Positions 1 through 32,786 of a stretch of 32,786 bases of DNA are shown here, piece after piece. The notes under the pieces were generated by a model. The model was not told the DNA's origin. It saw only the letters and a program-made list of their open reading frames with translations, and made no database searches. Position numbers and translations under genes: made by a program. Where the stretch lies: IMG/VR virus record IMGVR_UViG_3300020409_000753, positions 1 through 32,786 of that record. One strand, given 5' to 3'. The DNA comes from a virus. Taxonomy: Duplodnaviria; Caudoviricetes. The first letter of the stretch is position 1. Each line of letters begins with the position of its first letter.

Positions 1-216
1 GCTTCTCTTAATATACAAGTAGATACTGGTGATGTCAATGTAGTTACCAGAGTAGGTAAAGTCAATGTCAATAGTGGTGGTGACTATAACTTAAAAGTAG
101 GTGGTAATTACACACTAACCGTTGATGGTAGCCATAGTGAAACAATCGCAGGCACTCGTACTGAAACGGTAACAGGCGACAACACAAAGACAGGTAAGAC
201 AATAAACCTAAACTAA
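1..216 (+). CDS. gp5: C-terminal end of baseplate hub / central spike protein gp5 (partial)
   Basis: Frame 1 reads ASLNIQVDTGDVNVVTRVGKVNVNSGGDYNLKVGGNYTLTVDGSHSETIAGTRTETVTGDNTKTGKTINLN*, with the 8-residue VxGxxxxx beta-helix repeats and IxLN end typical of gp5. PAAR and gp25 follow downstream. Confidence 0.85.
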   Translation, partial: ASLNIQVDTGDVNVVTRVGKVNVNSGGDYNLKVGGNYTLTVDGSHSETIAGTRTETVTGDNTKTGKTINLN

Positions 217-503
217 TCTAAAAATCCATATATAGAAAGGGCCATTTAAAACTAGGCCTGCTAGGGTAATCTATAAATGCAATAGACGATACTATACATA
301 TCCAAGACTGGCCCGCAGGGACATAACTCAGCAAATATTCTTACTTAAAGGGCACAAAAATTTTTTGGGATATTTTTTATGTCGCTAGAGTGAATATATC
401 TACAAAACAATAAATAGTTGTATCTCTAAAAAACTGGAAACTTATACATAGATGTGTAGAAACCTCCAGAGAAACCATAGAGTACACACACAAAGGATCC
501 ACA

Positions 504-758
504 ATGACGATATCGGAGCGTCTATCAAAAATCAAGCGCAAGGCGCAAAAACAGATAACTACTGATAATATAGTTGATATAAGCGTTGACTTCTTAATTC
601 TAGTATTTGATGTATTGTCTAGTCCGATATTAATAGTAATGCGTTTAGTAAGGTTTTTTATAAGAAAGTATGTTGTTGAAAAAATTAAAAGATTTGTTAA
701 GTGGTTTCTCCACAAGGTCTGTCGTATTGATAATACGCCATTGGATTGGAACGATTAA
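504..758 (+). CDS. hypothetical membrane protein
   Basis: 84-aa ORF with AAAGGA RBS upstream and a central hydrophobic segment. Confidence 0.7.
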   Translation: MTISERLSKIKRKAQKQITTDNIVDISVDFLILVFDVLSSPILIVMRLVRFFIRKYVVEKIKRFVKWFLHKVCRIDNTPLDWND

Positions 759-887
759 ATGATTACTTTTTGGATATTAGGATTTAGTATAGCGTTTATA
801 TTAAGATGTGTCTTTGCGAAACCATATAAAGATGATGAAGAGAGGTTTAAAGATAAATGGAATTGGACTGGTTTTGGCGGAGGATAG
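759..887 (+). CDS. small hypothetical membrane protein (42 aa, not in ORF track)
   Basis: MITFWILGFSIAFILRCVFAKPYKDDEERFKDKWNWTGFGGG*. ATG directly follows the stop of the previous ORF; N-terminal TM helix. Confidence 0.55.
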   Translation: MITFWILGFSIAFILRCVFAKPYKDDEERFKDKWNWTGFGGG

Positions 888-1111
888 GGCGTCTTTGTCT
901 CGGAGTTTTATCTCTATGTAAAAATGGGGCGAAACTCGTAGGGGTCTCTTATCTCTTTGCGTTTTTGTATGTTGTGATTGTTGGTACGATTACTGAAAGG
1001 TCTGACTTTAATAGACTTGTTGGAACAACAATGTTAGACGAATTTTATATAGCGTGTGGTATTGTATTTGTATTATGGAGTGTATTAAGGATTTTAAACT
1101 CCCATAAATAA
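857..1111 (+). CDS. hypothetical membrane protein (two TM segments)
   Basis: 84-aa ORF, GAGG upstream, two hydrophobic stretches. Confidence 0.6.
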   Translation: MELDWFWRRIGRLCLGVLSLCKNGAKLVGVSYLFAFLYVVIVGTITERSDFNRLVGTTMLDEFYIACGIVFVLWSVLRILNSHK

Positions 1112-1115
1112 TTAT

Positions 1116-1292
1116 ATGACTAAATTAGTTTTAATACTTTGTGGAATTAACACAATCGCTATATTGTTTTTGTGTTGGAACGCATATATGCAAATAGAAA
1201 GTTCAGGACATATGTGGAATATGTTTCAGGACTTTGAACGATTACTCATTGATATATTACAAGGTAGAATAACAGAAACGGAATCAGTATGA
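1116..1292 (+). CDS. small hypothetical membrane protein (58 aa, not in ORF track)
   Basis: MTKLVLILCGINTIAILFLCWNAYMQIESSGHMWNMFQDFERLLIDILQGRITETESV*. Its TGA overlaps the iscA start (ATGA). Confidence 0.6.
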   Translation: MTKLVLILCGINTIAILFLCWNAYMQIESSGHMWNMFQDFERLLIDILQGRITETESV

Positions 1293-1612
1293 GTTTAATT
1301 AATCTTACAGATACAGCAAAAACACATTTAATCGCACTTGCAAAAGAACACAATAAAAAGTATGTTCGTTTAGAAGTTAAAGGTGGTGGTTGTGCTGGTT
1401 TTAAATATGACTGGTCTTTTGATGATGAACCAAGTAAAGATGACGAAAAGTTAGACTTTAACGAATTTAGTTTACTTGTAGATAAATCAAGTTTATTGAT
1501 GTTATCAGGAATGACTATTGAATATAAGAAAGAAATATTTGGTAGTTTTTTAGAATTAAAAAATCCCAACGCAACAAGTAGTTGTGGTTGTGGTGAAAGT
1601 TTTGGTGTATAA
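1289..1612 (+). CDS. iscA: A-type iron-sulfur cluster carrier (IscA/HesB/SufA family)
   Basis: Signature motifs VKGGGCAGFKY and NPNATSSCGCGESF. Confidence 0.93.
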   Translation: MSLINLTDTAKTHLIALAKEHNKKYVRLEVKGGGCAGFKYDWSFDDEPSKDDEKLDFNEFSLLVDKSSLLMLSGMTIEYKKEIFGSFLELKNPNATSSCGCGESFGV

Positions 1613-1911
1613 TGAATTACGATAGAAAGAAACAAGAAGAATTACTTTACAATGAAAAAGTAAGACAAGCCAATATGCAATCAGACGCAATAGAAATGTC
1701 TAATATGATACCTTTAGAAAAAGACTACAAATATCAAATGAGTTTGATGAAAAAACAACTTCAAATGATATTAGATGATAATAGAGGTTCTTCTGATTTA
1801 GATAAACAAATTGCAGTATTAACTGCTCAAAATAATATCTTACAGAAAGAGAAAGAGTTTCTATTAGAGACATTACGAGAGAACGGCATATTGACAACTG
1901 AATTAGAATAG
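1612..1911 (+). CDS. hypothetical coiled-coil protein
   Basis: 99 aa, TAATG-coupled to iscA; heptad-like C-terminal half. Confidence 0.7.
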   Translation: MNYDRKKQEELLYNEKVRQANMQSDAIEMSNMIPLEKDYKYQMSLMKKQLQMILDDNRGSSDLDKQIAVLTAQNNILQKEKEFLLETLRENGILTTELE

Positions 1912-1925
1912 TATAAGATATAGTT

Positions 1926-2708
1926 ATGACAAAAATGAGAGACAAAACCGTCTTGCCTCAACTAGTTGGTGTAAACAAAGACGGCAAAGATATTAACGGC
2001 GAAGTATTATATCCTTTTGGTCCACCTGTTTATAGAACAGAAATAGACGATAACATTTTACAGATGTTAATTGATGAAGGTAAAAGAATACGAGAGCAAA
2101 ATCATAAAGAACAAGACCATAGAAATCATTTAGCAGGTCATATGGGTGCTTCAAAAGATAGCACTTCTGTAAGATTTGATAAAGGAGAAATTCGTAATCG
2201 TGCTGATATGGCGATTGTTCAAAAGGTATTTGAGTTCTTTGATATACTTGCAGCTAACTATGGTCAAGGTTGGCCTAATATTCATAAGACACTATCTCCA
2301 GATAATAAACCTAATGTGTTAAGATTAGACCAGTTATGGATTAACTTTCAACACAAATACGATTTTAATCCACCACACGACCATAGTGGTGTTTTTAGTT
2401 TTGTAATGTTTGGTGATATAGACGAAAAGATATTTACTGAAAATGTACCACCTACTAATGCAAATGTATCAGGTAAATTATGTTTTACATATGGCGAACA
2501 AATTACAAAATTACAAGCAAATAGTTTTACGGTAGAACCTTATAGAGGTTTGATGTGTGTTTTTCCTGCTTCACTTCAACACTATGTAGCACCTTTCTAT
2601 ACTGACTATGAAAGAATAAGTATTAGTGGTAACTACATACTAGAAAGTCCAGGTCAAAATGTTAAACCTTTGACAAGAGAACAATCACAAAAATTAAATT
2701 TAGTATAA
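1926..2708 (+). CDS. putative 2OG-Fe(II) oxygenase (phage TIGR02466-like)
   Basis: WINFQ...NPPHDHSG (HxH), FPASLQHYV (distal His) and RISISGN motifs typical of this marine-phage family. Confidence 0.8.
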   Translation: MTKMRDKTVLPQLVGVNKDGKDINGEVLYPFGPPVYRTEIDDNILQMLIDEGKRIREQNHKEQDHRNHLAGHMGASKDSTSVRFDKGEIRNRADMAIVQKVFEFFDILAANYGQGWPNIHKTLSPDNKPNVLRLDQLWINFQHKYDFNPPHDHSGVFSFVMFGDIDEKIFTENVPPTNANVSGKLCFTYGEQITKLQANSFTVEPYRGLMCVFPASLQHYVAPFYTDYERISISGNYILESPGQNVKPLTREQSQKLNLV

Positions 2709-2770
2709 TGACTTACGAAGCAATAGTAATTACAATATTTGTGTCTTTATGGATTATGGGGCAGTTTTAA
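2708..2770 (+). CDS. 20-aa hydrophobic micro-peptide
   Basis: MTYEAIVITIFVSLWIMGQF*; TAATG overlaps at both ends (2706-2710 and 2768-2772). Confidence 0.5.
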   Translation: MTYEAIVITIFVSLWIMGQF

Positions 2771-3045
2771 TGGATACAGAAACAATAGAAAAGATAAAAT
2801 TTATTTTAAAAGATAAAGTAGCACCATCAGTTGCAGCTCACGGTGGTAAAATTGAATTTAAATCTTTTGAAGATGGTAAATTAAAACTTATGATGTCAGG
2901 TAGTTGCGCTGGTTGTGCTATGTCTCAACTTACTTTAAAACAAGGAGTTGAAAGTATGATGAAACATTATGTACCAGAGGTCACTCATATAGAAAGTGAA
3001 GATGACCCAACAGCAAAGGAACAAGGTTATACACCTTGGGCATAA
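2770..3045 (+). CDS. NifU/NfuA C-terminal domain Fe-S scaffold/carrier
   Basis: VAPSVAAHGGKI...GSCAGCAMSQLTLKQGVESMMKHYVPEV is the NifU-domain CxxC signature. Start moved from 2749 to the coupled ATG at 2770. Confidence 0.9.
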   Translation: MDTETIEKIKFILKDKVAPSVAAHGGKIEFKSFEDGKLKLMMSGSCAGCAMSQLTLKQGVESMMKHYVPEVTHIESEDDPTAKEQGYTPWA

Positions 3046-3048
3046 TAA

Positions 3049-3342
3049 ATGCAATCACAAAGAAAAAGAAGTTTACTAAAGACCTTAACTTGGCGTATTT
3101 TAGCAACTAGTGATACATTTCTAATTTCTTATTTAATTACAGGCAGATTTGATTTTGCAGGTGCAATCGCAGGTATAGAAGTAATAACAAAAATGTTTCT
3201 ATATTATATGCACGAAAGAGGTTGGGATAAAGTTAAGTTTGGTCGTAGTGTTAATGAACAACACACTCACATATTTCCTGATTTCAACGAAGTAAAAGTT
3301 GAAAAACAGGAAAGATGGATGAATATTAAACCTAAAAAATAA
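3049..3342 (+). CDS. DUF2061-family membrane protein
   Basis: RSLLKTLTWRILAT...ITG...AGAIAGIEVITKMFLYYMHERGW matches the DUF2061 pattern. Confidence 0.85.
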   Translation: MQSQRKRSLLKTLTWRILATSDTFLISYLITGRFDFAGAIAGIEVITKMFLYYMHERGWDKVKFGRSVNEQHTHIFPDFNEVKVEKQERWMNIKPKK

Positions 3343-3621
3343 TTAAGACGCTAACTTCATTAAAGAATAAGGCACGGTCCACTTACCACGACCATCTTCC
3401 ATAACAACAGCTTTCTTAGGATTACATTTAACAATAACACCTTTGTGTTGTTTACCATTAGGTCTGCCAAATATTACTTTAGCACCAACAGCAAATTTGT
3501 TAATGTCTTCAGCTTTTGCTTTTGCAATACAAGCCTCAACAATGTATAAGTGTTCTTTATGACTAGGTTCTCTAATCCACTCTAACACTTTGTTTAAATC
3601 ATTAAATTTCACTTCTGACAT
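3343..3621 (-). CDS. hypothetical protein with SH3-like C-terminal barrel
   Basis: AGGAG RBS; FAVGAKVIF...GVIVKCNPKKAVV...WTVPYSLM pattern. Confidence 0.8.
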   Translation of the reverse strand: MSEVKFNDLNKVLEWIREPSHKEHLYIVEACIAKAKAEDINKFAVGAKVIFGRPNGKQHKGVIVKCNPKKAVVMEDGRGKWTVPYSLMKLAS

Positions 3622-3633
3622 AATATACTCCTT

Positions 3634-3999
3634 TTAGTTAAGATATAAAGGTCCTGTCCATTGGATCATATAGTTTCCAGAAAGAACATTTCCTCTAGGT
3701 TGATTTAATGCAGGTGCATTGTAACCAGCAGGTTTCAATATATCACCTTTTTTAAAATGTTTAAAGTCTTCTTTTACGATAAATGCAAATACACCATTTT
3801 CTCTTACAACTTTAATGTATTTCTTTCCTTGAGAAACTTTAATTAAAGAATCCCATTTATCAACTTGTTCTTTTGAATAACCAGTAAGTTCTTTTCTACC
3901 ATCAGAAGTAGAACATCTTACATAGTCTTGTTTAGCACCTTCCATCAGGTTCTTAACACCTTCTTCTAGTGTTTTAGCAGTTTGATTTACTTTTATCAT
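3634..3999 (-). CDS. conserved hypothetical phage early protein
   Basis: GGAGA RBS; GKKYIKV...VFAFI...GDILKPAGYNAPA...RGNV...WTGPLYL resembles a widespread phage hypothetical family. Confidence 0.8.
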   Translation of the reverse strand: MIKVNQTAKTLEEGVKNLMEGAKQDYVRCSTSDGRKELTGYSKEQVDKWDSLIKVSQGKKYIKVVRENGVFAFIVKEDFKHFKKGDILKPAGYNAPALNQPRGNVLSGNYMIQWTGPLYLN

Positions 4000-4013
4000 A
4001 GTGTTTATTCTCC

Positions 4014-4202
4014 CTATTTGTTGTTTTCAATGTCTTTTGCTTGAAAATAAAAAGTTGCAATCGCTGAAACTATCGTAATTGCGAACATTACGAAAAACAT
4101 TGTCCAGTTTTCTTGTCCTAAACAATGACCACCGCAATCTTCTATTGCACCTACAGCCATTATTGCACTTAATATAGTGATTATTGAAAAAAATGATGTC
4201 AT
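4014..4202 (-). CDS. small two-TM membrane protein
   Basis: Start placed at 4202 after AAAGGA RBS; two hydrophobic helices with a CGGHC loop. Confidence 0.7.
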   Translation of the reverse strand: MTSFFSIITILSAIMAVGAIEDCGGHCLGQENWTMFFVMFAITIVSAIATFYFQAKDIENNK

Positions 4203-4241
4203 TTTTTGTCCTTTCATAGTGTTTGTTAACATATACATACT

Positions 4242-4270
4242 AATATACCATAGTTAACGAAAGGTGTCAA
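4242..4270 (-). promoter_or_regulatory. sigma70-type early promoter
   Basis: Minus strand: TTGACA (4270-4265), 17-bp spacer, TGG-TATATT extended -10 (4247-4242), with A/T tracts upstream. Confidence 0.8.
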
Positions 4271-4277
4271 GCAAAAA

Positions 4278-4478
4278 ATGAGCATTTTTTCAAAAAAATA
4301 CATAATTTTTGCGTTTTTTGTACTATTTTTGTTCTCTGGATGTTCTTTTAAGTTTACAGATTGCAAAATTTTCCCCAATATTGAAGATAATCCCATTGAC
4401 AATAAGTTTCAAAGAGAAAGTATTAAAAAAACTTTAAAACAAGGCGGTGTTTACACGCAATTTAAATGTAATTTCTAA
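4278..4478 (+). CDS. possible small lipoprotein
   Basis: Basic N-terminus, hydrophobic core and LFSGC lipobox-like motif. No clear RBS, and it overlaps the AT-rich upstream region of the divergent promoter. Confidence 0.45.
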   Translation: MSIFSKKYIIFAFFVLFLFSGCSFKFTDCKIFPNIEDNPIDNKFQRESIKKTLKQGGVYTQFKCNF

Positions 4479-4485
4479 AAAAGAC

Positions 4486-4493
4486 CATAAATA
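4486..4493 (+). promoter_or_regulatory. late promoter variant CATAAATA
   Basis: One mismatch to TATAAATA, intergenic, just upstream of the GGGAGG RBS at the head of the baseplate module. Confidence 0.55.
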
Positions 4494-4514
4494 TAGAAAA
4501 AGAATGGGAGGTTT

Positions 4515-4664
4515 ATGGCAAGAAAAGGAATTTTTGGCATAAGTTTATATACTAAATCAAAACCGAAGAAGACAAGTCAAGGAAAACGAAAAAGAATGGT
4601 TAAATTTAGTTCAATGAACAAGTCTAAAAAGAGAAGTTGGAAGGCTTATAGAGGACAGGGTTAA
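4515..4664 (+). CDS. small highly basic protein (49 aa, not in ORF track)
   Basis: MARKGIFGISLYTKSKPKKTSQGKRKRMVKFSSMNKSKKRSWKAYRGQG*. GGAGG RBS, TAATG coupling to the next ORF; KKTSQG...YRGQG resembles a small protein of marine T4-like phages. Confidence 0.8.
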   Translation: MARKGIFGISLYTKSKPKKTSQGKRKRMVKFSSMNKSKKRSWKAYRGQG

Positions 4665-4873
4665 TGGAAGGCGAATTTAAGATTAAAGTAGGTAGAAGTA
4701 TCTACACTTACACTAATTTTGACGATATACCAAAAGAGATTGGTGCTGTTATTTCATTTAATCCTAAATATCCAGAAGAACCTCATACAGAAGAAGAACA
4801 TAAGTTAATAGAAACCTTTAACGACAAATTACAGGAGCTAATGAAACGGGAATGCCGTCGGTTACGAGAATAG
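4664..4873 (+). CDS. hypothetical protein preceding PAAR
   Basis: 69 aa, FDDIP...VISFNPKYPEEPHTEEEH; coupled at both ends. Confidence 0.75.
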   Translation: MEGEFKIKVGRSIYTYTNFDDIPKEIGAVISFNPKYPEEPHTEEEHKLIETFNDKLQELMKRECRRLRE

Positions 4874-5139
4874 GAGACAAAGATGTTACCCATTGTAGTA
4901 CACCTGCAAGAGCAGAAGGTTCGCCTAATGTGTTTTGCAATGGTATTGCAATAAGTAGACAAGGTGATAATAATACTTCACACTTGTTACCACCTGTTCC
5001 TTGCCCTGCACACTCAGCACCTATAGCAACTGGTAGTACTACGGTATTTGTAAATGGTAAAGGTTGTGGTCGTGTAGGTGACGCAATATCGGGTTGTACA
5101 AGTGTTGCTGAAGGTTCGCCTAATGTGTTTGCTGGTTAG
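4852..5139 (+). CDS. PAAR-domain spike tip protein (gp5.4-like)
   Basis: RIGD, RQGD and RVGD repeats; GSPNVF/GSTTVF repeats; His/Cys candidate Zn ligands. Confidence 0.92.
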   Translation: MPSVTRIGDKDVTHCSTPARAEGSPNVFCNGIAISRQGDNNTSHLLPPVPCPAHSAPIATGSTTVFVNGKGCGRVGDAISGCTSVAEGSPNVFAG

Positions 5140-5141
5140 TG

Positions 5142-5149
5142 TATAAATA
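5142..5149 (+). promoter_or_regulatory. T4-type late promoter TATAAATA
   Basis: Exact consensus 8 nt upstream of the gp25 ATG. Confidence 0.8.
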
Positions 5150-5157
5150 TTAGTGTT

Positions 5158-5583
5158 ATGGCAAACTATGATAGTAAATCTTCAACTAGTAAAGACAGGG
5201 TAACCAGGATATATTCTGATTTAGACCTTGATTTTATGCGTAATCATACGACAAGCGATTTAACAAAGTTAGAAGATGTTGAAGCTGTAAAAAGAAGTGT
5301 TAAAAATTTAATACAAACAAATCATTATGAGAGACCTTTTCATCCTGAAATAGGTAGTGATGTAAGAGCATTGTTATTTGAAAATATGACACCTCTTACT
5401 GCATTAAATTTAGAAAGAAAAGTACAAGAGGTTTTACAAAACTTTGAACCTAGAGCAAAGATAAGTTCAGTTATAGCAGAACCTATTGAAGATAGAAATG
5501 CTTATCATTTACAAATTTCTTTCTATGTTGTAGGTATACAGACACCAGTTGTCGTAGAAACATTTTTACAAAGGTTAAGATAA
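5158..5583 (+). CDS. gp25: baseplate wedge subunit gp25
   Basis: YSDLDLDF...AVKRSVKNLIQTNHYERPFHPEIGS...LFE...FEPR. Confidence 0.95.
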   Translation: MANYDSKSSTSKDRVTRIYSDLDLDFMRNHTTSDLTKLEDVEAVKRSVKNLIQTNHYERPFHPEIGSDVRALLFENMTPLTALNLERKVQEVLQNFEPRAKISSVIAEPIEDRNAYHLQISFYVVGIQTPVVVETFLQRLR

Positions 5584-5584
5584 A

Positions 5585-7438
5585 ATGGCAAGCACAAAAT
5601 TAGACATATCAGAATTAGACTTTGACGCAATTAAAGTAAATCTAAAAAACTTTCTATCTAAACAAGCAGAATTTTCAGACTATAACTTTGAAGGTTCAGG
5701 TTTTGCAATTCTAATTGATTTACTAGCATACAATACACACTATCTTGGTTTCAATGCTAATATGTTAGCAAATGAAATGTATCTGGACTCAGCAGATATA
5801 AGAGCAAATGTAGTTTCACTTGCTAAGATGTTAGGTTATACTCCTTCTTCTGCAAAAGCACCAGTTGCTTCAGTTGACATTGTTGTTAATGACGCAACAG
5901 GAACAACTTTAAGTATGGACAAAGGACAAACATTTACAACTTCTGTAAATGGTACTACTTACAATTATATTACAAATGAAGATTTAACTATTTCACCTGT
6001 TGATGGTGTATTTAAGTTTTCAAATGTTTCTTTATATGAAGGTACACAAACAACATTTAGATATACGGTTGACGAACAAGACCCAGACCAAAAATTTATT
6101 ATACCTAGTGCTAACGCCGACACTTCTACATTAAAAGTAAAAATACAAACAAGTTTACAAGATACTAGTTCAACAACATATTCACAGGTAACAGGTTTAA
6201 CAAAATTATCTTCTGAAAGTAATATCTATTTTTTAAATGAAACAGATACAGGTAAATTTGAAGTAACCTTTGGTGATGGTATATTAGGTAGAAAACCACA
6301 ACAAGGTAATATTGTAATATTAGAATATATTGTATCTAATAAATCTTTATCAAATGGTGCAAGTACTTTTGTACCTGCAGGTTCTATTGGAGGTTTTTCA
6401 AACATTACGGTTACAGCAAATAGTGTATCGCAAGGTGGTAGTGAACCTGAAAGTAAAGAGAGTATTCGTTTTAATGCACCTTTACAATATACAGCGCAAG
6501 ACAGAGCAGTAACCACTTCTGATTATGAAACAAAAGTTTTATCTGTTTATCCTAATGCACAATCAGTTAGCGCTTGGGGCGGTGAAGATGACGAAACACC
6601 TATCTATGGTGTTGTTAAAATTGCAATTAAAGCTGCTAGTGGTTCTACATTAACTACACAAACAAAACAAGATATTATATCTAAACTAAAAGAATATAAT
6701 GTTGGTTCGGTTACACCTCAAATTGTAGACCCAGAGGTAACTTCTATTCTTTTAACAACAAATGCTAAGTATGACGCTGCCGCTACTACAAAAGATAGTG
6801 AAACATTAAAATCAGATGTTATCTCAGCATTAACAACATACAATTCAAACACACTACAAAAATTTGATAGTGTATTCAGATATTCAAAAGTAGTTAAAGC
6901 AATTGATGATAGCGATACTAGTATATTATCAAATATAACTACATTAAAAATTAGAAAGTCTTTTACACCTACATTAAATAGTTCTTTAAAATATAATGTT
7001 TATTTTAGAAACGCACTTTATAATCCTCATATGGGACATAACTCTACTATGGGTGGTATATTATCATCAACAGGATTTAAAGTTAACGGTTCTGACTTTG
7101 AACATTTTTTAGATGATGATGGTAATGGTGTTGTAAGAGCATATTATTTGTCAGGCGCAACTAGAGTTTACACAAACTCAACGCAAGGCACTATTGATTA
7201 TTCAACAGGTGCCATTACAATTAATTCATTACAAATAACAAGTATATCAAATATTAGAGGGAGTGCTTCAAGTGTAATAGAGTTAACCGTTCAACCATCT
7301 TCAAATGACATTGTTCCAGTTAGAGACCAAATACTAGAAATAGATATTGCAAACTCAACTATCAATGTTGTCAAAGATACTTTTGTAGGTGGTGCTTCAG
7401 ACGCTGGAGTTGGTTACAATACTACATCCGCATATTAA
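5585..7438 (+). CDS. gp6: baseplate wedge subunit gp6
   Basis: LDFDAIK..L...FSDYNFEGSG...LLAYNTHY, FGDGILG, QDRAVTTSDY. Confidence 0.95.
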   Translation: MASTKLDISELDFDAIKVNLKNFLSKQAEFSDYNFEGSGFAILIDLLAYNTHYLGFNANMLANEMYLDSADIRANVVSLAKMLGYTPSSAKAPVASVDIVVNDATGTTLSMDKGQTFTTSVNGTTYNYITNEDLTISPVDGVFKFSNVSLYEGTQTTFRYTVDEQDPDQKFIIPSANADTSTLKVKIQTSLQDTSSTTYSQVTGLTKLSSESNIYFLNETDTGKFEVTFGDGILGRKPQQGNIVILEYIVSNKSLSNGASTFVPAGSIGGFSNITVTANSVSQGGSEPESKESIRFNAPLQYTAQDRAVTTSDYETKVLSVYPNAQSVSAWGGEDDETPIYGVVKIAIKAASGSTLTTQTKQDIISKLKEYNVGSVTPQIVDPEVTSILLTTNAKYDAAATTKDSETLKSDVISALTTYNSNTLQKFDSVFRYSKVVKAIDDSDTSILSNITTLKIRKSFTPTLNSSLKYNVYFRNALYNPHMGHNSTMGGILSSTGFKVNGSDFEHFLDDDGNGVVRAYYLSGATRVYTNSTQGTIDYSTGAITINSLQITSISNIRGSASSVIELTVQPSSNDIVPVRDQILEIDIANSTINVVKDTFVGGASDAGVGYNTTSAY

Positions 7439-7441
7439 TAA

Positions 7442-10003
7442 ATGGCAAAGTTCAGTAAGAAAATTACTAACTTATTAGGTAGTCAGGTACCTGAATTTGT
7501 ACTTGAACAGCATCCTAAATTTGTAGAATTTGTAAGAACATATTTTACATTTATGGAAAGTGCTGAGTTAACTATTCTTAACTCTCAAAGCACAGAAGGT
7601 ATATTACTTGAAACAGAAACAGGTCAAACTAATAATCTAATTTTAAACGCAAGTCGTTTAGGTTCAGAAGCAACTCAAATAGACGCTGGTGGTAAAATAC
7701 TACAAGAGACTTCTTCTTTTGGTGCGTTTACTCAAAATGAAATAATCAAAGGTTCAACTTCAAAAGCAGAAGCAGTTATACTTGCTGAAGATAATAATAA
7801 TAACGGCAAGTTTATTATAACAACGCAAGATAAATTTATTGAAGGTGAAACTATTATAGGACAATCTTCTAATGCGTCAGGTGTTGTTGGTTCTTATAGA
7901 CCTAATCCAGTTCAAAATATACAAGACTTATTAAACTTTAGAGACCCAGACAAAGTTATTCAGCATTTCTTAAATCAATTTAGAAATGAGTTTATGAAAA
8001 CTATACCTGAAGACTTACACGAAGATATTAATAAAAGAAACTTAATTAAAAATATTAAATCACTTTATAGAACAAAAGGTACTGCAAAAGGACACGAAAT
8101 ATTTTTTAGATTGTTGTTTGGTTTAAAATCAGAAACATTTTATCCTAGAGAACAAATGTTAAGAGTATCAGATGGAGAGTTTACATTTAATAGAGTATTA
8201 AGATGTATTAATCCTGTAGGTAATACTGGTCAATTAATTGGTAGACAAATTACAGGTACAACTTCAGGTGCAACTGCAATTGTAGAAAACATATCTCGTT
8301 TTCAAATAGGTGCAACTTTAGTTTCTGAATTTTTATTAAACGAAGAAAGTATTACAGGTACTTTTTCTGTTGGTGAAGTTGTACAAGGTACTGCCACAGA
8401 TACAGATGACTTGTTTATTAAATCAACTATAACAGGTATACCTGGAACATTTACAATTACAAATGATGGTGCATTGTATCAGAATAACGATAATATTAAA
8501 TTAATTGGTGGTGGCGGAGGTTCTATTTGTCAGGTTGAAAATATAGGTCAAGGTTCAATTAGTGAATTTTTTATAAACGCTGCTGGTAACAATTATCAAA
8601 TAGGTGACAAACTTGTTTTTGATAATCAAAATACAGATGGCGCTGGTGCAATAGCAGAAGTTGCTGTTGTTAATGGTGCAATTGCAGGAGAAACAGGAAG
8701 TGGTTATGACCATATTGTTTACGAAACTGCAACAAGTAAAAATGATATTAACCCAGGCGATAAAATAGTTTTAGAAGAAGGTATTGGAGATATTACTGAT
8801 ATAAGATTAATTAATGGTGGTTCTGGTTATAGTACAACACCTACGGTAACGGTTACAAGTTCAACTGGTGTAAACGCTGAAATATTTGCTTATGGAAATG
8901 AAATAGGAAATTTATTAGGTATTAAAGTTATTGAAGCAGGTTCTGGACACGAACAAAGTCCTTCACCACCTACCGTTGCAATTCCTCAATCAATTATAGT
9001 TTTACAAGCAACTGGTAATTATGCGACAGACGAAACGGTTACTGGTGGCACTTCAGGTAATACAGGTGTTGTTGTAAGTTGGGATAGTACTAGAGGTATA
9101 TTAAGATTAAAAGATGTAAGTGGTCCATTTACAGGACACGAAGTTTTAACTGGTTCATTATCAAGTACAACTGGTCTAATGGCAAAAACAGATTTAGCAA
9201 CTTCAACGGTTGATGTTGTTGCCGTTTCTGCGTCTGAAGGTAAATATGTATCAGAAGACGGACACTTATCAGAAACAACAATGAAGATACAAGATAGTTT
9301 ATACTATCAGGACTTTTCTTATGTTATTAAAGTAGGTCGTACTATTGATGAATGGAGAGACGCATTTAAAAAGACAATGCACCCTGCTGGTTTTTATTTT
9401 ACAGGACAAGTTAATATTGAAAGTAGATTAAATGTTAAAAATCGTATGCCTGTTATTGGTAGAGTTTCAGGTATATCTGCAAGTCCATTTATCGCTATCT
9501 TAAACACATTATTTGCTACGGTGTTTGGTAGAAGATTAGGAACAGAAGACGATGGTACTACATTGAGAGCAAATGCACAATTAGGTGTTGCTGATGGTTC
9601 ACAAGCAGGTGTAGGTGGTTCGCCTTTTGCTAGTAATACAAGAGACATTACTTTAAAAAGAACAAACATAGCATTTAGTTTTCAGTTTAAACCATTTTAC
9701 AACTTTAGAACATTTAATACAAACTTCGGTTCTGTATATGCAGGACCTAGATTAAGAAGTTTTGACAAGTACTTTCAAAGGTCAATGTCTGCTTCAAGTA
9801 TGGTATGGGGTAGAGTAGCAGAATTAAGAGCGATAGGTACAAACACTAACGCTGATGGTTCATTATTACAATATGGTGATTTATCAACAATTGCGAAGAC
9901 ATTTATTACATATCCTGCTGAGGTATTAGTGCCTCAAGGTAGATTTAGTAATACGCAAAAGAAATTTAGTAGTGGTACAGCAACTTTTGATAGTACCGTT
10001 TAA
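7442..10003 (+). CDS. gp7: baseplate wedge protein (gp7-like)
   Basis: Follows gp6; LIKNIKSLYRTKGT...FFRLLF and IQDSLYYQDFSYVIK...WRDAFKKTMHPAGF motifs. Confidence 0.75.
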   Translation: MAKFSKKITNLLGSQVPEFVLEQHPKFVEFVRTYFTFMESAELTILNSQSTEGILLETETGQTNNLILNASRLGSEATQIDAGGKILQETSSFGAFTQNEIIKGSTSKAEAVILAEDNNNNGKFIITTQDKFIEGETIIGQSSNASGVVGSYRPNPVQNIQDLLNFRDPDKVIQHFLNQFRNEFMKTIPEDLHEDINKRNLIKNIKSLYRTKGTAKGHEIFFRLLFGLKSETFYPREQMLRVSDGEFTFNRVLRCINPVGNTGQLIGRQITGTTSGATAIVENISRFQIGATLVSEFLLNEESITGTFSVGEVVQGTATDTDDLFIKSTITGIPGTFTITNDGALYQNNDNIKLIGGGGGSICQVENIGQGSISEFFINAAGNNYQIGDKLVFDNQNTDGAGAIAEVAVVNGAIAGETGSGYDHIVYETATSKNDINPGDKIVLEEGIGDITDIRLINGGSGYSTTPTVTVTSSTGVNAEIFAYGNEIGNLLGIKVIEAGSGHEQSPSPPTVAIPQSIIVLQATGNYATDETVTGGTSGNTGVVVSWDSTRGILRLKDVSGPFTGHEVLTGSLSSTTGLMAKTDLATSTVDVVAVSASEGKYVSEDGHLSETTMKIQDSLYYQDFSYVIKVGRTIDEWRDAFKKTMHPAGFYFTGQVNIESRLNVKNRMPVIGRVSGISASPFIAILNTLFATVFGRRLGTEDDGTTLRANAQLGVADGSQAGVGGSPFASNTRDITLKRTNIAFSFQFKPFYNFRTFNTNFGSVYAGPRLRSFDKYFQRSMSASSMVWGRVAELRAIGTNTNADGSLLQYGDLSTIAKTFITYPAEVLVPQGRFSNTQKKFSSGTATFDSTV

Positions 10004-10010
10004 AATCGGT

Positions 10011-10018
10011 TATAAATA
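10011..10018 (+). promoter_or_regulatory. T4-type late promoter TATAAATA
   Basis: Exact consensus, intergenic, upstream of the ORF at 10038. Confidence 0.8.
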
Positions 10019-10037
10019 TTAGGACAGGAAGAAAAAT

Positions 10038-11678
10038 ATGGCAAAACAAAGTATAGGATTAGGAAGTTCTCCCAATGACGGAACAGGTGATAACCTGCGT
10101 GTCGGCGGTGATAAAGTCAATGACAACTTCAACGAAATTTACACAGCACTAGGCAATGGTACTGATTTACAGATAACAACTGCTGGTGCTTCATCAAACC
10201 AAGTATTACAATGGAACACTTCTAATAATAGATTTGAACCAACTGCTTCTGCGGCTGCAGGAGATATATCAGTAGATACAACTCCACAACTTGGTGGTGA
10301 TTTAGATGTTAACGGAAATAAAATAGTATCCGTAGCAAACGGCAATATTGAAATTCTTCCTAATGGTTCTGGTAAAGTAAAACTAGACCAATTATTCTTT
10401 CCTGATACGGTAGGTACTTCAACTTATGTACTTGCAACTGATGGCGCAAGTCAGATGTATTGGAAACAAGTGGGAAGTACAATTACTCTTTCTGCTGATA
10501 GTGGAACACCTGATACATATACCGTAGGAAATACTTTATTGTTTTCTGGAACAGGTGGAATAACTTCAACGGTTTTAGATGATACTATTAGATATACTAT
10601 TGATAATACGGTTGTTGCTACTCTTTCAGATAATCAAACTTTTAATAATAAAACTTATAACGACCCAATCATTACAGGTAATGGTACAGGTGCTGGTAAT
10701 TTAAAACTTACAGGTAATAGTTATATAAGACAAGGTGGTGGCGCATTATCAGGTTTCTCTAGTGCTGTTCAATATGATGGTGCCTTTGCTGTTGATACAA
10801 CTGCATACAAAGCTTATTATGCTGCCAACGGACAATGGAATGAAATGCTATCAGGTACTTCATCTATTGACGCATTATCAGATGTAGACACAACTACTCA
10901 AGCACCTTCAAGTGGTCAAGCACTTGTATGGAATGCTGGTGCTTCTGCATTTAGACCAACAACAATTTTAAATAATGTATCAGATGATACTTCACCTACT
11001 TTAGGTGGTAACCTAGCAACTGGTTCTAATAATATAACAGGTTCAGGTAATATAGATTTACAAGGTGGTGGTAGTAAACTTAAATTTAATTTTGCAAACT
11101 CATCATCATTTCCTAATTCAACAACTTACTCTGGTGCTGTTGCACTTGCTGAAAACACTAACAAAATGTTTTATGCAACGAGTTCAGGTTGGATTACTTT
11201 ATTAACAGAAAACGATAGTATCAATGTTTTATCAGATGTTGATACAACAACTAATGCTCCGTCTTATGGACAAGTATTAGTATATGAAAATGTAGGAGGT
11301 GTTGGTCGTTGGAGACCTAATGATTATACTCCTGCAAATAGAATATCTGCACGATTTACGGTAACAAATAGTGGTTCAAGTGATTATGTATTTAATGGTG
11401 ACGGATTTATAGGTAATAATGGAGTTGCAAATCCACAAAACGATCCAGTTCTTTATTTAAAGAAAGGTCATACTTATGAATTTGTTGTCAATTCAGGTGC
11501 TTCTCACCCATTCCATATTAGAGTTTCTAGTGGTGGTTCAGATTATAATTTTGGTGTTACCAATAACGGTACTGGTTCAGGAACAATAACTTTTAATGTT
11601 CCTATGAACGCACCATCAACATTATATTACCAATGCTTCAATCATAGCGGTATGGGTAATGTTATAAATATAAGTTAA
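10038..11678 (+). CDS. baseplate-attached fibre protein: gp9/gp10-like N-terminus, repeated modules, C-terminal cupredoxin-like domain
   Basis: NDGTGDNLRVGGDKVNDNFNEIY N-terminus; DTxPxLGGxL and LSDVD repeats; C-terminal HPF...LYYQCFNHSGMG. Confidence 0.75.
   Translation: MAKQSIGLGSSPNDGTGDNLRVGGDKVNDNFNEIYTALGNGTDLQITTAGASSNQVLQWNTSNNRFEPTASAAAGDISVDTTPQLGGDLDVNGNKIVSVANGNIEILPNGSGKVKLDQLFFPDTVGTSTYVLATDGASQMYWKQVGSTITLSADSGTPDTYTVGNTLLFSGTGGITSTVLDDTIRYTIDNTVVATLSDNQTFNNKTYNDPIITGNGTGAGNLKLTGNSYIRQGGGALSGFSSAVQYDGAFAVDTTAYKAYYAANGQWNEMLSGTSSIDALSDVDTTTQAPSSGQALVWNAGASAFRPTTILNNVSDDTSPTLGGNLATGSNNITGSGNIDLQGGGSKLKFNFANSSSFPNSTTYSGAVALAENTNKMFYATSSGWITLLTENDSINVLSDVDTTTNAPSYGQVLVYENVGGVGRWRPNDYTPANRISARFTVTNSGSSDYVFNGDGFIGNNGVANPQNDPVLYLKKGHTYEFVVNSGASHPFHIRVSSGGSDYNFGVTNNGTGSGTITFNVPMNAPSTLYYQCFNHSGMGNVINIS
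11663..11670 (+). promoter_or_regulatory. T4-type late promoter TATAAATA
   Basis: Exact consensus in the last codons of the upstream gene, 23 nt before the gp8 ATG. Confidence 0.7.
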
Positions 11679-11693
11679 AGATAGAGGAAAACA

Positions 11694-13151
11694 ATGCCAG
11701 CAATAATAACAAGTAAATTCAGAAGGAACAATGCACAAGCATTTGAAACTTCTTTTGGTTCTTCAGGTAATAAGTATTATCTAGGAATTGGAAAGCCTTC
11801 TGCGTTTGGTACTAAAACAAGACCAGACGGAAGAACAGAAAATTTAGGTACTGATAGTACCCCAATTACACCTGCCGATAGTGTACAACAAGAGTATGAT
11901 ACTTTTGATGATTTATTGGCTGTAAAAAGAATAACAAGCTCAGATGTAAGTTTCGCAGCTCCTAGAATTAACTGGACTAGTGGAACGGTCTATGATTATT
12001 ATAGACACGATTACGGCAACAGAATTACAGGTGGTACCTCTATCCAATCTGCAAACTCTGGCGCTACTAATCTATATGACGCAAACTTCTATGTAATGAA
12101 CAGCAACTTTCAAGTGTACAAATGTTTAGACAACAATAACAATGGTCAATCAACAATTGAACCAACTGGCGAAAATACACTTATTTTAGAAACTTCTGAT
12201 AATTACAAATGGAAGTATATGTACACTTTATCTGCTTCTGCACAAGCAAACTTTTTATCAACAGACTTTATGGGAGTTTCTTCAAACTCAACGGTAACAA
12301 ATGCTGCTGTTGATGGTGCTATAAACATAGTAAAAATTAAAACTCCTGGTACAGGTGGTACTAATGGAACATATACAAACATTCCTATGAGAGGTGATGG
12401 TTCTAATGGTCAAGTATCAATTACAATTGCAAGTGGTTCGGTAACTGCTGTGTCGGTAACAAATGCTGGAACAGGATATTCATATGCAAATATTAGAGTA
12501 TCAGATATAAATGTTGCTGGTGGTGGTTCTTTAACTGGTGCTGAATTAGATTGTATAATTGAACCAAAAGGTGGTCACGGTTTTGATCCTTTTGAAGAAT
12601 TAGGTGCTTTCTTTGTAATACTTAATACTTCTTTTGAAGGTGCTGAAACTGCAAACTCTGGTGACTTTACAACAACAAACGATTTTAGACGAGTATGTTT
12701 AATTAGAGATCCTAAATCTGCTGGTTCAGCTGCTACGGTTACAACATTAAGAGCAACAAGAGCAGTTAGATTTTCAGGAACACCTGGTACATTCCAAGTA
12801 GACGAAAAGATTACACAAACAAATACAGGTGCTGTAGGTAAAGTAGTACAATTTGATAGTGCTAATAAAATTTTATTCTACACACAAACAAGATATAGTG
12901 ATGAAGGTGTTGACGCAAACGGAAATAAAATATTGTTTAGTGGTACAGATACAATTAATGGTGCTACTTCTTCTGCAACAGGAATACCTACAGGAGTAAC
13001 CGAAACGGTCAATAATGTTTCTTTAGTTAGTGGTCACTCATTACCAGAGATAGATGAAGATAGTGGAGATGTAATGTACATTGAAAACAGAGCACCTGTT
13101 GCTAGAAGTGTAGACCAAACTGAAAATGTTAAATTGATTATTGAATTTTAA
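11694..13151 (+). CDS. gp8: baseplate wedge subunit gp8
   Basis: PRINWTSGTVYDYY, FYVMNSNFQVYKCLDN, DNYKWKYMY, YIENR...QTENVKLIIEF. Confidence 0.92.
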   Translation: MPAIITSKFRRNNAQAFETSFGSSGNKYYLGIGKPSAFGTKTRPDGRTENLGTDSTPITPADSVQQEYDTFDDLLAVKRITSSDVSFAAPRINWTSGTVYDYYRHDYGNRITGGTSIQSANSGATNLYDANFYVMNSNFQVYKCLDNNNNGQSTIEPTGENTLILETSDNYKWKYMYTLSASAQANFLSTDFMGVSSNSTVTNAAVDGAINIVKIKTPGTGGTNGTYTNIPMRGDGSNGQVSITIASGSVTAVSVTNAGTGYSYANIRVSDINVAGGGSLTGAELDCIIEPKGGHGFDPFEELGAFFVILNTSFEGAETANSGDFTTTNDFRRVCLIRDPKSAGSAATVTTLRATRAVRFSGTPGTFQVDEKITQTNTGAVGKVVQFDSANKILFYTQTRYSDEGVDANGNKILFSGTDTINGATSSATGIPTGVTETVNNVSLVSGHSLPEIDEDSGDVMYIENRAPVARSVDQTENVKLIIEF

Positions 13152-13162
13152 GAGGAAAATAA

Positions 13163-16100
13163 ATGCCAGCAAAAACTGACTTTAACCTCTCTCCTTACTA
13201 TGATGACTTTAACGAAAGTAAGAAGTTTCATAGAATACTTTTTAGACCAGCGTTTGCTGTTCAAGCGAGAGAGTTAACACAATCACAATCTATTCTACAA
13301 AACCAAGTAGAAAAAATGGGTAACCATATATTTGAAGATGGTGCTCAAATGATACCTGGTGAGGTAACTTATGATTTACAATATTATTCAGTTAAGTTAT
13401 CTTCTTTCTCTGGCACAACTAATTTATCAGATTTTATAGGTTTAGAATTAGAAGGGCAAACTTCACTTGTTAAAGCAAAAGTTATCGCTGTTGATGTTGC
13501 AACTTCAACTGACCCAAATACTTTATATGTTAAATATACAAAAACTGGTGTAGGTAACGCAACAACTGACTATGTTGCTTCTGAAACTTTATTAGCAGTA
13601 CACCCAACATTAGGAAATATAACTGGTGTTTGTGATGGTTCACAAATTGGTTCAGCTGCAAACATTGCTTCAGGTACTTATTACATAAATGGTTTTGCTG
13701 TTAATGTTGCACAACAAACAATAGTATTAGACAAATATACAAACACACCATCTTATAGAGTAGGTCTAAAGGTTACTGAAAGTTTTGTAACCCCTAACCA
13801 AGATACTTCACTAGTTGACAATGCTGCTGGTTCTTCAAACGCAAATGCTCCTGGTGCTCATAGATTTAAAATAGATTTAACTTTAACTAAACTTGCTTTA
13901 ACTTCAATTGAAGACGATAGTTTTATTGAGTTATTAAGACTTGACAATGGACTATTACAAAGTAGAGTTAGAACAACTGAATATGCAATATTAGAAGATA
14001 CACTTGCTCGTAGAACCTTTGACGAAAGTGGTAACTATGCAATCAGACAATTTGATTTAGATGTTAGAGAACATTTAATTAATGGAGACAATAGAGGTAT
14101 CTTTACTTCTGCTGAAGGCGGTTTAGAAAGTAAACTTGCATTAGGATTATCTCCAGGTAAAGCATATGTTAGAGGTTATGAAGTAGATAAGATAGGAACA
14201 GAATTTGTTGCTGTTGATAAACCTAGAACATTTGGAACAGAAAACGGTTTCAATACTTTATTTGATGTAGGTAATTTTATAAATGTATCAAATGTTTATG
14301 GTTCTCCAGATGTAAACGAAAACGCAACTGGTCCTGTTGAGGCATTTAAAAAGGTAGAATTAAGATTAGATGGTGCAACTTATGTACCAGGTACCATTAA
14401 TGCAAATGTTCAAAATAATATTAATGAAATAGGTAGAGCAAAAACAAGAGGTTTTGAATACAACGCAACAATCGGCACACCTATAACAACTGCTGGTAAT
14501 ATATCAGCAAATCCAAACAATGTAATGAAACACTACTTGTTTGATGTTGAAATGTTTAGTCATATAGGTATTACAGACGCAATATCATTTACGACTGGCG
14601 AAACTTTAACAGGTGGTACTTCAGGTGCAACTGCAATCGTAGAAAGTATTTCATCAGCAACTTCTGCTTATGCAATCTCTTCATCTACAGCTGCAAATCC
14701 TGTTGTTATTACAACAACTGCTGATACAGATATTAAAGATGGTGACGCAATTAAGATAACAGGTGTTACCACACAAACAGAATTAAATGACAAAGTATTT
14801 TATGTAAAACAAGACCCTAGTGGTACTGCAAAAAGAGATTTCATATTAGTAAATGCTGACGGAACAGATGTTGATGGTTCTGGTCATACAGGTGCTGGTA
14901 CTGGTGGTACTTTATCTATGGGTAAAGTTGTTGTATCTGCTGTTAACGGAGAATTTCAAGCAGGTGAAACAATAACTGGAGGTACTTCTTCAAATACTGC
15001 AACTATCAAAGCAGATGTATTTGGTAATAAAGGATTTACTTCTTTCTCAATTGTTGATACTAAAGAAATTACAATGGCAGGTTCTCCAACTTATACTGCA
15101 CAAACAAATTTAACTAGTTCTTTCGGTGAAAATGTACAACTCTCTGGTAATATTTCAATATCAGGTGGTTCAGCATTAGTTGTCGGATTCAATACTAAAT
15201 TTAATGAAGAATTAAAAGTCGGTGATAGTGTTGAATTTGCTGATACAGGTGGTACAATTATTAACAAGAAAGTTCTACAAATACATACAAGTTCATCAAT
15301 AACACTTGATAGTGCTATCGGTGCAACTGCTGTTTCAAACTCAATCATAATCAGAAGAAGAACAAAACTAAATGGTGCTGATAAAAATATTTCAGTATTC
15401 AGTTTGCCTTATGATACAATTAAAACATTAAGAACAACTGCAAACTCTGGTATAAGTGATACTTCTTATACCGTAAGAAAAACTTTTGTAGGTGATTTAT
15501 CTTCAACAGGAGATATTACAATTACTGGTCAAACAGGTGAAAGTTTTGTTCCACAATCAGAAACAGATTATTCAGTAACCATAATGACAGCAGGTGGTGC
15601 TTCTTCAGCAGGTACTGCTGGTGATAAACTATCTACAACTGGTAATCAACACGAAGGTAATCCTTGTTTTATTTTAGGTGGTTCTCCTACAGGTCGTTCA
15701 TTAACTTTAGACTTTGGTGCTAATCATCAAGGACATACGGTTAAAATTATTGCAACTTTATCAAAATCTGCACAGGACGAAAAATCAAAAACATTACAAT
15801 CTAACGAAACGGTTGCTGTTGCTACACAAGCAGCTGCCGAAGCAAAAGTTATTGGTCTAGGTAAAGCAGATGTTTACCAATTAGTTTCAGTTAAAATGTC
15901 TGCTGACTTTAGTACGGCTGCAACTTCTGGTGATACTGATATTACAGAAAGATATACTTTAGATACAGGTCAAAGAGATAACTTCTATGACATAGGTAGA
16001 ATAGTAAGAAAAGAAGGTGAGTTAGCACCTACAGGACAATTATTAATTACATTTAATTATTTCACACACGGTAATGGTGACTTCTTTAGTGTAGATAGTT

Positions 16101-19100
16101 ATGTCTCAATTAATTACGAAGATATTCCATCTTACACTTCTGATACTTCAGGTGATACTTTTGAATTAAGAGATTGTTTAGACTTTAGACCTAGAGTAGA
16201 TGACGCAAGTACAATTAATGCTGGTCAACAAAATAGAAGTTATGATGGTGCTGGTGCTTCAAAAGTTGATGTTGTTAAATTTGGTACTAATGTAACCACA
16301 GACCACGAATATTACAAAGGAAGAATTGATAAACTTTACATAACAAAAGAAGGTGAGTTTAAAATTTTATCAGGTGCGCCTGATACAAGACCACAAGAAC
16401 CTGGTCAATTAGAAAATGCAATGCACTTATACACAATAAGTTTACCTGCATATGTTCTAAAACCTGAAGATGTAAATTTTGAAACGGTTGATAATAGAAG
16501 ATATACTATGAGAGATATCGGAGAAATCAACAAGAAAATTGATAGAGTAGAATATTATACTCAACTATCATTATTAGAAACTGCTGCTCAAGCATTACAG
16601 ATACAAGATAGTAATGGTTTTGACAGATTTAAAAACGGATTTATTGTAGATAACTTTGATGGTCACGGTATTGGTGAGGTTACAAATGGTTCTCATAGAT
16701 GTTCTATTGATTATAGAAAGAAAGAATTAAGACCTCTATTTAAACAAGACGCTGTTGAAGTAGAAGAGATAGACGAAGATGGTTCTGTATTAGTAGACGC
16801 TGATAGAACAGCTGCAAACTATCAAAGAACAGGTGAAGTATTAACTTTACCTTACACTAATGTTGATTTAATTAATCAACCTTTTGCTTCTAAAGCAATT
16901 AATGTAAACCCATTTGCTATATTCAGTTGGGTAGGTACAATAGAATTAACTCCTTCAAGTGATGAATGGAGAGAAACAGAAAGAGCACCAGATTTAGTTG
17001 TAAATTCACAAACAGGTGCTTGGGACCAATTATTAAGAGAAGGTAGAGTGCCTAATCAAAATCAGATTGCACTAGGTACCGTATGGAATGATTGGCAAAC
17101 AAACTGGACAGGTGCGCCACTAACTTCTGTGGTAACTGCAACAGGTGGTAGATTTATGAGAGGTCGTGCTATTATGCAAAGAACGACTATTACTTCTATC
17201 AATCAAGTTAACCAAAGTAGAACAGGAATTACAACAACTGCTGTTCCTCAAACTATTAGAACAAGTATGGGAGATAGAGTTGTTGATACTGCTTTTGTTC
17301 CATTTATCAGAGCAAGAAATGTTGACTTTGTTGCAACAAGATTAAAACCAAATACAAGAGTTTATCCATTCTTTGATAATGTAGATATAACTCAATATGT
17401 AACCCCGACAGGTGGTGCTGCTGGTGGTAATTTAATTTCAGACGCAAACGGAAGAGTGTCTGGTACTTTTGCAATACCTGATCCAAAAGTAAATAGTAAT
17501 CCTAGATGGAGAACAGGTGAAAGAACATTTAGATTAACTTCATCTTCAACTAACTCGCAAGACGCAGCCGCTGTTGAAACAGCTGCAAACGCTGAATATG
17601 TTGCAAGAGGATTATTGAATACGGTTAGAGATACAATCGTTTCAACTAGAGAATTTAGAGGTGTACAAAACACGGTTACAGAAACTAGACAAACACTAGA
17701 AACTTCAACAAGAGCAGGTAGTAGAGTTATAGGTTGGCACGACCCATTAGCACAAACTATTATGGTTGATGATGAAGGTGGTGTATTCTTAACTTCTATT
17801 GATTTGTACTTCTCAACAAAAGACGCAAACATACCTATAACGGTTCAATTAAGAAATACGGTTAATGGTTATCCTGGAAGTAAAATATTACCTTTTGGTG
17901 AGGTAACAATTAATCCTAGTTCAGTAAATACTAGTTCAGACGCTTCAGTTAAAACTACATTTACTTTCCCTGCGCCTGTGTACATACAAGATAAAACAGA
18001 ATATTGTTTTGTAGTTCTATCAAATTCAGACGAATACAATTGTTATGTTGGTAGATTAGGTGAAACAAATATTGGTTCTAATAGAACAATATCACAACAA
18101 CCATATGCTGGTGTATTATTTAAATCTCAAAACGGTTCTACTTGGACTGCTGAACAAAACGAAGATATTAAATTTACAATTAAGAGAGCTGAGTTCTCAG
18201 CGGTTACTGGTACCGTTCATTTAGCAAATAAAGAATTACCAACAAGAACATTAAAACAAAACCCATTGAGAACAACAAATGGTTCTGGAGTAATTAGAGT
18301 ATTCCATCCTAATCACAATTTACACGATACAAATTCTGTGGTTACAATTTCAGGAGTTCCTAATGGTTCTCATAATGGTATTGCACATACGGACATTAAT
18401 GGAACATATACTAGTATTTCAAATATAACACTAGATAGTTTTGATATTACTGCTCAAAATTCTGCTACTGCAAATACAAGTGGAGATATTGGTGGTACTG
18501 CAATTACTTCAACTCAAAACAGACAAATAGATGTATTGAACATAGCAGGTATTCAAACACTTGCTGTTCCTGGTACAAATATAAATGCGTTTGTAAGAAC
18601 AACAACAAGTAAATCAATTCACGGAACACAAACACCTTATTCATTAACAACTAATGCAAATAAGGTTCCTGTTTCATTACAAGATGACATTTACTTTACA
18701 GCGCCACAAGCAGTTTTATCTCAACCTAACGAAACAAATCGTTTAGGTGGTCAAAAATCTTTCTATACAATATTTGAATTATCAAGTACAAATACAAAAC
18801 TATCTCCTGTTATTGACTTAGCAAGAAATAGTGTATTCTGTATTGCAAACAGATTGAATAGTCCAACAAGTTCTAACACACCAAACTTTGTTGCTGATAC
18901 AGCACCTGCTGATAACTCAACTGCTTCAAACTATATAACTAAACCTGTTGTATTAACAAACAACTCAACAGCGTTAGATATTAGATTGACACAGGTAGTT
19001 AGAAGCTCAAGTGAAGTAGAAGTTTATTTTAGAACAACAAGCGCTGACGAAGTTAGAGATATACACGAATTAGATTTTATACCATTTAATACAGATGGTT

Positions 19101-19276
19101 CACCTGATAGTACGGTACCTGCTTCTGAAACAGACGAAGACTTTAGAGAATACAAATATAGTGTTGCAGGATTAAATGCTTTTTCTGCATTCCAAATTAA
19201 GATTGTGTTAAAAGGAACAAACTCTTCTTATCCACCAATCTTACGAGATATGAGAGGTATTGCATTAGCGATTTAA
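13163..19276 (+). CDS. large virion structural protein (VrlC-like / DUF4815)
   Basis: N-terminal PYYDDF...ILFRPAFAVQARELTQSQSILQNQ, APGAHR, LARRTFDESGNY, RFKNGFIVDNF, DPLAQT. Confidence 0.85.
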   Translation: MPAKTDFNLSPYYDDFNESKKFHRILFRPAFAVQARELTQSQSILQNQVEKMGNHIFEDGAQMIPGEVTYDLQYYSVKLSSFSGTTNLSDFIGLELEGQTSLVKAKVIAVDVATSTDPNTLYVKYTKTGVGNATTDYVASETLLAVHPTLGNITGVCDGSQIGSAANIASGTYYINGFAVNVAQQTIVLDKYTNTPSYRVGLKVTESFVTPNQDTSLVDNAAGSSNANAPGAHRFKIDLTLTKLALTSIEDDSFIELLRLDNGLLQSRVRTTEYAILEDTLARRTFDESGNYAIRQFDLDVREHLINGDNRGIFTSAEGGLESKLALGLSPGKAYVRGYEVDKIGTEFVAVDKPRTFGTENGFNTLFDVGNFINVSNVYGSPDVNENATGPVEAFKKVELRLDGATYVPGTINANVQNNINEIGRAKTRGFEYNATIGTPITTAGNISANPNNVMKHYLFDVEMFSHIGITDAISFTTGETLTGGTSGATAIVESISSATSAYAISSSTAANPVVITTTADTDIKDGDAIKITGVTTQTELNDKVFYVKQDPSGTAKRDFILVNADGTDVDGSGHTGAGTGGTLSMGKVVVSAVNGEFQAGETITGGTSSNTATIKADVFGNKGFTSFSIVDTKEITMAGSPTYTAQTNLTSSFGENVQLSGNISISGGSALVVGFNTKFNEELKVGDSVEFADTGGTIINKKVLQIHTSSSITLDSAIGATAVSNSIIIRRRTKLNGADKNISVFSLPYDTIKTLRTTANSGISDTSYTVRKTFVGDLSSTGDITITGQTGESFVPQSETDYSVTIMTAGGASSAGTAGDKLSTTGNQHEGNPCFILGGSPTGRSLTLDFGANHQGHTVKIIATLSKSAQDEKSKTLQSNETVAVATQAAAEAKVIGLGKADVYQLVSVKMSADFSTAATSGDTDITERYTLDTGQRDNFYDIGRIVRKEGELAPTGQLLITFNYFTHGNGDFFSVDSYVSINYEDIPSYTSDTSGDTFELRDCLDFRPRVDDASTINAGQQNRSYDGAGASKVDVVKFGTNVTTDHEYYKGRIDKLYITKEGEFKILSGAPDTRPQEPGQLENAMHLYTISLPAYVLKPEDVNFETVDNRRYTMRDIGEINKKIDRVEYYTQLSLLETAAQALQIQDSNGFDRFKNGFIVDNFDGHGIGEVTNGSHRCSIDYRKKELRPLFKQDAVEVEEIDEDGSVLVDADRTAANYQRTGEVLTLPYTNVDLINQPFASKAINVNPFAIFSWVGTIELTPSSDEWRETERAPDLVVNSQTGAWDQLLREGRVPNQNQIALGTVWNDWQTNWTGAPLTSVVTATGGRFMRGRAIMQRTTITSINQVNQSRTGITTTAVPQTIRTSMGDRVVDTAFVPFIRARNVDFVATRLKPNTRVYPFFDNVDITQYVTPTGGAAGGNLISDANGRVSGTFAIPDPKVNSNPRWRTGERTFRLTSSSTNSQDAAAVETAANAEYVARGLLNTVRDTIVSTREFRGVQNTVTETRQTLETSTRAGSRVIGWHDPLAQTIMVDDEGGVFLTSIDLYFSTKDANIPITVQLRNTVNGYPGSKILPFGEVTINPSSVNTSSDASVKTTFTFPAPVYIQDKTEYCFVVLSNSDEYNCYVGRLGETNIGSNRTISQQPYAGVLFKSQNGSTWTAEQNEDIKFTIKRAEFSAVTGTVHLANKELPTRTLKQNPLRTTNGSGVIRVFHPNHNLHDTNSVVTISGVPNGSHNGIAHTDINGTYTSISNITLDSFDITAQNSATANTSGDIGGTAITSTQNRQIDVLNIAGIQTLAVPGTNINAFVRTTTSKSIHGTQTPYSLTTNANKVPVSLQDDIYFTAPQAVLSQPNETNRLGGQKSFYTIFELSSTNTKLSPVIDLARNSVFCIANRLNSPTSSNTPNFVADTAPADNSTASNYITKPVVLTNNSTALDIRLTQVVRSSSEVEVYFRTTSADEVRDIHELDFIPFNTDGSPDSTVPASETDEDFREYKYSVAGLNAFSAFQIKIVLKGTNSSYPPILRDMRGIALAI

Positions 19277-19280
19277 AGTT

Positions 19281-19514
19281 ATGAGTAGATTTATTAAAGT
19301 ACAACATAGTGAACATTTATTTAGAGATAACAGAAGTGGTGCAATTGTTAACAATAACCAAACTGAATATCAAATGTATATGAAAAGAGTTAAGGCAAGA
19401 GAAAACAATCTCAATCAAATGAAGGATATGTGTAGAGAGATAAATAATTTAAAAGCAGAATTGTTTGAAATTAAAGATATATTAAAAACATTATGCGATA
19501 AAGGAAACAAATAA
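19281..19514 (+). CDS. small coiled-coil hypothetical protein following the VrlC-like gene
   Basis: LFRDNRSGAIVN followed by heptads EINNLKAELFEIKDIL. Confidence 0.8.
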   Translation: MSRFIKVQHSEHLFRDNRSGAIVNNNQTEYQMYMKRVKARENNLNQMKDMCREINNLKAELFEIKDILKTLCDKGNK

Positions 19515-20812
19515 TGGCTGTAAGACAAGTATCAGAAACAGATAGTTTAGATAAATTAAGGATAGAGTTTAATGCTCTAGCTGCAAATGACTTTGGTGAT
19601 ATTTCAAACTTATCATCTACCTTATCTGCGACTTCTGTAATAGAAGCTGTAAACGAAATTAACTCTATCGCAATTGCAGCTGCTGGTTTCATATTATCAG
19701 ATGGTTCAAATACACAGGCGGTTGCTTCTGGTAACACAATGTTGGTTACAACAGGTACTGGTATTACTGCAACGGTTTCATCTCCAGACACATTAAATAT
19801 TTCTTTAAATCAAAATTTAACAGGTTTACAAACTTTAGATGTAACCCAATCTGCTGATATAGCAAACATAACGATTTCAAATAACTCAATTACTTCTGCT
19901 GGTGGATCAATTGATTTTGGTAACGAGGCATTAAGTACAACAGGAGGTATTACTTCTGGTGGTACACTTGTTGGTGCTGGTTTAACAATCAATGGTGCTT
20001 CAATGCAATTTGAAGGTTCTACTGCAAATAATTTTGAGACAAGATTACAAGTTTCTAATCCTACTGCTGATAGAGTTATTACAATACCTGATATTACAGG
20101 TTCATTAATTACTACTGCTGATACAGGTACGGTAACTTCAACAATGTTAGCAAACAATGCTGTAGGTACTACACAAATTGCAAATAGTTCAGTAACCGTA
20201 GATAAATTAAATGTTGCGTCAGCAACTTTAACGGTTGACACTTTAGTTGCAAACACAATTACAGGTACTGCTGATATAGCAAGTCAAGTTGCTTTAACTG
20301 GTGATAACTCATCTAACGCAACAAAGTATATAACTTTTGCTGATAGTCCAACAGGTAATCAAGGATTAAAAACAGATACAGGTTTATTTTATAACCCTGC
20401 TTCAAATGTATTAACAACAACTGCTACACAAGCTCAATACGCTGACTTGGCAGAAAAGTATACTTCAGATAAAGAATATGACGAAGGTACTATTATGTGT
20501 ATAGGTGGTCACGCTGAAACAACTGCTTGTAGTGTAGACCATTGTCAATCTATTGCAGGTGTCGTATCAGATATTCCTGCTTACTTAATGAACCACGACC
20601 TTGAAGGTACAAGTGTTAATATTGCATTAACAGGAAGAGTACCAGTTAAAATTTGTGGTCCTGTTAGAAAAGGTGACTTAATTGTAAGTTGTGAAAAAAC
20701 AGGTTGTGGTAGAAGAGAGGCAGAACCTAGACCAGGTGCTCTAGTCGGTAAATCTTTAGTCAATTGTGATAAAGAAGAGGAAAGACTTATTGAGTGTTTA
20801 GTTGGTAGATAG
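19514..20812 (+). CDS. tail fibre-like structural protein with C-terminal chaperone/autoprocessing-like domain
   Basis: S/T/G-rich beta-repeat body; PTADRVITIPD motif; C-terminal YADLAEKY...GVVS...PAYLMN...IALTGRVPVK...KGDLIVS. Confidence 0.75.
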   Translation: MAVRQVSETDSLDKLRIEFNALAANDFGDISNLSSTLSATSVIEAVNEINSIAIAAAGFILSDGSNTQAVASGNTMLVTTGTGITATVSSPDTLNISLNQNLTGLQTLDVTQSADIANITISNNSITSAGGSIDFGNEALSTTGGITSGGTLVGAGLTINGASMQFEGSTANNFETRLQVSNPTADRVITIPDITGSLITTADTGTVTSTMLANNAVGTTQIANSSVTVDKLNVASATLTVDTLVANTITGTADIASQVALTGDNSSNATKYITFADSPTGNQGLKTDTGLFYNPASNVLTTTATQAQYADLAEKYTSDKEYDEGTIMCIGGHAETTACSVDHCQSIAGVVSDIPAYLMNHDLEGTSVNIALTGRVPVKICGPVRKGDLIVSCEKTGCGRREAEPRPGALVGKSLVNCDKEEERLIECLVGR

Positions 20813-20823
20813 GAGTTTATATT

Positions 20824-21306
20824 ATGGCAGATGAACAAACACAACTTTGGGTTTCTCGTTTAAGAGACGAAATTCAATCCCACGACAGATATAACGCAAG
20901 ACAAATTTTCTATATTGATGACGAAGGTAGAGACCGAGAAGTCAAAGAACATATGACCTATGGTGAATGGTTGAGAGAGTATGAGAGATTTAAAACCATT
21001 AAGGTGGAAGGTTTAGAAGAAACTAAATGGATAACGGAGTGTGTAGACGAAGTTGTACATAATATTACTGGAAAGAAAAGAAGTAATATACATTTATTTG
21101 TAAATCAAAAACCAGGTGTTAGTTTTAAATCACATAAAGACGACCTAGATGTTTACTTATATGTTGTAAAAGGCAAAAAGAAAGTAAATGTTGAAGGAGA
21201 AGATAAGATAGCATACGCTGATGAAGGTGTGTTTATCAAAGAAGGTCAATCTCATTATGTAGATAACGAAGCAGATACTTGGGGGTTAAGTATCGGAGTT
21301 GTCTAA
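20824..21306 (+). CDS. JmjC/cupin-type Fe(II) oxygenase
   Basis: SFKSHKDDLDVYLYVVKGKK (HxD) and distal His in GQSHYV; AGGAG RBS. Confidence 0.75.
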   Translation: MADEQTQLWVSRLRDEIQSHDRYNARQIFYIDDEGRDREVKEHMTYGEWLREYERFKTIKVEGLEETKWITECVDEVVHNITGKKRSNIHLFVNQKPGVSFKSHKDDLDVYLYVVKGKKKVNVEGEDKIAYADEGVFIKEGQSHYVDNEADTWGLSIGVV

Positions 21307-22340
21307 TGAATTGGATGTTTTATCTAAAAACAACCGAAACCTGTAATCTAAATTGTAAACATTGTTTCACTTCAGGCACAAATGGTCCTAAAGTTTATTG
21401 GAATACAAACAAGATTATAAATTGGTTTAAAAATTTCAGAAAATACAATTATCACAAAAACGATATCGCACATTTAGAGTTTCACGGCGGCGAACCTTTT
21501 TTAGTTCCTGTTTCTGAAATGCAATATGTGTATGACGCAACGAAAAATTTATGGGACCATCAATCATATGGGGTTACCACTAATCTAGTATTCAAATTAA
21601 AACAAGAACATATAGATTTTATGAAAGGTCCACTAGGAAATAGATGTGGAACTAGTTGGGATCCTAATATTCGTTTTGCAAATGAGAAACAATCTAACTT
21701 ATGGCGTAAAAATGTTGAAACATTGTTATCAGAAGGCATTACAATTAAACTTTTTATATCGGTAACCAAAGATACGGTTGATATTGAACCCATTGAATTG
21801 TTAAAATGGGTAAAAGATTTAGGTGTACAAGAAATGGCACTTGAAAGATTGACTGGAAACGGCAATGCTAACTTACATCCTGAAATTTTCCCAACAAATA
21901 TTGAACAAGACAAGTGGTTTTTAAAAATGCACGAACAATCAGAGCAATATGGTGCAAGAAAATGGTTTGATAATGAGTTTTTAGAAACAATTTACTCAAA
22001 ATTTAATTCAGGCAATACAAAACAAGGTACTTTTTGCCGAGATTGTGAACAAAAACTATTTACACTCAACGCAACAGGCACAATAGGTGGTTGTCCTAAT
22101 GCAAGTCCTGAGTTTAACTTCGGTTCTTTAGATGACCCTATGATAGACCTTATAAATAATCCTAAGAGATTAAATAATATTGCTTGCGAAGTAGCAAGAA
22201 ACCCAAAATGTTGGGAATGTGAAGTATTTAAATATTGTGGTGGCGATTGTCACCAACTAGGATGGCAAGGAGATGTATGTGGTGCCCCTAAATCTCTAAT
22301 GAAACAACTGGCACAAATGAAAAGTGAGGCGATATGGTAA
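21306..22340 (+). CDS. radical SAM/SPASM protein 1
   Basis: CNLNCKHC, FHGGEP, C-terminal CRDC...GCP...CWECEVFKYCGGDC...C. Start placed at the TAATG-coupled ATG 21306. Confidence 0.93.
   Translation: MNWMFYLKTTETCNLNCKHCFTSGTNGPKVYWNTNKIINWFKNFRKYNYHKNDIAHLEFHGGEPFLVPVSEMQYVYDATKNLWDHQSYGVTTNLVFKLKQEHIDFMKGPLGNRCGTSWDPNIRFANEKQSNLWRKNVETLLSEGITIKLFISVTKDTVDIEPIELLKWVKDLGVQEMALERLTGNGNANLHPEIFPTNIEQDKWFLKMHEQSEQYGARKWFDNEFLETIYSKFNSGNTKQGTFCRDCEQKLFTLNATGTIGGCPNASPEFNFGSLDDPMIDLINNPKRLNNIACEVARNPKCWECEVFKYCGGDCHQLGWQGDVCGAPKSLMKQLAQMKSEAIW
22151..22158 (+). promoter_or_regulatory. candidate internal late promoter TATAAATA
   Basis: Exact consensus inside rSAM1, 175 nt before the 257-aa gene; could be chance in AT-rich DNA. 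Confidence 0.4.
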
Positions 22341-23107
22341 ATTTAACGGATCCGATTAACGCTCAAAACATTGTAGACCGATTTAAAGAAGTGGTTACAG
22401 ATGTTGCCGATAAAGACATAGTTTGGGGAACAGATAATTTACCTGGACATAGTTCATTTTCGGCATCCGACTTTGGAGGAGTAGTTGATGGTATGCAATT
22501 GAACCTAGTTAATGCAACAGGTTCATATTCAACTGGTGAAACGGTTACAGGTTCTATTTCAGGAACCGTAGGTACCGTTGTTAGTTATTCAAACAATGTA
22601 TTAAAAGTAAGAAATGTAGTACCAGGTTCTGGACAAACTAATTTTGTTCAAAACGATATTATAACAGGTACTAATTCAGGTGCAACTGGTTCAGTATCTA
22701 CAATGACAGAAATATCAGCAGTTAGTATTGGTATTACTGGTAATAGTATTGGTAATTCAGGAACATTAATTCAAGCAAACTCAATTTATTCTGTTTTGAA
22801 AGATGAAATGAATAACTATACTAACATTAAGAGTACAAGAGCGTTTGTATCAATGACTGGTGCAGGTACTCAATATGACCAAACAGAAATTGCACATAAC
22901 ACAACAAGTCAAAGAGTAACCTTAAATCCATCACAACCTAGTAATTTACAATCAGGACAAACAATAAGTGAAAGTAATTTAGAAAACTTTTTAAGTTCTC
23001 TTGCTAGTGCTTATACAACTGAAAGAGCAAACACTTACACACTATCAAAAACAATTTGTCATAGTTCGTGCCACAGCTCGTGCCACGGCTCCAGAGGAAG
23101 AAGATAA
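22334..23107 (+). CDS. virion-like protein with C-terminal CHSS-repeat tail (candidate substrate of the rSAM cluster)
   Basis: S/T/G/N-rich body carrying the GETVTGxxSG module also seen in gp7, gp8 and VrlC; ends TICHSSCHSSCHGSRGRR, containing the only three Cys of the protein. Confidence 0.8.
   Translation: MVNLTDPINAQNIVDRFKEVVTDVADKDIVWGTDNLPGHSSFSASDFGGVVDGMQLNLVNATGSYSTGETVTGSISGTVGTVVSYSNNVLKVRNVVPGSGQTNFVQNDIITGTNSGATGSVSTMTEISAVSIGITGNSIGNSGTLIQANSIYSVLKDEMNNYTNIKSTRAFVSMTGAGTQYDQTEIAHNTTSQRVTLNPSQPSNLQSGQTISESNLENFLSSLASAYTTERANTYTLSKTICHSSCHSSCHGSRGRR
23057..23092 (+). repeat. 12-bp tandem repeat x3 encoding CHSS-CHSS-CHGS
   Basis: TGTCATAGTTCG TGCCACAGCTCG TGCCACGGCTCC. Confidence 0.85.
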
Positions 23108-23799
23108 TGATTGAAACAATAGTACCAATTGAATTAAAAAATTTAAAAAAATATTTTGAAGATAAATCTGAAAGTTATATAATAGATTATGAAAAGAGTA
23201 AACTAAAAGGTGCTCAGTTTCTAACTTATTTAAGTAATTTAGATGTACCTTGCGACCTATCTAATTATGATAATGAATTACTAAAAGAATATTTTGAAAG
23301 TTCTATGTTAGTAAATATACCATTATTAGAAAAGGCTGCTATGATTGTTTTATTTGAACACAAAGGCCTTGTAAAAGAAATTAAAAATGCAAAATTTATA
23401 TCTGAAAATTTAGAGACCATTGACAAATGGGCAAGTAAACTTGAAAGTTTACCATTATATAATATGTCAATTGTAGGAGAAGGTGCATTTAAAGAATTTG
23501 TTGAAGCATATCCTACAGATGAAACAAAAGATACTAGAGGTATTAATTTTGTCAGTTTATTAAAACACAAAGATTTTTATTTTTATTATAATAAACCACA
23601 AGAGAATATTGTTAGAAACTATACTAAATACTTTAAAGAATATATGTTTAAAGGTAAATGTCTATTAGACTTTTGGGGTGTTAAAGAAAACCCTATGTTT
23701 CTAATGACTTGGGCAATTGCCGAAGGTAAATTTGATAGTAAAAAATACAAAGAAGCAAGAACAAAAGATTTAGAGGTACTAAATGCTACACCTGTTTAA
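23107..23799 (+). CDS. hypothetical protein of the rSAM cluster
   Basis: Start placed at the coupled ATG 23107 (MIETIVPI...) after AGAGGA; no recognisable motif. Confidence 0.8.
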   Translation: MIETIVPIELKNLKKYFEDKSESYIIDYEKSKLKGAQFLTYLSNLDVPCDLSNYDNELLKEYFESSMLVNIPLLEKAAMIVLFEHKGLVKEIKNAKFISENLETIDKWASKLESLPLYNMSIVGEGAFKEFVEAYPTDETKDTRGINFVSLLKHKDFYFYYNKPQENIVRNYTKYFKEYMFKGKCLLDFWGVKENPMFLMTWAIAEGKFDSKKYKEARTKDLEVLNATPV

Positions 23800-24895
23800 T
23801 AAAGTTTATATGACTTTTGACGACAATATTGATTGTCATACTAACAGATATGTTATATCTGCTGAAAAAGGCAATGAAATGCTACAAGAGTTGCAAACAA
23901 CTTATCGTGGTACATTACTTAATTACTCTCATAGTGTTAACGCTATGAAGACAAAGTTTAATGGTATGACAGGTTTCTTTAATGATGTAAGATTAAAGAG
24001 CAATCAATTAGGTAAAATTATGATATATTGTGATAGTCAAGCATTTTTAGAGTTGGTAACTATATGGTTAAAAACAATGTTGCCATTTGCTGACGAAGAC
24101 GCAATACAAAAATACATAGACATTTATTTACACCACGAAAGAATTATTGCAAATACACAATTGCAACCTACACACACTTTAGATTTGACAACATTAAATT
24201 CAGGTCTAGGAGATGTTAAAGGATATTTTAGAGTACAAGCTGCTTTAGATATAGAAGAAATTAAATCTTGGGATTTAGATTTATCAATAGAATTATTATT
24301 AGGTGAATATTTTGCAGGTGCTGATACACACGAAGAAAAATTACTTGCAACATATTTAAAATTTTTAAAGAGATTTTATAAAGAGTATTTTACAGACGCC
24401 AGAGAAGGTGCAGCTCTTAATCTGTTAAATACAACACAACAAACTAATTTAGGTTATACTGCTGATGATGTAAACTTAAATGCTGATAATGTGTTTGAAG
24501 GTATTACACCTTTAGCACCTTTTGCTGATAGTGAAGTATTTGTAGCAAAACCTACTGCAAATAATGGCGCAAACAATGTAATGAATATAGATAATTTGTC
24601 AAGTGAAAAACAAACTGCACTAAAAGATTTAGTCAAACAATTACACGACTTTGAAGGACAAGTTGACCCCGATACTTTTATGAACCATTTAGACAAAGCA
24701 GTAAAGACAACTCTTTCTAAATCAGAATTTGATACAATGATTACCGAGACGGTGAATAGTCCATCTAGTCTATCGTACATACCAAGATTTGATATTGGTA
24801 ATATAAACTATTCTTTTATACAATATCTTTTCTCACTTAAAAAAGATAACGATACAGACACCTTAGGAAAATACAGACTATTCGCAAACTCGTAG
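23783..24895 (+). CDS. hypothetical protein of the rSAM cluster
   Basis: 370 aa, GAGG RBS, overlaps the upstream stop; no clear family. Confidence 0.8.
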   Translation: MLHLFNKVYMTFDDNIDCHTNRYVISAEKGNEMLQELQTTYRGTLLNYSHSVNAMKTKFNGMTGFFNDVRLKSNQLGKIMIYCDSQAFLELVTIWLKTMLPFADEDAIQKYIDIYLHHERIIANTQLQPTHTLDLTTLNSGLGDVKGYFRVQAALDIEEIKSWDLDLSIELLLGEYFAGADTHEEKLLATYLKFLKRFYKEYFTDAREGAALNLLNTTQQTNLGYTADDVNLNADNVFEGITPLAPFADSEVFVAKPTANNGANNVMNIDNLSSEKQTALKDLVKQLHDFEGQVDPDTFMNHLDKAVKTTLSKSEFDTMITETVNSPSSLSYIPRFDIGNINYSFIQYLFSLKKDNDTDTLGKYRLFANS

Positions 24896-24903
24896 GAGTT
24901 TAA

Positions 24904-25956
24904 ATGCGTGAGTTTTTAATAGATCCCAAAAGAGACCCAGAGCAAGAGTATACAATTCATTTATTTGAATTTTGTAATTTGCGTTGTGCTTTCTGTTGGC
25001 AAAACCACGAAGATACTATTGGTACTGAAAATGTGATGGATAAACTTCCATCAGTAGAAAAATTTATCTCTAAAGAATTAATGCAAAAAGTTACCTTTAA
25101 TGTTATGGGTGGCGAAGTCTTTGCACCTGCAATCTACACAAAGAAATTAAACGAGGGTTATAAGTTATTTGCAAAAGGTATAAAGAAGATATGCGACCAC
25201 TATAATAAAGGTTGTGTAATTAATTGGGTATCTAATTTAGTAACCACACCTCAAGGTAATGAACAAATAAGAGATTTAATAAATTGGTCTAGGTCAGAAG
25301 GCATAGAAACTAGATTAACAACTAGTTATGACCCACGAGGTAGATTTAATAAAAAAGACTTTGAGATATTTAAATCAAATGTAGAATATTGGGGAGATGA
25401 AGTTACCTGTTTCTCTTGTCTGCTTACAAAACCTAATATAAAATTTTATTTAGAAGAAGGCGATGAGTACTTTGATTATTTGTATAATCAAGGTAAGTAC
25501 ATATATTTTGATTATTATATGCCAGATGAAAACGCAAAGTATCAAATGCCTAGTGATGAATTATTATTAAAGTTTTTTAAACATTGTGTTGACAAATATC
25601 CTAATGTTCATCCTGTAAGAGATTGGATTTTCAATAAGAAAAACTTTGCAAGTTGTAGAGTATCAAAACTTATATTAGCAGATGGTACTTTATGTCAATG
25701 TGGTAACCTTGTACAAGACGAAAAATCATTAAGTCAATATAAATCACCAATTAAAAGAAGAGACAATAGCATAATAGAAAATAGTTTTTTAGAAAAATAC
25801 AATTGTGCTAGTTGTGAGTTTTTAGATAGATGTACACTAGGTTGTTTTATGAACCACGATTATAGATATAAGGAGGAACTCAATGAGTGTGTTTACAAAC
25901 TTACGCACAGATATATTGAAGATGTACGAGTACAAAGAAATTATATCGCAACTTGA
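24904..25956 (+). CDS. radical SAM/SPASM-like protein 2
   Basis: CNLRCAFC, MGGEV, C-terminal CASCEFLDRCTLGC...C; AGGAG RBS. Confidence 0.9.
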   Translation: MREFLIDPKRDPEQEYTIHLFEFCNLRCAFCWQNHEDTIGTENVMDKLPSVEKFISKELMQKVTFNVMGGEVFAPAIYTKKLNEGYKLFAKGIKKICDHYNKGCVINWVSNLVTTPQGNEQIRDLINWSRSEGIETRLTTSYDPRGRFNKKDFEIFKSNVEYWGDEVTCFSCLLTKPNIKFYLEEGDEYFDYLYNQGKYIYFDYYMPDENAKYQMPSDELLLKFFKHCVDKYPNVHPVRDWIFNKKNFASCRVSKLILADGTLCQCGNLVQDEKSLSQYKSPIKRRDNSIIENSFLEKYNCASCEFLDRCTLGCFMNHDYRYKEELNECVYKLTHRYIEDVRVQRNYIAT

Positions 25957-26497
25957 TATAAAAGTACCTAGTCATATAGAAGTACAACTAGATAACTTGC
26001 CATTAGATAAACCTTATATGCCTAGAATAGATAGTAGACAAGCACATATGTTTCTATGGTTAGGTAAAAAAGAAGATGACATTGAAACTTATAATCTAGC
26101 AGAAAATTGTAAAAGTGAAATAATGTGGGTAGATAATAAAACACCTAACACTTATATTAAAGGTGTAGGTATGTTTCATATCTATGATGACTATGTTGTA
26201 GTTGGTTCATTAAAATATGCAGGTTATTTACAAAGAAAAACACCAGCAGATAGAAGACACTTATTAAGAACAATGTGGTGTGAGACAATAAATATATTTA
26301 AAGACAAAGATATAATGTGTCCATCAGGAACATTTTTTAATTGGGTACACTTATCTTTAAATCAAATGACCGTACAAAAAGAGCCTTATCATAGAGAGAT
26401 AATGCAACAATTTGGTTTTAAACGAGACGAAGATTACTGGATAAGAGATAAAAAAAGTAAGACTGGTTTAGATTGGATAAAACTATATGGAAATTAA
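25883..26497 (+). CDS. hypothetical protein (start uncertain: 25883 or 25922)
   Basis: Open frame between rSAM2 and the oxygenase, overlapping both. Confidence 0.7.
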   Translation: MSVFTNLRTDILKMYEYKEIISQLDIKVPSHIEVQLDNLPLDKPYMPRIDSRQAHMFLWLGKKEDDIETYNLAENCKSEIMWVDNKTPNTYIKGVGMFHIYDDYVVVGSLKYAGYLQRKTPADRRHLLRTMWCETINIFKDKDIMCPSGTFFNWVHLSLNQMTVQKEPYHREIMQQFGFKRDEDYWIRDKKSKTGLDWIKLYGN

Positions 26498-27065
26498 ATT
26501 TTTAAATACAATAAGCATAATTGATGACTTTATTTCAGATAAAGAATTAATTGATTGGTTAAAAGATGAGAGTAAAATAGATAGTACCGTAAAAGGACAA
26601 GATACTCATAATCTTACTTATGCTCAAAATGAATTTGGTAAACTTGCAAACGCAACACTAGTAAATTATTGTAATTCAAATAATATAGATTATAATAATT
26701 TGTCAATGTCTAATTTTCAAAAAGGTAGATTGAAGAAATATGATAAGTCTATGGTGACTAATCATTTATACGAACCACACCACGACCAAGTTGAAGGTGC
26801 TTATATTTCTGCAATCTATTATATTGATAGTGATTATACACCTGACAAATGGGTAGGTGGTGAGTTAAGTATATACAAAAATTTAACCTTTGCTGAATAT
26901 CCTAACAATGTTGTAAATATTAATCCTGTTCCTAACAGACTTATAATGTTTCCAGGTTTTCTAGTACATAGAGTTAAACCATACTTTGGAGAAAATCCTA
27001 GAACATCTTTGGTATTAGGTTGGGAAGTAAAAGACCAACCACAAACAGAACCTATATGGATTTAA
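26487..27065 (+). CDS. 2OG-Fe(II) oxygenase (prolyl-hydroxylase-like)
   Basis: PHHD (HxD), GGEL, PNRLIMFPG..VHRV, terminal RTSL. Confidence 0.9.
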   Translation: MEIKFLNTISIIDDFISDKELIDWLKDESKIDSTVKGQDTHNLTYAQNEFGKLANATLVNYCNSNNIDYNNLSMSNFQKGRLKKYDKSMVTNHLYEPHHDQVEGAYISAIYYIDSDYTPDKWVGGELSIYKNLTFAEYPNNVVNINPVPNRLIMFPGFLVHRVKPYFGENPRTSLVLGWEVKDQPQTEPIWI

Positions 27066-27072
27066 TAATTAT

Positions 27073-28140
27073 ATGAAAGAAGATAATATAAAAAAATTAA
27101 TTGATTTTTCGTTAGAAATAACTCAAGGATGTCAATTCAATTGCACAGGTTGTACCATAGATAAAGTACATAACGATTATCCATCTGATAATCAGTTTGA
27201 AAAAATAATGTCTTTAGTAGATGACCTTAAAGAAAATGAATTTAAACCTATGAATATACAAATAGGTCCTACAGATGTAATGACAGCTTCAAATATGGAT
27301 AAAGTCTTAACCGATGAAAGAGTTAAAAAATTAACAAAGAAATTTTTAAAGACGGCAATAAATTGTGCCTTTTTAAAACCTTTTGATGAAGACTATGTAA
27401 AGTTTGGTAAAAAACTTAATTGGTTATTAGAAGGTGGTCTTGTTAAATTTATAATACCATTTGAAGCTTACCATATAGACAATAAAGAATATTTAAACAG
27501 AATTAGAAATCGTATTAAAATAACTTTAGATAATATGCCAGATGTAGTACATACAAAAACTTATTTGATTATGAATTACGAGGCTACATCTATATATGAC
27601 CGTGAAGAAAAGAAAAATTTAACTGAAAAACTAATATTAAAAACACACGAATCCGATTTACTAGAAGGTTTTGATGTAGGGTTTAATTTAGCACACTCTC
27701 TTTTAGATTTACGAAAACCTGAAAATGCAAAAAAATTATATGATTCCGTAGTAAATCTTAAAAATTATTTTGTAAATGCTAAAAGAAAATATGATGATAG
27801 AATTGATGTATATGATATAATGCCACACGAAGGAACAGATTGGGATATTTTTTATAAGTCAGGTAAATTATATTTGACGCCATTTTTATTTGAAGCCGTA
27901 ACCAGTTTTGATAAAGAATTTGAAGTTAATAAAGATTGGTCTTTTGAAGGCTTACACGAAGCATATACAGAAAGTTTTATAAATCAAGTAGATTGGGCTC
28001 ATAAAAATAAAGATTGTAAAGATTGTCAATTTGTACCTATGTGTGCTGAACGAGGTGTACACTCTCTAATGAAATTAATGAACACAACTAATTGTATAAG
28101 TCCTCTTAAATCACTTGAAGATAAAGTAATGTGGAGATAA
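27073..28140 (+). CDS. divergent radical SAM-like protein 3
   Basis: CQFNCTGC near the N-terminus and CKDCQFVPMC...C at the C-terminus; GGEP replaced by IGPTD. Confidence 0.75.
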   Translation: MKEDNIKKLIDFSLEITQGCQFNCTGCTIDKVHNDYPSDNQFEKIMSLVDDLKENEFKPMNIQIGPTDVMTASNMDKVLTDERVKKLTKKFLKTAINCAFLKPFDEDYVKFGKKLNWLLEGGLVKFIIPFEAYHIDNKEYLNRIRNRIKITLDNMPDVVHTKTYLIMNYEATSIYDREEKKNLTEKLILKTHESDLLEGFDVGFNLAHSLLDLRKPENAKKLYDSVVNLKNYFVNAKRKYDDRIDVYDIMPHEGTDWDIFYKSGKLYLTPFLFEAVTSFDKEFEVNKDWSFEGLHEAYTESFINQVDWAHKNKDCKDCQFVPMCAERGVHSLMKLMNTTNCISPLKSLEDKVMWR

Positions 28141-28141
28141 A

Positions 28142-29248
28142 ATGGATCTTATTATTAAACCTACTGAATTGTGTAATTTCAAATGTACTTTTTGTTCAAG
28201 TACACAATTAACTAATGAAAAGAAAAACTGGTTAAAACACGACCAGATATTTCGTTTTTTAGAAAGGTTTCCTGAAACTAAAACTATTATAGTAAATGGT
28301 GGTGACCCATTGATGATGGAACCTAATTACTATTGGAAGATTATTGAGTGGTTAGATAATAAAGGTTATGATACTTCACTTGCACTTACAACAAACTTAT
28401 GGCCTTTCTATAAGAAACCTAAACTATGGGTTGACTTATTTAATAATGATAGAGTTGGTATTACAACTTCTTTTCAATATGGTGGTGGTAGATTAAAAGG
28501 AGACTATACAGAATTTACAGAAGAAGACTTTTGGAAATGTTCAGACGCAATGTTAGAATATTGTGGTTATAGACCTGATTTTATATCAGTTATTACAGAA
28601 GAAAATGTACACAACGCTGTCAAAAATGTTAAGTTAGCAAAACATATGTCAGAAAATAAAATACCTCAAGGTGTTTTACATAATTTCTGGAGAGAAGAAA
28701 AGACAGGTGTTGAGTGTAAATTAAACTATGCAATGGCAAGTGGTGAACAAAAAAATCCATTTTTATTGTCTGACATATATAAAATATATGTTGATATCTG
28801 GCGTATGGGACTTGCACCTTGGGAGTTCAATACAAAACAAATGATGACAACAATAAAAACTGAACATACAACTTGTCCTTTAAGTAGAAAATGTGATGAA
28901 GGTATTAGATGTTTACAACCAGATGGAGACTATTATAGTTGTGGTGCTTTTGGTGATGATAAAGATAAACCAATAGATTTTGAAAGAGAAATGCAAGGCG
29001 AATTTTTTACACCTTTACAAGATAGTTTAGAATTAACAACAATGAAAAGAGGTTGTTATGGTTGTCCTATGTTTAGTATATGTAATGGTTGTAGAAAGAC
29101 AATAAAAGATTATAAAGAAGCAGGTGTCGTAGAAGCACATTGTCAAAAGATGAAAAAGAATGGTGTAGATATTTTAAATGCAAATGGTTTACATTATATT
29201 GAAATGACACCTTACGAAAATGAAAAAATAAAAGAAGTAAGACTATGA
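28142..29248 (+). CDS. radical SAM/SPASM protein 4
   Basis: IIKPTELCNFKCTFC, NGGDPL, CPLSRKC...YSCG...CYGCPMFSICNGC...HC. Confidence 0.92.
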   Translation: MDLIIKPTELCNFKCTFCSSTQLTNEKKNWLKHDQIFRFLERFPETKTIIVNGGDPLMMEPNYYWKIIEWLDNKGYDTSLALTTNLWPFYKKPKLWVDLFNNDRVGITTSFQYGGGRLKGDYTEFTEEDFWKCSDAMLEYCGYRPDFISVITEENVHNAVKNVKLAKHMSENKIPQGVLHNFWREEKTGVECKLNYAMASGEQKNPFLLSDIYKIYVDIWRMGLAPWEFNTKQMMTTIKTEHTTCPLSRKCDEGIRCLQPDGDYYSCGAFGDDKDKPIDFEREMQGEFFTPLQDSLELTTMKRGCYGCPMFSICNGCRKTIKDYKEAGVVEAHCQKMKKNGVDILNANGLHYIEMTPYENEKIKEVRL

Positions 29249-29763
29249 TAAAAGGTATTGAAAATGTAATAATAAATGGCGTATTCGCATTTAAGGATCC
29301 TATTGCATTTAGATTTTTTGAAGGTGTTGAAATACCTTTTAAAGAACAAGGAGAATATAAAGTTTGTATTCATACAAAAGAAGTAGACAACGCACTTAAA
29401 ATAACCCATAGTTATTTGGGCGATAAATATATTAAAATGCTATCAGGTAAATACAATTTATATGGTCAACCTGAAATAGTTAATGGTGTTGATAGTGGAT
29501 CAACAAATTGGCATAATGATTTAAAAGAAGGTGCCAATCTTGCTATAATGATGTATTTTACAAATGCTAATAGTATAGAACAAGGTGGTTCATTATCAGT
29601 TAGAAATAAAGAAACTAACGAATTGTCTTGTATGTTGCACCCAGGTAAAGGTGATATGATTATTTTAAATCATAAAGAGACTTGGCAACATAAAGTAGGA
29701 GAATGGAAAAATATACCTGGTAAAGAAGAAAGAATAGTTGGCTGTTTTGATTTTAATATATAA
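29245..29763 (+). CDS. 2OG-Fe(II) oxygenase
   Basis: WHND (HxD), GGSL, WQHKV, ERIV; ATGA overlap with rSAM4. Confidence 0.82.
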   Translation: MIKGIENVIINGVFAFKDPIAFRFFEGVEIPFKEQGEYKVCIHTKEVDNALKITHSYLGDKYIKMLSGKYNLYGQPEIVNGVDSGSTNWHNDLKEGANLAIMMYFTNANSIEQGGSLSVRNKETNELSCMLHPGKGDMIILNHKETWQHKVGEWKNIPGKEERIVGCFDFNI

Positions 29764-29783
29764 GATTTTTGAGGAACTAAAAT

Positions 29784-30785
29784 ATGACATTACCGAAAAT
29801 TAATTTATCAATTAATCCGTCTTATCATTGTAATTTTAGATGTAATTGGTGTTATCTAACACCTAAACAATTAGGTGATACAAAGACAATAGACCATATC
29901 AAATTAAACGATATACTTGCACACATACAAACTTATAGAGATATAAACCATATTGATTTATATGGTGGTGAGATAGGTATATTAAAGAAAGACAAATTAG
30001 AGGCAATTACTAATACTATCAGATTTTATTATAAAGACAAGATTAACATAAACACTAATTTATCTACAATGAATCCTATGTTTTTTAATCCTGATTATTA
30101 TTTAAGTGTTAGTTATGATTTTAGCGCAAGACAAGACCATAGAAAAGTATTTGACAATATGACAAAGTTACCTGTTGACTTTTCTGTTCTTGTATTAGCA
30201 AATGAGCCAGTATTAAGAAATGTAGGTGCTGCTCACTTCTGGGATCAATTTAGAAAACTAAAACATATGAATAAAAGATTTAAAAGTGTTGAAGTAAAAC
30301 CTTATAGTAAAAATCAGGCAAACCAACACACAATTACAGACGCACAATTTGAAGATTACATATTAGAGTTATGTGCTGTATATCCTAGTCTTATGACAAA
30401 ATATGATACTGGTGATAGAATTAAAGATTTTACTTTTACTAATGAATTAAATATATTAGATAGTTTAGATAAAAGTTATAACGCATATTCAGACGACCAC
30501 TTATATATTACACCTGCAGGAGAATTAGCAGTATTAGATTTTGATAAAAATAATAATGAGTATTTTAGAAAAGTAGATAATTTTGATGATTATATAAAGT
30601 GGACAGAAAAAGAAAAACAGAAGATAGATAAATCTCCTGTATGTAGAAAATGTGAGTATAAAGGTTTTTGTTTAACTGAACATTATAGATTTGTAGAAAA
30701 TTTAGATAATGGTTGTAATGGTTACAAATACTTGTTAGATACTTACAGATTTAGATATGGTAAAGAAAAGTTAATTAATGTCTAA
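29784..30785 (+). CDS. radical SAM protein 5
   Basis: INPSYHCNFRCNWC, LYGGEI, C-terminal CRKCEYKGFCLTEH...GCNG; GAGGA RBS. Confidence 0.9.
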   Translation: MTLPKINLSINPSYHCNFRCNWCYLTPKQLGDTKTIDHIKLNDILAHIQTYRDINHIDLYGGEIGILKKDKLEAITNTIRFYYKDKININTNLSTMNPMFFNPDYYLSVSYDFSARQDHRKVFDNMTKLPVDFSVLVLANEPVLRNVGAAHFWDQFRKLKHMNKRFKSVEVKPYSKNQANQHTITDAQFEDYILELCAVYPSLMTKYDTGDRIKDFTFTNELNILDSLDKSYNAYSDDHLYITPAGELAVLDFDKNNNEYFRKVDNFDDYIKWTEKEKQKIDKSPVCRKCEYKGFCLTEHYRFVENLDNGCNGYKYLLDTYRFRYGKEKLINV

Positions 30786-31572
30786 TAGAGTATTTTGTAT
30801 AGGTAATGGTAGAAGTAGACGAGGGTTTAATCTGAAGTCTATAAAAGGTAGAGGTGTTATAATAGGTTGTAATAATCTCTATAAAGATTTTGCACCTGAT
30901 ATATTAGTTGCAACTAACCATCCTATTATGCACGAAATATATAGAAGTGGTTATTGTTATACTGCAAATTGTTATTTTAGAGATTGGGTAACCGTACCTG
31001 TACAAAAGTTTGATAATATGATACAAGGTATGTTTCCTGAACATAGAAATATAAAGACTATAAGACGAGACGGACTATTAATAGAAAATCAAAGACAAGG
31101 TTCTAAAGAATTTGTCATACACGGATATAAAGACAAACAAACCAATCAAACAGAAGTGTCATTAAGTTGGTGTACAGAAGATAAAGTAAAAAACTTATCA
31201 GACATTTATAGAGAACACGAACAAGTTGATTGGGGTACAGGAACAACAAGTGGTTATGTTGCGTGTAAAGAAATATCAGAATTAAAAGAAGTGTATCTCA
31301 TAGGACACGACTTCTTTAGCATAGACAAACAATTTAACAACATTTATAGAGGTCAAAAATTCTACGAAAATGATACTCATATTTCAGATTACAATATTAA
31401 TAAATGGATATATGAGTGGCGAAGACTATTTAAATGGTATAACTGGATTAAGTTTTACAAAGTAAATAGAGAGAATTATTTAAATTTAAGATTAAACGCT
31501 TGGAACGATTGCAAAAATGTGGAGTATATAAGTTATGAAAGAATGGAAACTCAAACAAGAAGTATACCATAG
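30778..31572 (+). CDS. Maf/DUF115-like or sialyltransferase-like Rossmann protein
   Basis: VFCIGNGRSR, IGCNNLY.DF.PDILV, GTGTTSG, VYLIGHDF motifs typical of that superfamily. Confidence 0.6.
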   Translation: MSNRVFCIGNGRSRRGFNLKSIKGRGVIIGCNNLYKDFAPDILVATNHPIMHEIYRSGYCYTANCYFRDWVTVPVQKFDNMIQGMFPEHRNIKTIRRDGLLIENQRQGSKEFVIHGYKDKQTNQTEVSLSWCTEDKVKNLSDIYREHEQVDWGTGTTSGYVACKEISELKEVYLIGHDFFSIDKQFNNIYRGQKFYENDTHISDYNINKWIYEWRRLFKWYNWIKFYKVNRENYLNLRLNAWNDCKNVEYISYERMETQTRSIP

Positions 31573-31984
31573 ATTAAACACTACTCATAAAGATACTCTA
31601 GTTGACAAAGAGATATCTTTGATATGGGAAGAGAAAGATATTGTAGATTGGGCAATACGACATTGGAATGAAAAAGTTGACAGATTTGTATACCCAGCAA
31701 AGAGTTATTGTGTAGCGATATGTTATGCAAAATGGATTGAGAGAGATTATGGTGACAACTTTTATGAGTTGTTAAACGACCCAATGTTATTATATAATAA
31801 TGACGATTACTTTGAGGTATATGATAAAGTACCACACATATATGACAAGATAATATCAGCATACCCTAATGATGAAAATAGAGGTATGATACCAGATATT
31901 CGTGGATATTATGAAAAAGAAATAAAGTACGATACTGGAATTAATATAAATAATACTATAACAGGAGAAAATTATGGCAATTAA
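31535..31984 (+). CDS. hypothetical protein
   Basis: 149 aa, GGAG upstream; YPAKSYCVAICYAKWI motif; overlaps both neighbours. Confidence 0.75.
   Translation: MKEWKLKQEVYHRLNTTHKDTLVDKEISLIWEEKDIVDWAIRHWNEKVDRFVYPAKSYCVAICYAKWIERDYGDNFYELLNDPMLLYNNDDYFEVYDKVPHIYDKIISAYPNDENRGMIPDIRGYYEKEIKYDTGININNTITGENYGN
31945..31952 (+). promoter_or_regulatory. T4-type late promoter TATAAATA
   Basis: Exact consensus upstream of the AGGAG RBS of the ORF at 31974. Confidence 0.75.
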
Positions 31985-32201
31985 GATTAATGGTAAAGAG
32001 TATGATGAGAATAAGTTTGATGACAAGACTAAAAACTATGTTATCGCAAGACAAGAGCTTGTTCAAAATCAGGCGAGATTGGAGATTGAAATGGAAAAAG
32101 TTCAAGTACTTATCAGATATTACAATGCGAAAATCTGTGAGTTCTTAGGAATAGATCCTAACGCTCCTAAAGAAGATACCAAAGAAACACCAAAAGAATA
32201 G
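31974..32201 (+). CDS. small coiled-coil hypothetical protein
   Basis: IKINGKEYD N-terminus followed by a helical coiled coil; strong RBS. Confidence 0.8.
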   Translation: MAIKINGKEYDENKFDDKTKNYVIARQELVQNQARLEIEMEKVQVLIRYYNAKICEFLGIDPNAPKEDTKETPKE

Positions 32202-32207
32202 TAAACA

Positions 32208-32549
32208 ATGGCGGCTATAGCAAATTTAAGGATAGACCAAGGAACCACATTTAGTTCAAATGTTACCCTTGCAGGTAATGACGGCGCAGCCTTTGACCTA
32301 ACAGGTCATAGCGTAGAGGCTAAGATGGCAAAAGGATATGAAAGTACAAAAACTCGTATCACTATGACAACTAGCGTAGCAAACCCTGCAACAGGGATTA
32401 TAACACTATCTTTAACTGCTGCTCAGACTTCTGCCCTGGACGCACCTAGTAGATATGTCTATGATGTAGAGGTTACTAACAATACTTCAAATGTAGTAAC
32501 CCGAGTTATAGAAGGTATTATTACCGTACGCCCTAATGTAACCATTTAA
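32208..32549 (+). CDS. small virion structural protein (Ig-like beta sandwich)
   Basis: ANLRIDQGTTF...DLTG...GIITLSLTAAQT...RYVYDVE...RVIEGIITVRP, a pattern common in marine T4-like tail regions. Confidence 0.8.
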   Translation: MAAIANLRIDQGTTFSSNVTLAGNDGAAFDLTGHSVEAKMAKGYESTKTRITMTTSVANPATGIITLSLTAAQTSALDAPSRYVYDVEVTNNTSNVVTRVIEGIITVRPNVTI

Positions 32550-32581
32550 ACTAAATACTATTAGTTTGAGTACCCTTTGGT

Positions 32582-32589
32582 TATAAATA
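32582..32589 (+). promoter_or_regulatory. T4-type late promoter TATAAATA
   Basis: Exact consensus, intergenic, upstream of a GGGAG RBS. Confidence 0.8.
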
Positions 32590-32614
32590 TTAACAATTAG
32601 AGGGAGATTGTAAA

Positions 32615-32786
32615 GTGGCTCAGATTAAAGCAAGAATAGATAGCACAATTACTAGACCGCAACAAGTGTCGGTTACTATGCCTGCTGGCGCTCAAAGTCA
32701 GACGGCGGTTACTAACTCAACATTAAAGTTGAGACTATTACAAGATGTTGACGCTAGTTCTTTAAAAGATGGTTCAATGATACAAT
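32615..32786 (+). CDS. structural protein, N-terminal part (runs off the window)
   Basis: GTG start after AGGGAG; MAQIKARIDSTITRPQQVSVTMPAG...LRLLQDVDASSLKDGSMIQ with an LxDVD fibre-type repeat. Confidence 0.7.
   Translation, partial: MAQIKARIDSTITRPQQVSVTMPAGAQSQTAVTNSTLKLRLLQDVDASSLKDGSMIQ

What the first reader, a model, noticed from the sequence alone, without database searches (positions are those of the whole stretch)
20824..31984. Phage-encoded RiPP-like maturation cluster (5 radical SAM + 3 Fe/2OG oxygenases) inside the tail operon
Seen: 14 co-oriented genes, nearly all overlapping or within ~20 nt of each other, between a tail-fibre gene and further structural genes. Five carry CxxxCxxC plus C-terminal Cys clusters (SPASM-like), three carry HxD...H oxygenase motifs, one is Maf/glycosyltransferase-like and four are unknown; they surround a protein with a Cys/His/Ser repeat tail. 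Established: rSAM/SPASM enzymes with 2OG oxygenases are hallmark peptide/protein maturases (sacti-/ranthipeptides, triceptides, CXXX-repeat and His-Xaa-Ser systems). Inference: a dedicated multi-enzyme pathway that modifies a virion component, for example to build a cross-linked or metal-chelating receptor-binding or host-manipulating moiety. I saw no transporter, stand-alone short precursor or nucleotide-handling enzyme, which favours a virion protein substrate over a secreted metabolite or DNA modification.
Basis: partly seen in the sequence, partly recalled or inferred. Interest (0 to 1): 0.93.

Follow-up and report, generated by a model that had tools for sequence, protein, structure and literature searches.

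The report
Radical-SAM kit for virion protein tail
A marine T4-like phage carries, among its baseplate and fibre genes, five radical-SAM enzymes and three iron oxygenases beside one protein ending in a near-invariant Cys-His-x-Ser triple repeat; a giant soil phage's copy of that protein was detected in its particles, so the enzymes likely rebuild that tail chemically, an apparently unstudied finishing step that some predatory bacteria also encode.

Summary
The 14 genes centre on a 257-aa protein (CH) ending in (C-H-x-S)3-R-G-R-R-stop. An eight-gene core (JmjC-like cupin, four radical-SAM/SPASM enzymes, CH, two unknowns) is complete in 51 of 51 full-span phage loci, four genes by selection. The core, sometimes minus one gene, occurs in unrelated jumbo phages (Atu_ph07, Phosso, RSL2, DT01) and on Bdellovibrionota chromosomes, mostly beside fibre genes. 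Of 75 long motif-first viral loci, all 75 carry a cluster enzyme. The Atu_ph07 homolog gp170 is in the published virion proteome and peaks in the top gel band despite being 32 kDa; the neighbouring enzymes are not listed. A T4-type late-promoter motif precedes CH in 66 of 110 upstream regions and rarely precedes the enzymes. Best reading: a RiPP-like maturase set cross-links and hydroxylates the tail of an optional baseplate/fibre protein used in host contact. No chemistry is shown. It works like the bacterial HXS system but fails its membership tests. My nine paper searches found no description. This scan found the same system earlier on other DNA.

The parts
19514..20812 (+). Fibre-like protein (432 aa) with a C-terminal YADLAE domain resembling the autocleaving D4 chaperone of phi29 gp12 / Dpo31; usual upstream neighbour
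   Evidence: PHROG tail fibre hit; profile hits 28lx E 0.0045, 28nb, 3gqh, 6qz9; in 46 of 51 full-span loci; Atu_ph07 homolog gp176 in the virion proteome
20824..21306 (+). Core cupin/JmjC-like Fe oxygenase (HxD...H), candidate His or Arg hydroxylase
   Evidence: Cupin_2; 33 of 37 family members hit JmjC_2 PF08007; longest PDB profile match is the histidyl hydroxylase MINA, E 5e-5, although generic cupins score higher; 51 of 51
21306..22340 (+). rS1, core radical SAM/SPASM enzyme
   Evidence: CxxxCxxC, GGE, 8 conserved SPASM Cys; TIGR04085 above cut-off, best NCBIfam hit PapB 42 bits vs cut-off 340; anSME full-length E 2e-9
22151..22158 (+). TATAAATA, candidate T4-type late promoter for CH, inside rS1
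   Evidence: The other five exact copies in the window lie just before gp25, gp9, gp8, the 75-aa gene and the last open gene; present upstream of CH in 66 of 110 distinct regions; its identity as the T4 late promoter is recalled
22334..23107 (+). CH protein (257 aa), inferred substrate and virion component
   Evidence: AF2 model mean pLDDT 91; homolog gp170 in the Atu_ph07 virion proteome; body homologous to gp170 with the tail removed, E 2e-8
22487..22717 (+). Inserted beta-barrel (residues 52-128) of the kind found in T4-like baseplate proteins; absent from most homologs
   Evidence: Alignment; top PDB match a KP1 baseplate protein, Z 7.5, rmsd 2.2, 70 aligned; cyanophage structural proteins in BFVD; same sequence motif in this phage's gp7 and DUF4815 proteins
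23057..23107 (+). (C-H-x-S)3-R-G-R-R-stop tail, the inferred modification site
   Evidence: Position frequencies over 124 distinct proteins; strict motif in 139 of 150 best representatives
23107..23799 (+). u230, core unknown helical protein, usually directly after CH; candidate substrate-recognition or scaffold factor
   Evidence: 51 of 51; confident model, no fold match
23783..24895 (+). u370, near-core unknown protein
   Evidence: 46 of 51; no family or PDB match
24904..25956 (+). rS2, core radical SAM/SPASM enzyme
   Evidence: 7 conserved C-terminal Cys; only PDB profile hit 5WGG; 51 of 51
25883..26497 (+). u204, accessory unknown
   Evidence: 22 of 51; no Pfam hit
26487..27065 (+). OG1, accessory 2OG-Fe(II) oxygenase
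   Evidence: PF13640 above cut-off; 13 of 51
27073..28140 (+). rS3, accessory and divergent radical SAM protein; absent in close relatives, expanded to 4-5 copies in others
   Evidence: 4 of 51; L005 (94% identical rS1) lacks it between u204 and OG2; multiple copies in L076-L084
28142..29248 (+). rS4, core radical SAM/SPASM enzyme, the most conserved gene
   Evidence: 52-62% identity to isolate jumbo phages and 50-60% to Bdellovibrionota best matches; anSME full-length E 4e-8
29245..29763 (+). OG2, common accessory 2OG-Fe(II) oxygenase
   Evidence: PF13640; family in 48 of 51
29784..30785 (+). rS5, core radical SAM enzyme with a reduced C-terminal Cys set
   Evidence: best PDB profile hit YydG, N-terminal part only
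30778..31572 (+). u264, passenger gene of a large metagenomic family (one homolog named as from a Pelagibacter phage)
   Evidence: 13 of 51; 661 homologs; no Pfam hit
31535..31984 (+). u149, core unknown (YPAKSY motif)
   Evidence: Present in phages and Bdellovibrionota; no family or PDB match

Best explanation
This is a conserved phage gene kit in which four radical-SAM/SPASM enzymes and a JmjC-like oxygenase likely modify the (Cys-His-x-Ser)3-Arg-Gly-Arg-Arg tail of a co-encoded protein that is probably built into the baseplate or fibre apparatus. Shown by sequence: tight linkage of enzymes and tail gene in both search directions, an invariant 16-residue C-terminal tail on a variable body, a late-promoter-like motif before the tail gene, and virion-type inserted domains. 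Shown in print for a homolog: presence in Atu_ph07 particles, mostly at the top of the gel. Inferred steps: CH is made late; u230/u149/u370 present the exposed tail to the enzymes; the SPASM enzymes form His-Ser and/or Cys-thioether cross-links in each C-H-x-S unit, within or between chains; the cupin hydroxylates His or Arg; lineage-specific oxygenases, rS3 copies or a B12 radical SAM add tailoring. The result would be a rigid, basic, His-rich knob on the particle that contacts the host envelope. Bdellovibrionota likely use the same kit on pilin-anchored prey-contact fibres.
For: Linkage: 75 of 75 long motif-first viral loci with the ORF hold a cluster radical SAM. 67 of 80 rS1-first loci hold the full tail; 5 end within about 350 nt of rS1; in 4 of 5 rearranged contigs tested, two tail copies lie further along. 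In 301 genomes of the phylum of G007, all 9 with the strict motif are among the 11 with rS4; the other two have variant tails near rS4. Among 50,697 phage records, all 12 CH hits are among the 15 with rS1 and rS4. Virion: gp170 has 8 peptides and 35% coverage; gp163-169, 171 and 172 are not listed (PMC6102473 Table S5). Only 2 of 39 proteins of 25-40 kDa with 2 or more peptides peak in band 1, gp170 being one. Promoter motif before CH in 66 of 110 regions versus 0 of 79 (rS4), 0 of 64 (rS5), 0 of 74 (rS3), 2 of 96 (rS1), 11 of 88 (rS2). A Gly-rich fibre-type domain interrupts or is fused to CH homologs (L042, P0280). Enzyme class. Precedent: HxS repeats matured by radical SAMs in HXS (PMC13128918).
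Against: No modification has been measured. The Atu_ph07 particles were PEG-purified and the loading buffer as written has no reductant, so band 1 may reflect disulfides or an SDS-resistant oligomer rather than enzyme-made cross-links. The table does not say whether tail peptides were seen. All enzyme matches to named maturases are weak (at most 42 bits). No PqqD/RRE domain was detected. About half of the promoter hits sit at one homologous spot inside rS1 and may be a single inheritance. The loci overlap and are related, so the counts are not independent events. The closest cultured relatives (Mosig, HTVC008M) lack the kit, so it is not needed for T4-like assembly. Bdellovibrionota CH proteins have no signal peptide, so their route to a surface fibre is unexplained.
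Confidence: 0.68

Rival explanations
1. The tail is a RiPP core: it is modified, cut off the body and acts as a small peptide inside the infected cell or on neighbouring cells (anti-defence, superinfection exclusion); the body is a long leader.
For: Invariant short core on a variable N-terminal region is the usual precursor pattern; the tail has the lowest model confidence; duplicated CH genes in several loci resemble multiple precursors.
Against: The body folds confidently and carries baseplate or fibre domains; gp170 is found in particles with 35% coverage and at high apparent mass; no protease or transporter in the core.
Confidence: 0.12
2. CH is packaged and delivered into the periplasm or cell at infection, where its modified basic HxS tail binds DNA or counters an envelope defence, mirroring HxsA.
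For: HxsA HxS repeats bind DNA and block phage entry (PMC13128918); the CH tail is HxS x3 plus RGRR.
Against: The gene sits in the baseplate/fibre block, not with internal head proteins; inserted domains are of baseplate/fibre type; Bdellovibrionota neighbours are fibre genes.
Confidence: 0.09
3. The enzymes build a small molecule or metallocofactor that is then bound or ligated by the unmodified Cys/His tail (overlapping CxxxCH units resemble heme or metal sites; resemblance recalled).
For: Weak hits of rS4 to heme b synthase and NirJ models; three Cys plus three His are good metal ligands; Fe-S carrier genes in the window.
Against: Those hits are N-terminal only and far below cut-off; full-length matches are to protein maturases; no precursor-supply or ligase genes in the core; conserved Ser and Arg are not explained by metal binding alone.
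Confidence: 0.07
4. The enzymes modify something else (fibre protein, glycan, DNA, host protein) and CH is only a neighbour.
For: This slot is a variable enzyme island: phage Mosig has an unrelated epimerase/carbamoyltransferase/MoaA-like cassette there; the fibre-chaperone gene also travels with the kit.
Against: No CH without enzymes was found, and the only enzyme loci without CH are short or truncated contigs; linkage survives rearrangement and transfer between phage families and bacteria; RSL2 and DT01 keep CH without the fibre gene.
Confidence: 0.04

Closest known systems
HXS antiphage system (HxsA-D; PMC13128918, parts 1-4 of 9 read)
   Same: Radical-SAM/SPASM enzymes encoded with a folded protein bearing His-Xaa-Ser repeats with basic residues; in HXS a +8 Da change maps to SHRSS.
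   Different: HXS is bacterial defence with two enzymes, HxsD, a signal peptide, a peptidoglycan-binding domain and N-proximal repeats. Here there are four core enzymes plus an oxygenase, a Cys before each HxS, a C-terminal position, no signal peptide, a different body, and the carriers are phages and predatory bacteria.
Ranthipeptide/sactipeptide systems (PapB, SCIFF/CteB, CXXX-repeat TIGR04119)
   Same: Cys spaced every four residues; SPASM enzymes; best NCBIfam hit of rS1 is PapB.
   Different: Substrate is a 120-400 aa folded protein, not a short peptide; no RRE detected; scores far below cut-offs; several enzymes per substrate.
Anaerobic sulfatase maturating enzyme (anSME, 4K37)
   Same: Only full-length solved relative of rS1 and rS4; acts on Cys/Ser in a full-size protein (recalled).
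   Different: Distant (E 1e-9 to 1e-8); no sulfatase substrate here.
Ribosomal oxygenases MINA/NO66/YcfD (JmjC_2)
   Same: HxD...H JmjC-like fold; MINA is a histidyl hydroxylase by its PDB title.
   Different: The cupin here is a 130-200 aa minimal domain; generic cupins score higher than MINA.
Earlier mentions of the genes without function
   Same: FLC6 and S13 papers list cupin, radical SAM and 2OG genes (PMC8066314, PMC11898562, passages); the 332-Vera paper notes eight radical SAM genes in a structural cluster as highly unusual (PMC12390700, passage); Nishimura et al. note a T4-like genome with an A-type carrier and 12 radical SAM genes (PMC5332604, passage).
   Different: The passages seen name no substrate, motif or mechanism; whether 332-Vera and the Tara genome carry this same kit was not tested.

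Membership tests
HXS system | HxsB and HxsC above TIGR03978/TIGR03977 cut-offs | tested here: not met
   rS1 32.2 vs 370; rS4 32.0 vs 267.9, N-terminal only
HXS system | HxsD (TIGR03976) and HxsA models | tested here: not met
   No NCBIfam hit for any unknown gene or CH; none among the 25 of 27 families shown for 62 CH homologs at E up to 1
HXS system | His-Xaa-Ser repeats in the substrate | tested here: met
   H-x-S three times; Ser in 112, 99 and 110 of 124 proteins, Asn the main alternative
HXS system | Signal peptide and peptidoglycan-binding domain | tested here: not met
   No Pfam hit for CH; highest N-terminal 11-residue hydropathy 1.5 in 21 homologs (hydropathy scan only)
HXS system | Enzyme-dependent modification of an HxS repeat | not testable with these tools
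   Needs mass spectrometry
Radical SAM/SPASM peptide-protein maturases | CxxxCxxC with GG(E/D) core | tested here: met
   rS1, rS2, rS4, rS5; rS3 has the Cys motif but no conserved GG(E/D)
Radical SAM/SPASM peptide-protein maturases | C-terminal SPASM Cys set | tested here: met
   rS1 passes TIGR04085; rS2 and rS4 have 7 conserved Cys and sub-cut-off hits; rS3 and rS5 have only 4
Ranthipeptide/sactipeptide RiPPs | Short leader-core precursor matching a precursor model | tested here: not met
   CH proteins are mostly 120-310 aa and folded; only weak FibroRumin hits in 5 of 62
Ranthipeptide/sactipeptide RiPPs | RRE/PqqD recognition domain | tested here: inconclusive
   No HMM hit; u230 model has no PqqD match; u149 and u370 were not folded
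Ranthipeptide/sactipeptide RiPPs | Cys-to-carbon thioether | not testable with these tools
   Needs MS and alkylation tests
QueE/NrdG/MoaA/viperin small-molecule radical SAMs | Score above family cut-off over the full length | tested here: not met
   MoaA at most 33 vs 284; viperin at most 34 vs 180; NrdG2 at most 20 vs 131; QueE at most 20 vs 260; PADLOC pVip hits N-terminal only
Virion structural protein | Detected in purified particles | tested here: met
   For the homolog gp170 in PEG-purified Atu_ph07 particles; not testable for this uncultured phage

The most novel reading that the evidence does not exclude
Phages and predatory bacteria share an undescribed radical-SAM pathway that covalently stitches the Cys-His-Ser tails of a surface protein, possibly between subunits, into a polycyclic metal- or envelope-binding tip used to attack Gram-negative cells: a RiPP-like warhead built into a virus particle, and the attacker's counterpart of the HXS defence chemistry.
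Probability: 0.35. Interest if true: 0.95.

Novelty: new variant of a known kind. Interest (0 to 1): 0.86.

Why it matters
My searches found no virion protein matured by virus-encoded radical SAM enzymes. If true, phage particles carry RiPP-type chemistry, four uncharacterised SPASM families and a minimal His/Arg hydroxylase become available as enzymes acting on a 16-residue C-terminal tag, and the unexplained radical SAM and Fe-S assembly genes of marine T4-like and jumbo phages gain a purpose. It is directly testable: cultured phages carry the kit, and one published proteome already contains the substrate.

Tried and rejected
tblastn of the window's CH against isolate phages found nothing; a shorter homolog did. 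rS4 has no match in plasmids at E 1e-20. ESM Atlas gave nothing useful for u230 (0.77) and a probably chance ADP-ribosyltransferase lead for u149 (103 shared features). Profile searches of u230, u370 and u149 against PDB sequences gave only E > 0.1. Fold searches found no match for u230 (best Z 4.1) or for the CH core; only the insert matched, which does not prove new folds. The CH trimer prediction was not run because the queue was full, so the oligomer state is open. Metatranscriptome contigs from 3 studies cover parts of the cluster but cannot show transcription or rank genes; not used as evidence. The rS4 tree is a quick one: 41 of 44 phage rows form one clade (97) and Bdellovibrionota lie outside it, but long branches and the distant root allow no claim on direction of transfer. 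Homology of the Bdellovibrionota 'WND.ADF' protein to the phage fibre chaperone domain is only suggestive: hhalign probability 78%, E 2e-5, in a register different from the HMMER one. The Maf/glycosyltransferase label for u264 was not confirmed. 103 of 120 GTDB motif loci and 5 of 122 viral ones were set aside as lacking a terminal in-frame motif. The jumbo-phage overview PMC7824862 has no occurrence of 'radical SAM'. Literature searches; subscription papers, including the original RSL2/RSF1 proteomics, were not searchable.
Full report
Setting. The window is a 32.8-kb virus record of about 32% G+C. It holds a T4-like baseplate operon: PAAR, gp25, gp6, a gp7-like wedge, gp9/10, gp8 and a 2037-aa DUF4815 protein. 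The nearest cultured relatives by gp8 are Pelagibacter phages Mosig (62.6%) and HTVC008M (51.8%), so a SAR11-type host is plausible but not shown.

Observation. The 14 genes are as described. Five have CxxxCxxC. Family alignments show a full SPASM-like Cys set in rS1, rS2 and rS4 and only four C-terminal Cys in rS3 and rS5; rS3 has no conserved GG(E/D). No enzyme reaches the cut-off of any named NCBIfam family; only the SPASM domain model passes, for rS1. Profiles of rS1 and rS4 match anSME over their full length, rS2 matches 5WGG and rS5 YydG. The first oxygenase is JmjC-like: 33 of 37 members hit PF08007, and the longest PDB match is the histidyl hydroxylase MINA, though generic cupins score higher.

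The kit is conserved. rS1 and rS4 each hit the same 15 of 50,697 phage records: Phosso, Atu_ph07, DT01 and the RSL2/RSF1/FLC/S13 group. In the four inspected, the order starts cupin-rS1-CH and includes u230, rS2, rS4 and rS5, and the CH protein ends in the same motif; u149 closes the block in three, and in Atu_ph07 it lies further off on the other strand. In IMG/VR 193 stretches encode an rS1 relative and 80 were fetched. Among the 84 loci L001-L084, 51 span rS1 to u149; these were selected for rS1, rS4, rS5 and u149, and all 51 also have cupin, CH, u230 and rS2. OG2 (48), the fibre gene (46) and u370 (46) are common; u204 (22), OG1 (13), u264 (13) and rS3 (4) are accessory. Many relatives add a 550-610 aa B12-binding radical SAM. 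Of the 80 rS1-first loci 13 lack the full tail: 5 end just after rS1, and 8 are rearranged; of those 8, 5 contigs were searched and 4 carry two tail copies further along, the fifth being truncated.

The tail. Searching from the motif alone gave 122 viral loci (scan cut at 25 of 64 parts). In 116 the motif is in an ORF and always ends at the stop codon; one more is cut by the locus edge and 5 are chance matches. All 75 long loci with the ORF contain a cluster radical SAM within 6 kb. These sets overlap with the rS1-first loci and contain relatives, so they are not independent events. Over 124 distinct proteins the pattern is C-H-x-S-C-H-x-(S/N)-C-H-x-S-R-(G/S)-R-R, with few Cys elsewhere. Ser uses both codon families, which points to selection on the residue. 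A profile finds 815 representatives at E up to 0.001; 139 of the best 150 have the strict tail, 6 a loose one and 5 a variant or truncation. Some variants lose a Cys but keep H-S-N, suggesting His is the more constant target.

CH is probably a particle protein. In Atu_ph07 the homolog is gp170, related outside the tail as well (E 2e-8). Table S5 of PMC6102473 lists gp170 with 8 peptides and 35% coverage, in bands 1-9 and most abundant in band 1; the fibre homolog gp176 is listed and the enzymes gp163-169, 171, 172 are not. Among 39 proteins of 25-40 kDa with two or more peptides, only gp170 and gp321 peak in band 1, where 76-139 kDa proteins run. The preparation was PEG-purified and the buffer as written lacks a reductant, so this shows a stable high-mass form, not its chemistry. 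The window's CH model is confident (pLDDT 91) except for the last 17 residues. Residues 52-128 form an inserted barrel matching T4-like baseplate proteins, and other homologs carry Gly-rich fibre-type domains. TATAAATA, recalled as the T4 late promoter and found before gp25, gp9 and gp8 here, lies upstream of CH in 66 of 110 distinct regions but in 0-13% for the enzyme genes; about half of these hits are at one position inside rS1.

Bacterial carriers. Earlier notes of this scan pointed to predatory bacteria, which I tested. A GTDB motif scan (39 of 64 parts) gave 120 loci; 17 have the terminal motif, 12 titled Bdellovibrionota (11 genomes), and of the other five two sit among phage virion genes and three are too short to judge. 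The Bdellovibrionota copies are flanked by nrdR, nusB or ABC transporter genes. In 301 genomes of that phylum, 11 have rS4 and 9 of those 11 the strict motif; the other two have variant tails near rS4. In 11 regions fetched around rS4, 8 hold a small protein weakly resembling the phage fibre chaperone domain and 7 hold prepilin-like/S74-chaperone fibre genes; some of these regions repeat DNA of the motif scan. So in both kinds of attacker the kit usually sits with fibre genes.

It is optional. Mosig has the same flanking fibre gene but a different enzyme cassette and no CH in this stretch, and neither it nor HTVC008M has rS1 or rS4. The slot behaves as a variable particle-decoration island. 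The window also encodes an A-type Fe-S carrier and a NifU-like protein, which would help supply clusters; PMC5332604 noted such co-occurrence in marine T4-like genomes.

Mechanism. Shown: linkage, motif invariance, enzyme class, promoter motif, and virion presence of a homolog. Inferred: the SPASM enzymes cross-link each C-H-x-S unit (His-to-Ser ring, Cys thioether, or an HXS-like change), the cupin hydroxylates His or Arg, the unknown core proteins present the substrate, and the product is a rigid basic knob at the host-contact end. I put about 0.8 on CH being the substrate, 0.8 on a virion location and about 0.45 on a direct adsorption role.

Comparison. It works like HXS (PMC13128918; parts 1-4 of 9 read) but is not a member: the HxsA-D models, the signal peptide and the peptidoglycan-binding domain are all missing. 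It is not a ranthipeptide cluster either. Passages in PMC8066314, PMC11898562 and PMC12390700 list such genes in jumbo phages without a function. Nine searches of the open library found no description of the motif or system; subscription papers and bioRxiv supplements were not visible and may bear on this. Verdict: real, widespread, apparently undescribed and testable; new variant of a known kind; interest 0.86.

Noticed in passing
window 1289-1612 and 2749-3045 (+): A-type Fe-S carrier (PF01521) and NifU-like (PF01106) genes with a 2OG oxygenase (1926-2708) between them; would support Fe-S loading of the radical SAM enzymes.
   Followed up: partly
L362 29708-41237 (Pelagibacter phage Mosig): The same slot holds a different cassette: epimerase, carbamoyltransferase, aminotransferase, methyltransferase, three MoaA-like proteins, nitroreductases.
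   Followed up: partly
L075 2146-9110: A viral contig with seven near-tandem pantoate-ligase-like genes and a dehydrogenase just upstream of rS1 and CH (one ligase scanned).
   Followed up: no
L076-L081, L084, L085, L111, L119 and others: A rearranged form with two short CH genes (about 127 aa) and four or five rS3 paralogs, split from the cupin-rS1-rS4-rS5-u149 block.
   Followed up: partly
L240, L286, L292, L348, L350, L354, L356, L357: Bdellovibrionota genes joining a prepilin-type N-terminus to an S74 chaperone domain, with a small twin-arginine-like protein and a conserved 'WND.ADF' protein beside them.
   Followed up: partly
L356 9561-10169 and L355 13293-13607: Variant tails with changed Cys spacing but kept His-Ser-Asn and the RxRR end.
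   Followed up: partly
window 27095-29220, run X1: A contig of a relative joins the OG1 end to the OG2 start, skipping rS3 and rS4 at this place, as in the L005 gene order.
   Followed up: no
L024 15026-16777, L257 11841-13682: Accessory B12-binding radical SAM (550-610 aa) in many phage and bacterial copies, absent from this window; candidate methyltransferase.
   Followed up: partly
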